From: an uncultured Gammaproteobacteria bacterium
Lineage (GTDB): Bacteria; Patescibacteriota; Patescibacteriia; Magasanikbacterales; GWA2-37-8
Assembly (NCBI GenBank): GCA_964355175.1
Contig: CAYHBZ010000001.1
Span: 64,445 to 128,444, forward strand
Direction of reading: 5' to 3'
Length of the DNA: 64,000 bases
Shown: positions 1-64,000 of the stretch, piece after piece
How positions within the stretch are numbered: the stretch's first letter is position 1
How the letters are laid out: each line of letters opens with the position of its first letter
Translations under genes and position numbers: made by a program
The notes under the pieces: generated by a model
Seen by the model: only the letters and a program-made list of their open reading frames with translations
What the model was told of the DNA's origin: nothing
Databases searched by the model: none

Positions 1-48
1 AAAGTGTATAAAATTTTACTGTCTATATAAGTCAGAGTGTGCTAAGAT

Positions 49-1182
49 GTGCTTATGAAAATCGCTACTAATATAGCTCGCGACGATTTCGGCGGAATTA
101 CCATTTCAAATCTGGCGCTTTTTGATTGGCTGGAAGATAAAGAAGATACAATTGTGGGAATTGAAATAATTTCCAAGCGACATATTATGGGAGCAGTGAT
201 ATTTGGACGCTATCTGCCATCTTTTTTTACTCATCATATTATCAGCGCTCTCGACATTTTTCCACGCTATTCCTGGGAAAAAATGGGCAACCCTAAAAAG
301 AATTGGAAACTTATAATAGAAGCCGCTAAAAAAGTTCTGGTCAAAGAAGTTCCGGACATTCTTTTAATTAATGGTACCTACAATGTGCCGTGGATTTTGG
401 CGCAAGCTGCGAAGGATTTAGGGATTCCTATCGTATTGCGTTATGCAGGAGTACTACAAAAAGAAGTGGTACATAAAAATATTTTTATTCGCCACCGTTT
501 ATTGGCATATGAAAAATGGTTGGTATCTTCTGCCAGCGCCGTAATTTTTCCTTCGGCTGTCTGTCAAAAAGCCGTAGAAGAAGAAATAACAAGACATCCG
601 ATAAAAAATAGTGTAATTATTCCCAACCCGGCCAATCACTATAAAACTCATTTGCGTCGTCGGGTGGAGCGTTATACTATAGCGGCTATAGGACGCTGGA
701 CACCAGTGAAAAATTTTCAAGCTTTTGTCGCTTTACACAAACAACTCTTGTGTGAAAATTGGCCGCATCGCGCGGTGATGGTTACTTCTTATTGGGAGAA
801 ACGTTTCGGTTTGCCCGAAACCATCAGACAACAATCTTCAATGAGTCACGAAGAACTTTTAAAGTTTTATAAATCTATCAATTTGTTGGTAGTGGCTTCC
901 CATTTTGAAACTTTCTGTAATGTCGCCGCAGAAGCGCTTATCAGTGGTACATCAGTTTTGGTTTCCAAAAATGTCGGCTTTTCCGAAATACTTATTAAAG
1001 CCGGACTCAAAAGAATGGTGATAGACTCATTTGACGATCCAACAGCAGTCGCCAAAGCGGTGAAAAGAATTGCTGAAATAAAACTTTCTAAAAAAGAAAT
1101 TGATAAAGTGACCGCGTTGCTAGATCCACAGATTGTTCATCAACGTATTTTGAATGTGCTCAACGAGGTTATCAAGGGATAG
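49..1182 (+). CDS. glycosyltransferase, family 1 (GT4-like)
   Basis: C-terminal region (VASHFETFCNVAAEALISGTSVLVSKNVGFSEIL) resembles the GT1/GT4 Rossmann signature with E-x7-E-like spacing. Confidence 0.5.
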   Translation: MLMKIATNIARDDFGGITISNLALFDWLEDKEDTIVGIEIISKRHIMGAVIFGRYLPSFFTHHIISALDIFPRYSWEKMGNPKKNWKLIIEAAKKVLVKEVPDILLINGTYNVPWILAQAAKDLGIPIVLRYAGVLQKEVVHKNIFIRHRLLAYEKWLVSSASAVIFPSAVCQKAVEEEITRHPIKNSVIIPNPANHYKTHLRRRVERYTIAAIGRWTPVKNFQAFVALHKQLLCENWPHRAVMVTSYWEKRFGLPETIRQQSSMSHEELLKFYKSINLLVVASHFETFCNVAAEALISGTSVLVSKNVGFSEILIKAGLKRMVIDSFDDPTAVAKAVKRIAEIKLSKKEIDKVTALLDPQIVHQRILNVLNEVIKG

Positions 1183-1327
1183 TACGGGCTTTAAATTGAC
1201 ATTTTCCCAATAGTATACTATAATAAATTTGCCTTGGATATTGTGGAGTAAGTGGTGAGAAGTCTTTTGTCAAAAACAAATGCGCCTACTTGCAAAGAAA
1301 CAATATCAATTATAACCGGCCTTTGGC

Positions 1328-2266
1328 TTGGTTTTTTTATTTAATATGGACGTACAAAATTATTTATTCATTTTGTTTGGTATAGTGATAGTAGGATTTT
1401 TGGTAGCCGATCTTGGGTATTTTAATAAAGCCAACCATAAAATAGAACCTAAATCAGCTCTTATTCAATCATTATTTTGGATAGGAATGGCGTTTGGTTT
1501 TGGTTTTTTGATTTTCTTGTTCATTAGCAGAGAGGCCGCGGCTGAATTCATGAGCGCTTATGTCACTGAGAAAATGCTCTCGGTAGATAATCTTTTTGTG
1601 ATCATGTTGATCTTCAGTTATTTCAAATTAGATGAGAAATATCATCACCGAGTATTATTTTGGGGTATTTTAGGAGCGATAGTCTTTAGAGCTTTGTTTA
1701 TCACCGGCGGCGCTTATATTATTCACCAGTTCTATTGGGTGCTTTATATATTTGGAGCAATTTTGGTTTATACCGGTATCAAATTGCTAAGAGACAAAAA
1801 AGAGGAACATATTGATTTCAAACATAACGCCATTATTCGTCTGGCCCATAAATTTTTGCCTTTTACCGATAGTCACCACAATGGTAAATTTTTTTTCAAA
1901 GAAAAAGGTAAATTCTATTTCACTTCCTTGTTTCTAATAGTTCTGTTAATCGAAGGTACGGATATTATTTTCGCGGTTGATTCAATTCCGGCGGTATTTT
2001 CCATATCACAAAATCTGTTTATAGTGTTTACCTCCAATATTTTTGCTATCATGGGTCTACGAGCCTTATTCTTTTTAATCGAAAGTGTCTTGCACCGATT
2101 CCATCATTTACAAAAAGGTCTGGCTTTTATCTTATTATTCATTGGGGCCAAGATGTTGTCGGGAATTTTCGGTTTTCACCTGTCTTCACTGGTATCCTTT
2201 GGTGTTATCATGCTTGCTTTGGGCGCTTCGATGGTTTTGTCGGTAATTTTCCCAAAGAAAATATAA
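1328..2266 (+). CDS. TerC family integral membrane protein
   Basis: multi-TM protein; TerC-type motif MLSVDNLFVIMLIF and repeated hydrophobic helices. Confidence 0.65.
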   Translation: MVFLFNMDVQNYLFILFGIVIVGFLVADLGYFNKANHKIEPKSALIQSLFWIGMAFGFGFLIFLFISREAAAEFMSAYVTEKMLSVDNLFVIMLIFSYFKLDEKYHHRVLFWGILGAIVFRALFITGGAYIIHQFYWVLYIFGAILVYTGIKLLRDKKEEHIDFKHNAIIRLAHKFLPFTDSHHNGKFFFKEKGKFYFTSLFLIVLLIEGTDIIFAVDSIPAVFSISQNLFIVFTSNIFAIMGLRALFFLIESVLHRFHHLQKGLAFILLFIGAKMLSGIFGFHLSSLVSFGVIMLALGASMVLSVIFPKKI

Positions 2267-2290
2267 GTTGATCTCTAAATAATTTATAAT

Positions 2291-2488
2291 ATGGCTTGGT
2301 ACAAAAAACAACTCGCGGAAAAATTAAAACAATTGGAAGGTAAAAAATCCAAACCAAAATCAAAAAAAGAAGAGGTGTCTACTCCGTCACGCCCCTCATT
2401 TGACCCTCGAAAAATAAAAGGTAGCCGCTTTAGTCCTAGTCCGGTGGCGGCTCGCAATATCAACCGACCAAAAACTGACAAACCTTAA
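2291..2488 (+). CDS. small lysine-rich hypothetical protein
   Basis: 65-aa ORF directly followed by a strong hairpin terminator; no recognisable domain. Confidence 0.3.
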   Translation: MAWYKKQLAEKLKQLEGKKSKPKSKKEEVSTPSRPSFDPRKIKGSRFSPSPVAARNINRPKTDKP

Positions 2489-2498
2489 TCTAAAATAA

Positions 2499-2532
2499 AA
2501 AATAGTCCCGACTAAGTCGGGACTATTTTTTA
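2499..2532. terminator. bidirectional rho-independent terminator
   Basis: tagtcccgac-taa-gtcgggacta hairpin flanked by A-run and T-run, between convergent genes. Confidence 0.7.
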
Positions 2533-2544
2533 TTATCTATTATG

Positions 2545-3042
2545 CTATTCTAAAAACGAATTTTTTCTTACTATGCTTAAAGATTTCCACCATCTTCCCA
2601 GACCAAAGTAATCCTCGGATCTGATACTGGTGGTGGCTAGGCTGAGAAAAATGACCATATATACCACATGCTCATCGAATATAGGATTATTTTTTGGAAG
2701 TAGTAGTGCTAGCCACATCAAAAACATCATGATCATTCCGGCAAAACTGGAAATTTTTATGGCGACACCCAAAATTAATCCGGTTCCAATGGCCAATAAT
2801 CCAAACATAAATAGGCAATCCACCACTACACTGCCGGATAAAGAATTAAAGAAACCGGTAAATGGCCCGGTAACACCCATCTTCAAAAATCCGCTGGTAG
2901 GGGAGCCACCGTTTATCCAAGCCTGGGCGGGCTTCGTAGCAAAACCCAAACCAAATAATTTATCAAAAAATGCCCACAAGAAAATAAAACCCATTATAAA
3001 CCGGCCGATTGTCCAAACGTATACGTCTGAAATATGTTGCAT
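2545..3042 (-). CDS. DoxX family membrane protein
   Basis: 4-TM small protein; N-terminus (FIMGFIFLWAFFDKLFGLGF) typical of DoxX/DUF417-like proteins. Confidence 0.5.
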   Translation of the reverse strand: MQHISDVYVWTIGRFIMGFIFLWAFFDKLFGLGFATKPAQAWINGGSPTSGFLKMGVTGPFTGFFNSLSGSVVVDCLFMFGLLAIGTGLILGVAIKISSFAGMIMMFLMWLALLLPKNNPIFDEHVVYMVIFLSLATTSIRSEDYFGLGRWWKSLSIVRKNSFLE

Positions 3043-3211
3043 ATTTTTTATTAAAATTAAATATTAAATTATTAAAAAATAAAAACTCACCTTGGGAGCG
3101 AGCTTCTAGAGCGGGGTAGCTTCGTGCACATTTGACAGCGATATTCTTTTATCGACTGATTCATAATATCATAACTTACAAAAATATTATAACATGACGG
3201 CGTAGCGTTGT

Positions 3212-3715
3212 CTACAAATTTGAAATAGAAATAATCTTACATTTGATATTTCCATTTTCTCGCTCTATCTCAAATTCCTCATCAATCTTTTTTTCCATCA
3301 AAGCGATTCCGACGGGGGAGTTATGAGAAATAATCCCATTGGATGGGTCTGATTCTACCGATCCTAGCAGTTTAAAAGTTTTTATTTTACCGTTCATTTC
3401 CACCGTGACTGTATTTCCAATCCGTACCTTGTCCGTATCACCAGAATTTTCTATCAAAACCGCATTATCAATCTGCTTTTGCAAAGCAAATATCCCTCCA
3501 TTAATCCCGCGCAACTTCCCCTTGGCTAGCTGATACTCCACATTTTCCGAAAAATCTCCAAGCTCGGCCAGGCGAGCCACCTCAGCCGCGGCAAATGGTT
3601 TGGATTGCTTTAAATGTTCCAATTTTTCTTTCAAATCTTCCAATTTATCGGCTGTCAAAAGCGGATCCTGTTTCATCTGGCTGAAAATTCCGGGCTTTCG
3701 GTAAGGAATACGCAT
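3212..3715 (-). CDS. greA: transcription elongation factor GreA (paralogue 1)
   Basis: N-terminal coiled coil (LEDLKEKLEHLKQ); GDFSENVEYQLAKGKL-type acidic finger; C-terminal FKBP-like fold (GNTVTVEMNGK). Confidence 0.8.
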   Translation of the reverse strand: MRIPYRKPGIFSQMKQDPLLTADKLEDLKEKLEHLKQSKPFAAAEVARLAELGDFSENVEYQLAKGKLRGINGGIFALQKQIDNAVLIENSGDTDKVRIGNTVTVEMNGKIKTFKLLGSVESDPSNGIISHNSPVGIALMEKKIDEEFEIERENGNIKCKIISISNL

Positions 3716-3825
3716 TTGTTTATATTAGATTTTTTAACGAATTTTCTAGGCAACCCTTGCTTTTTATTAAAAAATATGATAAGCTTCATTTCTTATTATA
3801 CTTTAATTAAATAAATAAGCAAATT

Positions 3826-4377
3826 ATGAAAAATTTTAGTCGACCAAGCAGCGGCGGCAGTAGAGATTTCGGCAAGAAAAGCTTCCCTGGCCGCGGTTTT
3901 GGTGGCGGTGGTGGCAGAAGCTTTGGTGGTGACCGTGGCGGTGATCGCGGCGGAGACCGACCAATGTTTTCGGCTACTTGCAGCAAATGTGGCAAAGACG
4001 CTCAGCTTCCTTTCAGACCAAGCGGTGACCGTCCGGTTTTCTGCAGCAACTGTTTTGAAACTGAAAAGAACTCCGCTCCAAGCTTTGGTGGCGCTTCCAG
4101 CTTTTCTCGCCCACCTCGCAGTTTCGACCGACCTAGCTTTGGCGACCGTCGTCCGACTCCTATGGCCGCTCCAGCTGTAAATTTGGACCAATTCAAAGCT
4201 CAATTTGAAGCCTTGAACACCAAGCTTGATCGTTTGATCCGCGCAATTGCTCCAAACGAAGCGGTTGTGTCTGAAGAAAAAGCTCCAAAAGCAAGTTTGG
4301 GTAGCAAAGCTAAAGCCGCTCCAGTAGAAGCTCCAGCAAAACCAGCTAAAAAAGCTGCTGCAAAAAAGAAGAAATAA
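3826..4377 (+). CDS. Gly/Arg-rich (RGG-repeat) protein with CxxC-x17-CxxC zinc ribbon and Lys/Ala-rich basic C-terminal tail
   Basis: GGDRGGDRGGDRP tandem repeats; CSKCG...PFRP...FCSNCF zinc-ribbon motif; C-terminal KAKAAPVEAPAKPAKKAAAKKKK; locally GC-rich codons; the antisense ORF is judged an artefact. Confidence 0.55.
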   Translation: MKNFSRPSSGGSRDFGKKSFPGRGFGGGGGRSFGGDRGGDRGGDRPMFSATCSKCGKDAQLPFRPSGDRPVFCSNCFETEKNSAPSFGGASSFSRPPRSFDRPSFGDRRPTPMAAPAVNLDQFKAQFEALNTKLDRLIRAIAPNEAVVSEEKAPKASLGSKAKAAPVEAPAKPAKKAAAKKKK

Positions 4378-4386
4378 TACTAGCTA

Positions 4387-4415
4387 TTGACAAACACCAC
4401 ATTTTGTGGTATACT
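4387..4415 (+). promoter_or_regulatory. sigma70-like promoter (TTGACA-17-TATACT) for the cold-shock gene, followed by a long 5'UTR
   Basis: near-consensus -35/-10 with 17-nt spacer, ~60 nt upstream of the csp ATG. Confidence 0.5.
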
Positions 4416-4480
4416 TGTTTTCTACATGGAAATAGTAGTCGAATTTCTGAACATGTAAGTTTACCAATAATTTTAGACCT

Positions 4481-4684
4481 ATGAAAGGATCTATCAAAAC
4501 TCTCGTAACCGACAAGAACTTTGGCTTCATTACTCCAGAATCTGGAGAAAAAGACATTTTCTTCCACGTTACAGCTCTCCAGGGCGTGCAGTTCTCCGAA
4601 TTGCGCACTGGCGATATGGTTGAATTCGAAGTAGAAGAAACTGAAAAAGGCCCTCGTGCTATCAATGTAGCTCGCGCCGCTTAA
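4481..4684 (+). CDS. cold-shock domain protein (CspA family)
   Basis: 67 aa; RNP1-like GFGFI motif (KNFGFITP) and FFHVTAL characteristic of bacterial Csp. Confidence 0.85.
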   Translation: MKGSIKTLVTDKNFGFITPESGEKDIFFHVTALQGVQFSELRTGDMVEFEVEETEKGPRAINVARAA

Positions 4685-4702
4685 TAAGTTTTCAACTTCA
4701 AA

Positions 4703-4737
4703 AAACACTCTGATTATGTCAGGGTGTTTTTGTTTTT
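4703..4737 (+). terminator. rho-independent terminator after csp
   Basis: 10-bp stem AACACUCUGA/UCAGGGUGUU followed by a U-tract. Confidence 0.65.
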
Positions 4738-4805
4738 ATTAGCTTTTTAAACTGGCTCCGGTTCTAATTTTATGGTATAGTTTAATCTGGATTAATCCAT
4801 TATTT

Positions 4806-6053
4806 ATGCGTATTGCAATTATCGGCGCGGGCGCGGCAGGCATGATGGCAGCCGCTACCATAAATGAAGAATCTCCGGAAGCAGAAGTTTTTTTAATTGA
4901 AAAAAATGACGGTTTGGGCAAAAAGGTAATTATCTCAGGCGGTGGCCGCTGTAATGTTACTACCGGTATTACTGATTTAAAAATTGTTACCAAAAAATAC
5001 CCGCGTGGAGAAAAGTTTTTAATTTCCAGCATGCACCGTTTTTCACCAGAAGATGTCCGGGCCTGGTTTGAGTCTCATGGGGTACCTCTCAAATGCGAAG
5101 ATGATCTACGTGTTTTTCCGGTTTCCAATGATGGACATGACGTGGTGCGCGCTTTTGAAACAATTTTTTCCGACAGCAATACAAAGATATTTAAAAAATC
5201 CGCTGTCCAAGCGATAGAACGAAATATGGCAAATAAAAAGTTTGTAATACAGATAAAGGGTCAGCCAGATATCGAAGCTGACTATGTGGTGTTGTCTCTG
5301 GGAGGCCAAGCCTATCGCCATACCGGGTCTACCGGTGACGGATACACCCTGGCTGAGAGCCTAGGCCATCAGATTACGCCTCTGGCGGCTAGTTTGAACT
5401 CATTTATCACCACCGAAGCCTGGCCGGCTAGTATCAGTGGAGTATCTTTTGAGCGTGCCACCTTCACCGCTGAGGGGGAGAAAAAATATAGTTTTACCGG
5501 ACCTTTTTTATTTACCCATCGTGGCATTAGCGGTCCCGCAGTATTTGCCCTATCTTCACTCATAGCCTTTGAAGATTATGGTCCAAAAAAACCTTTTGCA
5601 ATTTTTATTGATCTGTTGCCGGATGTTAAAGCGGAAAATTTAGCCTCTGAAATCAAAGAGATTATAAATAAAAATCCCAAGAAAAGTTTCCGGACTATTC
5701 TACATACCTATGTGCCGCGTTCGGTGGTAGAGACTCTAGAAAAAGAATTCCATTTACCTTTGGAAAAAAAGAGTGCCGAAGTAAGCAATAAACAAATTCA
5801 AGCGGTGATAGAAAAATTAAAACATCTGCCTGTGCACGCTGTCGGTCGGGGAGCGGGAGACGAATTCGTCACTGCCGGTGGCGTAAAATTGGAAGAAGTT
5901 AATCCCAGCACGATGGAGTCGTTAATTTGTCCAAATTTATATTTTGCCGGAGAAATTTTGGCTATCGACGGCTTTACCGGCGGCTTCAATCTGCAGGCCG
6001 CTTGGGCTACCGGTCACGCGGTCGGTGAAAGTATAGTAAATAAACTGCAATGA
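4806..6053 (+). CDS. HI0933/YhiN-family FAD-dependent oxidoreductase
   Basis: N-terminal dinucleotide-binding IAIIGAGAAG; GGGRCNVT motif typical of the HI0933 family. Confidence 0.7.
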   Translation: MRIAIIGAGAAGMMAAATINEESPEAEVFLIEKNDGLGKKVIISGGGRCNVTTGITDLKIVTKKYPRGEKFLISSMHRFSPEDVRAWFESHGVPLKCEDDLRVFPVSNDGHDVVRAFETIFSDSNTKIFKKSAVQAIERNMANKKFVIQIKGQPDIEADYVVLSLGGQAYRHTGSTGDGYTLAESLGHQITPLAASLNSFITTEAWPASISGVSFERATFTAEGEKKYSFTGPFLFTHRGISGPAVFALSSLIAFEDYGPKKPFAIFIDLLPDVKAENLASEIKEIINKNPKKSFRTILHTYVPRSVVETLEKEFHLPLEKKSAEVSNKQIQAVIEKLKHLPVHAVGRGAGDEFVTAGGVKLEEVNPSTMESLICPNLYFAGEILAIDGFTGGFNLQAAWATGHAVGESIVNKLQ

Positions 6054-7372
6054 TAAAGAAAAATTTTCTTTTCAAAATAGTCGCCGCGCTCATAATAGTA
6101 TCCAGTCTATTTCCTTTTAGCCTGCCCGCGTTTTCCGCCGATACCCAGGTGCAATTGGAGCAACAGCTCAAAGATTTGGAACAAGAAATAACCAGTTTAC
6201 AAAAACAACTAAACCTTACCACTGCGCAAAAAAATACTTTGGCCAACAAAATAAAACAGCTAAAATTAAAACAAAGTGAGCTGAGCGCTTTGATAAAACA
6301 AACAACCGTGAAAATCGACAAACTAGAGGGTAATATCAATGTCGCTGAAAAAGATTTAAAAACTAACGCTATCAGAGAAATGGAGCTGAAGGGCAATCTA
6401 ATCCGAATGATAAAAATTTCGAACCAATCCGATAAAGAGATTCTATTGGCTTTGGTATCAGCCGACGGCATGTCCAGTTTTTTTGATGAGGTTCAAAACT
6501 ATCTCAACATTTCAATTGGTTTAGAAGACATCGTCAAACAGCTACAAAAAATTCGTGTCGATATTAATCACAAAAAAACAATTTTAGAGGATCAAAAAAA
6601 TGACGCTGATAATTTATTGCAGGTTAAAACTATTCAAAAACAAGAATTGTTAAATAATATTGATGAGCAAAGTGAATTGCTCCAAAAAACTAAAGGTTTG
6701 GAAGCAAATTATAGCAGCAGTTTATCCGACAAAAAAAAGCTGGCTGTTCAGATACGCAGCCGTATTTATGAATTATTTAATACCGGCAAACAGATAAATT
6801 TCGGAGAAGCAGTGGAAATTGCCAAGCTGGCCAATCGTCTTACCGGTATCAATGTCGCTTTTGTGCTCGCGATTCTGACCCAAGAATCCAACCTGGGGAA
6901 AAATGTCGGCACCTGCAACCGGCCCAATGATCCGCCGGAAAAAAGCTGGAAAGTGATAATGAAACCAACGCGTGATCAGGAACCATTTAAAAAAATTACC
7001 GAAGAGCTTGGTTTGAATATCGACGCCACACCGGTCTCTTGTCCGATGAAAGATAAAAAAGGTAATCAAGTAGGCTGGGGTGGGGCAATGGGGCCGGCAC
7101 AGTTTATCCCCTCGACCTGGATGGGCTTTAAAGATAAGGTAGCGGCCATAACTGGAAAAGGCATGGCCAATCCTTGGGACATTCGCGATGCCTTTATCGC
7201 TTCCGGACTCAAATTAAGAGCCGCCGGAGCCGCGGATACGGAAGCCAGCTGGTGGAAAGCCGGGATGATATATTTTTCCGGCTCTACCAATACGCAATTT
7301 CGCTTTTACGGTGATAATGTGGTATCATTAACCAAGAAGTACCAACAAGATATTGAGAATCTCAATAATTAA
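6050..7372 (+). CDS. secreted coiled-coil protein with C-terminal lytic-transglycosylase/lysozyme-like domain (putative murein hydrolase)
   Basis: signal peptide; ~200 aa of heptad-rich Q/L/K sequence; C-terminal LAILTQESNLG (SLT-like catalytic Glu context). Confidence 0.4.
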   Translation: MIKKNFLFKIVAALIIVSSLFPFSLPAFSADTQVQLEQQLKDLEQEITSLQKQLNLTTAQKNTLANKIKQLKLKQSELSALIKQTTVKIDKLEGNINVAEKDLKTNAIREMELKGNLIRMIKISNQSDKEILLALVSADGMSSFFDEVQNYLNISIGLEDIVKQLQKIRVDINHKKTILEDQKNDADNLLQVKTIQKQELLNNIDEQSELLQKTKGLEANYSSSLSDKKKLAVQIRSRIYELFNTGKQINFGEAVEIAKLANRLTGINVAFVLAILTQESNLGKNVGTCNRPNDPPEKSWKVIMKPTRDQEPFKKITEELGLNIDATPVSCPMKDKKGNQVGWGGAMGPAQFIPSTWMGFKDKVAAITGKGMANPWDIRDAFIASGLKLRAAGAADTEASWWKAGMIYFSGSTNTQFRFYGDNVVSLTKKYQQDIENLNN

Positions 7373-7378
7373 AAACCT

Positions 7379-7834
7379 ATGTCAAAAAAAATAAAAACTC
7401 TCTTATTTTTAAGTTTGGCCCTAGTATCTCTTTTTTTAATAACACCAGCCGTCTTCGCCAAAACACCACCAAAACCGGTAAAGAAAACTGAAGTTGTCAA
7501 AAAAGTGGTAGTAACAAAAAAAGTTGTCAAAAAAGTGGTCAAACCGGTAAAAAAAGCCGTAGTAAAAAAGACAGCTACCAAAAATATTCCGATGAATCAG
7601 CTGCCGAATCCCAACTCAGCTGGATCTGCTCCGATGAAGATCTACTTAAAAACTATCAACGACGCCCGTCTCACTTTTAAAAAAGAACAGGCTAAAGCAA
7701 AAACCAAAGAAGTCAAACAGGCGGCCGAAGATAAATATTCTCAAGCGGTACAAGAAGCGATGGACATATTAAGTGCTTCCAAAATAAACACCACAACAAA
7801 CACCGCGGAAAATTCTTCTAGCACAAACCAATAA
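7379..7834 (+). CDS. secreted Lys/Val-rich repeat protein
   Basis: signal peptide; KKVVVTKKVVKKVVKPVKKAVVKK tandem repeats; followed by a terminator. Confidence 0.45.
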   Translation: MSKKIKTLLFLSLALVSLFLITPAVFAKTPPKPVKKTEVVKKVVVTKKVVKKVVKPVKKAVVKKTATKNIPMNQLPNPNSAGSAPMKIYLKTINDARLTFKKEQAKAKTKEVKQAAEDKYSQAVQEAMDILSASKINTTTNTAENSSSTNQ

Positions 7835-7838
7835 TTAA

Positions 7839-7876
7839 AAAATCCCTCGAATTACTCGGGGGATTTTTTAATTATT
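7839..7876. terminator. bidirectional rho-independent terminator
   Basis: aaaaaatccctcgaattactcgggggatttttt hairpin with A-run and T-run. Confidence 0.7.
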
Positions 7877-7982
7877 TTTGTCTTTTACCCAGGCGAATAT
7901 GTCTGGTTTTGGCTTTTACAGCCTTGCCTTTTTTGGTATTTTTCTTGGCATGGTCCAAGCGGGCACGTAGGGCTCCATTCAT
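7872..7982 (-). CDS. unlisted sORF: 36-aa highly basic peptide (MNGALRARLDHAKKNTKKGKAVKAKTRHIRLGKRQK)
   Basis: complete ATG..TAA ORF on the minus strand; minus-strand promoter TTGATT-16-TATAAT (8015-8042); ends inside the bidirectional terminator; ribosomal-protein-like composition. Confidence 0.35.
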   Translation of the reverse strand: MNGALRARLDHAKKNTKKGKAVKAKTRHIRLGKRQK

Positions 7983-8097
7983 AAAAATAGGATTACTTAA
8001 TTTAACTGCTTATTATTATACACCTTTTTTAGAAAAAATCAATAGGAGTGGGTTTTTACCTTTGCAATTTAAGCTGTTTTTTGGTAAAATTTAGCTC

Positions 8098-8808
8098 ATG
8101 ACCGCCACTATTAATAATTTTATTAAAGAGGTAAAGACTGCCGGCGACCAAACCAAAGCTACGGTTTTAAGTCGTTTTTTTAAAACCGGTAAAGGCCAGT
8201 ATGGGGAAGGTGATATCTTTTTGGGAGTATATGTACCGATTCAGCGCCAAATTGCCAAAAAATATTCCACCTTGCCGCTAATAGATATCCAAACTTTATT
8301 AAAAAGCAAAATTCATGAACATCGTTTGGGCGCTTTATTTATTCTCTGCGATCAGTTCAAAAAAGCCGATGAGAAGACCAAGGAAAAAATATTTAAATTT
8401 TATCTCAAAAATTCTAAGAGTGTAAATAATTGGGATCTGGTAGACTTATCCGCGCCAAATATTGTAGGGGAGTGGCTATCAAAAAAAAATAAAAAGATTT
8501 TATACAAATTAGCGCGCTCCAAAAATCTCTGGCAAAAACGAATAGCGATTGTGAGCACCTACACTTTTATCCGCGCCAAACAACTGGAAGATACAATCAA
8601 GATTTCCGAAATTCTGATAGGAGACACGCACGACCTGGTTCACAAAGCGGTCGGCTGGATGTTGCGCGAAGCCGGCAAGCGCGATGAAGCGGTATTGATA
8701 AAATTTTTGGACAAACACGCCGCCAAAATGCCCCGCACGATGCTAAGATACTCAATAGAAAAATTTAATCCATCGACACGTAAATACTATCTATGCCTCA
8801 AGCCATAA
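8098..8808 (+). CDS. DNA alkylation repair enzyme (AlkD/AlkC-like HEAT-repeat glycosylase family)
   Basis: matches the DNA_alkylation family pattern; promoter TTGCAA-17-TAAAAT at 8062-8090. Confidence 0.6.
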
Positions 8809-9860
8809 CCTCAGCGGTAGCGCCAAAAAAACGCAATCATTTTATTTCATATATCAAAGGTTACGCTATCTTGAGTGTGCTTTTAATTCATATGATTGAT
8901 TGGTCCAATGTTATCATTGGACCGACTGGCATGTGGCTTAAAGAGCTTTTATATCCAGGCGTATTTTTCTTTATGGCCACTTCGGGTAGTGTGGTATATA
9001 TTGCGTATGCCAAATCGGAGACTTGGATCAAACCGGCCAAAAAATTATTTTTGCGCGGTCTGCAGTTGATAGGAATTTATTACGCGTACAACATCGTTAA
9101 ATTATTTATTTATGATTTTTCCAAAGAACCTTTTTATTGGCAGTTTACCAATAATGGTACGATGAGTCTAAAAAATATCGTGGAGCTCCGGGCCTATTCT
9201 GCCCCGATTTCTATTTTGATTACTATCGGCGTGATGATAATGTTATCGCCCTTACTTTTGGCTATTAGTAGAAAAATTAAATTCCCAAATTTAGTTCTTT
9301 CTCTTTTACTGACCGCTCTGCTGTATGCGGTTTATTGGCATACTTGGAGCGGCCCAATCGCTGATTTCCTATTTGCGCGCACCAATGTTATGTTTCCGAT
9401 AGCGCTTTGGTCTATTCCATTTTTAATCGGATATTTATTGGCCTCTTTCGGATTTGAAGAAAAAAGGAAATGGTGGGTATTAATTTTTGTGCCCCTGATG
9501 GCAGTATTTTATTATCTACGCGCGAAAACCGGCCTGGAGTTGAAGCCGTCGCATTCTATGTACCCGCTCCAAGCGTATTATATGGCAGCATCTTTATTCT
9601 TTGTTAGTATTTTATTTTATCTTTTTGCTTGGACCGAAAAAATACCTCTAGCATTGACGAAGAAAAAATTGGCGCTAATCAGATTTTTGGGTGATTACAC
9701 TTTGTCGGTTTATATTTGGCATTGGATAGTGGTGGATATTACCATTTGGATTTTTTATCCAAATACCAAATTAATTTGGGCTACAGTGATCGGATTTTTG
9801 TTGTTGTATATATTTATTAAGCGTGCTAAATTTAAGGAGTATTTAATGAACCAAGTTTAA
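8793..9860 (+). CDS. acyltransferase family 3 (membrane O-acyltransferase)
   Basis: ~10 TM helices; N-terminal [13 protein letters not shown] resembling the acyltransferase_3 signature. Confidence 0.45.
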
Positions 9861-9863
9861 TAT

Positions 9864-10361
9864 ATGGATTTCTTAGCAATCTTCGCAGCTCAGTATTTAA
9901 TTTTTATAATTATTGCGGTCGGAATAGCTTTTTTCTTACACCGTCCGCGTGCCGAGAAAAGAGAAATTTTAGTTTTTTCTTTTATCACTTTGCCAATTAT
10001 TTTTATCGTTTCTAGAATTTGCGCGGCGTTGTATTACAACCCACGTCCTTTTGTGGATAATCAATTTCTGGCTTTAATACCACACAAACCAAACAATGGT
10101 TTTCCATCCGATCACACTCTGCTGTCCAGCGCTGTCGCCATGGTTGTCTGGCATTTCCACAAAAAAGTTGGTTATCTTTTATTGGCCTTGGCACTGCTCG
10201 TCGGTTTAGCTCGCGTCTATGTGGGCGTTCATCATTATTTAGATATTTTTACCAGTTTAATTATTAGTTTTGTGATAGTGTTGATAATAGAAAAAACAAT
10301 TTGGACAAAAATAAAATCACACCACAATTTTTTCGCCTTTTTTGATAGAATTAGATTCTAA
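9864..10361 (+). CDS. PAP2-family phosphatase (undecaprenyl-diphosphatase-like)
   Basis: PAP2 motifs PSDH (PSGH-like) and RVYVGVHHYLD (SR-x5-H-x3-D). Confidence 0.6.
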   Translation: MDFLAIFAAQYLIFIIIAVGIAFFLHRPRAEKREILVFSFITLPIIFIVSRICAALYYNPRPFVDNQFLALIPHKPNNGFPSDHTLLSSAVAMVVWHFHKKVGYLLLALALLVGLARVYVGVHHYLDIFTSLIISFVIVLIIEKTIWTKIKSHHNFFAFFDRIRF

Positions 10362-10423
10362 ATACTTAGAGAAAATGTCGCAAAAATAATTTTCTCTTGA
10401 CTAAATTTAATATAATTGATTTA

Positions 10424-10757
10424 CTTCCTTCCATCACGCGATGGTTCTCGCGTGAATGGAGGGCCGATGGCCTATAAAATCAAATGGGGACAAAGGAGCA
10501 ATCTGCGCTACCGTTGGACATGTACCCGCCCATGGGATCGTGGACCGTGCGGAGCGGAGAACGAAAAGCACCGGCAGAATTGCTGGAACTGCAATCGCGA
10601 ATTCAGTCCCGACCTCAGCAAAAAAGCAGCTTGATTATGGGCCTTGGCGGCCTCGATGCCACTCTCGCAGTGGCAGGGGTCGAGAAAACAACTCGCACCC
10701 CACATTAATAGACTATAATAGCCCATTGATGTGGAGAAAAGGCGAGTTGTTTTTGTT
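10424..10757 (+). ncRNA. GC-rich structured RNA candidate of unknown class (~330 nt)
   Basis: GC-rich and stop-poor on both strands, unlike the AT-rich flanks; multiple hairpins (CCAUCACGCGA/UCGCGUGAAUGG; GGCC-N-GGCC x2; GCCACU/AGUGGC); ends in a stem plus U-tract (gcgaguuguuuuuguuuu); no convincing tRNA-like domain, RNase P P4 or SRP motif found by eye; strand uncertain. Confidence 0.3.
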
Positions 10758-10786
10758 TTGACAAATTCATCCTGTTTTAGTATAAT
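10758..10786 (+). promoter_or_regulatory. perfect sigma70 consensus promoter TTGACA-17-TATAAT for proS
   Basis: exact consensus hexamers with 17-nt spacer immediately after the upstream U-tract; near-leaderless proS transcript predicted. Confidence 0.6.
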
Positions 10787-10810
10787 AACCCCGTATTTTT
10801 ATTGTATTTT

Positions 10811-12037
10811 ATGTACTATTCCAAACTTTTTGGCAAAACCAGTAAGACAGTTTCAGCTGACGAAGAGAGTGTTAACGCTCAATTTCTTATCAGAGGCGGC
10901 TTTGTAAGTAAACAGATGGCGGGGGTATACAATTATTTACCTTTAGGTTTGCGTGTTTTGACCAAAATTCAAAACATTGTGCGCGAAGAAATGACCGAGA
11001 TTGGTGGAAATGAAATTCTCATGCCGACTCTTACTCAGGAAGAAAGCTATAAGACCACCGGACGCGACAACATGGATGTGCTTTTTCATACTGAAGGTCC
11101 AGGTGGTGCCAAATATGTACTCAATCCTACTCACGAAGAAATTGTTACACCGCTCGTACAAAAATATACCTTTTCTTACAACGATTTACCATTGGCAGTT
11201 TTTCAAATCCAAAATAAATACCGTAACGAACCACGCGCCAAATCCGGTATCTTGCGCGGCCGTGAATTCAATATGAAAGATTTGTATTCTTTTCACACCG
11301 GCGAAGAAAGTTTAAATGAGTTTTACGAAATCGCAAAAAAAGCTTACCACAAAGTATACGCTCGTTTAGGGTTGGGCGATCTTACTGTTCTTACCTACGC
11401 CTCCGGCGGTGCCTTTAGTCGTTACTCTCATGAATTTCAAACTCTATGTGAAGTTGGAGAAGACACTGTTTATTTTTGTGAAAAATGCCGCATTGGTATT
11501 AATAAAGAAATTATTGCTGACCAAAATTCTTGTCCGGAATGTGGCAATGTGGATCTGGCAGAAAAAAAAGGTATTGAAGTTGGAAACATCTTTAAATTAG
11601 GCACTAGATTTACCGATGCCTTTGAATTCAAATATCTAGACGCCGAAGGTAAAGAACAGCCTATTCCAATGGGTTGCTACGGTATTGGTCCCTCCCGTAT
11701 CATGGGTACGCTTGTAGAAGTATTTCACGACGACAAAGGTATAAAATGGCCGGAAAGTGTGGCGCCTTTTAAATATCATCTATTAGCCCTAGGAAAAGAA
11801 GATGAAACCTTTGTTGAAGCGGAGAAGATTTATAAAAATCTGGTTTCACAAGGCGTTGAAGTGCTATACGATGATCGTCGCGGCGTGACTGCTGGTGAAA
11901 AATTTGCTGACGCTGATTTAATCGGTTTGCCAATTCGTCTTGTAGTAAGCAAAAAAACTTTAGCCGAAAACTCAGTAGAACAAAAACTTCGCAACGAAAC
12001 CGAAGCTAGCTTGATAAAAATATCGGATCTGTTATAA
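10811..12037 (+). CDS. proS: prolyl-tRNA synthetase, short bacterial type without INS editing domain
   Basis: N-terminus aligns to bacterial ProRS (SKLFGKT...ADEES...LIRGGF...GVYNYLPLGLRV); class II motifs; C-terminal zinc-binding CEKC...CPECG; the ORF track starts at TTG 10802, the first ATG is 10811. Confidence 0.8.
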   Translation: MYYSKLFGKTSKTVSADEESVNAQFLIRGGFVSKQMAGVYNYLPLGLRVLTKIQNIVREEMTEIGGNEILMPTLTQEESYKTTGRDNMDVLFHTEGPGGAKYVLNPTHEEIVTPLVQKYTFSYNDLPLAVFQIQNKYRNEPRAKSGILRGREFNMKDLYSFHTGEESLNEFYEIAKKAYHKVYARLGLGDLTVLTYASGGAFSRYSHEFQTLCEVGEDTVYFCEKCRIGINKEIIADQNSCPECGNVDLAEKKGIEVGNIFKLGTRFTDAFEFKYLDAEGKEQPIPMGCYGIGPSRIMGTLVEVFHDDKGIKWPESVAPFKYHLLALGKEDETFVEAEKIYKNLVSQGVEVLYDDRRGVTAGEKFADADLIGLPIRLVVSKKTLAENSVEQKLRNETEASLIKISDLL

Positions 12038-12072
12038 ATCAAATAGGTTTAATCTCTGTAATTCTGTAATGT

Positions 12073-12720
12073 ATGCTTAATGCTGAAACGGTAAAGGAAA
12101 TCCACGCTAGTCTTTCAAAAATATTTCCAAATAATTTGGTTCTTATTGGTGGTAGCTATGCGGATCAAAAAGCTGTCGCCGATAGTGATCTGGACATCTT
12201 TCTTCTTTGCAGTTGGAATTTTTTCTTTAATCGAAAAAAGTACCAACCGCTAGTAAAGGATTTGAAAAGTAAATTTCCTCAATTGCAGATAATGCTCGTA
12301 CCAAATTTATTTTTTAAGTATGGTTGGTATAAGGTGTCTGGCACCGACATAAGCGGCCAAAGATACTCCTCGCCTTTGAATAAAAAAATAGTTTTTCGCA
12401 ATGCCGTAAAGCTTGCTTATTTTTATCTCCTCAAGTCTATCGATTCGCACCGCAAAGATTATTGGAAAAAACAATCGGACAAGCAAGCGTCTATTGCCAA
12501 AGAAAATTCAGCGGGAGAGAGTACTGAAAAATTAATGTCATTTTCTCTGTCCAATTATTTTATCTACAATCTTAAATTTATTCCCAAGGGTGACTTTCAG
12601 TTTTTATTTTCAAATCCGGATAAAAAAATTATTAACCTGCTCAAAGAAAAAGTAAAACAGAATAGCAACGCCGGACTATCGGCCATAGAAAAAATAGTTT
12701 TCCCCGTAATCATTTGGTAA
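12073..12720 (+). CDS. Pol-beta-superfamily nucleotidyltransferase domain protein
   Basis: LIGGSYADQKAVADSDLDIFLL = hG[GS]-x9-DxD NTase signature; C-terminal extension of unknown function. Confidence 0.4.
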   Translation: MLNAETVKEIHASLSKIFPNNLVLIGGSYADQKAVADSDLDIFLLCSWNFFFNRKKYQPLVKDLKSKFPQLQIMLVPNLFFKYGWYKVSGTDISGQRYSSPLNKKIVFRNAVKLAYFYLLKSIDSHRKDYWKKQSDKQASIAKENSAGESTEKLMSFSLSNYFIYNLKFIPKGDFQFLFSNPDKKIINLLKEKVKQNSNAGLSAIEKIVFPVIIW

Positions 12721-12723
12721 GCT

Positions 12724-13857
12724 ATGAACATCATCGCTCATTTTGACGAGATTTTTCTCAAAGGATCAAATCAAAAACATTTTATTTCCCGGTTAATTCA
12801 AAACCTGGAATTTTTGTTTAAGGGCATAAAAGTAAGCCGAATTGAGAGTGGTCTATGGATAGAAAATTTTGAAGAGGTGGAATTAGCGCGTCTAGCCCTT
12901 ATTCCCGGTATCGCCAATTTTGCACCGGCCTGGCTAGCAAAGCCGGAATTAAAGCACATTATCACATTAGCCGAAAGCCAAAATTGGGGAGGGGATATAA
13001 AAACTTTCCGTGTCAAAGCCGAACGCTCGGATAAAAATTTTCCACTCACCTCAATTGAAGTAGAAAAAGAAGTTGGATCGGCCATTAATATCAAATTTGG
13101 CTACAAAGTAAAATTAAAAGATCCAGAATTTAATTTGCATGTGAACATCGCCAAAGATCGCGCGATTGTGTTTGGTAATACTGTGCCTGGCGCGGGCGGA
13201 TTACCATCTGGCACAGCCGGCAAGGTGCTCTGTTTGCTCTCTGGAGGCATCGATAGCCCAATTGCGGCCTATCATATGATGCGCCGTGGCGCCACGATAG
13301 AATTGGTGCATTTTCAAAATCAAACCAAAGTTACTCAAGAAGTTTCTCAAAAAATTATTGACCTAGCAGAAGTATTATCCCAATACCAAGGTAAAATCAC
13401 TTTACATATCGTGCCGTTTGAACATTGGCAGAAACAAACCGTAATGAAAGTGCCATCTGATTATCGCATGCTTATTACTCGCCGCTTGATGTTTAAAATC
13501 AGTGAAGTAATTGCCGATAAAATTGACGCTCAAGCACTGGTGACCGGTGATTCCCTAGGCCAAGTCGCTTCGCAAACTTTAGAAAACTTGGATGTAGTAT
13601 ATTCCGCTACCAATATGCTGAAATTATCTCCACTAATTGGCGCCAATAAAATTGATATCATGAATTTGGCTAGAAAAATCGGTACACTGGAAATTTCCAA
13701 TCGTCCTTATGAAGATTGTTGCAGTCTCTTTGTCTCCAAACATCCTCAAACCAAAGCCCGACAAAGAGAAATAGATAAAATTGAAACCAATCTGGATTTT
13801 TCTGAGCTAAAAGACACGCCTTATATGTCATACAAAATAGGGATGACAAAAGAATAA
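12724..13857 (+). CDS. thiI: tRNA 4-thiouridine synthase ThiI
   Basis: THUMP-like N-terminus; PP-loop SGGIDSP; ThiI-like C-terminus. Confidence 0.8.
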   Translation: MNIIAHFDEIFLKGSNQKHFISRLIQNLEFLFKGIKVSRIESGLWIENFEEVELARLALIPGIANFAPAWLAKPELKHIITLAESQNWGGDIKTFRVKAERSDKNFPLTSIEVEKEVGSAINIKFGYKVKLKDPEFNLHVNIAKDRAIVFGNTVPGAGGLPSGTAGKVLCLLSGGIDSPIAAYHMMRRGATIELVHFQNQTKVTQEVSQKIIDLAEVLSQYQGKITLHIVPFEHWQKQTVMKVPSDYRMLITRRLMFKISEVIADKIDAQALVTGDSLGQVASQTLENLDVVYSATNMLKLSPLIGANKIDIMNLARKIGTLEISNRPYEDCCSLFVSKHPQTKARQREIDKIETNLDFSELKDTPYMSYKIGMTKE

Positions 13858-13891
13858 AAATTCTGTATAATAATAATACTTCTTAACAATC

Positions 13892-13959
13892 GTCATTCTG
13901 AGTGAAACGAAGAATCCCTTAAAGTTTGGCAAGGGATCCTTCGCTGCGTTCAGAATGAC
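13892..13959. repeat. palindromic intergenic repeat, copy A (GTCATTCTGAGTG...CGTTCAGAATGAC)
   Basis: near-perfect inverted repeat, ~29-bp arms, directly after the thiI stop; shares termini and internal GAATCCC/GGGATCC core with 5 other loci. Confidence 0.8.
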
Positions 13960-13976
13960 AATAAAAAATATAAAAT

Positions 13977-14579
13977 ATGCCATACGAAGTAGTATTTGAT
14001 ATTGAAACCCAAAATACCTTTGCTGAAGTAAACAACGATTTTAAGAAATTAAAAATTTCGGTTGTTTCTATTTATCGTAGCGATACCGACGCCTATGAAA
14101 GCTTTACGGAGAGTGAGCTCAGTCGCCTGTGGCCAATTCTTGAGAAATCCAACCGTATCATCGGTTTCAACAGCGAACACTTTGATGTGCCGGTGTTGAA
14201 CAACTATTATTTAGGTGACCTTTCACAGTTACCGCACCTAGATATCATGAAAGAAGTGAGAAGTAGCCTAGGTATTCGCCTCAAACTTTCTAGCATCGCC
14301 GAAGCTACTCTGGATAATGTCACGAAAAGCGCGGACGGTCTCGCCGCTATTCGTTGGTGGAAAGAAGGAAAAATTGATGAAATTAAAAAATATTGTGAGC
14401 AGGATGTGCGCGTGACCAAAGAATTGTATGATTTTGGTGTTACCAACAAACAGCTTTTTTACAAAAATCTTACTGGTGAAATTCTGCCCTTTGCCGTAAA
14501 TTTCGCGAAACCGGAAAAACCCCTCAACGCCAGTGGCGCTCCGGCTAACGCCAATATCAATTATACTTTGCCTTTTTAA
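13977..14579 (+). CDS. DEDD-type 3'-5' exonuclease (DnaQ/RNase T-like fold)
   Basis: VFDIETQ (Exo I D-x-E), FNSEHFDVPVL (Exo II), C-terminal YCEQD (Exo III-like). Confidence 0.5.
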   Translation: MPYEVVFDIETQNTFAEVNNDFKKLKISVVSIYRSDTDAYESFTESELSRLWPILEKSNRIIGFNSEHFDVPVLNNYYLGDLSQLPHLDIMKEVRSSLGIRLKLSSIAEATLDNVTKSADGLAAIRWWKEGKIDEIKKYCEQDVRVTKELYDFGVTNKQLFYKNLTGEILPFAVNFAKPEKPLNASGAPANANINYTLPF

Positions 14580-14580
14580 T

Positions 14581-14982
14581 ATGTTTAGTATTCGCCGCGA
14601 AACTGATTATGCCATCAAGCTGTTAAAAGCTTTGAGCCAATCAAAAAGGGACACGGTGATGTCTTTAAATAAAATTTCCAAAAATACAAAAATTTCTTTT
14701 TTGTTTTTACAAAAAATTGCCCGCAAATTACGCCTAGCAGGCTTAATTGAAGCGCACCAAGGAGTGGAGGGTGGGTATCGTCTTAAAATTGAATCCAAAA
14801 AAATCTCTCTTAAAAAAATAATCGAAGCTACCGAAGGGAAATGTTGTATAATTGCTTGTAATAATGAAAAAAAATTAGATTGCTGTCCGGGAGATTCCAG
14901 CACCCCTTCTCAAAAAAAATTAATAAAAATTAATAAAAAAATTGTTAAAATTCTAGATCAGACCAAACTTAGCCAAATATAA
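14581..14982 (+). CDS. Rrf2-family transcriptional regulator (IscR/NsrR-like)
   Basis: N-terminal wHTH (RRETDYAIKLLKALS...ISKNTKIS..FLQKIARKLRLAGLIEAHQGVEGGYRL); C-terminal Cys cluster CCIIAC...C; start moved to ATG 14581 to avoid overlap. Confidence 0.7.
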   Translation: MFSIRRETDYAIKLLKALSQSKRDTVMSLNKISKNTKISFLFLQKIARKLRLAGLIEAHQGVEGGYRLKIESKKISLKKIIEATEGKCCIIACNNEKKLDCCPGDSSTPSQKKLIKINKKIVKILDQTKLSQI

Positions 14983-14984
14983 TT

Positions 14985-16193
14985 ATGATACCAAAACCAA
15001 AGAAAATTAAAGAAATATATTTGGACCACGCCGCTACTACTTATACCGACCCACAGGTAGTAAAGGCGATGTTACCTTACTTTACCGAAATTTATGGCAA
15101 CCCCTCGGCTTTATACCACAAAGGAATAGAAGCAAACGGTGCGCTAAATGATGCCCGGCGCACTGTTTCCAAGCTAATCGGCGCCTTGCCGGAAAATATT
15201 ATTTTTACTGCCGGCGGAAGTGAATCGGATAATTTGGCAATTTATGGAATCGCTGAGGCATATAGTGACAAAGGGAAACATATTATCACCACGGCTATTG
15301 AACATCATGCCGTCTCACATCCTTTTGAGGATCTAAAAAAACAAGGATGGGAAGTCACTTACCTAAAAGTAGATGAGGAAGGATTTGTAGATATAAATGA
15401 ATTTAAGAAAGCTTTACGCCCAGATACTGTTTTGGTTTCTGTAATGTATGCCAACAATGAGATTGGTACTGTCGAGCCAATTAGTGAAATTGGTCGTGAA
15501 ATTTTAAAATACCGCAAAGATAATAATACCGCCTATCCATATTTTCATACCGACGCCTGTCAGGCCGCGGAGTATTTATCACTTGATGTAGAAAAATTGC
15601 ACACAGACCTGATGACAATCAACGGTAGTAAAATTTATGGACCAAAAGGAATTGGTATACTATATGTACGCCGTGGTGTAAAAATTAAGCCACAAATAGT
15701 AGGTGGTGGCCAAGAGCGCCATTTGCGCGCCGGCACGGAAAATGTTCCTGCTATCATAGGTTTTGCCAAAGCTCTAGAGCTGGCCCAAGAAAATGGATCC
15801 AAAGAAAATGCTCGCCTGACAAAACTTACCGAATATTTTTTAAAAGAATTGGAAGAAAAAATTCCAAAAATAAAATTAAATGGCCCGCCGATTGGACCAG
15901 AGCGTTTGCCCAACAACCTAAACATTGCCTTTGAGGATGTAGAAGGGGAGGCGCTGTTGCTATATTTAGATGAGTATGGCATCATGTGCTCCAATGGTAG
16001 CGCTTGCACCAGCGAATTGGTAGAGCCCTCACATGTGCTCACTGCCATGGGACTGAGCCCCAAGCTAGCTCAAAGCAGTATTCGCTTTACTCTGGGACAC
16101 AACACCGCAAAAGATGACATTGATTATGTGATGAAATATTTGCCCGAAATAGTTCAAGGATTGCGGGAAATTAATAAAATAAATTCCAAATAA
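14985..16193 (+). CDS. cysteine desulfurase (NifS/IscS-like, class V aminotransferase)
   Basis: PLP-fold; SGSESDNLAI; active-site loop SNGSACTS with catalytic Cys. Confidence 0.85.
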   Translation: MIPKPKKIKEIYLDHAATTYTDPQVVKAMLPYFTEIYGNPSALYHKGIEANGALNDARRTVSKLIGALPENIIFTAGGSESDNLAIYGIAEAYSDKGKHIITTAIEHHAVSHPFEDLKKQGWEVTYLKVDEEGFVDINEFKKALRPDTVLVSVMYANNEIGTVEPISEIGREILKYRKDNNTAYPYFHTDACQAAEYLSLDVEKLHTDLMTINGSKIYGPKGIGILYVRRGVKIKPQIVGGGQERHLRAGTENVPAIIGFAKALELAQENGSKENARLTKLTEYFLKELEEKIPKIKLNGPPIGPERLPNNLNIAFEDVEGEALLLYLDEYGIMCSNGSACTSELVEPSHVLTAMGLSPKLAQSSIRFTLGHNTAKDDIDYVMKYLPEIVQGLREINKINSK

Positions 16194-16196
16194 TAT

Positions 16197-16520
16197 ATGA
16201 GTGACAATAATGTGCGTGTTTGCTGTGGGATGACCTGCGGCGTGATGGGAGCCGGTAAAATCATGAGAAAAATAGAAGCTGAAACTGGAGTCAAGCAAGG
16301 TGAACATGATGACAAGACAGACTTGGCTTATTGCACCTGTACTGGCAATTGCCATGTGGCGCCCAGTGTGATGGTAAATGGAAATTTTATTCACGAAGCT
16401 AAAGAAGAAACTATTATGTCCGAAATTGAAGAAACCGCCAAACAACCAAAACAAGAAACTACAATTTCGGATGCGACGATTGATGAAATTTTGAATAATG
16501 ATTTTCTCAATGATGTCTAA
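16197..16520 (+). CDS. thioredoxin-like [2Fe-2S] ferredoxin (NuoE-like fold)
   Basis: Cys ligand pattern CC-x3-C ... C-x-C-x3-C (VRVCCGMTCG...YCTCTGNCHVAP), typical spacing of Trx-like ferredoxins. Confidence 0.45.
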   Translation: MSDNNVRVCCGMTCGVMGAGKIMRKIEAETGVKQGEHDDKTDLAYCTCTGNCHVAPSVMVNGNFIHEAKEETIMSEIEETAKQPKQETTISDATIDEILNNDFLNDV

Positions 16521-16522
16521 AC

Positions 16523-17176
16523 ATGTCTGAAATTATTACTACATATTTACTCGATGATTTGGATCAGCCTATACCAATGGATAGGACTGAATTTTATGAT
16601 AGTCAAATAGAACTTGCAAAGAAAGGTGAAAAACCCAATAGAGCAATTGGGGTTGCGCAAATTTTATTGTTTACTCAAGACGGAGATATAATTATCCAAA
16701 AACGCTCTAGATCCAAAAAACACAATCCTGAAAAACTTGATAAAACCGTAGGAGGACATATAGTATTTGGTGATTCGCCAAGCTATACGGTGATGGCAGA
16801 AACTTTACAAGAAATGTCTATCCCAGCTTTTGTATTAAACTCAGAAGAAGACTTTAGAAAAACTTTCAAACTTCTTTCCGGTCATTTAAGCAATTCGGCC
16901 CTAATCCAGTTTATCGATAGCCATACCGATACTTTTATAAAAGAATTTTCTGGACATGAAAAAGTTTCTATTATAAACAAGTATTATTTCTATATTGGTG
17001 TCTACAACGGCTCAATTAGACCAGCTGACAAAGAAGCCGCTGGAATTTTGTTTTATAACTTTGACCAACTAAAAAAAGAAATTACTGAAAATCCACAAAT
17101 TTTCACATCCGATCTAAAATTCTTTATTGATAAATACAATAATAAAATTAATAAGTTTTTAACTAAAATCAAGTAA
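16523..17176 (+). CDS. hypothetical protein with degenerate Nudix-like box
   Basis: GGHIVFGDSPSYTVMAETLQE resembles GX5EX7REUXEE with substitutions; otherwise no clear domain. Confidence 0.3.
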   Translation: MSEIITTYLLDDLDQPIPMDRTEFYDSQIELAKKGEKPNRAIGVAQILLFTQDGDIIIQKRSRSKKHNPEKLDKTVGGHIVFGDSPSYTVMAETLQEMSIPAFVLNSEEDFRKTFKLLSGHLSNSALIQFIDSHTDTFIKEFSGHEKVSIINKYYFYIGVYNGSIRPADKEAAGILFYNFDQLKKEITENPQIFTSDLKFFIDKYNNKINKFLTKIK

Positions 17177-17267
17177 AAGGCCAATAATATTGACAAAAAC
17201 TAAAAACCTTCGAAACTCGGGGGTTTTATTGATTTTAAACGGATAATCTGTTATTATATATAGGATT

Positions 17268-17930
17268 ATGTCTGGAAAACTCTTTATTGTAGCTACGCCG
17301 ATAGGCAACCTATCCGACATCACTTTACGCGCTTTAGAAACTCTCAAAAGCGTGGATTTTATTTTATGCGAAGATACGCGTGTGAGTAAAAAATTATTAG
17401 ATCATTACGAAATAAAAAAATCCCTGATTAGCTACCACCAACACAGTGATTATAAAAAAGTAAAAGAAATAAAAGATTTACTCGATGCGGAAAAAAATCT
17501 GGCACTAATTACGGATGCCGGCACACCGGGTATAAGCGATCCTGGGAATATGCTTATTGCCGAGTTATTAAAAAATAATGTGACCATAGTGCCAATTCCA
17601 GGCGTGTCCGCAATCGCCACCGCCCTAAGTGTCTGCGGATTCCCAACCGATAAATTTTTATTTCTTGGATTTCCTCCACATAAAAACAAACGCCAAAAAT
17701 TTTTTAAAGAAGCGGTATCACATGAATTTACAACTGCTTTTTACGAATCCGGCCACAGAATCATGAAATGTCTAAAAGAGCTCAAAGAATATGCGGATCC
17801 CAAACGCCAAATCATGGTAGGCAGAGAGCTTACGAAGCAATTTGAAACCATTTACCGAGGTACAATCGACGAAATAATGAGTCAAATGAAGGAAGAAAGA
17901 GGGGAATTTGTAGTAATAATTAGCCGCTAA
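17268..17930 (+). CDS. rsmI: 16S rRNA (cytidine1402-2'-O)-methyltransferase RsmI
   Basis: LFIVATPIGNLSDITLRALETLK...FILCEDTR matches the RsmI tetrapyrrole-methylase-like signature. Confidence 0.8.
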   Translation: MSGKLFIVATPIGNLSDITLRALETLKSVDFILCEDTRVSKKLLDHYEIKKSLISYHQHSDYKKVKEIKDLLDAEKNLALITDAGTPGISDPGNMLIAELLKNNVTIVPIPGVSAIATALSVCGFPTDKFLFLGFPPHKNKRQKFFKEAVSHEFTTAFYESGHRIMKCLKELKEYADPKRQIMVGRELTKQFETIYRGTIDEIMSQMKEERGEFVVIISR

Positions 17931-17934
17931 TCCT

Positions 17935-19443
17935 ATGAAAAACCACGAAAACTATTATCTCACCACCACTTTACCATATGTAAACGCTGATCCACATATT
18001 GGATTTGCTTTGGAAATTATTCAGGCCGATGTTTTGGCTCGTTATCATAGTTTACTTGGTAAAAAAGTAGTATTTAATACCGGTACCGATGAGCATGGAC
18101 TCAAAATTTACCGCAAAGCTCTAGAAAATAACCAAACTCCACAAGCTTATTGCGATGAATATGCAGCCAAATTTGACGCGCTCAAACAATCTTTAAATTT
18201 GAGTTACACCAATTTTATTCGCACTACCGACGCGCACCACATTGCCGCCGCGCAAGAATTTTGGCTCCGCTGTGAAAAAAATGGAGATATTTATAAAAAA
18301 GATTACGAAGTAAAATACTGCGTGGGATGTGAATTGGAAAAAACTGATTCGGAATTGGTAGATGATAAATGTCCTGTGCATCCAAATTTAGAAATTGAAT
18401 TAATCAAAGAAGAAAATTATTTCTTCAAATTTTCCAATTATCAGCAGGCACTTTTGGATCTATATGAAAGCAATCCAAATTTTGTCGTACCACAAAATAG
18501 ACAGTTAGAAATAAAAAACTTTGTAAAAAAAGGTTTGGAAGATTTTAGCATTTCCCGTCTCAAAAGCAAAATGCCTTGGGGCGTGCCGGTACCAAATGAT
18601 CCTGATCAGGTAATGTATGTCTGGTTTGATGCTCTCATTAACTATATTTCCACCCTCGGTTGGCCTAAAAAAGGCTCAGATTTTGATTCGTTCTGGCCGG
18701 GCTATCAAGTGGCCGGCAAAGACAATCTGCGCCAACAGAGCGCCATGTGGCAAGCCATGCTGCTTTCTGCCAAGCTTCCAACTTCGGCTCAGATATTTAT
18801 CCACGGATTTATTACTTCCGGCGGACAAAAAATGAGCAAGAGTTTGGGCAATGTAGTGGAGCCTTTGAGTTTGGTAGAAAAATATGGCACCGATGCGCTC
18901 AGATTTTTCCTACTTTCCGGATTACCTTCCCAAGATGACGGTGATTTTACGATCGAGCGTTTTGAAGAAAATTATACTTCCAATTTGGTAAACGGAATAG
19001 GCAATCTTACTTCCAGAATTATCACAATGATTGAAAAATATTCAGAAAGCATAATTCCAGCCAAATCCGATGACTCTTTTGGATTTAACGATAAAGAATT
19101 TTGGTCAAATGGTTATAGTGAAAGTTTGGATGGATATAATTTTGATCATGCCACCAAAAATATTATTGCCCAAGTAGTAAAATGCGATAAAATTATTTCC
19201 GAAACCAAGCCGTGGGAAAAAGCCAAAGCCGGCGAAGATATTTCCGGATTACTCTATCAGTTAGCAGAGGGTCTGCGTCATATAGCAATTGCACTCTTAC
19301 CAATCATCCCACAAACCGCTGAAAAAATTCTCACCCAGCTCGGCCAAGAAGTTCCGTCTGCATACGGCGATCTAATAAAATGGGGCAGTCTAAAACCAGG
19401 AACAAAAATAAACAAAGGGGAGATTTTATTCCCTAGACTTTAA
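17935..19443 (+). CDS. metG: methionyl-tRNA synthetase (short form)
   Basis: class I HIGH (ADPHIGF) and KMSKS (KMSKSLGN); zinc knuckle CVGCELE...CPVH. Confidence 0.85.
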   Translation: MKNHENYYLTTTLPYVNADPHIGFALEIIQADVLARYHSLLGKKVVFNTGTDEHGLKIYRKALENNQTPQAYCDEYAAKFDALKQSLNLSYTNFIRTTDAHHIAAAQEFWLRCEKNGDIYKKDYEVKYCVGCELEKTDSELVDDKCPVHPNLEIELIKEENYFFKFSNYQQALLDLYESNPNFVVPQNRQLEIKNFVKKGLEDFSISRLKSKMPWGVPVPNDPDQVMYVWFDALINYISTLGWPKKGSDFDSFWPGYQVAGKDNLRQQSAMWQAMLLSAKLPTSAQIFIHGFITSGGQKMSKSLGNVVEPLSLVEKYGTDALRFFLLSGLPSQDDGDFTIERFEENYTSNLVNGIGNLTSRIITMIEKYSESIIPAKSDDSFGFNDKEFWSNGYSESLDGYNFDHATKNIIAQVVKCDKIISETKPWEKAKAGEDISGLLYQLAEGLRHIAIALLPIIPQTAEKILTQLGQEVPSAYGDLIKWGSLKPGTKINKGEILFPRL

Positions 19444-19450
19444 TTTAAAT

Positions 19451-19981
19451 ATGCCTTTATCATATTTTGATCTAGTTCTATTAATCATAATAGCGGCTTT
19501 TGGTTTTTTTGGTTTATGGTTTGGATTGGTACATACGCTCGGATCGCTGGTCGGCACTGTTGTCGGTGCTTATTTGGCCGCCGTATATTATGAACCAGTT
19601 GCTAGTTGGCTCATCAAAACTACTGGTTGGGGTGAAAATTTTTCTAAAGTTTTAATTTTTGTTATCGTTTTCTTCATCATCAATCGTTTGGTTGGTTTGG
19701 TTTTTTGGATCGTAGATAAACTTCTGAGTTTCTTTACCCATCTTCCGTTTGTAAACAGTATCGATCGCATCTTTGGCATGGCCTTTGGTTTGCTTGAGGG
19801 CGCGATTATGCTTGGGCTTATTTTTTACTTTATTGGTAAATTTCCAGTTGGCATCAACTTTATGACCTGGATTACCGAATCAAAAGTAGTGCCGCAATTG
19901 GTAAAAATTGCTTCAATCCTAATACCTTTATTACCAATGGCTTTAAAAACTGTTCAAACCGCGATTCCGTCTTTAAAATAA
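19451..19981 (+). CDS. CvpA-family membrane protein
   Basis: 4-TM small protein with CvpA-like N-terminus (DLVLLIIIAAFGFFGLWFGLV). Confidence 0.45.
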   Translation: MPLSYFDLVLLIIIAAFGFFGLWFGLVHTLGSLVGTVVGAYLAAVYYEPVASWLIKTTGWGENFSKVLIFVIVFFIINRLVGLVFWIVDKLLSFFTHLPFVNSIDRIFGMAFGLLEGAIMLGLIFYFIGKFPVGINFMTWITESKVVPQLVKIASILIPLLPMALKTVQTAIPSLK

Positions 19982-20003
19982 AAACTTTGCAAAAATTAAA
20001 ATT

Positions 20004-21854
20004 ATGAAAAAAACGCTTCTGGTTGGATCTTTGGCCACCATTGTTTTTATAGCCGGTTTTTTAATTTTTAAAAATAATAATTTTAACCCAAGCCCTGCCC
20101 AAGCTCAGCAAACCAGCTCACTAAATGTGGCAATCACCATACAAAGCGAAGTAAACGATAAACACATCGCACCGCTAGAACAAAATGCTTTTGATAATTT
20201 TTATAAAATTGCGACCCCTCCGACAGATATTGGTACCGTAAAAGGCGGGGTAGTCCCGCACCATTTATTGGCGGGACAGTTACCAGCCGCGTTTTTTAGC
20301 TATCTGGAAAAACAAAAACCTTCTACCATTATTTTATTTGGACCAAATCATTTTTCTACCGGCAAAGGCAAATTTATTGCCAGCGCCAGAGATTATAAAA
20401 CTCTGTACGGCACAGTAAAAACGGATAAAGATCTTTTGAATAAATTGGTGGCCGATAGTTTTATTACTATAGATGAAACAGCAACACAAGACGAACACGC
20501 GGTATTTAATATAATGCCGTTTATCGCGAAATCTTTACCAAACACCAAAATAGTTTCGTTTATGATCCGCGGCGGGATGGATTATGAGAGCCTAAATAAA
20601 TTAACAGAAGAGTTAAAAAATAATTTACCAAGCGACGCAGTCATTGTCGCTTCGGTAGATTTTTCTCACTATCAGACTTTGGCTTCCTCCAATTTTCATG
20701 ACGAAATTACTATTCCGGTTTTGAAAAGTTTTGATTATGATCGCTACAAACAATTGGAAGTAGATTCATACCCAAGTCTTTATTTGCTTTCCAAACTCAT
20801 GGAAAAATACGGCACTCAGAAAATTGGCTATGAACTTCATACTAACGCCGCGGAATTGCTCAAAAATTTAGCCTTAAGCTCCGGTACGAGCCACTACAGT
20901 CCTTACTATATAAAAGGGGAGCCGACCCAAATTAAAACCGCTGGAATTTTAAACTTCGGCGATCTAATGCTAGATAGAAATGTAAAAAAACAAATCGATA
21001 AAAATGGACCAGACTATCCCTTTAAAAAATTGGCTGGCGAAGAAAATAGATTCTTTATGGGCATGGATGCCGTGACCGCGAATTTGGAAGGTAGTTTTGC
21101 CAACAAACGCCGCACTACCAGCAAATCTATTGCTTTCCGTTTTGACCCGGCCCTTATTCCTACTTTAAAAAAATATAATTTTAATCTTTTTACTTTAGCC
21201 AACAACCACAGCACCGACATGAGCGTAGATGGTTTCAAAGAAGGCCAGGCCAACCTCAAAAAAGCCGGGATTAGTTTTTATGGTCAACAATACAAACTAA
21301 ACGATGAAAATTTATTGGTAAAACAAATCGGTAATTTTAAATTTGGTTTGATTGGGCTCGACGATACTATTAATAAAGTAAATACTCTGAAAGTAAAAGA
21401 TCTGATAAAGAAAGCCAAAGACCAGGGTGCTGAAATAATCATGGTAAATATTCACTGGGGCGACGAGTACAAAGAAATTTCGAACACTCGTCAGCGTCAG
21501 CTAGCGCACGCTCTGATTGATATGGGAGTAGATGTGATTGTCGGCCACCATCCGCATGTCGTAGAAGAAATGGAAATCTATAAAAATCATCCAATTTTCT
21601 ATTCGCTTGGTAATTTTGTCTTTGATCAATATTTTTCCGTCCCTACCCAACAAGAATTAGGAGTTGGCTTGGTCTTTAAAGAAGAAAACAATCGGAAATC
21701 CGTTTCTGTCTATGTCTTCCCGCTGGAAAGTGTGCTGAGCCAAATTCGACAAATGAATTATTATAAATCTCTTAAATATTTTGATGCTTGGAGCGCCAAA
21801 AGTCGTTTGGGTGATTATAAATTTAATAATTTCAATGTAAAAATTAATTTTTAA
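20004..21854 (+). CDS. fusion protein: MEMO1-like (AmmeMemoRadiSam system protein B-like) N-domain + CapA/PGA-cap-like metallophosphoesterase C-domain
   Basis: N-domain GGVVPHHLLAGQ...ILFGPNHF (Memo-like); C-domain ANNHSTDM...HWGDEY...GHHPHVV...YSLGNFVFDQ (CapA/calcineurin-like); signal/TM at N-terminus. Confidence 0.5.
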   Translation: MKKTLLVGSLATIVFIAGFLIFKNNNFNPSPAQAQQTSSLNVAITIQSEVNDKHIAPLEQNAFDNFYKIATPPTDIGTVKGGVVPHHLLAGQLPAAFFSYLEKQKPSTIILFGPNHFSTGKGKFIASARDYKTLYGTVKTDKDLLNKLVADSFITIDETATQDEHAVFNIMPFIAKSLPNTKIVSFMIRGGMDYESLNKLTEELKNNLPSDAVIVASVDFSHYQTLASSNFHDEITIPVLKSFDYDRYKQLEVDSYPSLYLLSKLMEKYGTQKIGYELHTNAAELLKNLALSSGTSHYSPYYIKGEPTQIKTAGILNFGDLMLDRNVKKQIDKNGPDYPFKKLAGEENRFFMGMDAVTANLEGSFANKRRTTSKSIAFRFDPALIPTLKKYNFNLFTLANNHSTDMSVDGFKEGQANLKKAGISFYGQQYKLNDENLLVKQIGNFKFGLIGLDDTINKVNTLKVKDLIKKAKDQGAEIIMVNIHWGDEYKEISNTRQRQLAHALIDMGVDVIVGHHPHVVEEMEIYKNHPIFYSLGNFVFDQYFSVPTQQELGVGLVFKEENNRKSVSVYVFPLESVLSQIRQMNYYKSLKYFDAWSAKSRLGDYKFNNFNVKINF

Positions 21855-21855
21855 T

Positions 21856-23610
21856 ATGAACAGAAATAAAATAATTTTATTATCAGTGACACTTTTTGTG
21901 GTCTTGAGCGGACTAGCGATTTTTAGTTTATTAAATTTAAAAACCACAAAACAAGCACCCACTAATGAAGTAAAGCAGGAAGAGGCGGCAACCACCACTC
22001 AGACAAACCAAAATCCAACTGAAAGCACAGATACACCCGGATATGTAAATGGAGTTTTTAGTCCCACCAGCACACTGCTGATAGGTGAAGACATGTCTAG
22101 TTCGTCTGTAAAATATACCGACTTGCCAAAAGATTTATTTGTGCAAAATTTCTCTTGGCAAAAACCGGAAGAAATTCCTAAACTCGGCTTAGTTGTAAAT
22201 CAATTTTCCGAATGTGATGGTCCGGGCTGTAATTATTTCTCCGAAAAAGATTCTCTATATTACCGCGTTGCTACTTTTTCTTACCAAGGAAAAATTGGAG
22301 AAATTGTATTACTACCTCTAAACCACAGTTCCTTTTCCGGCTATAATTTTGGCGAATATTATTTTGTTAATTTAAACGGAAATTTAGTTTTACTCTGGAA
22401 AAACAGTACGGGCTTGAACGATGTTGACGGTTTAAATAAAATAAAATTCTTAGTTGATAAAAATTTATCATTACCAAAAAATACCATCTTACCTAAAGAA
22501 TTAAATATAACCGGGAAACAAAAATTATATTTAGAAGGCGAAGCTGACACGTCGCTATTCCTTGGCGATCTCCAGATAGGCGGCATCAAAAGAGAAAAAG
22601 TTGCTTACTTTGAGAATAAAGACATCTGGAATTGTGGTGACTTCTTCGTAACTTTTACCAACAATATCGAAGGTGTACAGCCAATAAAATATAATATCAA
22701 ATTACCAAAAATATTTAATTTGATTAATGGCCAAAAAGAAAATGTGGCCGATTATGATTCTACACGCAACACCGGCTGTGGCGGACGCAGTGGGGTAAAT
22801 GTATTAACAGAAGTAAACGAAAATAATTTAGAAAAAATTGGAACGGCCGATGACGGTAACATTATCTTTAGATATAAAAATGACGACTATACTGAATCAT
22901 ACAAAAATTATATTGGCTATTTGGAAGCTACAGGATCTTCCTCCAGTATTATTACTTATGAAAAATTCGTCGCGGAAAATCCTTTTATAATGATGAAGGA
23001 TGGTTTCGGACGCTACATTGGATTTCAAAAAAGTAAATTTTTTGTTTCCCTAGCCGAATGCGGCAAACCGGTAATTTACCTTTACCCAAAAACCGAAACC
23101 AAAGTAAATGTCCAAGTAAAACCAAACGGCGGTCTGACGAAGGTAGATCCTTTTTATCCAACCGACGGCTGGCTAGTGAGTGCCAAACCAAACGGCGAAC
23201 TCACCAATCTCTCCGACAGACAACAATACCCATATCTTTTCTGGGAAGGCAAAGCTTACGATATGAAAGTGCCAACCGACGGTTTTGTTTTGAGAAAAGC
23301 CAATGTCAAAAATGACATGACAAAATTATTAGCCAGACTTGGCCTCAATGAAAAAGAGGCCGCCGATTTCCTAGAATTTTGGCAGGTTAAATTGGAAGAA
23401 AAACCATATGTCTTTGTCACTTTTGTTTCCCAAACAGATTTTGATAAAGTCGCGCCATTAAATATTTCTCCTCGTCCAGATAAAGTGATTCGCGTGTTTA
23501 TGGATTACCAGCCACTCGACTTGCCAATCATTGTTCGTCCATTAAAAATAGAAACTCCTGTCCGCACCGGTTTTACCGTAGTAGAATGGGGTGGCAGATT
23601 ACATCAATAA
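21856..23610 (+). CDS. large hypothetical exported/membrane-anchored protein
   Basis: N-terminal TM/signal anchor, Thr/Gln-rich linker, no recognisable catalytic motif; start abuts the upstream gene. Confidence 0.4.
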   Translation: MNRNKIILLSVTLFVVLSGLAIFSLLNLKTTKQAPTNEVKQEEAATTTQTNQNPTESTDTPGYVNGVFSPTSTLLIGEDMSSSSVKYTDLPKDLFVQNFSWQKPEEIPKLGLVVNQFSECDGPGCNYFSEKDSLYYRVATFSYQGKIGEIVLLPLNHSSFSGYNFGEYYFVNLNGNLVLLWKNSTGLNDVDGLNKIKFLVDKNLSLPKNTILPKELNITGKQKLYLEGEADTSLFLGDLQIGGIKREKVAYFENKDIWNCGDFFVTFTNNIEGVQPIKYNIKLPKIFNLINGQKENVADYDSTRNTGCGGRSGVNVLTEVNENNLEKIGTADDGNIIFRYKNDDYTESYKNYIGYLEATGSSSSIITYEKFVAENPFIMMKDGFGRYIGFQKSKFFVSLAECGKPVIYLYPKTETKVNVQVKPNGGLTKVDPFYPTDGWLVSAKPNGELTNLSDRQQYPYLFWEGKAYDMKVPTDGFVLRKANVKNDMTKLLARLGLNEKEAADFLEFWQVKLEEKPYVFVTFVSQTDFDKVAPLNISPRPDKVIRVFMDYQPLDLPIIVRPLKIETPVRTGFTVVEWGGRLHQ

Positions 23611-23613
23611 TTT

Positions 23614-24456
23614 ATGATTGATACCCACTGTCATGTACAATTCAAAGCGTTCAACGCCGATTATGATGCCATCATAAAAAAATGTTTGGCGCAGGGAATG
23701 ACACTTAATTTGGTAAGTACTCAGAGAGATACTAGCGCCAACGCCGTAGAGACCGCGCAGAAATACGATAATGTCTACGCGACTATTGGTCTGCACCCAG
23801 TACATACCTTTGAAACTTTTGTCGATGAAAAAGAAGGCGGCACATTTACTTCGCGTGCTGAAACTTTTGATTATGAGTATTACAAAAATTTAGCGCAAAA
23901 TAAAAAAGTGGTCGGCATAGGGGAGTGCGGCCTGGAACTTTTTCATTTCCCGGAAGGCTATACAAAAGAAGAAGTATTGGCACGACAAAAAGAAGCTTTT
24001 CTTTTACAATACAAACTCGCGCAAGAAATGAACCTGGCCATGTCGATCCATGTCCGCGAAGCCCACGATGAAATGATTGAGATTTTAAAAACATTACCAC
24101 ACCCAATTAGGGCTGTCGTACATTGTTTCACTTCCAATTGGAAACACGCCCAAGAATATTTAAACATGGGAATGTATTTGGGCTTTACCGGCGTCATCAC
24201 CTTTCCACCAAAAAAATCTAATCCACAAATTCAATTGGATTTATTGGAAGTAGTAAAAAATATTCCAGTCGATCGCATGGTAATCGAAACCGACGCACCA
24301 TACTTGGCACCAAACGCCTACAGAGGACAAAGATGCGAACCGTGGATGGTAGTAGAAGTAAATAAAAAAATTGCTGAGGTAAAAAATATGGGATTAGAAG
24401 AGGTGGCTGAATACACACACAATAATGCCGCTAAGCTATTTAATATTCCTCTATAA
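23614..24456 (+). CDS. TatD-family metal-dependent hydrolase (DNase)
   Basis: MIDTHCHVQF N-terminal HxH motif and TIM-barrel metal ligands (GECGLE, HCF, ETDAPY). Confidence 0.8.
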   Translation: MIDTHCHVQFKAFNADYDAIIKKCLAQGMTLNLVSTQRDTSANAVETAQKYDNVYATIGLHPVHTFETFVDEKEGGTFTSRAETFDYEYYKNLAQNKKVVGIGECGLELFHFPEGYTKEEVLARQKEAFLLQYKLAQEMNLAMSIHVREAHDEMIEILKTLPHPIRAVVHCFTSNWKHAQEYLNMGMYLGFTGVITFPPKKSNPQIQLDLLEVVKNIPVDRMVIETDAPYLAPNAYRGQRCEPWMVVEVNKKIAEVKNMGLEEVAEYTHNNAAKLFNIPL

Positions 24457-24464
24457 AGGAACAA

Positions 24465-24561
24465 GGGCGGCAAAGGTATCTCCTGAACGGCTTATGAGCC
24501 CACAGGCGAGCTGCCTGAGGCCTCACGGCCGAAGAAAGTGAAGGAGTTACCTTTGCCGCCC
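24465..24561 (+). other. GC-rich ~97-nt structured element (closing stem ~18 bp plus internal hairpins), candidate small RNA or protein-binding site
   Basis: GGGCGGCAAAGGUAUCUCC pairs with GGAGUUACCUUUGCCGCCC; internal CAGGC/GCCUG and UGAGGCCUCA palindromes; lies between the tatD stop and the atp promoter; no U-tract. Confidence 0.3.
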
Positions 24562-24613
24562 GTCCACCATGCAGGATAGCCGTAAACTTTATCCCCAAAA
24601 TTTTAAACCAGAC

Positions 24614-24642
24614 TTGACCAAACCCCCAAAATTTAGTAAAAT
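24614..24642 (+). promoter_or_regulatory. sigma70-like promoter TTGACC-17-TAAAAT for the atp operon
   Basis: good hexamers with 17-nt spacer ~18 nt upstream of the atpZ-like ATG. Confidence 0.5.
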
Positions 24643-24659
24643 AATGCCGTTCACAATTT

Positions 24660-24929
24660 ATGTCAGAAAACCGCGAACTTAAGCCAAAAAACATCGAAAG
24701 GAAGTACTACCTTTTTGCCTTTAAGATCATTGGTGATTTTGGAGCCACGATAGCCGTGCCGGTAGTTATTTCCGCTATAGTTGGCCAAAAATTAGATGAT
24801 ATTTGGCACACCAGACCACTTATGCTCGTGATATTTATGGTCATTTCGGCCATATTAAGCGGGTATCTGATCTATAAAAAATCAAAGATTTACGGCCAAG
24901 AATTTCAGGACCTGGATAAAAAACAATAA
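24660..24929 (+). CDS. AtpZ/AtpI-like small membrane protein (ATP synthase protein I)
   Basis: 2-TM 89-aa protein first in the atp operon. Confidence 0.45.
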   Translation: MSENRELKPKNIERKYYLFAFKIIGDFGATIAVPVVISAIVGQKLDDIWHTRPLMLVIFMVISAILSGYLIYKKSKIYGQEFQDLDKKQ

Positions 24930-24935
24930 AAAATT

Positions 24936-25715
24936 ATGGAAATTCACATACCAACATTAGCGCCGGAAACTCTCTTCCATATTGGAAGCCTTCCAGTCAC
25001 CAACACCATGATCAATGTATGGTTGGCGATGGCTATATTTTTGGTAGTCGGAATTATCATCAAGAACCAACTTTCATTACGCCCTGGCAAATTTCAAAAT
25101 TTCTTTGAATACATTCTGGAAATGCTGATGGGTTATTTTGATCAAGTAACTGGAGACCGAAAAAAGACTTTGCGCTTTATGCCAATTGTCGGTACGGTCT
25201 TCTTTTTTATTTTACTTTCCAACTGGCTCGGACTTTTGCCTGGCACCGGCAGTATCACTTATAATCACGCTATGATCTTGCGTCCGGCCAACACCGATCT
25301 GAATCTTACTATCGCGATGGCACTAGTAGCGGTGGTTTCTTCCCATCTATTTGGTTTGTTTACTGTTGGTATTTTTACACATTTAAATAAGTTCATTCAA
25401 ATTGGCACCTTTTTTAAAAGTTTTAAAAAAGGTCCGGTTGGTGTTTTCACCGCCATCATTGAAATGGGTGTCGGTTTGATTGAAATTATTTCTGAAATGG
25501 CCAAGGTGTTATCATTGTCTTTGCGTTTATTTGGTAACATTTTTGCCGGCGAAGTTTTAATTTCAGTTATCAGCGGTTTGGTTAGCGCACTGGTGCCAGC
25601 ACCGTTTATGATGCTTGAACTTTTGGTCGGTTTAATTCAAGCAAGTGTATTTACGATGTTGACCCTGGTGTATCTCACCGTGATGACCGCTGCACCACAC
25701 GCAGACGAACATTAA
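24936..25715 (+). CDS. atpB: F0F1 ATP synthase subunit a
   Basis: LSLRLFGNIFAGEVL with essential Arg; 5-6 TM. Confidence 0.85.
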   Translation: MEIHIPTLAPETLFHIGSLPVTNTMINVWLAMAIFLVVGIIIKNQLSLRPGKFQNFFEYILEMLMGYFDQVTGDRKKTLRFMPIVGTVFFFILLSNWLGLLPGTGSITYNHAMILRPANTDLNLTIAMALVAVVSSHLFGLFTVGIFTHLNKFIQIGTFFKSFKKGPVGVFTAIIEMGVGLIEIISEMAKVLSLSLRLFGNIFAGEVLISVISGLVSALVPAPFMMLELLVGLIQASVFTMLTLVYLTVMTAAPHADEH

Positions 25716-25762
25716 TTATTTATTCATTGATATTTAAAAATAAATATCATAACACAAACATT

Positions 25763-25984
25763 ATGGATCACGAATCTATGTTGGTGATGGCCAAAGGTTT
25801 GACAATGGCTATCGGTGGTATGTTCCCAGCTTTGGCTATCGGCAAAATCGTAGCTACTGCCATGGAAGCGATCGGACGCAATCCAGAATCTGCTGGAAAA
25901 TCTTTCGTACCGATGTTGCTTGGTGCCGCTTTTGCGGAAGCTATTGCTATCTACTCTTTGGTAGTAGTATTCACATTGAAATAG
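25763..25984 (+). CDS. atpE: F0F1 ATP synthase subunit c
   Basis: hairpin proteolipid, GRNPE loop, conserved carboxylate helix 2; the ORF track starts at TTG 25727, ATG 25763 gives a typical 73-aa c subunit. Confidence 0.8.
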   Translation: MDHESMLVMAKGLTMAIGGMFPALAIGKIVATAMEAIGRNPESAGKSFVPMLLGAAFAEAIAIYSLVVVFTLK

Positions 25985-26012
25985 TTCAATCCGCCAGGTT
26001 ATTGCGCATACT

Positions 26013-26071
26013 GTCATCCCGAGCATGGCGAGGGATCTTACAAAAGATTCCTCACATTCGTTCGGAATGAC
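26013..26071. repeat. palindromic intergenic repeat, copy B (GTCATCCCGAGCA...TTCGGAATGAC)
   Basis: inverted repeat between atpE and atpF. Confidence 0.8.
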
Positions 26072-26119
26072 AAAGTAATAAAAATAATCTGGCCCATTTG
26101 AAAAATTTCTAAATATATT

Positions 26120-26689
26120 ATGACTTTTACTAATATCGCATACGCTTCTGAAACAGCTGAAAAAACTAACACTACCGAAGAAGGTGTTGCCAATGACAGT
26201 GTTTTGGCTAGTCTTGGGATTAATGGTACTTTGTTTGTAGCTCAATTGGTGAACTTTACTTTGGTTGCTCTAATTTTATGGTTCTTGATTCTAAAACCAC
26301 TTACCAAAAAAATGTCCGAACGCCAGAAAATGATTGATGACAGCATCGACAATGCCAAAAAAATTCAAGACAACCTCAACAAGAGCGAAAAAGAATATCA
26401 GACCCGTATTGATCAAGCTAAAGTAGAATCCAATAAACTTCTAGAAAAAGCCGCAAACGAATCCGAAGTGATGGTAGAAGAAGCCAAAACTAATGCCAAG
26501 ACTGAAATCGAACGCCTAGTATCACAAGCTCGCGACAGCATTAAAGCAGAAAAAGAAACTATGCAGGTGCAACTCAAAGAAGAAACTGCAAACTTTGTGG
26601 TTTTGGCACTCGAAAAAATCTTGGGTGAAAAAGTAAATGACACTTCTGACAAAAAATTAATTGATGAAGTTTTGAAAAAATTGAAATAA
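26120..26689 (+). CDS. atpF: F0F1 ATP synthase subunit b
   Basis: single N-terminal TM followed by a long charged helix. Confidence 0.75.
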   Translation: MTFTNIAYASETAEKTNTTEEGVANDSVLASLGINGTLFVAQLVNFTLVALILWFLILKPLTKKMSERQKMIDDSIDNAKKIQDNLNKSEKEYQTRIDQAKVESNKLLEKAANESEVMVEEAKTNAKTEIERLVSQARDSIKAEKETMQVQLKEETANFVVLALEKILGEKVNDTSDKKLIDEVLKKLK

Positions 26690-26710
26690 AATAGAAAATA
26701 AAGTTAAAGT

Positions 26711-27097
26711 ATGGCAAAAAATACGCCGAAAATTTACGCTGCTGCCTTATTGAAAAGTATTGTTGGATTATCTGATAAGAACTTGAGCACAACCCTAAAA
26801 AACTTTGTCGCTTTGGTAGCTCGCGAACACAAACTCAAACAGATGCCGAGAATTATCAATGAGTTTGTGCGCCTCGCCAAAAAAGAAGAGGGGATACAAG
26901 AGATAGAAATCCAGACGGCTAGAAAATTGGACGAAAAAACAATTGAAAAAATAAAACATATTTTCGGAAAAGATACAGAGGCCACGACTGAAATAGATGA
27001 AAGCCTACTCGGTGGAGTAAAGATAAAAACCGGTGATAAAATTCTCGACGGCAGCCTCAAAACCCAATTAAATAAATTAAAACAAACTCTAATCTAG
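26711..27097 (+). CDS. atpH: F0F1 ATP synthase subunit delta (short OSCP)
   Basis: C-terminal [26 protein letters not shown] signature; operon position. Confidence 0.7.
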
Positions 27098-27101
27098 TAA
27101 T

Positions 27102-28592
<1,491 letters not shown>

Positions 28593-28597
28593 TAATT

Positions 28598-28645
28598 TGT
28601 CATCTTGAACGAAGTGAAAGATCTTTCGTTACACTCAAGATGACA
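28598..28645. repeat. palindromic intergenic repeat, copy C (shorter, TGTCATCTTGAACG...CTCAAGATGACA)
   Basis: near-perfect inverted repeat between atpA and atpG. Confidence 0.75.
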
Positions 28646-28655
28646 CTAAATAACT

Positions 28656-29597
28656 ATGGCCGTAAATACCAAAGTAATTAAACGCCGCATCAAATCCGTC
28701 TCTTCCACCAAGAAGATTACCAAAGCGATGGAAATGGTAGCGGCCGCCAAAATGCGCAAAGCGGTAGATACTGCCTTGCGTACCCGCACCTATGCCAAAT
28801 TGGCTTGGGATATTTTGGTAGATCTATCCAAAACAGCGGATGTAAAAATTCCATTACTGGAAGTACGCCCGGTAAAAAATGTTTTGGTAATTTTAGTTAC
28901 TTCCAACCGCGGCTTGTGCGGCAGTTTCAATTCCAATATTATTAAAAAAACTTCCATTCAATTAAAAAATCCAGATAACTTGGGTATACAGAATATTGAA
29001 GGAAAGATTTTAAAAACCGATAAAGTAAATATTGATGTACTCGGTATCGGCAAAAAGGGTGCGGAATTTGCTAAAAGAAATAATTATAATTTGGTCGCAT
29101 CTTTTAATACTTTTTCCGATACTCCAAGTCTAAATGATATTTTACCAATTAGTCAGATGGTAATAGATCAATACTCCAAGAAAAAATATGACAAAGTAGT
29201 GGTGGCTTATACCGCTTTCAAATCTGCCATTTCTCAAACTGCTAAATTAAAACAAGTATTACCAATTTCTCCGATTGATCTGGAAAGTATAATAGGGGAT
29301 GCTTCAGTAGAAAAAACTCTACTTGAAGAAGAAAAATCCGAAGACAGATTATTTGAACCAAATCCACAAGAAGTTTTAGAAACTATTTTACCACGCTTGG
29401 TAGAAACAGAATTACTACAAGCCACGCTAGAATCCAGCGCCTCCGAACACAGTGCTCGTATGATGGCCATGCGCAGTGCCTCTGATGCCGCATCTGATAT
29501 GATCTCTGAGCTGAACCTCAATTTCAATAAAGCCCGCCAAGCCGCCATCACGCAAGAAATTGCCGAGATTGCCGGTGGAGCCGCCGCTCTAGAATAA
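28656..29597 (+). CDS. atpG: F0F1 ATP synthase subunit gamma
   Basis: N-terminal IKRRIKSVSSTKKITKAMEMVAAAKMRKA and C-terminal ITQEIAEI. Confidence 0.9.
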   Translation: MAVNTKVIKRRIKSVSSTKKITKAMEMVAAAKMRKAVDTALRTRTYAKLAWDILVDLSKTADVKIPLLEVRPVKNVLVILVTSNRGLCGSFNSNIIKKTSIQLKNPDNLGIQNIEGKILKTDKVNIDVLGIGKKGAEFAKRNNYNLVASFNTFSDTPSLNDILPISQMVIDQYSKKKYDKVVVAYTAFKSAISQTAKLKQVLPISPIDLESIIGDASVEKTLLEEEKSEDRLFEPNPQEVLETILPRLVETELLQATLESSASEHSARMMAMRSASDAASDMISELNLNFNKARQAAITQEIAEIAGGAAALE

Positions 29598-29606
29598 TTA
29601 ATAACT

Positions 29607-29662
29607 GTCATTCCGAACGCAGTGAGGAATCTTAGAAGATCCCTAGTTACACTCGGGATGAC
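29607..29662. repeat. palindromic intergenic repeat, copy D (GTCATTCCGAACGCAGTGAGGAATC...ACTCGGGATGAC)
   Basis: inverted repeat between atpG and atpD. Confidence 0.8.
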
Positions 29663-29675
29663 AATACTAAACTAA

Positions 29676-31073
<1,398 letters not shown>

Positions 31074-31076
31074 TCC

Positions 31077-31106
31077 GTCATTCTGAGCGTAGCAAAGAAT
31101 CCCTTT
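31077..31106. repeat. half copy (left arm only) of the palindromic repeat family, copy E
   Basis: GTCATTCTGAGCGTAGCAAAGAATCCCTTT directly after the atpD stop; no right arm. Confidence 0.65.
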
Positions 31107-31122
31107 CACTCAAACAAAAATT

Positions 31123-31557
31123 ATGCCAAAAATAAACCTAAAAATCGTTACACCGGAAAAAGTAATTTACGAAAATAATCAGGTAGACCAAATTACTATT
31201 CCGACTACCACCGGTGAAATCACCGTACTACCAAACCATGTACCCCTGGTTAGTATTTTGAAATCCGGTGAGATGATTTTTAAAGAAAATGGACAAGAAA
31301 ATTTTTTCGCGCTGTCTGGTGGATTTTTGGAAGTGAAAGAACACAGTGAAGTATTGATCCTGGCCGATAATGTAGAGCGCGCTCATGAAATTAATATTGA
31401 AAAAGCTGAGGCGGCGAAAGCAAGAGCCGAGGTACAGATGAGTGAACTCAAGAATACAGAAGATGTAGACTTTGCTAGATTGCAGGCGGTGATTGATAGG
31501 GAAGCGAATAGATTGAGAGTGGGGAATAAGTACAGAAAACTTCCTAAGAGTGAATAA
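31123..31557 (+). CDS. atpC: F0F1 ATP synthase subunit epsilon
   Basis: beta-sandwich N-terminus (VTPEKVIY...TGEITVLPNHVP) plus helical C-terminus. Confidence 0.8.
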   Translation: MPKINLKIVTPEKVIYENNQVDQITIPTTTGEITVLPNHVPLVSILKSGEMIFKENGQENFFALSGGFLEVKEHSEVLILADNVERAHEINIEKAEAAKARAEVQMSELKNTEDVDFARLQAVIDREANRLRVGNKYRKLPKSE

Positions 31558-31564
31558 ACTCAAC

Positions 31565-31598
31565 AAAAAAACAATGGTACGAGACCATTGTTTTTTTG
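31565..31598 (+). terminator. rho-independent terminator ending the atp operon
   Basis: aaaaaaacaatggt-acgag-accattgttttttt. Confidence 0.75.
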
Positions 31599-31626
31599 TT
31601 GAAAAAGGGATAAAATATATTTTATT

Positions 31627-32571
31627 ATGACTACAAATTTTATGACTAAAAAACAAGTCTTAATTCTAGAAGATCTCGGTATTACAAAAGCAGACTTTGA
31701 AAAAATCGCTGCAAAAGCGAATTTACCGTTTGATATCATATGGGAAAAAGATTTATCAGACACAGAGTCGGTTGAAGCAATTATCACTGTTAAAACAAAA
31801 TTTGATAAACAATTGTTTGCTAAATACCCCAATGTAAAAGTAATTACAGTCGCATTTACAGGCTACGATTGCGTTGATATTGAAATTTGTCGGCAAAATG
31901 GCATTGCTGTCTACAATGTCCCTGCTTATTCCACAAATTCTGTAGCAGAACTCACAGTTGGTTTGGCAATATCATTATTAAGAGAAATTCCGGCTGCAAA
32001 CAATATAGTCTGTTCTGGAAAATGGAATATGAAACCAGACCAAGAACTTTCTGGTAAAACAGTAGGTATTCTTGGCACAGGTACAATAGGAATAATGGCA
32101 GCAAATTTCTTCAAAACTTTTGGCTGTAAAATCGTAGGTTGGTCAAAAACAGAAAAAGAAGAGTTTAAAACGCTTGGCAATTATATCTCAGATCTACAAG
32201 AATTTTTCTCTATTTCAGATATTGTTTCTATACACCTCCCGCTGAATAACGAGACAAAAGGAATGATCGGAGAGAAAGAACTTGCTTCCATGCAAACAAC
32301 TGCCTATCTTATTAATACAGCGAGAGGGTCTATCATAAATGAAGAGGCTCTAATTAAAGTATTAAGCGAAAATAAAATTGCCGGAGCAGCCCTAGATGTA
32401 TTTGCTCAAGAACCTATCAATCCAGACAGTCGGCTTTTGCAGCTCCAGAATGTTATTTTAACACCGCACATTGCATACAAAACAGTGGAAGCATTGGAAC
32501 GAAGAGCTGAAATTACAATAAGAAATATTGCTAATTTTATCAATGACAACAAAACAAATAGAGTTAATTAG
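31627..32571 (+). CDS. D-isomer-specific 2-hydroxyacid dehydrogenase (NAD-binding; PGDH/GDH-like)
   Basis: GILGTGTIGIMAA Rossmann motif; catalytic R..E..H region (TARGSII...E, TPHIA). Confidence 0.75.
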   Translation: MTTNFMTKKQVLILEDLGITKADFEKIAAKANLPFDIIWEKDLSDTESVEAIITVKTKFDKQLFAKYPNVKVITVAFTGYDCVDIEICRQNGIAVYNVPAYSTNSVAELTVGLAISLLREIPAANNIVCSGKWNMKPDQELSGKTVGILGTGTIGIMAANFFKTFGCKIVGWSKTEKEEFKTLGNYISDLQEFFSISDIVSIHLPLNNETKGMIGEKELASMQTTAYLINTARGSIINEEALIKVLSENKIAGAALDVFAQEPINPDSRLLQLQNVILTPHIAYKTVEALERRAEITIRNIANFINDNKTNRVN

Positions 32572-32605
32572 GTGGCAATTTTTGGCAGTGACTTAAAAAA
32601 ATAAT

Positions 32606-32857
32606 ATGAATGTTACAAAAAAACACGATTTTATACCTAAAGAAAAAAGAAACAAAATAGTAAATGAGATAATTACTTACTATAAAACAAAAATGGATCA
32701 AGAAATCGGCGTAGTGGTCGCTGAAGATATCCTAGATTTTTTCTTAGAAGCTATCGGAAATGATATTTATAATAAAGCGATTAGTGATTCAAAAAATACT
32801 ATTAAAAATGGTTTTGAGATTATTGAAGTCGATTTAGATTTATTACTAAATAAATGA
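32606..32857 (+). CDS. hypothetical small protein
   Basis: 83-aa ORF in a block with A-ending codon bias; no recognisable motif. Confidence 0.3.
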   Translation: MNVTKKHDFIPKEKRNKIVNEIITYYKTKMDQEIGVVVAEDILDFFLEAIGNDIYNKAISDSKNTIKNGFEIIEVDLDLLLNK

Positions 32858-33243
32858 TTAAATTTAATAAAAAATATTTCATAGCCGCAATAATATTATT
32901 TATAATAGAAATTTTTATCGCCCTATTTATACATGATAGAATAGTTAGGCCTTACATAGGGGATATGCTGGCGGTAATCTTAATTTTCTGTTTTATAAAA
33001 AGCTTTATTAATATTAGATCTATGTATATAGCAATTTCTACTTTGGTCTTTGCTTACTTTATAGAACTACTGCAATATTTTAACTTACTTGATTATATTG
33101 ATTTAAAAGGCAATAAAGTTGCCGCGATACTGCTAGGTGGGTCATTTGACTGGATTGATTTGGTTAATTATACTTTAGGAATAGTAATTGTTATTACATT
33201 TGAAAAAATGATTTTAAAACTAACTAAAAATAAGCTCTCTTAA
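32854..33243 (+). CDS. hypothetical membrane protein (3-4 TM)
   Basis: hydrophobic helices; start overlaps the upstream stop (ATGA). Confidence 0.35.
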   Translation: MIKFNKKYFIAAIILFIIEIFIALFIHDRIVRPYIGDMLAVILIFCFIKSFINIRSMYIAISTLVFAYFIELLQYFNLLDYIDLKGNKVAAILLGGSFDWIDLVNYTLGIVIVITFEKMILKLTKNKLS

Positions 33244-33249
33244 TTAAAT

Positions 33250-33732
33250 ATGGAAAATCAAAACGAAAAATTTATCTTAAAATGTATTGAGTTAGCACAA
33301 AAAGGTTTAGAAAAAGGAGAGATGCCTTTTGCTAGCCTTATTACAAAAGGGGACGAAATTATAGTCGAATCTATAAATGGAGCCGCCGGAAGAATTTCTG
33401 ACCACGCTGAAATTCTAGTCCTAGACAGGGCTCATAAAATATTAGGAACGTCTGATTTATCAGGTTATACATTATATACAATTTGCGAACCGTGCCCTAT
33501 GTGCTCATTTATGATCCGTGAATATAAAATAAAGAAAGTGGTTTTTTCACTATTCTCACTATTTATGGGCGGATATTCAAAATGGAACATTCTCCAAGAT
33601 CAAGAAATAGCTCAATTTAAAGATTTCTTTGGCCAACCACCGGAAGTCGTGGGTGGAATTTTTGAAGACAGAGCAAAAAAGATATTTGCCCAGACGCCGC
33701 TTTGGATGTTTGGTAGTGACTTAAAAAAATAA
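33250..33732 (+). CDS. CDA-fold nucleoside/nucleotide (tRNA-adenosine/guanine-type) deaminase
   Basis: zinc-binding HAE ... PCPMC motifs. Confidence 0.7.
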   Translation: MENQNEKFILKCIELAQKGLEKGEMPFASLITKGDEIIVESINGAAGRISDHAEILVLDRAHKILGTSDLSGYTLYTICEPCPMCSFMIREYKIKKVVFSLFSLFMGGYSKWNILQDQEIAQFKDFFGQPPEVVGGIFEDRAKKIFAQTPLWMFGSDLKK

Positions 33733-33762
33733 AAGGTTATTTGTCCCTAGCAACCTATTAGA

Positions 33763-33796
33763 AATAACGACCATAGCACAGTCGTTATTTTTATTT
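33763..33796 (+). terminator. rho-independent terminator after the deaminase gene
   Basis: aaataacgac-catagcaca-gtcgttattt plus T-run. Confidence 0.55.
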
Positions 33797-33820
33797 AAAA
33801 CTACTACTAAATTTATAATA

Positions 33821-33849
33821 TTGACGCCCCCCCCCTCTAATGATATAAT
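33821..33849 (+). promoter_or_regulatory. consensus promoter TTGACG-17-TATAAT whose spacer contains a C9 homopolymer (candidate slipped-strand phase-variation switch)
   Basis: exact hexamers; spacer = CCCCCCCCCTCTAATGA (17 nt); the only long G/C homopolymer seen in the window; 37 nt upstream of ORF 33886. Confidence 0.5.
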
Positions 33850-33885
33850 TTTATCAAGTTTAAATTAGACTTTTAATAACATTAT

Positions 33886-34728
33886 ATGCATCCAGGTGAA
33901 GCGGGAAAAAATGAAATTAGTTCAATTGGCAGCGCCTATTACACTTTCAGTAAATTTAAAGAAAGAGCAAAAAGCAAGGATATGGTCGGGCTGAAGGCTA
34001 ATTTACAAGATGTCAAATCATCACAAAAATTCGTTGAAAAAAATTTACCCGATATTCCAAAAGAAGCACGTGAAAATAAAAATGGGATCTACAGTCCGGC
34101 CCACATGCTTAACAACGCTGTTTCTTACATGGCACAAACAATTGAATCTGGTGATCAGTCCGATTTAGGAAAGGCGTCAATTGCAGCAGATCAGGCTGAA
34201 AGACTAGCTGGTTATGGAATGAAACTAAAAGAAGTTAATAACAGTCTTAAAACAACTGTGCTCACAGGATCACACACTCGAGAAATTAATCGTACAAATG
34301 TAATCGATATACCGGTCAATTGGAAAGAATCCGAAGCTGGTAAAAAATTTTTAAAAGGTATTACCGATTTTATTATAGCAAGAAATAAAGGAGAGGTAAT
34401 AACAGACAAAGATATTCAAATGTTTACTGATTTAGGAGATTTAATATTGACCGCATACAAGGATTTAAAGGTTGGTAAGGATCAAGCTCAAACTTATCCT
34501 ATGGCGCGAGAAATGATCCTCATCAATCTAGCTTTATTGAAAGCTGAAGCAAAAAAACATATAGGCAAACGAATGCCGCAAACAGAGAAAGATTTTGTAA
34601 CAGTTCAACTTATTCGGGGATTATACCATCACGATACGGCTACTGAACAAGAACAAAAAATGGGGCACCGTGAAAGTTTTGATAAAGGTCCAACTATTAT
34701 AGATAGACCACCCGGTCTACAAACTTAA
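33886..34728 (+). CDS. hypothetical protein, 280 aa, no signal peptide, no recognisable domain
   Basis: long ORF with A-ending codon bias; own promoter and terminator. Confidence 0.45.
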   Translation: MHPGEAGKNEISSIGSAYYTFSKFKERAKSKDMVGLKANLQDVKSSQKFVEKNLPDIPKEARENKNGIYSPAHMLNNAVSYMAQTIESGDQSDLGKASIAADQAERLAGYGMKLKEVNNSLKTTVLTGSHTREINRTNVIDIPVNWKESEAGKKFLKGITDFIIARNKGEVITDKDIQMFTDLGDLILTAYKDLKVGKDQAQTYPMAREMILINLALLKAEAKKHIGKRMPQTEKDFVTVQLIRGLYHHDTATEQEQKMGHRESFDKGPTIIDRPPGLQT

Positions 34729-34835
34729 GATTATCAAATAGACATAAGAAGTTTAAAAAAATAAAAAATAGCCCTCAAAAAGAGCTATTTTTTAGCCCTA
34801 GCCAGCCATTTTCTTCTCTGCTATACTAAACATAT

Positions 34836-34970
34836 ATGTCCAAATGCAACACCTGCACCCTAGTTCTGGAGAATGAAGAGGATGCTTGCGTTTGCAACAG
34901 CAGTATTTGTCATGGTTGCTGTAGCTGCCAGGACGGCTGTGGTTGTGGATGTTTAGCCGCCCACATTTAG
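34836..34970 (+). CDS. unlisted sORF: 44-aa Cys-rich metallothionein-like peptide (MSKCNTCTLVLENEEDACVCNSSICHGCCSCQDGCGCGCLAAHI)
   Basis: 11 Cys in 44 aa, in CxC/CC/CGC clusters; ATG..TAG complete; TATACT -10-like box upstream; the overlapping 62-aa antisense ORF (34798..34986) is also Cys-rich, so strand choice is not settled. Confidence 0.4.
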   Translation: MSKCNTCTLVLENEEDACVCNSSICHGCCSCQDGCGCGCLAAHI

Positions 34971-35013
34971 AAGGAAATTTTATCACAGGGTAAAGACTAC
35001 TCTTTATTTAGGT

Positions 35014-37992
35014 ATGTCAAATTTGAATTCCAATCAAAAAATCGCGGTGGAATATAACGACGGCCCCTTGCTGATAGTAGCGGGTGCTGGTACCGGCAAG
35101 ACCACTGTGATCACCCAAAAAATCGCCTATCTGATCCAAAATAAACTCGCTCGCGCTGAGGAGATTTTGGCGGTGACTTTTACCGAAAAAGCTACTACTG
35201 AAATGGAGGATAGAGTACAAGAACTTTTATCTTTTTCCGGCTTTGATGTCCTTACTTGTACTTTTCACGGACTGTGCCAGCAGATCTTGGAAAGCAACGC
35301 GCTCGATATCGGCATCCCAAATAATTTTAAACTTCTCAACGAAACGGAAAGTTGGCTTCTCGTGCGCCAGAATTTGGATAAATTTAAATTGGATTATTAT
35401 CGACCACTGGGTAATCCGACCAAATTTATCCACGCGATGATTAAACATTTCCAAAAATGCAAAGACGAATTGGTCACACCGCAAAATTATCTGGAATATG
35501 CCCAAAGTTTGAACCTAGATTCGGATTTGGAACCAAGTAAAAAAAAGAAAAAGAAGACCGAGGATAGCGGAGAAGATACCGCACTAGAAATAAAAAGAAT
35601 AAACGAACTGGCTGAGGCATATCATACATACAATCAATTATTGCTTGATTCTAGTTCGTTGGACTTTGCGGATCTTATTTTTTATACCGTCAAACTTTTC
35701 CAAGAACGTCCAAATGTTTTAAAATTTTATCAAAAAAGATTTAAATATATTTTGGTAGACGAATTCCAGGATACCAATTATTCTCAATACCAACTTATTA
35801 AACTACTAACTCAAAACAGCGACACCAAACTCACGGTAGTGGGGGACGACGATCAAAGTATCTATAAATTCCGCGGCGCTTCCGTGTCCAATATTTTGCA
35901 ATTTAAAGATGATTTTGTAAAATCCAAAGAAGTGGTGCTAAGCGAAAATTATCGCTCCGGACAAAAAATTCTGGACTTGGCATATAATTTTATTCAACTC
36001 AATAATCCGGATCGCCTAGAAGATAGACTAAAAATAAATAAAAAACTATCGGCTCAAACCAAGAAAGTCGGGGATTACGATTTATTAATGGGACAAAATC
36101 CTAGTCATGAAGCGGATTTACTATGTAAAAAAATTCTTGGTCTAAAAGAACAGGATAAAAATCTTAAATGGAACGACTTTGCGATACTTTGTCGCGCCAA
36201 TAGTTTTGCAGATCAGTTTATCCCTTACCTCAATCAGCTAAATATTCCTTATGAATTTGCCTCTCCCAGCGGTTTATTTCGCCAAAAGGTAGTCTTGGAC
36301 AGTTTGGCATTCTTGCGTTTGTGCGACAACTACCACGAGTCCAGCGCGGTTTACCGCATTCTCAACAGTCCAATTTTTTCGATGTACTACAGCGATCTTT
36401 CTCAACTTTTGCTATATAGTCGCCGCCAGACAGTTTCGCTCTTTGAATCCATCAAAGTAGCTTCACGCGGAATTGTGAAACTAAGCAAACACGGACAAGA
36501 AGTTATTGAGAAACTCATAAACATCGTGGGTGAATGCACTCAGCTGAGCAAACAAGAGCCGGCCGGTCGTGTGCTCTATAAATTTTGGGAAAAATCAGGT
36601 TATCTGAAACTGCTCAGCGATAATGTAGAAAAATACCAAATTGATATTTTGTATTTGCAGGCCTTGTTTGAAAAGATAGACGAATTCCAAAAAAATAATA
36701 GCGATACCGGCGTGCGATCTTGGCTGACATATTTTGAAACTTTGCTTGAATCAGGTGATGACGGGGAAGATTTTTCTCAAGATACCAGAGGAGACGCTGT
36801 CAAAATTATGAGCATTCACCGATCCAAAGGTTTGGAATTTGAATATGTCTTTATTCCAAATTTTGTAGACCAGAGATTTCCATCTACCAACCGCTCTACC
36901 GCTATTGATCTGCCCGATGCTCTGGTACGCGAAGCGGCCTTACCAAGCGGTGACGCCCATACTCAAGAAGAGCGTCGTTTGCTATATGTAGCCATCACCC
37001 GCGCCAAACAAGGTGTATATTTTACAGCAGCCAAAAATTATGGCGGTGCGCGTGATAAAAAACTTTCTAAATTTATCCTCGAACTAGAAAGTACCAACCA
37101 AACCGCTTTTAGCCGAGAAATAATTAGCAGTGGACCAATTATTGATCTGGAACAAAAATCTAATGAGGAGGTAGCCGAAACTTTTGAACTGGAAATTCCA
37201 AAAGAATTTTCCTTTTCACAATTACAATCTTTTGATAAATGTCCTTGGCAGTATCGTTTTCAATTTATTCTCAAAGTACCAACTTTTGGCAAAGGAGTGT
37301 TTAGTTTTGGTAAAACCATGCATGGTACTTTGCAAAAATTTTACCAGCAAGTGATTGAATTAAATTCCGCCAAACAAAATTCTTTGTTTACTGCCGCTGC
37401 GCCAAAATTAGGCGAAGAAATAAAAGTGCCGTCACTGGATACTTTAAAAGAAATTTATAGAGAAGCTTGGCAAGATAGCTGGTTTCAATCTGCTGGCCAA
37501 AAACAAGAATATAAGAAAAAGGGGATTGAGATTTTGGAAAACTTTTATGCTCGCGGCGAAAAAGAAGGTTGGACTGTGCCTATCACCGTGGAAAAAGGTT
37601 TCCGTTTCAGATTAAAAGATCACACTATCAAAGGCCAAATTGATCGTATTGATAAAACTATCGACGGTAAATTAGCCATCATTGATTACAAAACCGGCCG
37701 ACCAAAAGACAAACTCGCTGCCGAAGATAAAAGTCAGCTCTTGATTTACCAAATCGCAGCTGAGAGCGTGATTGAACTGCGTAACCTCGGCGAAGTATCT
37801 GAACTGCGTTATTATTATTTAGATAATAATAGTGTTCAGGCTTTCAAAGGTACCGATGAAGAAACTGAAAAAGAAAAAATAAAAATTGATGAAATAATTA
37901 CCGAGATAAAAAAGAAAAATTTTACACCAAAACCAAATAAGGAGACTTGCCAGTACTGTGACTTCCGTGATATCTGTGATTTTCGTGTATGA
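35014..37992 (+). CDS. UvrD/PcrA-type SF1 helicase fused to a C-terminal RecB/Cas4-like PD-(D/E)xK nuclease with a 4-Cys cluster
   Basis: Walker A AGAGTGKT; helicase motifs (VDEFQDTN, TVVGDDDQSIYKFRGA, MSIHRSKGLEFEYVF, VAITRAK); nuclease motif IIDYKTG; C-terminal CQYCDFRDICD. Confidence 0.8.
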   Translation: MSNLNSNQKIAVEYNDGPLLIVAGAGTGKTTVITQKIAYLIQNKLARAEEILAVTFTEKATTEMEDRVQELLSFSGFDVLTCTFHGLCQQILESNALDIGIPNNFKLLNETESWLLVRQNLDKFKLDYYRPLGNPTKFIHAMIKHFQKCKDELVTPQNYLEYAQSLNLDSDLEPSKKKKKKTEDSGEDTALEIKRINELAEAYHTYNQLLLDSSSLDFADLIFYTVKLFQERPNVLKFYQKRFKYILVDEFQDTNYSQYQLIKLLTQNSDTKLTVVGDDDQSIYKFRGASVSNILQFKDDFVKSKEVVLSENYRSGQKILDLAYNFIQLNNPDRLEDRLKINKKLSAQTKKVGDYDLLMGQNPSHEADLLCKKILGLKEQDKNLKWNDFAILCRANSFADQFIPYLNQLNIPYEFASPSGLFRQKVVLDSLAFLRLCDNYHESSAVYRILNSPIFSMYYSDLSQLLLYSRRQTVSLFESIKVASRGIVKLSKHGQEVIEKLINIVGECTQLSKQEPAGRVLYKFWEKSGYLKLLSDNVEKYQIDILYLQALFEKIDEFQKNNSDTGVRSWLTYFETLLESGDDGEDFSQDTRGDAVKIMSIHRSKGLEFEYVFIPNFVDQRFPSTNRSTAIDLPDALVREAALPSGDAHTQEERRLLYVAITRAKQGVYFTAAKNYGGARDKKLSKFILELESTNQTAFSREIISSGPIIDLEQKSNEEVAETFELEIPKEFSFSQLQSFDKCPWQYRFQFILKVPTFGKGVFSFGKTMHGTLQKFYQQVIELNSAKQNSLFTAAAPKLGEEIKVPSLDTLKEIYREAWQDSWFQSAGQKQEYKKKGIEILENFYARGEKEGWTVPITVEKGFRFRLKDHTIKGQIDRIDKTIDGKLAIIDYKTGRPKDKLAAEDKSQLLIYQIAAESVIELRNLGEVSELRYYYLDNNSVQAFKGTDEETEKEKIKIDEIITEIKKKNFTPKPNKETCQYCDFRDICDFRV

Positions 37993-38282
37993 TGAAATCT
38001 CTCGCTGACATCCTGAAATACAAAGGACGCAGCTCACCTTTTATCAAAGGCGTGCTTTCGGCTGCCATTGTCGACAATGGCAATATTTTTATAGAAAAAA
38101 ACTGGGGAGACGGTGGTAAAAAATTAGCACAAGCGATATATGTGAAGGAAGGGGTATTGGTAATAGCTTGTCTGAGCTCCATAATGGCCCAAGAAATCAA
38201 ACTAAAAGAGCGCGAACTGCTCAGCCACTTAAACCAAAACTACAGCGATATACCGATTAAAAAGATCAGATATTTGTCTTAA
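37989..38282 (+). CDS. DUF721/DciA-like small protein
   Basis: 97 aa; start overlaps the helicase stop (ATGA); pattern L..IL...G......A.....W..IV....LA..I....L.I...SS.WA.E resembles DUF721. Confidence 0.35.
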   Translation: MMKSLADILKYKGRSSPFIKGVLSAAIVDNGNIFIEKNWGDGGKKLAQAIYVKEGVLVIACLSSIMAQEIKLKERELLSHLNQNYSDIPIKKIRYLS

Positions 38283-38340
38283 ACTAGCCTAAAATTCCGC
38301 CTTGCCAAAGCCGATTATTTGGACTATAATTAATTGACTT

Positions 38341-38739
38341 ATGACCTTAAAACAATATTTACATCTGATGGCGGCAGGCACCCTTATCTGTTGGGTAGCC
38401 TGGTTTTTTATATTGTTTAACACCGATCCGAAAGAAGCCGACTTCGTAATTTTTACTTTTTTATACAGCAGTTTGTTTTTGGGAATTGTTGGTTTATTTT
38501 CCGTTATTGGCTTTTTGATAAAGAGCCGTCGCACTACTCATGATGATGCCGTATTTCGTCAAGTGAAAAAAACTTTCACTCAAGGCATATTGCTGGGTGC
38601 TTTTACAATTTGTGTTTTAATTTTGCGTCAATTTGATTTATTGTTCTGGTGGAATGCGATCTTTTTGGTAATACTCTATGTGCTGATTGAGGGCGTAATT
38701 TTATCCAACCGCAAGTACCATAATCGTGATTATGTTTGA
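38341..38739 (+). CDS. hypothetical membrane protein (4 TM)
   Basis: hydrophobic profile only. Confidence 0.4.
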   Translation: MTLKQYLHLMAAGTLICWVAWFFILFNTDPKEADFVIFTFLYSSLFLGIVGLFSVIGFLIKSRRTTHDDAVFRQVKKTFTQGILLGAFTICVLILRQFDLLFWWNAIFLVILYVLIEGVILSNRKYHNRDYV

Positions 38740-39778
38740 TAAATTGTTTAATCGTTTTCGCAAAGATCTGGGAATTGACCTTGGTACGGCCAATACTTTG
38801 GTGTATGTAAAAAATCGTGGCATTGTAATCAACGAACCAAGTGTAGTGGCAATCAATACTCGCACTGATCAAATTTTAGCCGTAGGAAACCAAGCCAAAG
38901 AAATGGTTGGCAAAACCCCACCTCACATTATTACTCCTCGTCCGCTCATTGGTGGCATTATTGCTGATTTTGAAGTTACTGAAAAAATGTTGCGTTATTT
39001 TATTGATAAAATAAACGAAGACGAACGAAATTTCTTTTCTCGTCCGCGTGTAGTAATCGGTGTACCGCTTGAAATTACCGAAGTAGAGCGCAAAGCCGTA
39101 TCCGATGCGGCCATCAATGCCGGCGCCAAAGAAGTATATGTGGTCCAGGAGCCGATGGCCGCCGCGATTGGCGCGCGTATGCCGGTGCGTGAACCGGTAG
39201 GAAATCTGATCGTAGAAATCGGCGGCGGTACTTCTGAGATCGCTTTGATCTCTCTAAGCGGTGTCGTGAATTGGAAATCTATAAAAATTGCGGGGGACGA
39301 ACTCAATCGCAATATTGTTCAATACGCTCGTGATGAATTTAATTTGCTTTTGGGCGAACGCCAAGCGGAAGATATCAAAATAAAAATTGGTTCCGCTATT
39401 GAACTATCGGAAACCATGCAATATCCGATGCGCGGCCGTGATTTGCTCAGCGGCTTACCAAAAGAAATCATGATCAGCGATGCTCAGGTGCGTGAAGCGA
39501 TAATTAAATCTCTGCGTACTATCGTAGAACATGTAAAAGCTACACTAGAAACTTCTCCTCCTGAATTAGTAGCCGACATTCATGAGCGCGGCATTTTGTT
39601 ATCCGGCGGTGGCGCACTACTGCGCGGGTTGGATAAATTAATTGGCCGTGCCACCGAAATTCCAGTGCGTATCGCGGACGATCCTTTAACTTCTGTCGTA
39701 CGCGGCAATGGTTTGCTTTTGGACGATATGGAATTACTCAACGAGGTAGCAATTCTTTCTCCTCATCATAATCTTTAA
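38726..39778 (+). CDS. mreB: rod-shape-determining protein MreB
   Basis: actin-fold phosphate-1 motif DLGTANTLVYV; EIGGGTSEIA; full-length MreB homology. Confidence 0.9.
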   Translation: MIMFDKLFNRFRKDLGIDLGTANTLVYVKNRGIVINEPSVVAINTRTDQILAVGNQAKEMVGKTPPHIITPRPLIGGIIADFEVTEKMLRYFIDKINEDERNFFSRPRVVIGVPLEITEVERKAVSDAAINAGAKEVYVVQEPMAAAIGARMPVREPVGNLIVEIGGGTSEIALISLSGVVNWKSIKIAGDELNRNIVQYARDEFNLLLGERQAEDIKIKIGSAIELSETMQYPMRGRDLLSGLPKEIMISDAQVREAIIKSLRTIVEHVKATLETSPPELVADIHERGILLSGGGALLRGLDKLIGRATEIPVRIADDPLTSVVRGNGLLLDDMELLNEVAILSPHHNL

Positions 39779-39780
39779 AA

Positions 39781-40542
39781 ATGCGTTATTACTCCTTCAA
39801 AAAAATCTATCTCAAAATAGTGATCTTATTTTTTTTATTGATCGCTTTTCATTATTTTGGTTGGCTCAACCCAATAGAAAATAGACTGAGGAATTTTTTC
39901 TTGTGGGCTATCCATCCGGTAAATAAACAATCTTTTCAAAATAACGACGCGAGCGAAACTCTCACCGCCGCGCTGGCACTGACCGATCTTTTGAACGCGA
40001 AAAATAAAATTTTGGAAAAAGAAAATTTTGATCTGCGTTTGGAATTAAATTTTAAAGCCAAAAATAAATTTAATTTGCTGGGCGCGGAAGTAGTCGCAAA
40101 AAATATCCAAGCTATTGAACAAGTAGTGATTTTAAACCGCGGTCTGAAAGACGGTGTGAAACTAGACCAACCGGTAATTTACGGCGACGGCGTCCTGATT
40201 GGAAAAATAATTAAAGTGGAGGATAATATTTCTTTTGCCCGACTGCTCAATGATAATCAAAGTAAAATCGCGGCCACAGTCACCAACTCCGGCCATAGCC
40301 TCGGGGTAGTGGAAGGCGGCTATGGACTAAGCATAAAAATGAATTTTATTCCCCGCAACGAAAATGTGGCGATAGGGGACCAAATAATAACTTCCGGCAT
40401 TGAGCTGTCCATTCCGGCCGGACTCGTAATTGGCAAAGTGGCAGCAATTGAAAATGAATCATATCAACCTTTCCAACAAGCGGTAATTACTCCGGTGGTG
40501 GAATATCAAAAGGTGAATATCGTCAGCATCATCACGAATTAA
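39781..40542 (+). CDS. mreC: rod-shape-determining protein MreC
   Basis: N-terminal TM plus coiled coil, C-terminal beta domains; position after mreB. Confidence 0.75.
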   Translation: MRYYSFKKIYLKIVILFFLLIAFHYFGWLNPIENRLRNFFLWAIHPVNKQSFQNNDASETLTAALALTDLLNAKNKILEKENFDLRLELNFKAKNKFNLLGAEVVAKNIQAIEQVVILNRGLKDGVKLDQPVIYGDGVLIGKIIKVEDNISFARLLNDNQSKIAATVTNSGHSLGVVEGGYGLSIKMNFIPRNENVAIGDQIITSGIELSIPAGLVIGKVAAIENESYQPFQQAVITPVVEYQKVNIVSIITN

Positions 40543-40544
40543 TT

Positions 40545-41087
40545 ATGATTAAAAATAAAATCATAAAAAATATACTATTTTTTCTATTGGCTAATTTTTT
40601 AATTTTTTTAAACCTTTCTTGGCATATTATCGCAAATCCGGCGCTAAATCTTATAAACATTAACTTGGCGGTACTGCTCTGGGCAATTATTTCTAATCCC
40701 CGCGGAAATTATTGGCCATATATTTTATATGTGGCTTTTGTAAATGAACTCTTTGAAAAAACTTCTTTTGGTATTACGGCTTTACCTTTGATAGCCACTT
40801 TACTATTTGTGCACTGGCTATTGCTAAACATCTTTACCAACCGCTCCCTGGTTACCGTGTTTCTAAGCGGCTTTTGCGCGCTAGTATTATATCGACTGCT
40901 TTTTATTGGTTCAAATTTTTTATTTTATTCCTACCCCGATCAAACTCTCACCAACGGCACACAACTTAAACTACTTTTGGTAGAAGCAATTCTCACTGCC
41001 AGCGTATTGGCTTTTGGCTATTTGATCTCGGCCTTTTTTATCAAACGACTCCATCCGGAATATATTAATCGCGGCCATATCTTATGA
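40545..41087 (+). CDS. MreD-like polytopic membrane protein
   Basis: 5-TM protein between mreC and PBP2 (synteny); no diagnostic motif. Confidence 0.4.
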   Translation: MIKNKIIKNILFFLLANFLIFLNLSWHIIANPALNLININLAVLLWAIISNPRGNYWPYILYVAFVNELFEKTSFGITALPLIATLLFVHWLLLNIFTNRSLVTVFLSGFCALVLYRLLFIGSNFLFYSYPDQTLTNGTQLKLLLVEAILTASVLAFGYLISAFFIKRLHPEYINRGHIL

Positions 41088-43066
41088 GTAAAGATTTTTT
41101 TGAAATTCAAGATTTGAGCGAAAACTTTCAAAACCTGAATGGTAAATTTAGCCATGGCTGGATAGAAGATAATTTTCATTTGGATAAAGAAACTGGCCGC
41201 CACAACAATACTACCAGTGGCACTCGCAAATATCTGGGCAAAAGCATCTCCAATAAGTATCTATTTTGGTTTGGCATAATTTTAATTATTGGAATTTCCA
41301 CAATATTTCTAAAAAGTTTTTATACCCAAGTTATTCGCGGGAATTATTTTTATACTCTGGCTGAAAATAATCGCGTGCGTATCCGTCCTATTCCGGCTGA
41401 GCGCGGTATTATTTTTGATCGCTATGGCAAACAGCTGGTACAAAATGTGCCGGATTTTTCTCTGTCTATCATTCCGCAAGATTTACCGGCTGATCAAAAT
41501 AAACGTCAGGAGATTATTCGACGCTTGGCCGATATCTCCGGATTGACTACCGACTATATTCAAAATTTATTACAAAAATATAAAAATTATAGCTATGACT
41601 CTTTGGTCCTAAAAGAAAATTTGGACTATGACACTTCTTTAAAAATTTATATTGAGAGCGCGCAGATGCCGGGCGTATTGATTAGCGGTGGTAATAAGCG
41701 TTTTTATATTTATTCTCAGGACGACACCTCGCCAAGCTCTACTGTGAGTTTGTCGCATGTAATGGGATATCTGTCCAAATTAAACGACTCAGAATTGGAT
41801 GAAAAACGATCTCAAGGATATTTACTCTCGGATAACATCGGCAAAACCGGTGTAGAAAAAAGTTATGAGACTGAACTACGCGGAATTTATGGACGCAAAA
41901 AAATTGAAGTAAACGCCGCCGGACAAGAACAAAATATCGTGGCTGAAGAACCGCCTACACCCGGTAAAAATCTCTACCTGACTATCGATGCCGAGGCACA
42001 AAATAAAATGGAAAATTTAATAAAAACTTTTGTGGCCAATCATGGACCGCACCGTATCTCCGCCATCGCTATGGATCCGCGCAACGGAGAAATAATAGCC
42101 ATGGTGAGCTGGCCAAGTTTTAATAATAACTTATTTTCCGGCGGAATTTCACAAGAAAATTATAATAAATACCTGGCCGATACCAATCATCCGCTTTTCA
42201 ATCGCGCGATTGGCGGCAACACTCCTTCTGGCTCTATCGTAAAACCGGTAATGGCCGCGGCGGCTTTGGAAGAAAAAATTATAGATGCTCGCACCACGGT
42301 TTTTAGCAATGGCGGCATCCATGTAGGGAAGTGGTATTTCAAAGATTGGAAAGCGGGTGGACACGGAACTACTAATGTTACTTGGGCTTTGGCTTGGTCC
42401 GTAAATACTTTCTTTTATCATATCGGTGGCGGTTTCCAAAATTTCAAAGGTTTGGGGCTAGATAAAATACTAGAGTACATGCACAAATTTAATCTTGGCG
42501 CTAAAACCGGAATTGATCTACCCGGAGAAACTACCGGATTTCTTCCAAGCAGAGAATGGAAAGAAAAAACTCGTGGCGAACAATGGTATGTAGGTGATAC
42601 TTATAACTTGTCTATCGGCCAAGGTGATTTATTGGTCACACCGCTTCAAGCCTCGATTTGGACATCAGCGGTAGCTAATAACGGCACTATCGTGCGCCCA
42701 CATGTGGCTATGCAAATTTCCGGCACTGATAAAAATATTCAAAAACTGGATTTCCCGCCGACAAAAACTAATATTGTATCTGGAGAAACTTTATCGGTAG
42801 TGCGCCAAGGTATGCGCGACTGTGTGCTAGTAGGTAGTTGTAAACTTTTACAAACATTGCCATTTACTTCCGCCGGAAAAACCGGTACGGCGCAATGGAG
42901 CAGTAAAGAGCCCGAGCATGCCTGGTTTACCGCTTTTGCTCCTTATGAGAATCCTCAAATTCAGGTGACGGTGCTAATCGAAGCGGGCGGACAAGGCTCT
43001 ACTGTGAGTATGCCTATTGCCCGCGACTTTTTGAGCTGGTGGGGAAAAAAATATTTGACACACTAA
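41084..43066 (+). CDS. mrdA: penicillin-binding protein 2 (class B transpeptidase)
   Basis: N-terminal TM; PBP dimerisation region; SxxK (SIVK), SxN-like and KTG (AGKTGTA) motifs. Confidence 0.8.
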   Translation: MSKDFFEIQDLSENFQNLNGKFSHGWIEDNFHLDKETGRHNNTTSGTRKYLGKSISNKYLFWFGIILIIGISTIFLKSFYTQVIRGNYFYTLAENNRVRIRPIPAERGIIFDRYGKQLVQNVPDFSLSIIPQDLPADQNKRQEIIRRLADISGLTTDYIQNLLQKYKNYSYDSLVLKENLDYDTSLKIYIESAQMPGVLISGGNKRFYIYSQDDTSPSSTVSLSHVMGYLSKLNDSELDEKRSQGYLLSDNIGKTGVEKSYETELRGIYGRKKIEVNAAGQEQNIVAEEPPTPGKNLYLTIDAEAQNKMENLIKTFVANHGPHRISAIAMDPRNGEIIAMVSWPSFNNNLFSGGISQENYNKYLADTNHPLFNRAIGGNTPSGSIVKPVMAAAALEEKIIDARTTVFSNGGIHVGKWYFKDWKAGGHGTTNVTWALAWSVNTFFYHIGGGFQNFKGLGLDKILEYMHKFNLGAKTGIDLPGETTGFLPSREWKEKTRGEQWYVGDTYNLSIGQGDLLVTPLQASIWTSAVANNGTIVRPHVAMQISGTDKNIQKLDFPPTKTNIVSGETLSVVRQGMRDCVLVGSCKLLQTLPFTSAGKTGTAQWSSKEPEHAWFTAFAPYENPQIQVTVLIEAGGQGSTVSMPIARDFLSWWGKKYLTH

Positions 43067-43130
43067 AAAACCTCTGTTATTATATTAGCAAGAAACTCTT
43101 TGCGAGTTTATTTTATTTCTATTTTGACCT

Positions 43131-43595
43131 ATGGACAACAATATCCAGTACCTAACGAAAGAAAGCTTACAAAACCTAAAGACCGAACTGGAAACTTTAC
43201 GCAATAAAACCATTCCGGATATCGCTCGCCGTATCGATGAAGCCAAGCAACAAGGCGATCTCTCGGAAAATGCCGAATATCACCAGGCTAGAGAAGATAT
43301 GAGCTGGACACAGGGCCGAGTACAAGAGCTAGATCAGCTGATCCAGAATGCCCAAATCATCGAAAAAAGTGTAGACCATGACACCGTGAGCATTGGATCT
43401 ACAGTGACTGTAAAAATAAATGGAAAAACCAAGGACTATACTATTGTTGGTCCACAAGAAATTGATCCGTCCAAAGGCTATATCTCCAACGAATCTCCGC
43501 TAGGACAAGCCTTTCTCAAACATAAAGTAAAAGACAAAATAGAAGTAATTACCCCGGCTGGAAAAAATGTTTACGAAATAATTTTGATAAAATAA
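43131..43595 (+). CDS. greA: transcription elongation factor GreA (paralogue 2)
   Basis: GDLSENAEYHQAREDM acidic finger; C-terminal FKBP-like domain. Confidence 0.8.
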   Translation: MDNNIQYLTKESLQNLKTELETLRNKTIPDIARRIDEAKQQGDLSENAEYHQAREDMSWTQGRVQELDQLIQNAQIIEKSVDHDTVSIGSTVTVKINGKTKDYTIVGPQEIDPSKGYISNESPLGQAFLKHKVKDKIEVITPAGKNVYEIILIK

Positions 43596-43602
43596 ATTAA
43601 AT

Positions 43603-43637
43603 AAAAAATCCTCCGATTGAGTCGGAGGATTTTTTAT
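43603..43637. terminator. bidirectional rho-independent terminator between convergent genes
   Basis: aaaaaatcctccgac-ttga-gtcggaggatttttt. Confidence 0.75.
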
Positions 43638-43644
43638 TTAATTT

Positions 43645-44511
43645 TTAATCACAGCTTTTACGACTGGAGTCATCGAGATTTCTTGGGAGAATCAAGGTTC
43701 TCATATTTAGCTTCAAAGATTCAATACAAATTTTCGGACTATTTTTATATTCAGCATTAAAAATTGGCTTGTTTTGCTTGGTAAATACGGACAGCTGATC
43801 ACATTCATGATACACATGACATTGTTCGTTTACCGTGAGATCAAAATAATCAACCAAATCTCCGGCCAACTCAACAGCATTTTTGAGCGCTACCGTAAGA
43901 CCACGCTTGTGTGCCTCCTGCGAAATTTGACGATTAAAATTTAATTGATCAGCTTTAGTTAAAGCAAAACCTGTTTTGTTGGAATACCCATCTACATTAT
44001 CTGGTTCCACACCATCACAACCTTTAGCGACCGCCAGATCAAGACGGGAGATGTTCACATCCATCACATTTTTTGCGCGGATGTCCAGCCATTTTTCACC
44101 ATTCCAACCATCGAGAGGTTTGCCAAGTGAATTGGAGTTGAACTTTTGATAATCAGGTCGCCATTTTTCAGCTGATCCGGCGGAAAAATAACATAAAACT
44201 TTTTTACCGGACGCTTTGAGGCTAGAGATAATCTCGGGAGAAGTGTCAAAAAGGTCAATATCATAAACGTCAACCGGATAACTTTGATTAATATTTCCAG
44301 TTAGTTGCCATTGCCAGGTGGTGGTAACGATTGGGCGGTACCAATTTCCCTGAATCGGTGCGGAGACCGGCTGGGCGAGAGAGGTGGACATTGCAGGCTT
44401 GGCAGCTGTTTTTTTTGCCGTTTTTTTGGCCTTAGCGGCCAAAGTCATGGTCGGTATGACCAAAAAAGCTATAATTACTAGGAAAACAGCTCTTTTTGCG
44501 TAGTTTTTCAT
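43645..44511 (-). CDS. secreted glycoside hydrolase family 114-like (PelA-type endo-alpha-1,4-polygalactosaminidase fold)
   Basis: signal peptide plus Lys/Ala-rich linker; TIM-barrel motifs VYDIDLFD, LCYFSAGS, GCDGVEPDNVDGY typical of GH114/TM1410-like proteins. Confidence 0.5.
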   Translation of the reverse strand: MKNYAKRAVFLVIIAFLVIPTMTLAAKAKKTAKKTAAKPAMSTSLAQPVSAPIQGNWYRPIVTTTWQWQLTGNINQSYPVDVYDIDLFDTSPEIISSLKASGKKVLCYFSAGSAEKWRPDYQKFNSNSLGKPLDGWNGEKWLDIRAKNVMDVNISRLDLAVAKGCDGVEPDNVDGYSNKTGFALTKADQLNFNRQISQEAHKRGLTVALKNAVELAGDLVDYFDLTVNEQCHVYHECDQLSVFTKQNKPIFNAEYKNSPKICIESLKLNMRTLILPRNLDDSSRKSCD

Positions 44512-44590
44512 TGATTAAAATGCTTAAGATTAGATTAATTCATTTAGCATACCATAATTTTGACTTTTTATCCAAAAACAGTTATAATCA

Positions 44591-46108
44591 TTGGGAATTA
44601 TAATAATTTTTATGATCGAAGAAATCGAAGAATACCAGACCCGTTTGGGGCGTTTAAATACCCTAAAAGAAGCGGGGATAGATGCCTACCCAGCCCAGAG
44701 TGAAAAAGGGGCTAATTTAGCTGATGCCAAAAATTTACCGGTTGATTCCGCCGTGACATCTTCAGGCCGCCTGGTCGCTATGCGCGATATGGGCAAACTT
44801 TGTTTCGCTCACTTGAAAGACGCTTCCGGAAAAATGCAATTGGCGGTATCCGAAAAAGAACTCGGTAAAGACAGATATAAATTTTTTGTAAAAAACTTTG
44901 ACCTCGGGGATTTTATTTGGGTTTCCGGAAATATTTTTGTTACTCATGCTGGTGAAACTTCTATTTTGGTAAAAGATTTTAAAATTCTTTCCAAAGCACT
45001 TTTGCCATTGCCAGAAAAATTCCACGGCCTAACTGATATTGAGATCCGTTATCGCAAACGCTATTTGGATCTGCTTGGCAACGAACAATCTATGGAGATT
45101 GCCAAGATGCGTTCCAATGTGGTGCGTGAATTGCGCAATTATTTTGATGCCAAAGGTTTTTATGAAGTAGAAACTCCAGTACTGCAAACTTTATATGGCG
45201 GTGCCTTGGCCAAACCATTTGAAACTCACCATAATGCTTTGGATATTCCATTGTATTTGCGTATTGCTCCGGAACTTTATTTGAAAAGATTAATTGTTGG
45301 TGGTTTTGAAAAAGTTTACGAAATTGCAAAATGTTTCCGTAACGAGGGAATAGATAATAATCACAATCCTGAATTTACTCAAATTGAATTCTATTGGGCT
45401 TACGCTGATTACACCATGCTCATGGATATGGTAGAAGATTATTTGCCACGCCTTATTAAAGCTGCCGGCAAAGAATTGAAATTAAATATCGCGGGACAAG
45501 AAGTAGATTTTACTGGTCCATACCCACGCGTATCAATGCGTGATTTGATCAAACAATACGCCAAGATTGACATTGAAGATTATCCAACTGATGAGGCAAT
45601 GTATAAAAAAGCAATTGAATTGAAGGTGGAAGATACCAAACCAGGTACTGGACGCGGCAAATTGATTGATGAAATTTATAAAGTTTACGCTCGACCATAT
45701 ATCGTCAATCCAATTTTCATGATTGATCACCCAGTAGAGCTTTCACCTTTGGCCAAAAAGAAAGTCGGTGACCCGCGCTATGTAGAGCGTTTCCAATTAC
45801 TCTGTGTTGGTGGTAATGAACTCTGTAATGCTTTTTCTGAGCTCAACGATCCGCTCGATCAAGAAGAAAGATTCAAAGAACAAACTCGTTTGGAAGCGGC
45901 AGGGGATGACGAGAGTATGCCATACGACGAAGACTTTGTGACCGCCCTCAAACACGGCATGCCACCAACTGGCGGTCTTGGCATGGGCATTGATCGCTTG
46001 ATAAAATTACTAGCGGACGCTGATAATCTAAAAGAAGTAATTTTGTTCCCAACAATGAGACCAGAAGGTGGAAAAGAAAAAGCAGAACCAGAAAAACCAA
46101 AAAAATAA
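44591..46108 (+). CDS. lysS: lysyl-tRNA synthetase, class II
   Basis: OB anticodon-binding N-domain; class II motifs (FRNEG, GGLGMGIDRL). Confidence 0.9.
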   Translation: MGIIIIFMIEEIEEYQTRLGRLNTLKEAGIDAYPAQSEKGANLADAKNLPVDSAVTSSGRLVAMRDMGKLCFAHLKDASGKMQLAVSEKELGKDRYKFFVKNFDLGDFIWVSGNIFVTHAGETSILVKDFKILSKALLPLPEKFHGLTDIEIRYRKRYLDLLGNEQSMEIAKMRSNVVRELRNYFDAKGFYEVETPVLQTLYGGALAKPFETHHNALDIPLYLRIAPELYLKRLIVGGFEKVYEIAKCFRNEGIDNNHNPEFTQIEFYWAYADYTMLMDMVEDYLPRLIKAAGKELKLNIAGQEVDFTGPYPRVSMRDLIKQYAKIDIEDYPTDEAMYKKAIELKVEDTKPGTGRGKLIDEIYKVYARPYIVNPIFMIDHPVELSPLAKKKVGDPRYVERFQLLCVGGNELCNAFSELNDPLDQEERFKEQTRLEAAGDDESMPYDEDFVTALKHGMPPTGGLGMGIDRLIKLLADADNLKEVILFPTMRPEGGKEKAEPEKPKK

Positions 46109-46109
46109 T

Positions 46110-46505
46110 ATGTCCAAGGTAATGGTCTTTGGAACATTTGATATTTTACATCCTGGTCATTTGTTTCTACTAAACGAAGCCAAGAAGATGGGGAATAGCC
46201 TCACGGTTGTAATAGCTCGCGATAAGACAGTAACGGCAGTAAAAAATATCACGACCCAAAATGATGAACAAACTAGACTAAAAAATCTCACTGATCTAAA
46301 TATCGCCGACAAAGTCATTCTAGGAAATCCTGGCGATAAATATCAGGTAGTGAGAGATGAATCGCCAGATGTAATTGCGCTAGGGTATGACCAAACCGCT
46401 TTTACCGCTGATTTAGAAAAAGTTTTTCCTACTATCAAGATCGTACGATTAAAACCTTACAAAGAAGATATTTATAAAAGTTCAAAATTTAGAAACATAA
46501 AATAA
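46110..46505 (+). CDS. cytidylyltransferase-like nucleotidyltransferase (HxGH family; RibL/FMN adenylyltransferase- or PPAT-like)
   Basis: VFGTFDILHPGH = (T/H)xGH motif; start moved to ATG 46110 just after the lysS stop. Confidence 0.5.
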   Translation: MSKVMVFGTFDILHPGHLFLLNEAKKMGNSLTVVIARDKTVTAVKNITTQNDEQTRLKNLTDLNIADKVILGNPGDKYQVVRDESPDVIALGYDQTAFTADLEKVFPTIKIVRLKPYKEDIYKSSKFRNIK

Positions 46506-46506
46506 T

Positions 46507-46565
46507 GTCATTCCGAGTGCAACGAGGAATCTTTACCAAGATCCCTCACATTCGTTCGGGATGAC
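46507..46565. repeat. palindromic intergenic repeat, copy F (GTCATTCCGAGTGCAACGAGGAATC...CGTTCGGGATGAC)
   Basis: inverted repeat directly after the 46110-46505 stop; its last ATGAC supplies the ATG used by the ORF-track start 46561. Confidence 0.8.
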
Positions 46566-46578
46566 AAATAAAAAACAC

Positions 46579-47595
46579 ATGCAAAAGATATTGATCGCTA
46601 CTACTAACGAAGGAAAGTTTCACGAAATCGTGAATATCTTTAGCGACCTACAATTTACTTTTGTAAGTCTCAAGCAAGTTGGACTAGATAAATATGATGT
46701 AGAAGAGCCATATAATACGACTTGGGAAAATGCTTTGGCCAAAGCCAAATTTTATGCCAAAAAAAGCCGCCTACTTACATTGAGCGAAGACAGTGGTTTC
46801 TATGTGGACGCTCTGGAAGGCGCCCCGGGAATAAAAGCCAAACGCTATGGCCGTGATGGTAAAGAAAGAAATAATAAAATATTAGCAGCTTTAAAAAGCG
46901 TACCGAGCGACAAACGCACCGCTCACTTTGAACTTAGTGCTTGTCTATATAATCCAAAAAATAATTCTTTTAGTATCTTTAGCGGGGAAGCCAAGGGATC
47001 AATTAGCACCAAGGAGATCGGCGACTCCCATAAAGGACTCGGATACGACAGTATATTTTATTATCCACCGCTCAATAAAAATTTTTCCGAACTTTCCGTA
47101 GCGGAAAAAAATACGGTTAGCCACCGCGGTCAGGCACTTTTGAAAGTAAAACATTTTCTAGAAAAACAATTTCACTTTAGACAACTGGTCGTACCGGCCG
47201 CAATAATTGTGAAAGATAGAAAAATGTTTTTTCAAAAACGCCGTGACTCTAGAAAAGAATTTTCTAAATGGGAATTCCCTGGCGGGGGAGTGGAAGACGG
47301 TGAAGATTTGATCGGCTGTCTAAAAAGAGAGGTAAGAGATGAAACCGGATTTAATGTAGAGCCACTGGAATTACTTTCACCGATAATGAATCGGGTAGAA
47401 AAAAAATACAACTATCAAGTTTTTCTCCCAGTATATATTTGCAAAATAAAATCAGGGAAAATAAAAGTGGCGCACAACGAAGTGGCCGATCATGGCTGGT
47501 TCACTATCAAAGAAGCGTTAAAACTAAAATTCCTTCCGCTCAATAAAGAAATAATCAAAGCCAACCTAGCCATCTTAAAAAAATACTCAGACTAA
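46579..47595 (+). CDS. fusion: Ham1/RdgB-type non-canonical NTP pyrophosphatase + C-terminal Nudix hydrolase
   Basis: N-terminal MQKILIATTNEGKFHE...(Ham1); C-terminal Nudix box GGGVEDGEDLIGCLKREVRDETG; start moved to 46579 so the repeat is not translated. Confidence 0.7.
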   Translation: MQKILIATTNEGKFHEIVNIFSDLQFTFVSLKQVGLDKYDVEEPYNTTWENALAKAKFYAKKSRLLTLSEDSGFYVDALEGAPGIKAKRYGRDGKERNNKILAALKSVPSDKRTAHFELSACLYNPKNNSFSIFSGEAKGSISTKEIGDSHKGLGYDSIFYYPPLNKNFSELSVAEKNTVSHRGQALLKVKHFLEKQFHFRQLVVPAAIIVKDRKMFFQKRRDSRKEFSKWEFPGGGVEDGEDLIGCLKREVRDETGFNVEPLELLSPIMNRVEKKYNYQVFLPVYICKIKSGKIKVAHNEVADHGWFTIKEALKLKFLPLNKEIIKANLAILKKYSD

Positions 47596-47596
47596 T

Positions 47597-48832
47597 ATGC
47601 TCGATATAAAATTTATTCGTGAAAATCTAGAACTGGTCAAACAAAATTGTACCAACCGTAGAGCGAAAGTGGATTTTGATAAATTGCTTGAACTAGACGA
47701 ACAGCGTCGTGGTGCCCTCAAACAAATAGACGACCTACGCGCATCTCGCAATCAAGGCTCCAAAGGCAAACCAACTCCGGAAGAAATTACCAAGATGCGT
47801 GAAGTGGGTGAGAGAATAAAAGAAGCTGAATCCAGCCTCACCGCCGTAGAAACTGAATATAAAGATCTACTGATGCGCGTGCCAAATATGACACACGCTG
47901 ATACACCAGTTGGCGGCGAAGAAGATTTCAAAACAGTATATCAGAGTCCAAAGGAAATGAAATTTGATTTCACTCCAAAAGATCATGAAGAATTATTACT
48001 TGCCAGCGACCTAATAGATTTTGAACGCGGCGCCAAAGTGGCTGGAGCAAAATTCTATTTTACCAAAAATAATTTAGTCCGATTAAACCAGGCGCTGATA
48101 AACTACGGCATGGATGTAGTGACCAAGCACGGTTTCACCTTGCTAGAAACTCCAGATCTGGCCAAAAACGAAATTCTTACCGGCATTGGTTTCAATCCAC
48201 GCGGAGCTGAAACACAAGTTTACTCAGTAGAGGGGACAGACCTTAGTTTGATCGGTACGGCCGAAATCACTGTGGGAGGATATCATGCCAACGAAGTATT
48301 GGACCTCTCCACTGGGCCAAAAAAATATGTCGCTCTATCACACTGTTTCCGTACTGAAGCTGGTGCCTACGGTCGCACCAATAAAGGTTTGTACCGAGTA
48401 CACCAGTTCACAAAATTAGAAATGTTCGTATATTGCAAACCAGAAGATAGCGAAAAACAACATCAGGAAATTTTAGAGATTGAAAAAGAAATTTGTGAAG
48501 GTCTAAAATTAAACTACCGCGTAATCGACATCGCTTCGGGCGATCTCGGCGGTCCGGCTTATCGCAAATACGATCTGGAAGCTTATATGACGATGAACAG
48601 CGGCTTTGGAGAGATTACTAGCTGTAGCAACTGTACCGACTATCAATCACGCCGATTAAATATCAAATACAAAAAGGAAGATGGTAATACCGAGCTGGTG
48701 CACACGCTCAATGGTACGGCCATGGTGCTGAGCCGTTTCCCGATTGCAATTGTAGAACAATATCAACAAGCCGATGGATCCATCCTCGTGCCGGAAGTAC
48801 TGCAACCTTATTGCGGGCTGAAAAAATTATAA
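47597..48832 (+). CDS. serS: seryl-tRNA synthetase
   Basis: N-terminal coiled-coil arm; class II motifs (FRTEAG, GLYRVHQF, GSGLA-like). Confidence 0.9.
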   Translation: MLDIKFIRENLELVKQNCTNRRAKVDFDKLLELDEQRRGALKQIDDLRASRNQGSKGKPTPEEITKMREVGERIKEAESSLTAVETEYKDLLMRVPNMTHADTPVGGEEDFKTVYQSPKEMKFDFTPKDHEELLLASDLIDFERGAKVAGAKFYFTKNNLVRLNQALINYGMDVVTKHGFTLLETPDLAKNEILTGIGFNPRGAETQVYSVEGTDLSLIGTAEITVGGYHANEVLDLSTGPKKYVALSHCFRTEAGAYGRTNKGLYRVHQFTKLEMFVYCKPEDSEKQHQEILEIEKEICEGLKLNYRVIDIASGDLGGPAYRKYDLEAYMTMNSGFGEITSCSNCTDYQSRRLNIKYKKEDGNTELVHTLNGTAMVLSRFPIAIVEQYQQADGSILVPEVLQPYCGLKKL

Positions 48833-48837
48833 ATATT

Positions 48838-50649
48838 ATGCAAAAAATTAGAAATATCGCGATTATTGCCCACGTTGACCACGGCAAGACTACATTGGTG
48901 GACGCATTGTTGCACCAAGCCAAAACTAAATTCAGCAAAGACACAGTAGACCAAATTTGTGTGATGGACAGCAACGATCTTGAAAAAGAACGCGGCATTA
49001 CCATCTTCTCCAAAAACGCGGCCGTACGCTGGGGTGAACACAAGGTTAACATTATTGATACTCCAGGCCACGCCGACTTTGGTGGGGAAGTAGAGCGCGT
49101 GCTCACTATGGCCGACGGTTGTTTATTGCTTGTAGATGCTAAAGAAGGTCCGATGCCTCAGACCCGTTTCGTACTCAAAAAAGCTTTGGCCATGAAATTG
49201 AAAGTTATTGTAGTCGTAAATAAAATTGATAAACCAGACGCTCGTCCCGCTTTTGCTTTGGACAAAACTTTTGATTTGTTTTTAGAACTTGGAGCTGATG
49301 ATGAAACTGCCAACTTCCCTGTAATTTACGCCAGTGCCAAACAAGGCTTGGCTGGTCTGGAACCGGATCTTACCAAGATGACTGATGTCAGCCCACTGTT
49401 TGATACTATTTTAAGTTATATTCCCGAACCAAGTGGCGACGCGGAAAAACCTTTACAGATGTTGGTGACTACTTTGTCTGCCGACAATTATAAAGGCCGT
49501 ATTGTTACTGGAAAACTTCTCAATGGTCGCATCAAAGCTGGCCAAGAAGTAGCTCGCATTCGTCGCGACGGTACAATTTCCAAGCACCGTCTCGTAGCTC
49601 TGATGAGCTTTGAAGGTTTGGACCGTATTATTGCTGAAAATGTAGAAGCCGGTGATATCGTAGCGGTAGCTGGTATTACTGACGCGATGATCGGTGAAAC
49701 CATCGCTGACCCAATTAACCCAATCGCTTTGCCAATACTTAAAATTGAGGAACCAACCGTGAAGATGACTTTCTCCGTAAATGATTCTCCATTTGCCGGT
49801 AAAGAAGGTCAATTCACTACTTCTCGTCAGATCAACGAACGCTTATACAAGGAATTAGAAACCGACATGGCCTTGCGTATTGAAAATGGTCAAAACAATG
49901 ACTGGATTGTATCCGGTCGTGGTGAATTGCATTTGGCAATTTTGATCGAACGCTTGCGTCGTGAAGGTTATGAAATTCAAGTTTCTCGTCCGCAGGTAAT
50001 CGTGAAAGAAGTAGAAGGAAAGAAAATGGTACCTTTTGAAAATGTTTATATCGAAGCTCCAGAATTTGCTTCTGGCTCGGTAATTCAAAAACTTGGCTCT
50101 CGCCATGGTCTCATGCAGCACATGAAGATTGAAAACGGAATTTTCTTTGGTGAATTCCTTATTCCTACCCGCGGTTTGTTTGGCTACCGCACCGAATTTT
50201 TGACTGATACCAAAGGTTTAGGTTTGATCAACGCTATCTTTAACGGATACGAAGCTGATCCAGGTAACTGGAAAGAACGCGACCAGGGATCGCTAGTGGC
50301 TCACGAAACTGGCACTACCAACCTATATGGTTTACTCAATTCTCAAGACAGAGGTTTGCTGTTCCTTGGCCCAGCTGTAGAAGTATATGCTGGACAAGTA
50401 ATAGGACAACACGCTCGTACCGGTGATCTGCGCGTGAATGTATGTAAAACAAAAGCTCTTTCCAATATGCGCTCCAAAGGTGATGGCGTATCTGAACATT
50501 TCAATGCTCCAAAAACTATGGACCTGGAAGATGCTTTGGAATATATTGGCGATGACGAATTGGTAGAAATCACTCCAAAAAATATTCGTATTCGCAAACA
50601 AATATTAAGCGAAAGCGAAGCTCGTAAAAAAATGTTGGGTATAAAATAA
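48838..50649 (+). CDS. typA: translational GTPase TypA/BipA
   Basis: IRNIAIIAHVDHGKTT G1 motif; DTPGH; EF-G-like domains; ~600 aa; start moved to ATG 48838. Confidence 0.85.
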   Translation: MQKIRNIAIIAHVDHGKTTLVDALLHQAKTKFSKDTVDQICVMDSNDLEKERGITIFSKNAAVRWGEHKVNIIDTPGHADFGGEVERVLTMADGCLLLVDAKEGPMPQTRFVLKKALAMKLKVIVVVNKIDKPDARPAFALDKTFDLFLELGADDETANFPVIYASAKQGLAGLEPDLTKMTDVSPLFDTILSYIPEPSGDAEKPLQMLVTTLSADNYKGRIVTGKLLNGRIKAGQEVARIRRDGTISKHRLVALMSFEGLDRIIAENVEAGDIVAVAGITDAMIGETIADPINPIALPILKIEEPTVKMTFSVNDSPFAGKEGQFTTSRQINERLYKELETDMALRIENGQNNDWIVSGRGELHLAILIERLRREGYEIQVSRPQVIVKEVEGKKMVPFENVYIEAPEFASGSVIQKLGSRHGLMQHMKIENGIFFGEFLIPTRGLFGYRTEFLTDTKGLGLINAIFNGYEADPGNWKERDQGSLVAHETGTTNLYGLLNSQDRGLLFLGPAVEVYAGQVIGQHARTGDLRVNVCKTKALSNMRSKGDGVSEHFNAPKTMDLEDALEYIGDDELVEITPKNIRIRKQILSESEARKKMLGIK

Positions 50650-50725
50650 GCTAAAGCTTGCGATAACATCGGACCTCGCAAATAAATTTATTTGTCTTGT
50701 CCCTAGAAATCTTAAAACTCTCTAT

Positions 50726-51838
50726 ATGTTAACTTGGGTGGAGGTAAACAAACAGGCAATAGAGTATAATCTGAAACAATTCAAAAAACTAATTGGTGCA
50801 AAAATTCTTTTGATGCCGGTTATTAAGTCCAATGCCTACGGGCATGGACTTGTTGAAGTTGCTAAAATCTGTCAACAGAGTAGGGAAGTAGGCAGGCTCT
50901 GCGTAATAAATTTAGATGAAGCAATAGAATTAATAAAAAATGGCATCAAAAAACCAATAATGATTCTGAGTTTTTATGAATTTGATACTGAAAAAATAAA
51001 GATTGCGATAAAAAACAAAACCGTCTTCCCAATTTACAGAGAGGACCAAATAAAATTCTTACAAGAAAGCGCTAAAAAATTAAATTTGAAGGTTCGAGTG
51101 CATCTAAAAATAGATATAGGCACTAGCCGGTTGGGTGTTTTTCCAAAAGACGCCGTGATTTTTGCCAAAAAAATAACCTCTTCAAAAAATTTAGTACTTG
51201 AGGGACTGTGGAGTCATTTTGCTTCCAGCGAAACCGACAGGGGACTTACCATAAAACAAAGACAGATCTTTGAGAAGGTAGTGGGGGAGCTGGAACAAAA
51301 TAATATTTTTGTACCACTAAAACACACAGCCTGTTCGGCGGCAACCATCCTTCATCACGACGCTCATTTCAACGCGATTCGTTTAGGGCTTAGCACCTAT
51401 GGACTATATCCGGATGAAAAAAGTAAAAAAATTATCACACTAAAACCAGCTCTATCCTTGAATACAAAAATTATCCAATTAAAAACAGTACCTCCTAATA
51501 CTAAAATAAGTTACGGTGGCACCTTTGTTACCAAACAAAATACCACCGTCGCCACTTTGCCGATAGGCTACTGGGATGGCATGGATAGAAGAATGTCCAA
51601 TAATGGGGAAGTGCTTATAAATAGCCAAAAATGCCCAATTATAGGCCGAGTTTGTATGAATTTAACAATGGTAGATGCTTCTAAAGTAAAAAATATTAAG
51701 GTGTGGCAGACAGCTACGGTGATTGGACGACAAGGAAAATCCATGATAACCGCTGATGATATTGCCAAAAATATCGGTACTATTAATTACGAAGTGGTGG
51801 ATAGAATAAACCCATTAATCAAACGCATTGTAAAATAA
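50726..51838 (+). CDS. alr: alanine racemase
   Basis: PLP-lysine motif VIKSNAYGHG; C-terminal beta domain with catalytic Tyr region. Confidence 0.8.
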   Translation: MLTWVEVNKQAIEYNLKQFKKLIGAKILLMPVIKSNAYGHGLVEVAKICQQSREVGRLCVINLDEAIELIKNGIKKPIMILSFYEFDTEKIKIAIKNKTVFPIYREDQIKFLQESAKKLNLKVRVHLKIDIGTSRLGVFPKDAVIFAKKITSSKNLVLEGLWSHFASSETDRGLTIKQRQIFEKVVGELEQNNIFVPLKHTACSAATILHHDAHFNAIRLGLSTYGLYPDEKSKKIITLKPALSLNTKIIQLKTVPPNTKISYGGTFVTKQNTTVATLPIGYWDGMDRRMSNNGEVLINSQKCPIIGRVCMNLTMVDASKVKNIKVWQTATVIGRQGKSMITADDIAKNIGTINYEVVDRINPLIKRIVK

Positions 51839-51840
51839 CT

Positions 51841-52818
51841 ATGCGCTATTTTCATTCCAATAAAAACTTCAACCAATACAAACCGAGTGTATCTTTTTGG
51901 GATAGATTTAAAAAAAAACATCCTCAGAGGGGACTGAACACGATAAAAACACCAAATGTATTATCCAATCCTTTCAAAAGGGAACAGCCAAAACCCAAAA
52001 ACTACAAAAAGATATTTGTTACCGCTTTTATTTTGTTAATATTCTTAGGCTGGATTACTCTCATGCTGACCCTGCCATATTTTAAAATAAACAACATCGT
52101 AATAAATGGAACAAAAATTAGCAAATCTGCGGAAGTAAATGATTATGTTCGTTATGGTGATTATTTTAAAGATGGCTTGGTGTCACGAAGAAATTATTTT
52201 CTTTTCCAGGATAAAACCGTAGCCCAAAAAATACAAAATAAATTTTTGTATGAAAAAGTAGAAATAAAAAAGAATTTTCCCAACACTGTCAATATAATTA
52301 TCAGCGAAAAACCGGCGAGTATTATCTATGATAATAATGGAATAATATATTTACTTGATAAAGACGGCAAAATTATCAAAAAAACAAAGCTCTCCTATAA
52401 TAATACAAACCCAGCGCAACCGGCTTTAAGTCCTACCACCACACCGATAATTTCCTTGAATCAGGCCGCTTCTAGGGCTTATGAAGAAACTATGGCAGAA
52501 TATGGTAACTTTCCGGTAATTATCGATCATAAGACGATTTCAACCAACGATGATAAGCTTTTATCCGCAAAATTAATAGAGACTGCCCAACTATGGCACA
52601 AATATTTAAAAGAACAGGCGATAGGGGAAATAAAATTTTTTAGCACCGATGAAACAGACTTTAATTTGAAAATTACTTTAAATAAACCCTGGTATATACT
52701 AATAAACACTCAAAGTGACACGAACTCCCAAATGCGCAACCTAAAAATGATTTTATCAAGCAGTAATCCGACCAGCTATATAGATCTACGATTTGGAGAT
52801 CGGGTATACTGGAAATAA
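51841..52818 (+). CDS. FtsQ/DivIB-like cell-division protein (POTRA-containing)
   Basis: N-terminal cytoplasmic tail plus single TM; POTRA-like INNIVINGTKISKSAEV. Confidence 0.45.
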   Translation: MRYFHSNKNFNQYKPSVSFWDRFKKKHPQRGLNTIKTPNVLSNPFKREQPKPKNYKKIFVTAFILLIFLGWITLMLTLPYFKINNIVINGTKISKSAEVNDYVRYGDYFKDGLVSRRNYFLFQDKTVAQKIQNKFLYEKVEIKKNFPNTVNIIISEKPASIIYDNNGIIYLLDKDGKIIKKTKLSYNNTNPAQPALSPTTTPIISLNQAASRAYEETMAEYGNFPVIIDHKTISTNDDKLLSAKLIETAQLWHKYLKEQAIGEIKFFSTDETDFNLKITLNKPWYILINTQSDTNSQMRNLKMILSSSNPTSYIDLRFGDRVYWK

Positions 52819-52840
52819 AAAAGTCGCGCAACCTCATAAT

Positions 52841-52872
52841 TAAAATCTCTGAAATTTAATCAGAGATTTTTT
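52841..52872 (+). terminator. rho-independent terminator
   Basis: aaaatctctga-aatttaa-tcagagatttt. Confidence 0.6.
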
Positions 52873-52945
52873 ATTTAAAAATTTTAAAGGGAGACGGTAG
52901 AGGAGTGGCCGAAACGGGTGTGGATAAGGCCGCTTTACAGCTGGG

Positions 52946-53488
52946 TTGCTTTGTTATATAATTGAGTATAATAACTCTTACACTCAGTTATATGTACTAA
53001 TTATGCGCTTAAATAAGACAAAATCAATTAGCTTGGCCTTTAGCACCCCTTTTGATCTTTTAATGAAAAAACTATATTCAGAAAAAGAAATGTCGACTCC
53101 GGAAATTTCTGATTATATTTTTAAACAAGTAAAAATTTTTATAACTCCAAGATCAATTCAAAGAGAAATAAAAAAACTTGGATTAATCAGAGGTCTGAGT
53201 GATGCTTTTAAACTGGCTATAAAGAAAGGTAGAAAATCCTACGAGCACCTCAAAAAACCCATTAAGTCTTCCCTACTGCGCCACGGAATCACTTTGAAGA
53301 CCAGATTTGAGGTTTTCCAAAGAGACAGCTCACGCTGTGTTATTTGCGGCAAAACTGCTCAAGATGATATACTAGTAGTCGATCATATCATTCCGGTGGT
53401 CAAGGGAGGGACAAACAACATAAAAAACCTCAGAACATTATGCCGAGAGTGTAACCACGGCAAGATGCTTTTAAATGAACATATATGA
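52946..53488 (+). CDS. HNH endonuclease with N-terminal HTH-like region
   Basis: CVICGKT...VDHIIPVVKGGTNNIKNLRTLCRECNHGK = HNH with Cys4 zinc site; alternative start ATG 53003; stop overlaps the next gene's start (ATGA). Confidence 0.7.
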   Translation: MLCYIIEYNNSYTQLYVLIMRLNKTKSISLAFSTPFDLLMKKLYSEKEMSTPEISDYIFKQVKIFITPRSIQREIKKLGLIRGLSDAFKLAIKKGRKSYEHLKKPIKSSLLRHGITLKTRFEVFQRDSSRCVICGKTAQDDILVVDHIIPVVKGGTNNIKNLRTLCRECNHGKMLLNEHI

Positions 53489-54438
53489 CCTCCAACCAAT
53501 TCCCACTTCCCTACTTTGATGATTTTATTTTAAATCTTAAAGCCAATAATTTTTCGGAAGAAACTGCGTATAATTATGAACGCGATTTAAAAACTTTTGA
53601 ATCTTTTTTAAGTAACGACATAAAAAAATCTTTTGACCAAATAAATAAAACTGATATTTTACGTTTTAAGGCTTATCTTGGCTCATCTGAACGCAAAACT
53701 GCTGAAGACAAAAAACCAGAAAAAAAGCTTAATAGCTACTCTATAAACCGCATACTTTCTTCAATGCGCTCTTATTTGAAATTCATGGAAGACATGGACC
53801 ATAAATCCCCAATATCCTCTAATGCAATAAAACTGCTTAAAAACGAGAAAAAAAGCGCGCGCGTACCGGAATTTGAACAACTTATCAAACTCATTGAAGC
53901 ACCGACAAAATATGAAGAAAAAATCCAAGTAGCATTGCGTAACCGGGCGCTACTGGAAACTTTATTCGCTACCGGCATGCGTATCTCCGAACTTTTATCT
54001 CTAAAAGTTGAGCAGATCGACCAAACTGGTAAAATATATATCATGGGTAAAGGTAAAAAACAAAGATTTGTCTATCTGACACCCCGAGCTCTTGTCCATT
54101 TAAAAAGTTATTTAGCCAAAAGAAACAGCACTTCAGATATGTTGTTTGTTCCTTACCGCGGCCGCAATAATAATGAAAAAAATAAAAAACTTTCGACTAA
54201 TTATTTACAATACAAAATCAAACAATACCGTCAGTTATTGGATATAAATTTGCCAATCAGCGCCCATACTTTACGCCACAGCTTTGCCACTTTTTTGGCA
54301 GAAAAAGGTGCCAATCCAGCCGCTATTCAAATCCTTTTGGGCCACGAATCACTTGATACCACCACTAGATATGTACATGCTTCAGATAGATATGCGGAGA
54401 AGACGCATCACGAATTTCATCCACTCTTTGATAAATAA
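53485..54438 (+). CDS. Xer-like tyrosine recombinase (XerC/XerD family)
   Basis: N-terminal SAM-like domain (ETAYNYERDLKTFESFL); catalytic R...HTLRHSFAT...LLGHESLDTTTRYVH with the Tyr. Confidence 0.75.
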   Translation: MTSNQFPLPYFDDFILNLKANNFSEETAYNYERDLKTFESFLSNDIKKSFDQINKTDILRFKAYLGSSERKTAEDKKPEKKLNSYSINRILSSMRSYLKFMEDMDHKSPISSNAIKLLKNEKKSARVPEFEQLIKLIEAPTKYEEKIQVALRNRALLETLFATGMRISELLSLKVEQIDQTGKIYIMGKGKKQRFVYLTPRALVHLKSYLAKRNSTSDMLFVPYRGRNNNEKNKKLSTNYLQYKIKQYRQLLDINLPISAHTLRHSFATFLAEKGANPAAIQILLGHESLDTTTRYVHASDRYAEKTHHEFHPLFDK

Positions 54439-54466
54439 TTTTTTCTACTCGCTTGAAAATAAAAAA

Positions 54467-54497
54467 ATATCCCCCAACTTAATCGGGGGATATTTTT
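54467..54497 (+). terminator. rho-independent terminator after the recombinase
   Basis: atatccccc-aacttaatc-gggggatat plus T-run. Confidence 0.65.
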
Positions 54498-54539
54498 AAT
54501 TTCGGTTGTCATCAGACCTCACTTCACTAATGCTGACTT

Positions 54540-54855
54540 CAAAAAATAAACATTAGGGAACGGTGAGGTCTGCGCGCAGCAAACTCCGCCCGCCCTCGGA
54601 AGGACCTTGTTGGTCATCCCACAACTTCCAGCACCGAAAGTGCCAGCTGGGCCTCTTGGGCACGAGCAAAAGTCACCTGCAGGCACAGGTGGCGCTCGTT
54701 GCGACGATGAGGCACACGCCCAGCGCAATTCGGACAGCCGGAATCGCGAGGAGGCCGAGCTGAAGTCAGGGGAGCATTGGAACGAAAAGGACGTGCTTTG
54801 TCTGCCATTGTGTTTCCTTCGGTAAACGGATACAGTGCGAGAAACAACCTTCAAA
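54540..54855 (-). ncRNA. GC-rich structured RNA candidate of unknown class (~310 nt), probably minus strand
   Basis: GC-rich and stop-poor on both strands between the terminators of the recombinase and ddl; minus-strand promoter TTGACT-17-TACTAT at 54856-54884; minus-strand 3' end has a UCUGCGCGCAGA hairpin then a U-run; no tRNA-like domain found by eye. Confidence 0.3.
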
Positions 54856-54884
54856 ATAGTATCTCAAATATGGCTAAAAGTCAA

Positions 54885-54914
54885 GAAAACAGCCCTACTA
54901 TAGGCTGTTTTCTT
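54885..54914. terminator. terminator for the minus-strand ddl unit (bidirectional hairpin)
   Basis: gaaaacagcc-ctactata-ggctgttttc. Confidence 0.55.
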
Positions 54915-54928
54915 CATAATTTATATTT

Positions 54929-55909
54929 TTATAATGCCGCCGAAATTATCAAATCAAGCATTTTTGGAAACGATATCCCCGCTTTTCCAGCCGCTTCCGG
55001 AAGTAGACTAGTTCCAGTCATCCCAGGAATAGTGTTGGTTTCTATTATATATACTCGCCCATCATCCCCAAGAAAAAAATCACTGCGACTCATCCCCCGA
55101 CAGCCCAGCGCTTTGTGAGCGGTAACTGCTAATTCTTGCATCGTTTTATTCACATCTTCTGAAAAATCCGCCGGACAAATATGTTTGGATCCACCTGGCA
55201 AATATTTGGATTTATAATCATAAAATTTCCCCACTTGCGGCAAAATATGAGTTGGCGGCAAAGCAAACGCCTCACCTTTTTTCTCGAGCACTCCACAAGT
55301 AGCTTCTTGGCCTTTGATAAATTTCTGCGCCAATAGCCAAGGAAATTTTTTAATTGTTTTGTTCACTGTCTGTTTGAGATCATCTTCGGTTTTTATTATA
55401 CTTACCCCTACTGCCGATCCTTGATCTACCGGTTTCACCACACACGGATAACCGACACTAGTATTGATAGCCGCCAAAACTTCTTTCTGGCTGTTTTTCC
55501 AATTTTTGGCAGTGATATCAATAAAAGCCGGATGCGGCAAATGCCAAGAATAATATATCAGACCAGCATACACTTTATTCATACACAGCGCGCTACTTAG
55601 AGTATTTGGACCGGTATATTTGATACCCAGCGCTTCAAATATCCCTTGCACCGTACCGTCCTCCCCTGGCGTACCGTGCAAAGCAATAAATACTACATCA
55701 AATAATTTTCTGTCTTTATTTACAAAATCTACCAATCTTTTTTTATTTTTTATTTTCAAAACAAAATGATTATCTTGAGTCATTTCCACCAAACTCGGCG
55801 CATATTTTTTACGATCCAAATTATCAAAAACAGCTTGACCCGTGACCAGAGAAACTTCTCTTTCCGAAGATGACCCTCCGTACAATACCGCCACTTTTAA
55901 TTTCTTCAT
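54929..55909 (-). CDS. ddl: D-alanine--D-alanine ligase
   Basis: ATP-grasp; MKKLKVAVLYGGSSSEREVSL N-terminus; full-length Ddl homology. Confidence 0.85.
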   Translation of the reverse strand: MKKLKVAVLYGGSSSEREVSLVTGQAVFDNLDRKKYAPSLVEMTQDNHFVLKIKNKKRLVDFVNKDRKLFDVVFIALHGTPGEDGTVQGIFEALGIKYTGPNTLSSALCMNKVYAGLIYYSWHLPHPAFIDITAKNWKNSQKEVLAAINTSVGYPCVVKPVDQGSAVGVSIIKTEDDLKQTVNKTIKKFPWLLAQKFIKGQEATCGVLEKKGEAFALPPTHILPQVGKFYDYKSKYLPGGSKHICPADFSEDVNKTMQELAVTAHKALGCRGMSRSDFFLGDDGRVYIIETNTIPGMTGTSLLPEAAGKAGISFPKMLDLIISAAL

Positions 55910-55934
55910 AGGCTTATATTAAATATCTATGATT

Positions 55935-57173
55935 TTACGGCAAATAACCCAACGGGTCAACCGGAATACCGTTGGAGCGAACTTCAAAATGCAAATGAGC
56001 GCCGGTTACAAATGGACCAGATCCCACCATCCCAGGAGTTCCACCGGAATAACCAATTATGTCACCCTTATTCACAAATTGCTCATCGTTAATCAAAATT
56101 GAACTAATGTGACCATAGAGAGTAGACAAATTACCATTGTGGATAATCAATATATAACTATAACAAGTGGAAACAGTACAACGCTTAGCGCGCCCAATAT
56201 AGCCGGATGCGGCGGCCCGCACTATTGAGCCTTGAGGCATACGAATATCTATGCCACTATGTTGAAAAACATTTTTAAACGGATAATCCGGATCATGAAA
56301 ACGCGATGTAACATAATGACCGCTTACCGGCCAGCCAAAATCATCAACATCGCTAGGTTTATTAGCAAATCTATCCTGATCGGATAATTTTTTACGCACC
56401 TGTGCTTCAAAAGAAGAAACTTCATTTTCTACCAATTTGTATTGAGCGCGCATACTGTCGAGCAAAGTTTGATAGCGCAATTCCGATGATTTGGTCTGCA
56501 CCAACAAAGTTTCTTTATTATTTTTTTCATCGGTCAGATCCTTTTTTTGATTGTTTAGCTGATCCAAAAACTTATCATAATCTGTTTTTTTTACTTCGGC
56601 CAAAGTTTTTTTACCATCCAGATCTTCTTTGGCAATACGTACTCCTTTTACGGTGCGACCTAGATCGATATAAACATTTTCCAGATATTTTGCCTGATTA
56701 TAAAAATTGGCAAAATTGCTATTAGTAAGCATTATCTCCAAAAAATTCTTCTGATCATTGGCATGGAGGCTCTGGACCATCTTTCCAATCATTCTTTTTT
56801 CGCGATCAATAGTATCTTCTTTTTCTGCAATGGAAATAGTCAGAGCCTCAATTTCCAGCTGAGTTTTTTGTAATTCTTGGTTAGTCAGATCCACATCCGC
56901 TTGGGTCTGAGCAATATGATTATTGATAATGCTCATCTGATTTTTCAAGGACACTCCCTCGGTTTGTTTTTGCGCAATATTTTGTTTGTAGGTACTAATA
57001 GTATCTTCAAGCTGTTTAATCTTGTCTTTACGCAATTGAATTTCTTTATTAAGCTGTTCGACTTCCGGATTCACAGTAGAGGTGACAGTTTCCGCTAAAA
57101 CCAAAAAACTACTGGCGGAAAATAATCCGAAAGCAAGTAATAAAAAAAGGGTGATTTTGACTCTTTTTTGCAT
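55935..57173 (-). CDS. M23-family metallopeptidase with N-terminal coiled coil (EnvC/NlpD-like murein hydrolase)
   Basis: signal anchor; long coiled coil; C-terminal HxxxD...HLHFE LytM motifs (GIDIRMPQGS, YGH, HLHFEV). Confidence 0.8.
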   Translation of the reverse strand: MQKRVKITLFLLLAFGLFSASSFLVLAETVTSTVNPEVEQLNKEIQLRKDKIKQLEDTISTYKQNIAQKQTEGVSLKNQMSIINNHIAQTQADVDLTNQELQKTQLEIEALTISIAEKEDTIDREKRMIGKMVQSLHANDQKNFLEIMLTNSNFANFYNQAKYLENVYIDLGRTVKGVRIAKEDLDGKKTLAEVKKTDYDKFLDQLNNQKKDLTDEKNNKETLLVQTKSSELRYQTLLDSMRAQYKLVENEVSSFEAQVRKKLSDQDRFANKPSDVDDFGWPVSGHYVTSRFHDPDYPFKNVFQHSGIDIRMPQGSIVRAAASGYIGRAKRCTVSTCYSYILIIHNGNLSTLYGHISSILINDEQFVNKGDIIGYSGGTPGMVGSGPFVTGAHLHFEVRSNGIPVDPLGYLP

Positions 57174-57237
57174 AAATAGATTATAGCATATAAATAAAAA
57201 AAACTGAATACATTTGTATCCAGTTTTCTAAAAAATA

Positions 57238-58716
57238 TTATTTTAATTTTGCCAAGGCTATGTTTAGGCGCTTTAGTGATTCCTCCCTGCCCAAAACCTC
57301 AGCAATCTCAAACGGCCCAGGAGAATTTTGTTGGCCGGACAGAGCCACACGCATCGGCCAAAGGACTACGCCATTGGCCAGACCATTTTGACCAGTCCAC
57401 TCCCCTAGCATCGCCTGTAATTTTTCCTTATTCCAATCTTGAACACTAATTGTGTTCAAATGTTCCACTAGCTTTGGCAACACATTTTTTACTTCTTCTA
57501 AGCTACTTTTTTTCCACACTAATATCTGACCTTCATATTCCGGCACAGAAAATATAAACTTAAGCGCCTCTGGTAATTCAGCCAAGGTAGTAATACGCTC
57601 CTTTTCTAGCGACAAGGCTTTGCCCAACCAAGCTTTATCGATGTTTTCATCTACTAATCCCGCTTTTACCAACCAAGGCAAAGATACTTTTACCAATTCA
57701 TCAAAAGATAAGGCGCGTATATACTGTTGATTATACCAGTCTAATTTTTCTAAATTAAAAACCGCTCCAGACTTATTTATCTTATCCAAACTAAAAGATT
57801 TTATCAACTCATCCATTGAATACAATTCTTGTTCAGTGCCTGGATTCCATCCCAAAAACGCCACAAAGTTAATCATCGCTTGAGGCAAATAACCTTTTTG
57901 AGCATAATCATCTACGGCCACATCGCCTTGGCGTTTGCTGAGTTTACTTTTATCAGGATTGAGCAATAGAGGCACGTGGGCAATTTGCGGCACTTCCCAA
58001 CCAAAATATTTAAACAATTGAATGTGTTTTGGCGTACTGCTGAGCCACTCTTCACCTCGCACAATATGAGAAATTTCCATGAGATGGTCATCTACTACCA
58101 TCGCCATATGATAGGTAGGAAAACCGTCAGTCTTTATCAACACCTGATCATCCACCAATTCATTTTTAAAAGAAACTTGACCGTGGATCAAATCCTGAAA
58201 AACAGTCTCACCCTCAGTCGGCATCTTCATGCGCAAAACATGAGTTTCCCCGCTAGCCAATTTGGCCTTTACTTCTTCCCCATCTAGATTACGGCAATGG
58301 CGATCATAGCCGCTTGGTAATTTATTTTTTTGCTGATAATTTCTCAAATCTTCCAATCGCTGTGGCGTACAAAAACAATAGTAAGCATGACCATTTTCCA
58401 AAAGCTCTTTGGCATATTTAGCGTATATTTCCAGGCGCTCTGACTGAATATATGGTCCTTTATCCCCTACCTGAAAAATTTTACCGTCCTCACCAATCTT
58501 GGCGCCTTCATCGTGATTAATACCACCCCACGCCAAAGAATTTATAATATTTTCAATACCACCTTCTACAGTGCGCTTCTGATCAGTATCTTCAATTCGT
58601 AACACAAATTGCCCACCATTTTGTTTGGCAACCAAATAACCATATAAAGCGGTACGGAGACCACCTACATGCAAAAAGCCGGTTGGAGATGGGGCAAAAC
58701 GAGTTCTTACGGTCAT
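57238..58716 (-). CDS. gltX: glutamyl-tRNA synthetase
   Basis: class I HIGH (PSPTGFLHVGG) and KLSKR motif. Confidence 0.9.
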   Translation of the reverse strand: MTVRTRFAPSPTGFLHVGGLRTALYGYLVAKQNGGQFVLRIEDTDQKRTVEGGIENIINSLAWGGINHDEGAKIGEDGKIFQVGDKGPYIQSERLEIYAKYAKELLENGHAYYCFCTPQRLEDLRNYQQKNKLPSGYDRHCRNLDGEEVKAKLASGETHVLRMKMPTEGETVFQDLIHGQVSFKNELVDDQVLIKTDGFPTYHMAMVVDDHLMEISHIVRGEEWLSSTPKHIQLFKYFGWEVPQIAHVPLLLNPDKSKLSKRQGDVAVDDYAQKGYLPQAMINFVAFLGWNPGTEQELYSMDELIKSFSLDKINKSGAVFNLEKLDWYNQQYIRALSFDELVKVSLPWLVKAGLVDENIDKAWLGKALSLEKERITTLAELPEALKFIFSVPEYEGQILVWKKSSLEEVKNVLPKLVEHLNTISVQDWNKEKLQAMLGEWTGQNGLANGVVLWPMRVALSGQQNSPGPFEIAEVLGREESLKRLNIALAKLK

Positions 58717-59483
58717 ACTCTTTTAATTTTTTTGTATATTATTAGGCTTGCAAATACAGCGGTGGCCTTGAAAATACGGCCTAAACGCCATGGCTGTCTA
58801 AATAAACGATATAACCATTCTAGCCCAATTTTACGCAAAAAACAAGGGGCGCGCCTGGTTATGCCGGAAATATAATCAAAAGATCCCCCTACTCCCATCG
58901 CCAATTTTACCGTGGGCAAATTTTTAATATTCTCGTAAATCCACTTCTCTTGCTTATTATGCCCAAAAGCCACCAACAACACATCCGGAGCAGTCATAAT
59001 AATATCGTAAATAGCATTATCGTTGGCATTTGATTCGGAAATTATTTTATTCTGATCTTCTACTAATAAAAACTCTATTTCTGGACCAGGATTAAATCCG
59101 GCAATCCGCAAATTTGGAAATTGTTTTTTTAAATTTTCAGCCGTCTTTTCGAGCACCTCTCTAGAACCAGAGCCGAGCAAATAGACGCTCTTATTTTCTT
59201 TCTGGGCCAATTCACACAATCTCAAAACAAAATCAACGCCGGGAATACGCTTAATTTCCCCAGCGCTGACAAAAGTCACTCCAAAGCCATCGCTAATATT
59301 AAGATCCCCGAGATTTAAAACCTTTTTAAAATAACTATCATTCTGCGCATCCACGAGCATTTCTGGATTTGGCGTAAAAACCAAATTTTGTTTATTGGAA
59401 TATAAAAAACCCCGCGCTTTTTCTAGCGCCCGATCCATAGTAAGACTATCAATTTTCACTCCCAAAATTTCTTTCATAACCAT
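58713..59483 (-). CDS. WecB/TagA/CpsF-family glycosyltransferase
   Basis: ~250 aa GT26-like; conserved pattern around VYLLGSG and LAMGVGGSFD. Confidence 0.55.
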   Translation of the reverse strand: MVMKEILGVKIDSLTMDRALEKARGFLYSNKQNLVFTPNPEMLVDAQNDSYFKKVLNLGDLNISDGFGVTFVSAGEIKRIPGVDFVLRLCELAQKENKSVYLLGSGSREVLEKTAENLKKQFPNLRIAGFNPGPEIEFLLVEDQNKIISESNANDNAIYDIIMTAPDVLLVAFGHNKQEKWIYENIKNLPTVKLAMGVGGSFDYISGITRRAPCFLRKIGLEWLYRLFRQPWRLGRIFKATAVFASLIIYKKIKRV

Positions 59484-59594
59484 AAAATTGTAGCTTATTT
59501 AGCCAAAAAAATCAATTAGCCAAAACACCCTAACATTCCATTTTTAAAAAGTCAACAAAAAATCCTCTGATTTCTCAGAGGATTTTTATATTTT

Positions 59595-61394
59595 TTATTT
59601 GATAAATCCACCAGCTTGCAGATCCCAAAGTTTCTTGTACAGACCGCCTTTTTTCTTGAGCAACTGGGCGTGCGTACCGTCTTCAGCCACCGCGCCCTTA
59701 TCTATCACCAAAATTCTATCAGCACTCATAATTGTAGACAAGCGATGCGCAATCATAATCACAGTTTTGCCTTGCATCAAAATATTCAAAGCGTCTTGGA
59801 TATAATGTTCGGATTGAGAATCCAAGCTAGACGTAGCCTCATCCAAAAATAGAATCGGCGCATTTTTGAGAATCGCGCGCGCTATTGCGACACGCTGACG
59901 CTCACCACCTGAAAGCTTCACACCGCGCTCACCCACATAAGTATCATAAGTTTCCGGCAGACCGGCAATAAACTCATGACAATGGGCCAATTTGGCCGCC
60001 GCCTCTATTTCGGCATCGGTGGCGTCAAATCTACCATAGCGGATATTTTCACGTAAAGTACGATGGAATAAAATAGGATCCTGAGGTACCAACGAAATAT
60101 TTTTCCACAGACTTTCTTGAGAAACTTTGGCAATATTTTGTCCATCAATCAAAACTTTTCCTGCCGACACATCGTGCATACGCAACAACAATTTCACTAG
60201 CGTAGATTTACCGGCACCAGACGGCCCCACCAAAGCAATTTTCTGACCACTCTTAATTTCCAAATTAAATTTCTTCAGAATGGCACGAGTTTCATGATAA
60301 TTAAATCCAACTTCTTTAAATTCAATCTTACCTTCCCCTACTTTCAAATCCTTGGCCCCAGGCACATCATTTATTTCGTGAGGAGCGACCAAAATTTCCG
60401 TCATTTCTGCCGCTTCGGACAGATCTGAATAGATATTACGTACCACACGACCAAAATTCCAAATATTTTGCACCACCGTGATTATGTATGCCTGGATCAA
60501 CATCAAATCACCGGCCGTGAATTTACCCACTTGCCATAGCTTGATACCGATATACATCAACACCGCTTCCAGTAAAAAGGCAAAGAAAGCCTGAAAACCA
60601 TCGAAGGCACTATCCATGTACCAAGAAAAAAGTTGTAAGCGGGAAAATTTAGCCTGAGTATCTTTGAAATAACCCTTCTCTTTCCCGTAACCGTTAAATA
60701 ATTTTACATTAACATGATTGGTAATAGTATCGGCCAAAACACCACTGACGGCTGAATCGGCTTCACTGCGCATGATATCGTACTTGATGCGATAGCGATT
60801 ATAAAATACGCTAATCACCACATACACCGCTATCCAGATAAGCAAAGCGAGACCAAGATAAAGATTGCGATAAAATAAAACACCTAAAACGATAGTAATT
60901 TCCAGCACCATTTCGGCCACATTGAAAATAATACGATCGTTGAGCGATTCAAACGAACGCACAAATCTGTTCACGCGCTTTACCAGCGAACCTACAAAAT
61001 TATTATTGAAAAAAGTAAAAGAATGACGATGTAAATAGCCAAAAGCAAAATTACCCAAATCTGACATCGTCTTGGAGCAAAAATAAGAATCCGCGAACAT
61101 CTCCAGACGGCGCGAAGCAAATTGTACAAAACGTAAAAATACTATTATCCAAAATATTTTATAAAGGGCGGGCAATAATTCTTCTACACTGCCGCTTTGC
61201 GCCAAAATATCCACAAATTGTTTCAAATAAAGTGGTACTGTTACACCAACAACTGAGGTAACTACAGCGCAACCGATAACCAAAGATAGAGATATTTTAT
61301 ATCTCTTCAAAAATTTCCAGTAAAAACCGGCGGTTTCTTTGACGTAAAGTCTCTTGGTCTTGCTTTCCGTTTTCATAAAACACGATACGCGCAC
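59595..61394 (-). CDS. ABC exporter, fused TMD-NBD (MsbA-like)
   Basis: 6-TM N-domain; Walker A GPSGAGKST, signature LSGGERQR, Walker B ILFLDEATS. Confidence 0.8.
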   Translation of the reverse strand: MRVSCFMKTESKTKRLYVKETAGFYWKFLKRYKISLSLVIGCAVVTSVVGVTVPLYLKQFVDILAQSGSVEELLPALYKIFWIIVFLRFVQFASRRLEMFADSYFCSKTMSDLGNFAFGYLHRHSFTFFNNNFVGSLVKRVNRFVRSFESLNDRIIFNVAEMVLEITIVLGVLFYRNLYLGLALLIWIAVYVVISVFYNRYRIKYDIMRSEADSAVSGVLADTITNHVNVKLFNGYGKEKGYFKDTQAKFSRLQLFSWYMDSAFDGFQAFFAFLLEAVLMYIGIKLWQVGKFTAGDLMLIQAYIITVVQNIWNFGRVVRNIYSDLSEAAEMTEILVAPHEINDVPGAKDLKVGEGKIEFKEVGFNYHETRAILKKFNLEIKSGQKIALVGPSGAGKSTLVKLLLRMHDVSAGKVLIDGQNIAKVSQESLWKNISLVPQDPILFHRTLRENIRYGRFDATDAEIEAAAKLAHCHEFIAGLPETYDTYVGERGVKLSGGERQRVAIARAILKNAPILFLDEATSSLDSQSEHYIQDALNILMQGKTVIMIAHRLSTIMSADRILVIDKGAVAEDGTHAQLLKKKGGLYKKLWDLQAGGFIK

Positions 61395-61451
61395 CCAATG
61401 GGCGCGCTCTGTATAAGAAGACGCTAAAAACCCATTTTTGTTACAAATTAG

Positions 61452-62231
61452 CTACATTTTGATCTTATTGAAAAAATAGCTGGCCAATCCTAGCAAGACC
61501 AGCGTTGTTCCAGAAAGCACAGCCAGATCCAATCCTAGACTAAAATGGGCGTAAGAGGGGCCAATAAGCAGATAACGCAGAGCGTCCACTCCATAAGTCA
61601 AAGGATCAAGAGCGGCCACAATAGTCATGATTTTGGGCAGACCTTCCAAAGGAAACAGCGCACCCGACAGGAAAAACATTGGCATGATAAGAAAATTTAC
61701 AATAATCTGAAAAGCATGCATATCTTCAAGCAGTGACCCAATCACCGTGCCAAAAGCGGCAAATAGCAGAGAAATCAAAAACATCACCCCAAAAGCGCCC
61801 AGTAGCGCCCACCAGGAATAAACTTTAAATTTAAAAATTGAAACAATTAAGAGCACAATAAATCCCTGTAAAAAAGCCACAGTCGCTCCACCCAAGGTGC
61901 GACCCAGCACAATCTTAAATCTACTCACCGGCGCCACAAATGTTTCTTTGAGAAATCCAAACTGCCGGTCCCAAATCATCTCAATACCGGAAAATACCGA
62001 CAAAAATAAAATACTCATCGCGATAATTCCCGGAGTAATAAACTGGATATAGTTGCCACCACCGGCTTTTTCATAAACCGGTCCAAAACCAAATCCCAAA
62101 GCCACCAAAAATAACAGCGGCTGACCAAGCGAGCCAACAATACGCGAACGACTGCGTAAATATTTTTTTATCTGTCTCAACCACAAAATGTATATCACCA
62201 TATAAAAAAGATAAAAAATTATTTGCGCCAC
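61452..62231 (-). CDS. ABC-2-type transporter permease
   Basis: 6-TM, 259 aa; overlaps the downstream ABC ATPase (operon). Confidence 0.65.
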   Translation of the reverse strand: MAQIIFYLFYMVIYILWLRQIKKYLRSRSRIVGSLGQPLLFLVALGFGFGPVYEKAGGGNYIQFITPGIIAMSILFLSVFSGIEMIWDRQFGFLKETFVAPVSRFKIVLGRTLGGATVAFLQGFIVLLIVSIFKFKVYSWWALLGAFGVMFLISLLFAAFGTVIGSLLEDMHAFQIIVNFLIMPMFFLSGALFPLEGLPKIMTIVAALDPLTYGVDALRYLLIGPSYAHFSLGLDLAVLSGTTLVLLGLASYFFNKIKM

Positions 62232-63004
62232 ATCTTACCCTGCTGGCGCATAATGTCGGCGCTACTGGATTCCTCGTCGCGAATAGTTTTGCCGGTCAAT
62301 GCCAAAAACGCATCTTCGAGCGAACTGGTGCTGGTCTGGGCCTGCAATTCCACCGCTGTCCCCTGCCCCACTATTTTGCCGTGATCAATAATTATAATTC
62401 GATCGGCCACTTTTTGCGCTTCTTGCATATAATGGGTGCTAAAAAATACCGTCATTTTTTCTTCACGAGCCATTTTGGCTACATATTCCCAAATATGATT
62501 GCGTGTTTGCGGATCCAGACCAAGAGTCGGCTCATCCAAAAATAAAATTTTGGGATGATGGGTCAAACCACGCGCGATTTCGAGGCGCCGTTTCATACCG
62601 CCGGAAAACTTTTTTACCTGATCGTCACGCCTATCCCACAGCTCTACAAATTTCAACAATTGTTCAATGCGCTCCAACCGTATTTTTTTTGATACACCAT
62701 AAAGTATTGCGTGAATTTCCATATTTTCCCAAGCACTTAATTCATCATCGAGGCTGGGATCCTGAAAAATAATTCCAAAAGAACGACGCGCCGCGTCCGA
62801 ATCTACACTGGGATCAATTCCATTTAGTTCCAACTTTCCTTCTGTAGGATCAATAAGCGTAGTAAACATTTTTATGGTGGTAGTTTTCCCCGCGCCATTT
62901 GGCCCCAAAAAAGCCAATATCTCGCCCTCAGATACCGAAAAGCTGATATTATCTACGGCCAAAAAATCTCCGTATTTTTTTGTTAAATTAATCGCATCAA
63001 TCAT
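62219..63004 (-). CDS. ABC transporter ATP-binding protein (ABC-2 partner)
   Basis: Walker A GPNGAGKTT, signature FSGGMKRR, Walker B ILFLDEPT. Confidence 0.85.
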   Translation of the reverse strand: MIDAINLTKKYGDFLAVDNISFSVSEGEILAFLGPNGAGKTTTIKMFTTLIDPTEGKLELNGIDPSVDSDAARRSFGIIFQDPSLDDELSAWENMEIHAILYGVSKKIRLERIEQLLKFVELWDRRDDQVKKFSGGMKRRLEIARGLTHHPKILFLDEPTLGLDPQTRNHIWEYVAKMAREEKMTVFFSTHYMQEAQKVADRIIIIDHGKIVGQGTAVELQAQTSTSSLEDAFLALTGKTIRDEESSSADIMRQQGKMWRK

Positions 63005-63492
63005 AGAGTTGCGTTTACTTTTTCATTATATTCTTTTAAATCAGCCAACACCTCATCAGCGTGCGTTTCTGGCTTTACGCCTTCATATACTTTGGCAATC
63101 TTACCTTGCGGATCTATTAGAAACGATTCGCGCATTATCCCCATATACTCGCGTCCCATAAATTTCTTTTTCTGCCAGACATCATAGGCCTGCACCACTT
63201 CTTTATTTTCATCGGCCAATAATGTAAATGGTAATTTAAATTTATCCGCAAATTTACGATGACTTTTTACCGAATCCACACTCACCCCAAAAATTTTGGC
63301 CTGAAGTTTTTTAAACTTAGGCAAATTATCACGCAAAGAACACGCTTCGGTGGTACAACCGGCGGTATCGTCTTTTGGATAAAAATATAACAACACCCAT
63401 TGTCCGGCGTAATCTTTCAAATCGTGCATTTTCCCGTCTTGATCCGGCAGATGAAACCCTGGCGCTTTCGCCCCAACTTTTAATTTGGACAT
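63001..63492 (-). CDS. bcp: peroxiredoxin Bcp (AhpC/TSA family)
   Basis: thioredoxin fold with peroxidatic Cys in PKDDTAGCTTE. Confidence 0.8.
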   Translation of the reverse strand: MSKLKVGAKAPGFHLPDQDGKMHDLKDYAGQWVLLYFYPKDDTAGCTTEACSLRDNLPKFKKLQAKIFGVSVDSVKSHRKFADKFKLPFTLLADENKEVVQAYDVWQKKKFMGREYMGIMRESFLIDPQGKIAKVYEGVKPETHADEVLADLKEYNEKVNATL

Positions 63493-63533
63493 AAATTTAT
63501 TATTAACCTCTTGTATTATAGCAAATATAAAAA

Positions 63534-63569
63534 GAAAAAGAACCAGCCCGTCTGGGCCATGGTTCTTTT
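63534..63569. terminator. hairpin terminator upstream of bcp (ends a minus-strand unit further right)
   Basis: aagaaccagccc-gtct-gggccatggttctttt. Confidence 0.5.
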
Positions 63570-63704
63570 ACTGATGCAGCGTATCTCCTGTATAGGAGCA
63601 AAGTAGCTACAATCAGCGCCGGCTTCATGGAGGATCACTACCGATCTCTCCTATTAAGTATATACGACCATCCTGCCGCATTTGTTTCACTCACCCATAT
63701 AATT

Positions 63705-63944
63705 CTAATTTGCACCCGCGGCGGAAGTTGGCGTCGTGGATATAGAGGGCGTAGAAGTATTATAAGACTCTAATTCGCTATGCTGTCCACTACCCGACAA
63801 GGGTATGGGTGTGCCCAAAAATTTTGGCTTGGCATGAAAGAGTACATCAAAAAATCCCTTCACCCGTGCCATTGATTCGCGTATTTTTAACCAAACAATA
63901 CCACGGTAAGTGTGCTTGTCGGCCGAAAGCCCCACCACTTTCAT
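63705..63944 (-). CDS. hypothetical 79-aa protein with S/T/P-rich C-terminus
   Basis: ORF preceded by an AGGAG Shine-Dalgarno 7 nt before the ATG, unusual here; locally GC-richer DNA; no recognisable domain. Confidence 0.3.
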   Translation of the reverse strand: MKVVGLSADKHTYRGIVWLKIRESMARVKGFFDVLFHAKPKFLGTPIPLSGSGQHSELESYNTSTPSISTTPTSAAGAN

Positions 63945-64000
63945 ACCCAGGCTCCTGCCAAAATAAACAGCGCGATTCAGATGAAAATTTTGCGTGACCA

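Follow-up and report, generated by a model that had tools for sequence, protein, structure and literature searches.

A conserved 44-codon frame in a Magasanikbacteria genome and an undescribed family of 11-cysteine mini-proteins in CPR bacteria

Background

Much of bacterial diversity belongs to the CPR bacteria (Patescibacteria), whose tiny genomes are full of unannotated genes. The 64,000-nucleotide stretch of DNA analysed here (hereafter the window) contains a locus that raises the annotation problem in a pointed form: two short, cysteine-rich open reading frames lie over each other on opposite strands, immediately upstream of a long helicase gene (Table 1). The question is which of the two frames, if either, is a gene, and what a product so rich in cysteine would do in the cell.

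Table 1. Features at and around the short open reading frame (sORF), with positions numbered from the first letter of the window
Feature	Position	Strand	Description
Likely terminator	34762..34794	+	Hairpin and T-run that follow the 280-aa gene upstream, whose stop lies at 34728
Antisense ORF	34798..34986	-	62 aa, Cys 7, His 6; non-gene, frame left open by the sense codon composition
Promoter-like element	34799..34827	+	Weak -35 TAGCCA (34799-34804), 17-nt spacer, extended -10 TG-C-TATACT (34819-34827), made extended by TG (34819-34820) before TATACT (34822-34827)
11-Cys mini-protein sORF	34836..34970 (including stop)	+	ATG start, TAG stop, 44 aa
Spacer from sORF to helicase	34971..35013	+	43 nt, no terminator hairpin; ACTCT-TTATTT-AGGT just before the helicase ATG
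UvrD/PcrA-type helicase fused to PD-(D/E)XK (Cas4/AddB-like) nuclease	35014..37992	+	992 aa, downstream of the sORF

Results and discussion

The coding strand

The earlier note on this DNA, made from the letters alone, had pointed to an unlisted 44-aa sORF with 11 cysteines on the + strand and to a Cys/His-rich 62-aa ORF antisense to it, and translation of the sequence recovers both. The + strand product is MSKCNTCTLVLENEEDACVCNSSICHGCCSCQDGCGCGCLAAHI, in which the 11 cysteines account for 25% of the residues, accompanied by two histidines and no aromatic residue. An in-frame TAA at 34827-34829 leaves the ATG at 34836 as the sole possible start. Translation of the window in six frames gives 1367 stop-to-stop pieces at least 25 aa long. 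The piece that contains the sORF is 24% cysteine and the next richest are 14-16%; thus, the cysteine density of the sORF is not a chance feature of AT-rich DNA. The same piece is the single match among the 1367 to the family profile described below (E 4.4e-15). The product has no signal peptide and is most likely cytoplasmic. Neither the exact peptide nor the exact 992-aa helicase is on record as a called gene. A structured RNA at this position was considered and rejected: searching the full 64,000 nucleotides against Rfam and for tRNAs returned no hits, and the sORF mRNA folds no better than shuffled sequences (z-score -0.63).

A scan of a genome collection with the downstream helicase as query places the window in Candidatus Magasanikbacteria (CPR) and identified the orthologous loci L001 (93% helicase identity to the window) and L002 to L005 (64-67%). 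Locus L001 comes from the water column of Lac Pavin. Locus L004 starts within the helicase gene, so its upstream region is not covered, and the sORF copy of the truncated locus L005 is partial. L001, L002, L003 and L005 each have a + strand sORF at a distance of 43-50 nt before the start of the orthologous helicase, with 11 of 11 cysteines in register. Its product begins MSKCNTCTLILENEED in L001 and reads MSKCVNCGTPLEHEEDTCLCNTSICPHCCDCNKECGCNCEKQEKK in L002 and MAKCVNCGKPLEHEDDSCLCNTSVCPTCCDCHKECGCNCKERTEK in L003.

Table 2. Pairwise substitutions by sense codon position, and pN/pS in both frames (sense-frame synonymous sites saturated)
Comparison	Sense positions 1/2/3	Sense pN/pS	Antisense pN/pS
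L002 vs L003	4/3/16 (binomial P 4e-4)	0.11	5.41
Window vs L002	12/11/22	0.35	1.16
Window vs L003	13/12/23	0.39	1.48
L005 (partial) vs L002	2/0/4	0.09	
L005 (partial) vs L003	2/2/12	0.08	

The comparison of these loci separates the two frames (Table 2). Sense-frame substitutions gather at the third codon positions. Sense-frame pN/pS ranges from 0.08 to 0.39, read with saturated synonymous sites in that frame, against 1.16 to 5.41 in the antisense frame. The most variable codon positions of the antisense frame are its second positions, which coincide with the third positions of the sense frame, and in-frame stops break the antisense frame in L002 and L003. The sense frame of the sORF is under purifying selection. 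The coding strand is therefore the + strand: this frame is conserved in other genomes, the antisense frame is interrupted and the pN/pS values of the two contrast. Positions 34836-34970 are a real gene encoding a 44-aa protein. The earlier note had made its choice of the + strand depend on how the two frames fare at homologous loci, and the outcome favours that choice; the stops and the pN/pS values likewise bear out its view of the antisense frame as a by-product of TGC/GCA-rich DNA. That the antisense ORF is the gene, or that neither frame codes, is refuted for practical purposes: the ORF is longer than the sense ORF and likewise rich in Cys and His, but it carries stops in two of the orthologous loci, shows the high pN/pS given above and encodes a product that matches no Pfam or NCBIfam family, while the sense frame has about 48 relatives.

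Signals for transcription and translation

The hairpin downstream of the 280-aa gene likely isolates the sORF from upstream transcription. The terminator scan assigned this palindromic hairpin to the - strand, but it is followed by a T-run on the + strand too, and in L002 and L003 a hairpin with a T-run likewise stands directly before the sORF promoter. The TATACT box that had been noticed upstream of the sORF proved to be an extended -10 element conserved in four loci: a CTG(C/G)TATACTA block is kept in the window, L001, L002 and L003, and it always ends 8 nt before the ATG. From the position of this promoter, transcription is predicted to start 0-3 nt before the AUG, at 34833-34836, which would make the mRNA near-leaderless. 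No metal-sensor operator-like repeat was found at the sORF promoter in the four Magasanikbacteria loci.

The absence of a Shine-Dalgarno site before the sORF is normal in this genome, because none of the 19 neighbouring genes in the window has one (0/19). Family genes at two other loci have well-placed sites of this kind, GGGAGGTG in L150 and AAGGAG in L151, in genomes where part of the neighbouring genes carry them. Since no terminator follows the sORF stop in the window, read-through into the helicase gene is possible, and co-transcription of the two genes in the Magasanikbacteria lineage is a possibility suggested by their arrangement. Within the spacer between them, ACTCT and the T-rich block are invariant in five loci. 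A terminator hairpin lies downstream of the family gene in five other lineages, and two of these, L021 and L024, also have an extended -10 element upstream.

Relatives in other CPR genomes

A word-indexed protein search with the single 44-aa peptide gave no match. An exhaustive phmmer search over 1.84 billion cluster representatives returned four relatives (E 5e-7 to 9e-4), and profile searches seeded by these four enlarged the set first to 11 and then to about 48 proteins, 42-74 aa long. Their sources label them 'hypothetical protein', with one exception, whose JGI label (Taf7) is spurious and owed to an acidic tail. Every relative with an organism name comes from CPR bacteria, namely Paceibacterota, Pacebacteria, Daviesbacteria and the Patescibacteria group, and there is one family copy per locus.

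The cysteine skeleton C-x(1,2)-C-x(9,12)-C-x-C-x4-C-x2-CC-x-C-x3-C-x-C-x-C fits 48 of the 49 aligned members. Forty of them have 11 cysteines and nine have 12, with a median cysteine content of 22%. Conservation extends beyond the cysteines: P10, L11 and G38 are kept in at least 90% of the 49 members, the G-M that precedes P-L in at least 70%, and His27 in about two thirds. At least one histidine is present in 36 members, while aromatic residues are absent from 11, single in 18 and two or more in 20.

Neither Pfam nor NCBIfam yielded an above-threshold family for any of the 49 members, and profile searches of PDB sequences gave nothing meaningful. Degenerate DNA patterns of the skeleton (nine TGY codons) were also scanned; they returned 120 metagenome and 112 viral-contig loci, which on translation turn out for the most part to be trinucleotide repeats of the TGC/CTG type or matches by chance; none of them is a family member. 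These scans are uninformative on the distribution of the family because the loci they returned do not belong to it. As judged from the protein and profile searches, the relatives make up an undescribed family of about 50 tiny 11-Cys proteins, so far seen only in CPR bacteria.

Comparison with known metallothioneins

The sORF product had been called metallothionein-like in the earlier note, and in a descriptive sense the term holds. In their small size, high cysteine content and CxC, CC and CxxC motifs, the 43-74-aa aligned members resemble metallothioneins in the operational sense. The more specific likeness to SmtA/BmtA does not hold: Pfam PF02069 matches neither the window peptide nor any of the 49 members at E<=10, and hhalign of the family profile with SmtA, whose sequence was verified against PDB 1JJD, gives a probability of 2.7%. 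The corresponding value for human MT2 (sequence verified against the PDB) is 1.9%. For a provisional Drosophila MtnA sequence it is 36.6% over 26 columns. The dipteran family Metallothio_5 (PF02067) gave weak, sub-threshold matches in 16 of the 49 members (best E 0.0064), with bit scores of 9.7-13.3 in the three members inspected against a gathering cut-off of 25, and no match to the window peptide itself. What PF02067 and MtnA have in common with the family is composition and pattern, which is no demonstration of shared ancestry. As far as profile comparison can tell, the family does not group detectably with any of the described metallothionein families, and the literature searched for metallothioneins or Cys-rich small proteins in CPR bacteria, Patescibacteria or Parcubacteria offered nothing relevant.

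SmtA/BmtA (PF02069; PDB 1JJD) are also small, cytoplasmic, Cys-rich bacterial proteins with CxC motifs, and in SmtA a zinc-finger-like element stands beside a metal cluster, a likeness to the two-part layout proposed below. However, SmtA uses nine cysteines and histidine ligands within 56 aa (Zn4, Cys9His2) at other spacings, whereas the present family has 11 invariant cysteines and a His27 that is not invariant. MymT of Mycobacterium tuberculosis, which is under a copper-responsive CsoR-type repressor, offers a parallel of another kind, being a lineage-restricted, Cys-rich bacterial protein of about 50 aa long missed by annotation, but no search revealed a sequence relationship between it and the family. 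By 2020, SmtA, with a role in zinc detoxification, and MymT, crucial in copper detoxification, were the only bacterial metallothioneins that had been functionally studied (PMC7387436). Eukaryotic metallothioneins share the CC, CxC and CxCGC runs but are without the conserved, zinc-knuckle-like CxxC-GMPL N-terminus of the family. The presence of aromatic residues in 38 of the 49 members, and of histidine in the 36 counted above, is also unlike classical metallothioneins, but the family is mixed in this respect, 11 members being free of aromatic residues.

Genes around the family members

Within about 9 kb on either side of the sORF, the window encodes an ATP synthase operon, a 2-hydroxyacid dehydrogenase, DUF2164 and DUF2809 proteins, a deaminase, the 280-aa orphan, the helicase-nuclease, DciA, MreB, MreC, PBP2, GreA, a GH114 protein and a class II aminoacyl-tRNA synthetase. 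No partner gene is common to the family across ten gene neighbourhoods; together with the terminators noted above, this marks it as a stand-alone gene. Synteny of the sORF with the helicase is limited to the Magasanikbacteria clade; in the P0002 lineage the family gene is separated from the helicase by an ABC transporter and a terminator, and eight other lineages have the family gene with no helicase nearby. Functional coupling to the helicase was considered and rejected, the linkage being confined to one clade.

Metal- or redox-related neighbours occur in single lineages only and are anecdotal. A P2-type ATPase is found nearby in the P0001/P0007/P0020 lineage, L149 has a rubrerythrin nearby and a ZIP transporter 4.7 kb away, and L024 has a thioredoxin and its reductase 3 kb away. 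The remaining contexts have no bearing on metal homeostasis. In L018 a CsoR-family gene lies 0.7 kb from the family gene, with another gene and a terminator between them. An operator-like palindrome at that locus, ATACC-TATGG-TATAGGTAT, adjoins csoR and a gene for a 44-aa membrane peptide, about 700 bp from the family gene. Regulation of the family gene by CsoR in L018 was not accepted, as the terminator and another ORF separate the palindrome from the gene.

Predicted fold and proposed role

The AlphaFold2 model is compact and has no regular secondary structure, only isolated beta-bridges at residues 3, 10, 17 and 25; its confidence is fair (pLDDT 79.6 from 12 sequences, 83.4 from 49). Such a compact, irregular model is as expected of a metal-stabilised mini-domain. 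Foldseek found no significant structural neighbour in the PDB (E 3.6-10, TM-scores 0.25-0.43), and its top, non-significant matches are nearly all zinc modules (LIM, FYVE, PHD, RING, CXXC). These two-zinc cross-brace and treble-clef modules are likewise compact and poor in secondary structure, but they spread eight ligands over 50-70 residues, whereas the family places 11 cysteines within 36. Structural similarity thus gives no grounds to place the protein among the cross-brace zinc fingers (RING/PHD/FYVE/LIM).

The sORF product is probably, if by a modest measure, a 44-aa cytoplasmic metal-thiolate (metallothionein-like or zinc-cluster) mini-protein with its own near-leaderless transcript, not homologous to described metallothioneins. 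Metal-thiolate folding is favoured because the cysteine skeleton is invariant, the location cytoplasmic and the number of cysteines odd, and because the N-terminus has the CxxC-G signature of a zinc knuckle. Metal binding is inferred, and so are the metals, the stoichiometry and the physiological role. Thiolate ligands from the 11 invariant cysteines would hold several metal ions. The N-terminal CxxC and, some 10 residues on, the CxC (C4, C7, C18 and C20) would form a zinc-knuckle-like site, and the seven C-terminal cysteines (C25-C39; C-x2-CC-x-C-x3-C-x-C-G-C) a metallothionein-type cluster. The protein may thereby act as a small module that holds or buffers metal, either Zn(II) or Cu(I)/Cd(II) or both. 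It would be transcribed from its own extended -10 promoter and its mRNA would be near-leaderless, in a genome where Shine-Dalgarno sites are not in use; transcription may continue into the helicase gene downstream.

The division into knuckle and seven-Cys cluster is one of two layouts; a multi-metal cluster over the whole peptide is equally possible, because 11 cysteines is also the ligand count of the vertebrate metallothionein alpha-domain, a four-metal unit (M4Cys11) with 11 Cys ligands. The fuller proposal, that the window gene is the founding member of an undescribed, CPR-restricted metallothionein family in which a zinc knuckle is fused to a seven-Cys cluster and which is leaderless in Magasanikbacteria, is more tentative and falls somewhat short of being probable.

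Structural, redox and peptide-based alternatives

The alternative that best survives is a structural zinc-finger mini-protein, in which two or three zinc ions would hold the fold and the protein would act through a partner protein or nucleic acid. Conserved residues other than cysteine, namely D16, G38 and the GMPL that follows the CxxC in the manner of zinc knuckles, fit a structural zinc finger at least as well as a metal buffer, and so does the confident single conformation predicted by AlphaFold. The invariant cysteine spacing, the two-zinc character of nearly all the weak Foldseek neighbours and a promoter that looks constitutive, without a metal operator, point the same way. However, 11 cysteines in 36 residues with CC and CxCxC runs are far denser than in known two-zinc fingers, the Foldseek matches all have E > 3, and none of the ten neighbourhoods offers a conserved partner gene. 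A zinc finger of this kind is therefore a serious but rather unlikely reading, and metal buffering or detoxification is favoured over a purely structural role for zinc in a partner-binding protein.

It is improbable that the protein is instead a small Fe-S protein or a redox-active thiol protein carrying Fe-S clusters or serving as a thiol redox buffer. The cysteine content is high in bacteria that are anaerobic, the rubrerythrin of L149 and the thioredoxin and reductase of L024 lie nearby in their single loci, and NCBIfam gave one marginal match to ndhI (E 1.5). Yet the ferredoxin motif CxxCxxCxxxCP is absent from the family alignment, Fe-S ligands do not typically come in CC and CxCxC runs, and no Fe-S family of Pfam or NCBIfam is matched among the 49 members.

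The earlier note had also considered a Cys-rich RiPP core after an acidic leader, and this idea has fared badly. SCIFF/ranthipeptide and other Cys-rich RiPP precursors resemble the sORF product in size, at about 45 aa, and in their many cysteines, and an acidic stretch is present at residues 12-16. This stretch lies between cysteine pairs, however, and the peptide has no leader/core split, because its cysteines begin at residue 4 (the first pair being residues 4 and 7) and the ligands span the whole peptide, which is conserved over its full length as one skeleton. The HMM searches that had been suggested matched no family, whether SmtA/BmtA-like or, in NCBIfam at E<=10, a RiPP precursor. The suggested look for a modifying enzyme nearby was equally unproductive: no RiPP maturase (radical-SAM/SPASM, lanthipeptide LanB/C/M or YcaO) is encoded within about 9 kb on either side in the window or within 5-6 kb on either side in nine further contexts, and no peptidase or dedicated exporter gene adjoins the family gene in any of the ten. 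Unlike SCIFF/ranthipeptide precursors, the family thus has no adjacent radical-SAM maturase, no leader and no precursor-model match, and a RiPP precursor whose core is modified by a maturase encoded elsewhere is very doubtful.

Equally hard to sustain is a regulatory uORF or leader peptide, for example one sensing Cys-tRNA, that would control the helicase-nuclease gene. Such a role is suggested by the position of the sORF, which in the window and four orthologous loci ends 43-50 nt short of the helicase gene, and by the lack of a terminator between the two in the window. The family gene has a terminator hairpin of its own in five other lineages, however, and no helicase link in eight. Selection acts on the amino-acid sequence along its whole length, beyond the Cys codons, and the mRNA is without attenuator-like structure at the z-score given above.

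Conclusions

An uncalled 44-codon frame has led to a family under strong purifying selection in several CPR lineages, one that is new in having no Pfam, NCBIfam, PDB or literature record. The locus is also a worked example of how to choose between overlapping Cys-rich frames on opposite strands. If metal is bound as predicted, the family would add a new sequence family to the few bacterial metallothionein-like proteins and would provide a handle on metal handling in organisms that cannot yet be cultured alone. To our knowledge, the reduced genomes of Patescibacteria otherwise show few metal-homeostasis genes. If the family does prove to be a CPR metallothionein family, Patescibacteria would have their first recognised protein dedicated to metal buffering.

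The helicase-nuclease and its upstream region

The gene downstream of the sORF, the 11-Cys mini-protein gene, encodes a 992-aa protein that combines a UvrD/PcrA helicase core with a fused C-terminal PD-(D/E)XK (Cas4/AddB-like) nuclease, the nuclease part carrying the terminal Cys motif CQYCDFRDIC. The P0002 lineage, another lineage with a member of the Cys-rich family, shows the gene order helicase-DciA-x-MreB as well. Directly 5' of the helicase ATG, the block ACTCT-(A/T)A(A/T)TTT-(A/T)G-N-T is kept in all five loci compared (the window and the related Magasanikbacteria loci L001, L002, L003 and L005); in three of these, L002, L003 and L005, ACTCT and an AGAGT further 5' make up an inverted repeat. 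The block could serve as the -10 element for a leaderless transcript of the helicase; a small operator or hairpin is the alternative.

On the other side of the sORF, the 280-aa ORF had no match in an NCBIfam search, and its sole Pfam match was sub-threshold (mycoplasma Lipoprotein_10, E 0.012); it is an orphan protein.

The Falkowbacteria helicase orthologue has no Cys-rich sORF upstream. It contains several insertions built from a repeated TRKHENTKT-like peptide unit, placed inside and between the conserved helicase and nuclease segments. The gene 5' of it is a 417-aa ORF that by eye looks like an aminoacyl-tRNA synthetase.

Coordinates of the features discussed
Feature	Locus	Position	Remark
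280-aa ORF	window	33886-34728	directly 5' of sORF
Conserved pre-helicase block	window	34995-35013	shared with L001, L002, L003, L005
Helicase and DciA stretch	window	35014-38282	
DciA gene	window	37989-38282	start overlapped by helicase stop
Falkowbacteria helicase orthologue, 1166 aa	L006	5968-9468	
CsoR-family gene	L018	5006-5278	- strand, divergent
CsoR-operator-type palindrome TATACCCATACCTATGGTATAGGTATGTAT	L018	5296-5335	between CsoR-family and peptide genes
44-aa hydrophobic peptide gene	L018	5467-5601	+ strand

A possible copper-responsive unit

In L018, a family-member locus from a Paceibacterota MAG, the hydrophobic peptide gene is preceded by a strong Shine-Dalgarno site and followed by a terminator of its own. 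Together with the palindrome and the CsoR-family gene, it may constitute a small copper-responsive membrane-peptide unit.

Cys-codon pattern searches

The degenerate Cys-codon skeleton pattern matched mostly TGC/CTG-type trinucleotide repeat tracts (metagenome L028-L147, viral L153-L262), which represent out-of-frame reading as poly-Cys; several viral matches came from giant-virus MAGs. Such matches call for caution when Cys-rich peptides are sought by pattern.

Shine-Dalgarno usage

In window positions 26120-44511, which cover 20 gene starts, not one of the 19 genes that surround the sORF is preceded by a 4-nt Shine-Dalgarno core between -20 and -4; in related CPR loci the share of genes with such a core ranged from 1 of 7 to 12 of 18. 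Shine-Dalgarno sites appear to be unused by this Magasanikbacteria genome, which may be why gene callers miss short genes.

Follow-up and report, generated by a model that had tools for sequence, protein, structure and literature searches.

A candidate dif-linked Xer module of Patescibacteria with an HNH endonuclease gene between the site and the recombinase gene

In the Xer systems that operate with a single recombinase, XerS and XerH, the recombinase gene is linked to dif (PMC5357621; PMC2731167). The xerS gene immediately adjoins difSL, forming a single module, and some archaea possess xerA/dif modules (PMC5357621). Our literature searches for a dif site of the CPR (Patescibacteria) retrieved no published account, and those for an HNH nuclease paired with an Xer recombinase found no published description; the remark in the original prediction that housekeeping Xer recombinases are not normally paired with a nuclease is a fair one. 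Here we describe a patescibacterial locus in which an HNH endonuclease gene is located between a dif-like site and an xer gene. The analyzed window, that is, the whole stretch of DNA under study, is 64 kb long and belongs to a contig of about 954 kb. The features of the locus, in window coordinates, are the following.

51841-52818: ftsQ-like gene with a POTRA_1 domain, upstream of the module
52842-52870, plus strand: intrinsic terminator-like hairpin (11-pair stem, then a T run) that ends the ftsQ-like gene; left boundary of the module
52889-52933, plus strand: G-rich block just upstream of the -35 element, holding a DnaA-box-like 9-mer
52934-52962, plus strand: sigma-70-type promoter-like site of the HNH-xer operon (TTTACA, 17 nt, TATAAT; best site of the region, with 11 of 12 positions matched)
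52960-52989, no strand assigned: dif-like Xer core site AATTGAGTATAA-TAACTC-TTACACTCAGTT, with inverted arms of 11-12 bp and an asymmetric 6-bp centre
53003-53488, plus strand: HNH endonuclease gene (161 aa); the product has a five-helix HTH-like domain at its N-terminus, followed by a basic linker AFKLAIKKGRKSYEHLKKPIKSS and an HNH core of the zinc-binding (Cys4) beta-beta-alpha-metal type
53485-54438, plus strand: Xer-family tyrosine recombinase gene (317 aa; Phage_integrase and Phage_int_SAM_1 domains)
54463-54497, no strand assigned: bidirectional terminator hairpin (16-pair stem, T runs on both strands) that closes the operon where gene orientation converges
54505-54860: GC-rich stretch beside the module, with no Rfam family

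We consider it fairly probable, from comparison of sequences, that this module is a chromosome dimer resolution unit of Patescibacteria, in which the xer gene sits beside its own dif at the replication terminus and the co-transcribed HNH gene between the two encodes a dispensable helper acting at or near dif. A dif-associated module in the style of XerH or XerS was among the possibilities originally put forward, and it is supported by the conservation of the site, its linkage to xer and the terminus-like switch of skew and gene orientation.

A search for a dif-like site near the gene pair identified the 30-bp site at 52960-52989. It coincides with an AT-rich palindrome that had been noticed upstream of the HNH gene and whose existence was confirmed, its arms at 52956-52971 and 52978-52993 being 88% complementary and separated by 6 nt; we propose that this palindrome is a dif-like site, putatively the one at which chromosome dimers are resolved. 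Its two arms, AATTGAGTATAA and AACTGAGTGTAA (the latter being the reverse complement of the right arm), are inverted around the TAACTC spacer, as in dif, in an 11-6-11 geometry with one conserved A/G asymmetry between them. The 24-bp core (52963-52986) is unique in the 64-kb window, and the site is single-copy in every locus examined. Among 19 unique loci selected by protein homology rather than by DNA pattern, the site holds 1.80 bits of information per position, against 0.48 in the flanks, a conservation such as that of dif. All the protein-selected loci have it upstream of xer, the copy in L012 being degenerate (five mismatches).

A scan of metagenomes with the site pattern yielded 117 unique loci, of which 92 had an adjacent xer gene and 20 ended too close to the site, so that xer adjoins the site in 92 of the 97 testable loci. 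The five loci lacking xer all contain atypical symmetric variants of the site, and three of them are phage contigs. Modules with an HNH gene and modules lacking one both have the site, whose orientation relative to xer varies. Its end is 14 bp away from the HNH gene and 495 bp away from xer in the window; in HNH-less loci, 7-100 bp separate the end of the site from the xer start, an adjacency typical of single-recombinase modules. Taken together, these sequence patterns indicate that the site and the recombinase form a unit that is conserved across Patescibacteria whatever the flanking genes. When viral contigs were scanned with the same pattern, no evidence of elements bearing a dif mimic was obtained: the hits in contigs of about 4.4 kb are RNA phage (levivirus) genomes in which the palindrome falls, by coincidence, within the maturation-protein gene (...EYNYNYTQ...), and those in larger contigs are intergenic palindromes of dsDNA phages, whose arms are symmetric and whose spacers are unrelated.

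Gene orientation and GC skew (from + to -) both switch at about 52-54.5 kb of the window, within about 2 kb of the site. Open reading frames of at least 110 aa are nearly all on the plus strand from 4.8 to 54.4 kb and, apart from one spurious frame in the GC-rich stretch, all on the minus strand from 54.9 to 63.5 kb. The left-hand GC skew is weak in the window (+0.02), and skew and gene orientation are correlated proxies for the terminus. At 27 independent loci, the skew was of the terminus type in 20, of the origin type in none, and without a switch in seven; in the window and in 20 of these 27 loci, the local skew places the site where a dif is expected, at the terminus.

The -10 hexamer of the predicted promoter touches or overlaps the left arm of the site. 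The overlap of site and promoter suggests built-in autoregulation, and the site is probably also an operator. The adjoining G-rich block shows conservation of about 77-83% in L183, L113 and L184 despite near-saturation of synonymous sites, and distant HNH-positive loci have, by eye, similar G(T/G)GGATAA-like words ahead of the -35 element; the block could be a regulatory or accessory-factor binding region. The perfect DnaA-box-like 9-mer inside it (TGTGGATAA, at 52919-52927) occurs three times in the 64 kb, unclustered. We considered it as a possible mark of an origin but dismissed this idea, since the box stands alone and the locus has terminus-type skew and gene orientation.

The 4-nt ATGA overlap between the HNH and recombinase genes was confirmed, the former frame ending at 53488 and the latter starting at 53485. 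The HNH start had to be corrected from TTG 52946 to ATG 53003, which yields the 161-aa protein: homologs are about 160 aa long and begin with MRLNK, matching the ATG, and the extension would cross the conserved site and the promoter, so that the TTG start is almost certainly wrong. The pair was also thought to have lower GC content and more A-ending codons than core genes; however, the HNH gene (GC 0.358, GC3 0.346) and xer (0.356, 0.324) fall inside the range that neighbouring core genes show (alr, 0.366 and 0.345; ftsQ, 0.330 and 0.337), and a foreign composition of the pair is ruled out. The module is flanked by core genes, alr-ftsQ on the left and ddl-M23-gltX on the right, and occupies the same syntenic place across Xer identities from 58% to 97%; in L009, L011 and L184, ddl ends 14-20 bp past xer. 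Given that the recombinase is highly conserved and lies between core genes, the pair is not a mobile cassette.

In Pfam, the recombinase has the domains Phage_integrase (E 1.3e-36) and Phage_int_SAM_1 (E 1e-10), and all the catalytic residues of the Xer family are intact by motif (R166, K190/191, H261, R264, H287, Y296). Classification with HMMs identified it as Xer-like, with XerC, XerD and XerA as the best NCBIfam matches, but did not assign it to any of the four subfamilies scored, as no equivalog cut-off was reached (XerC, 197 of 335 bits; XerD, 189 of 330; XerA, 179 of 220; XerS, 90 of 267). Orthologs are 66-100% identical across Patescibacteria, and orthologs of 68-74% identity that lack an HNH gene share the serS-alr-ftsQ-xer position and the dif-like site. 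The dN/dS of Xer, 0.016, is the lowest in the neighbourhood. No second xer gene was detected in the 64-kb window. Both Xer and dif are alike with and without the HNH gene, and no alignment columns of Xer that track HNH presence across clades were found. In a separate lineage, a degenerate Xer-like protein of 460 aa with an uncharacterized C-terminal domain is encoded at the same spot and might represent a second solution to the same problem.

The HNH protein matches HNH_5 (E 3.7e-14; 52.8 bits against a cut-off of 27.5) and HNH (E 7.9e-13). C112, C115, C147, C150, the D127-H128 pair and N142 are invariant in 27 homologs, as expected of an HNH endonuclease. Thus, the Cys4 zinc HNH assignment made originally holds, whereas its HTH-like N-terminus matches no HTH family and is HTH-like by inference; AlphaFold2 models this half of the protein as a confident five-helix bundle (pLDDT 88). 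Searches of PADLOC, PHROGs, PDB and BFVD matched the generic HNH core only, leaving the N-terminal domain without a match, and no HNH-specific DNA motif could be established. Among solved structures, the closest are HNH nickases, McrA and the HNH domains of Cas9 and IscB; the core of the model superposes on 4h9d and 5h0m, and the latter (GVE2 HNH) is the top solved relative by sequence profile (E 1.1e-7). Distant members of the two-domain family are found in phage contexts, between the genes for the small and large terminase subunits (L186) or beside RecT, and a related HNH protein is encoded next to an ATPase in a Chloroflexota locus (L027).

The HNH gene is present in six of the 92 modules (about 6%) and is missing from the remaining 94% or so of those sampled. 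In every full-length case, it lies between dif and xer, with its stop codon either overlapping the xer start (ATGA) or at most 20 nt away, an arrangement that indicates tight or translational coupling to xer. The dN/dS of 0.10-0.15 (against L183 and L184), close to those of alr, ftsQ and gltX, indicates that purifying selection maintains the gene in the lineages that have it. HNH and Xer give broadly congruent trees (neighbour-joining, rough), and the pairwise identities of the two proteins are correlated (Spearman 0.67). These data point to mostly vertical inheritance since the gene lodged between dif and xer, and its relatives point to descent from a phage-type HTH-HNH endonuclease family. 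Horizontal transfer was considered for the window and L113, where Xer is 94% but HNH only 64% identical, and rejected: the core neighbours are equally diverged (FtsQ, 44-67% identity; Alr, 67%) and Xer is unusually conserved, so that the gap is no sign of transfer. Decayed copies include an in-frame internal deletion in L017, an insertion of an IS3-family element in L113, and remnants in L083 and L100. The HNH gene is an optional add-on outside the basic Xer machine and was lost repeatedly. The housekeeping arrangement, conserved in relatives, accordingly applies to xer plus dif, whereas the HNH gene is confined to a minority of lineages.

The structured RNA postulated next to the pair corresponds to a GC-rich stretch that does exist but could not be tied to an RNA: Rfam and ARAGORN searches of the window and of 54350-55000 found no RNA family, tRNA or tmRNA in it. 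The stretch is missing in L113, L184, L009 and L011, all close relatives that retain the gene pair; it is not tied to the pair and was dropped as a component of the system.

Under the favoured reading, Xer, probably as a homotetramer on the two near-identical arms, would recombine the two dif copies of a dimeric chromosome at division; such arms suggest one recombinase rather than a heterotetramer. Xer occupying the site would also repress its own operon. The HNH protein would be a DNA-binding nickase or a structure-specific nuclease that is made together with Xer and acts at or beside dif, where it could process or resolve Holliday junctions made by Xer, or nick DNA to aid unlinking. We infer this role with Xer; by analogy, it would parallel that of phage HNH proteins aiding terminase at cos sites. 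The presence of the gene in a minority of modules and its repeated decay are as compatible with a dispensable or selfish gene as they are with a helper. A stronger version, in which the HNH protein is a true co-factor of dimer resolution, produced in a fixed ratio with Xer and licensing or completing recombination at dif, appears distinctly unlikely; such a co-factor might, for example, resolve the Holliday junction once one pair of strands has been exchanged, or substitute for FtsK-type activation.

Several other explanations of the HNH gene have to be weighed. It could be a selfish free-standing homing endonuclease, active or recently so, that cuts HNH-less dif-xer junctions, spreads into them through repair of the break and has no role with Xer, which we regard as rather unlikely. 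The combination of nuclease and DNA-binding parts is typical of such enzymes, the distant relatives are phage-borne, and the patchy presence at one fixed position, always beside the most conserved DNA of the region and scattered over the Xer tree, is what homing would produce; the truncated, interrupted and remnant copies fit a cycle of invasion, decay and loss, and no Xer residues co-vary with HNH presence. A gene tree in conflict with the host-gene tree, also expected of homing, was not observed: in the rough neighbour-joining trees, HNH largely follows Xer. Furthermore, the composition of the gene is native, its dN/dS is like that of housekeeping neighbours, and its coupling to xer has been kept over deep divergence. 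HNH-less alleles close to HNH-positive ones carry deletion remnants and hence represent losses rather than empty targets, and dif is intact beside the HNH gene, which means that no obvious target was destroyed by the insertion. A homing-type origin, as originally suggested, is possible given the phage relatives, patchiness and decay, but the gene in its present state is vertically inherited and under purifying selection. A guarding or defensive function of the HNH protein at dif, against elements that integrate there by hijacking Xer, is very improbable, as is that of a generic restriction-like nuclease co-expressed with Xer. In favour are weak PADLOC matches to type II/IV restriction HNH models and PtuB, the Chloroflexota homolog encoded next to an ATPase, and the fact that dif sites are known entry points for integrating elements (PMC5357621). 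However, the PADLOC matches span the generic HNH core only, the operon has no partner ATPase or methylase, and about 100 loci showed no integrated elements or duplicated sites.

The remaining alternatives concern the site and the segment as a whole. The palindrome might be only an operator or a 5'-UTR hairpin of xer, with the true dif elsewhere on the chromosome. That it overlaps both promoter and +1 region at HNH-positive loci and abuts on a -35 TTGACA at many HNH-less ones would suit this reading, which is nevertheless improbable. The 11-6-11 layout with a conserved asymmetric 6-bp spacer is the geometry of an Xer core site and resembles archaeal and bacterial dif sites; the occurrence in either orientation and the terminus-type switch at 20 of the 27 loci argue against a sole operator function, and the conserved A/G mismatch between the arms, with no covariation, argues against selection for a hairpin. 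Moreover, the roles of operator and dif are not mutually exclusive. The suggestion of a minimal integrative element or prophage remnant at 52.9-54.5 kb, with the recombinase as its integrase and the site as its attachment site, is effectively refuted and carries next to no probability. Although integrated elements usually have an integrase gene beside their attachment site and the HNH family has phage relatives, this 1.5-kb segment has native composition and no cargo, and no second copy of the site, such as would mark the other boundary of an element, was found in the window or within 3-6 kb on either side in any locus. Core genes abut both sides (the ddl spacing noted above), synteny is maintained from 58% to 97% Xer identity, and no gene in the neighbourhood has a lower dN/dS than xer.

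If the dimer resolution reading is correct, this is the first candidate dif/Xer system for Patescibacteria, a large uncultivated phylum, and a fourth site-linked Xer module, in addition to XerS, XerH and some XerA systems. The motif TGAGTATAA-N6-TTACACTCA beside xer would be a simple sequence marker of the replication terminus that could serve in verifying or closing metagenome-assembled genomes and as an anchor for estimates of replication rate. A nuclease kept between dif and xer would be either a new Xer accessory factor or a phage-type HNH protein settled in a core operon. Should the HNH protein prove to be a true co-factor, the module would be a nuclease-assisted Xer system of an undescribed kind.

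Among phages, HNH endonucleases of the HK97 gp74 type are encoded next to terminase genes. They resemble the HNH protein of the window in being small accessory nucleases whose gene lies next to that of a site-specific DNA enzyme, presumably their working partner; unlike them, the window protein has a chromosomal Xer as the partner and dif as the adjacent site, and is vertically inherited in a cellular genome. A gp74-like stimulation of Xer by this protein would be pure analogy.

Among Xer systems, the module shares with XerC/XerD-dif of Escherichia coli and Bacillus subtilis the catalytic residues, the two-domain fold, the location of dif at the terminus, the 6-bp centre and the inner ATAA ... 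TTA bases of the site. It differs from them in its scores, far under both cut-offs, in the single xer gene within the 64-kb window, in the near-identical arms, and in the linkage of xer to dif, which are unlinked in E. coli and B. subtilis. The archaeal XerA/dif system comes close in the architecture of the site (28 bp, 11-6-11, almost palindromic arms): the left arm ATTGAGTATAA matches ATTGGATATAA of the experimentally used Pyrococcus abyssi dif at nine of 11 positions, and the whole site at 15 of 28 (PMC2958812). The XerA model fits the window protein nearly as well as those of XerC and XerD (179 bits against 197 and 189), although the score is under the XerA cut-off of 220 and the host is a bacterium; XerA has no known HNH partner, and in Thermococcales dif does not adjoin xerA, in contrast to the arrangement in the window. 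In gene order, the module resembles XerS/difSL of streptococci and lactococci and XerH/difH of Helicobacter and Campylobacter, with xer linked to its own dif, near-symmetric arms suiting a single recombinase and a terminus-type location. The window protein is nevertheless far from XerS (90 bits against 267, the XerS model being the only one of the two compared), the 6-bp spacer is that of a classical dif (difSL has a centre of 11 bp), site and promoter overlap, and the module in the window has a nuclease gene between dif and xer, a feature absent from descriptions of the XerS and XerH systems.

The window is part of a Patescibacteria (CPR) genome whose closest named relatives are Candidatus Magasanikbacteria. 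Within it, genes for an HNH endonuclease and a tyrosine recombinase (xer) are flanked by core genes, namely mreBC, PBP2, greA, lysS/asnS, serS, typA, alr and ftsQ on the left, and ddl, an M23 peptidase gene, gltX and wecG on the right. The two genes form an operon with the following layout:

52842-52870, terminator of ftsQ
52934-52962, promoter-like site TTTACA, 17 nt, TATAAT (11/12 matches), the -10 hexamer abutting the left arm of the dif-like site
52960-52989, dif-like site
53003-53488, + strand, HNH gene
53485-54438, + strand, xer
54463-54497, bidirectional terminator

The ATGA overlap of the two + strand open reading frames (53485-53488), stated in the original prediction, was borne out, and the AT-rich palindrome noted just upstream of the HNH start is real: it is the dif-like site that the same prediction proposed to look for nearby. 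By contrast, the start assigned to the HNH gene, TTG at 52946, is almost certainly too far upstream, because the extension crosses the promoter and the conserved DNA site, and because some 60 homologs of roughly 160 aa begin with MRLNK..., that is, at ATG 53003. The public call of this protein (P0001) is a 132-aa form starting at the internal Met30; the 161-aa form (53003-53488) is the real one, since the family keeps F17, D18, L24 and Y25, all located before Met30. The unusual base composition attributed to the pair did not hold up, as both genes have GC and GC3 values within those spanned by the neighbouring core genes alr and ftsQ.

The HNH protein matches the Pfam families HNH_5 (E 3.7e-14) and HNH (E 7.9e-13), with C112, C115, C147, C150, D127-H128 and N142 invariant. 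In the predicted fold (AlphaFold2, pLDDT 88), an N-terminal domain of five helices is joined by a basic linker to a beta-beta-alpha-metal core; among solved structures, those closest to the core are HNH nickases (4h9d, 5h0m), McrA and the HNH domains of Cas9/IscB, and no match to the N-terminal domain was found among the solved structures and families searched. The recombinase matches Phage_integrase (E 1.3e-36), contains a SAM-like N-terminal domain and retains the catalytic residues R166, K190/191, H261, R264, H287 and Y296. The HMM classification suggested by the original prediction places it on the Xer side, nearest to the NCBIfam models of XerC (197 bits), XerD (189) and archaeal XerA (179), all well under the equivalog cut-offs; the predicted protein falls short of the XerC, XerD, XerA and XerS subfamily models alike.

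The dif-like site emerged from an alignment of HNH upstream regions taken from 12 genome loci that had been identified via the HNH protein. It is near-invariant, reads AATTGAGTATAA-TAACTC-TTACACTCAGTT in the window, and consists of two inverted arms of 11-12 bp, with one conserved A/G difference between them, around an asymmetric 6-bp centre. Across 19 unique loci chosen by protein homology, it carries 1.80 bits of information per position vs 0.48 in the flanks. Three loci with the order serS-alr-ftsQ-xer but without the HNH gene (L033, L034 and L035; Xer 74, 70 and 68% identical) have the same site 40-70 bp before xer; therefore, it is the recombinase that the site accompanies, rather than the nuclease. 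When metagenome contigs were scanned for the exact pattern, at least 120 loci were obtained, 117 of them unique among the matches listed. Among these 117, a Xer ortholog (43-95% identical) directly adjoins the site in 92, the site is too close to the contig end for judgement in 20, and there is room yet no xer in five; the latter have a symmetric arm variant and unrelated spacers, and three of the five are phage contigs. The spacer consensus is TA[A/T]C[T/C]C. At eight loci (L069, L072, L092, L122, L149, L152, L160 and L161), the site is inverted with respect to xer, with the spacer GGGATA/GAGATA instead of TATCCC/TATCTC, so that site polarity is not fixed relative to xer.

Related patterns also occur in phages. 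A perfect palindrome, TGAGTATAAT-NNNN-ATTATACTCA, is present in viral contigs L036, L043, L044, L047-L051, L054, L055, L057, L058 and L061, which are RNA phage (levivirus-like) genomes, mostly of about 4.3-4.9 kb, with some shorter fragments. In the two genomes read (L036 and L057), it lies within the maturation-protein gene and encodes ...EYNYNYTQ.... It has no relation to Xer. In two dsDNA phage contigs (L039 8419-8442 and L070 3083-3106), a symmetric variant of the motif is intergenic, shortly before two successive ORFs of 170 aa and about 500 aa, probable terminase genes; this variant is possibly an operator or packaging-related.

The module lies at a replication terminus signature, not an origin. 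Between 4.8 and 54.4 kb of the window, ORFs of at least 110 aa are almost all on the + strand, and between 54.9 and 63.5 kb they are all on the - strand, except for one spurious ORF in a GC-rich stretch; this strand switch coincides with a change of the GC skew from slightly positive to about -0.18. Among 27 independent loci that extend at least 2.5 kb to either side of the site, 20 are terminus-type (skew positive on the left and negative on the right, with convergent genes), none has the origin pattern and seven show no switch, GC skew and gene orientation being mutually dependent indicators. The 20 terminus-type loci span quite different flanking genes.

The GC-rich stretch (54505-54860, likely - strand; about 53% GC vs about 37% locally) separates the converging xer and ddl. 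The structured RNA originally proposed beside the pair survives in part: the stretch exists and has a fold z-score of -3.2, but it has no Rfam match even at E 10 and no credible ORF, and is absent from L113, L184, L009 and L011. A hairpin with a 10-bp stem at one end (CAGACCTCAC...GTGAGGTCTG) is kept in L017 and L183, whereas large indels set the interiors apart. Possible identities of the stretch are an unclassified small RNA and a small insertion element.

The two types of module have different promoter geometries. In HNH-positive loci, the promoter is upstream of the site, which falls at about +1, whereas in many HNH-less loci, a TTGACA -35 hexamer directly follows the right arm; L035 (4964-5000), L102, L110, L130, L141 and L176 have a good promoter there (TTGACA, 17 nt, TATAAT). 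With either layout, Xer bound at the site would hinder transcription, making autoregulation a reasonable inference. Just upstream of the HNH-xer -35 element is a G-rich block (52889-52933) with a perfect DnaA-box-like 9-mer, TGTGGATAA, at 52919-52927. The block is about 80% conserved in close relatives even though synonymous sites are saturated, and words resembling G(T/G)GGATAA are also found ahead of the -35 element in distant HNH-positive loci; the block could bind a regulator or the N-terminal domain of the HNH protein. In L184 (5187-5900), about 800 bp with small zinc-ribbon-like ORFs containing repeated CxxC, which the window lacks, lie between ftsQ and the promoter-dif region.

Every full-length member of the HNH family found is encoded between the site and xer (12/12 species-representative genomes, as well as L032, L183, L184 and six metagenome loci), with the ATGA overlap in nine loci and an overlap of 8-11 nt or a gap of 7-20 nt in the others. 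Only 6 of the 92 site-selected modules among the matches listed carry the gene. As to whether the cassette is absent from relatives, a check suggested in the original prediction, most modules lack the HNH gene, whereas xer and the site stay. In neighbour-joining trees of small samples, HNH-positive loci form one main clade and several isolated branches of the Xer tree, with HNH-less sisters interspersed, and the branching of the HNH tree broadly agrees with that of the Xer tree. The absences are losses; remnants or decayed copies persist in several relatives. L100, a sister of HNH-positive L007 and L010, retains the last 13 HNH codons (SNEGKMINEERKR), and L083 two fragments. In L017 (1089-1340; Ca. 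Magasanikbacteria, Xer 93%, among the closest to the window), an in-frame deletion removed the N-terminal domain and linker, leaving 64 aa with MRLNKMKS joined to the HNH core, the invariant GG changed to EG and the ATGA overlap kept. In L113 (Xer 95%; 2060-3134, - strand as stored), an IS3-family element (86-aa HTH ORF and 276-aa rve transposase) near HNH codon 10 parts the promoter and dif from HNH-xer. Where intact, the HNH gene is under purifying selection: with dS close to saturation, dN/dS is 0.10 vs L183 and 0.15 vs L184, compared to 0.08 for alr, 0.09-0.24 for ftsQ, 0.07-0.09 for gltX and an exceptional 0.016 for Xer. A full-library profile search with the HNH family retrieved 73 clusters at E <=1e-30, together with many additional two-domain relatives; three of the more distant ones that could be placed have phage surroundings (between the genes of the small and large terminase subunits, beside RecT, and among small phage-like ORFs). 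Taken together, these observations show that an HTH-HNH endonuclease gene of phage type took up residence between dif and xer and has been inherited mostly vertically, being maintained in some lineages and dispensable in most.

Another Patescibacteria lineage has a different gene in this slot. In L163 (4727-6109, 8 to 1390 nt past the site), a gene of about 460 aa lies between dif and xer, with homologs in L158, L119, L136, L178, L140 and L138, truncated copies in L101, L073 and L082, and decayed remnants. The N-terminal 290 aa of its product resemble XerA/XerD without the C-terminal tyrosine region, and continue into a conserved C-terminal domain of about 170 aa (GRADLGIY ... YIEVG ... FLIVPSE) for which no family match was found. 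At dif, this gene may constitute a second type of accessory or else a second parasite.

By analogy with the Xer family, the recombinase would act at division on a dimeric chromosome by recombining the two copies of the site, probably as a homotetramer because the arms are near-identical, and would also occupy its own promoter. With low confidence, we propose that the HNH protein might bind DNA at or beside dif by its N-terminal domain and nick or cut together with Xer, for instance in Holliday junction processing or to help with unlinking; phage HNH proteins that assist terminase at cos sites would be a parallel. Against a tight partnership, no Xer alignment columns tracking HNH presence across clades were found, and dif appears the same in modules with and without the gene. 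The main rival explanation is that the HNH gene is a selfish homing-type endonuclease, or a relic of one, merely exploiting the most conserved DNA of the region.

Literature searches found no report of dif/Xer for Patescibacteria and no description of a nuclease gene maintained in the interval from dif to xer, an arrangement that appears to be undescribed. The recombinase and its site follow the well-known dif/Xer logic. The geometry and inner bases of the site agree with those of dif sites; the left arm, ATTGAGTATAA, matches the arm of the experimentally used Pyrococcus abyssi dif, ATTGGATATAA, at 9/11 positions (PMC2958812), and the whole site matches at 15/28, with 14/28 positions common to archaeal and bacterial dif according to Cortez et al. 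(PMC2958812). Linkage of a recombinase gene to its dif 'as a single module' is known from XerS/difSL and some archaeal xerA/dif pairs (PMC5357621), and XerH/difH is the other single-recombinase case. The module is a largely housekeeping system with one unexplained, testable addition, the HNH gene.
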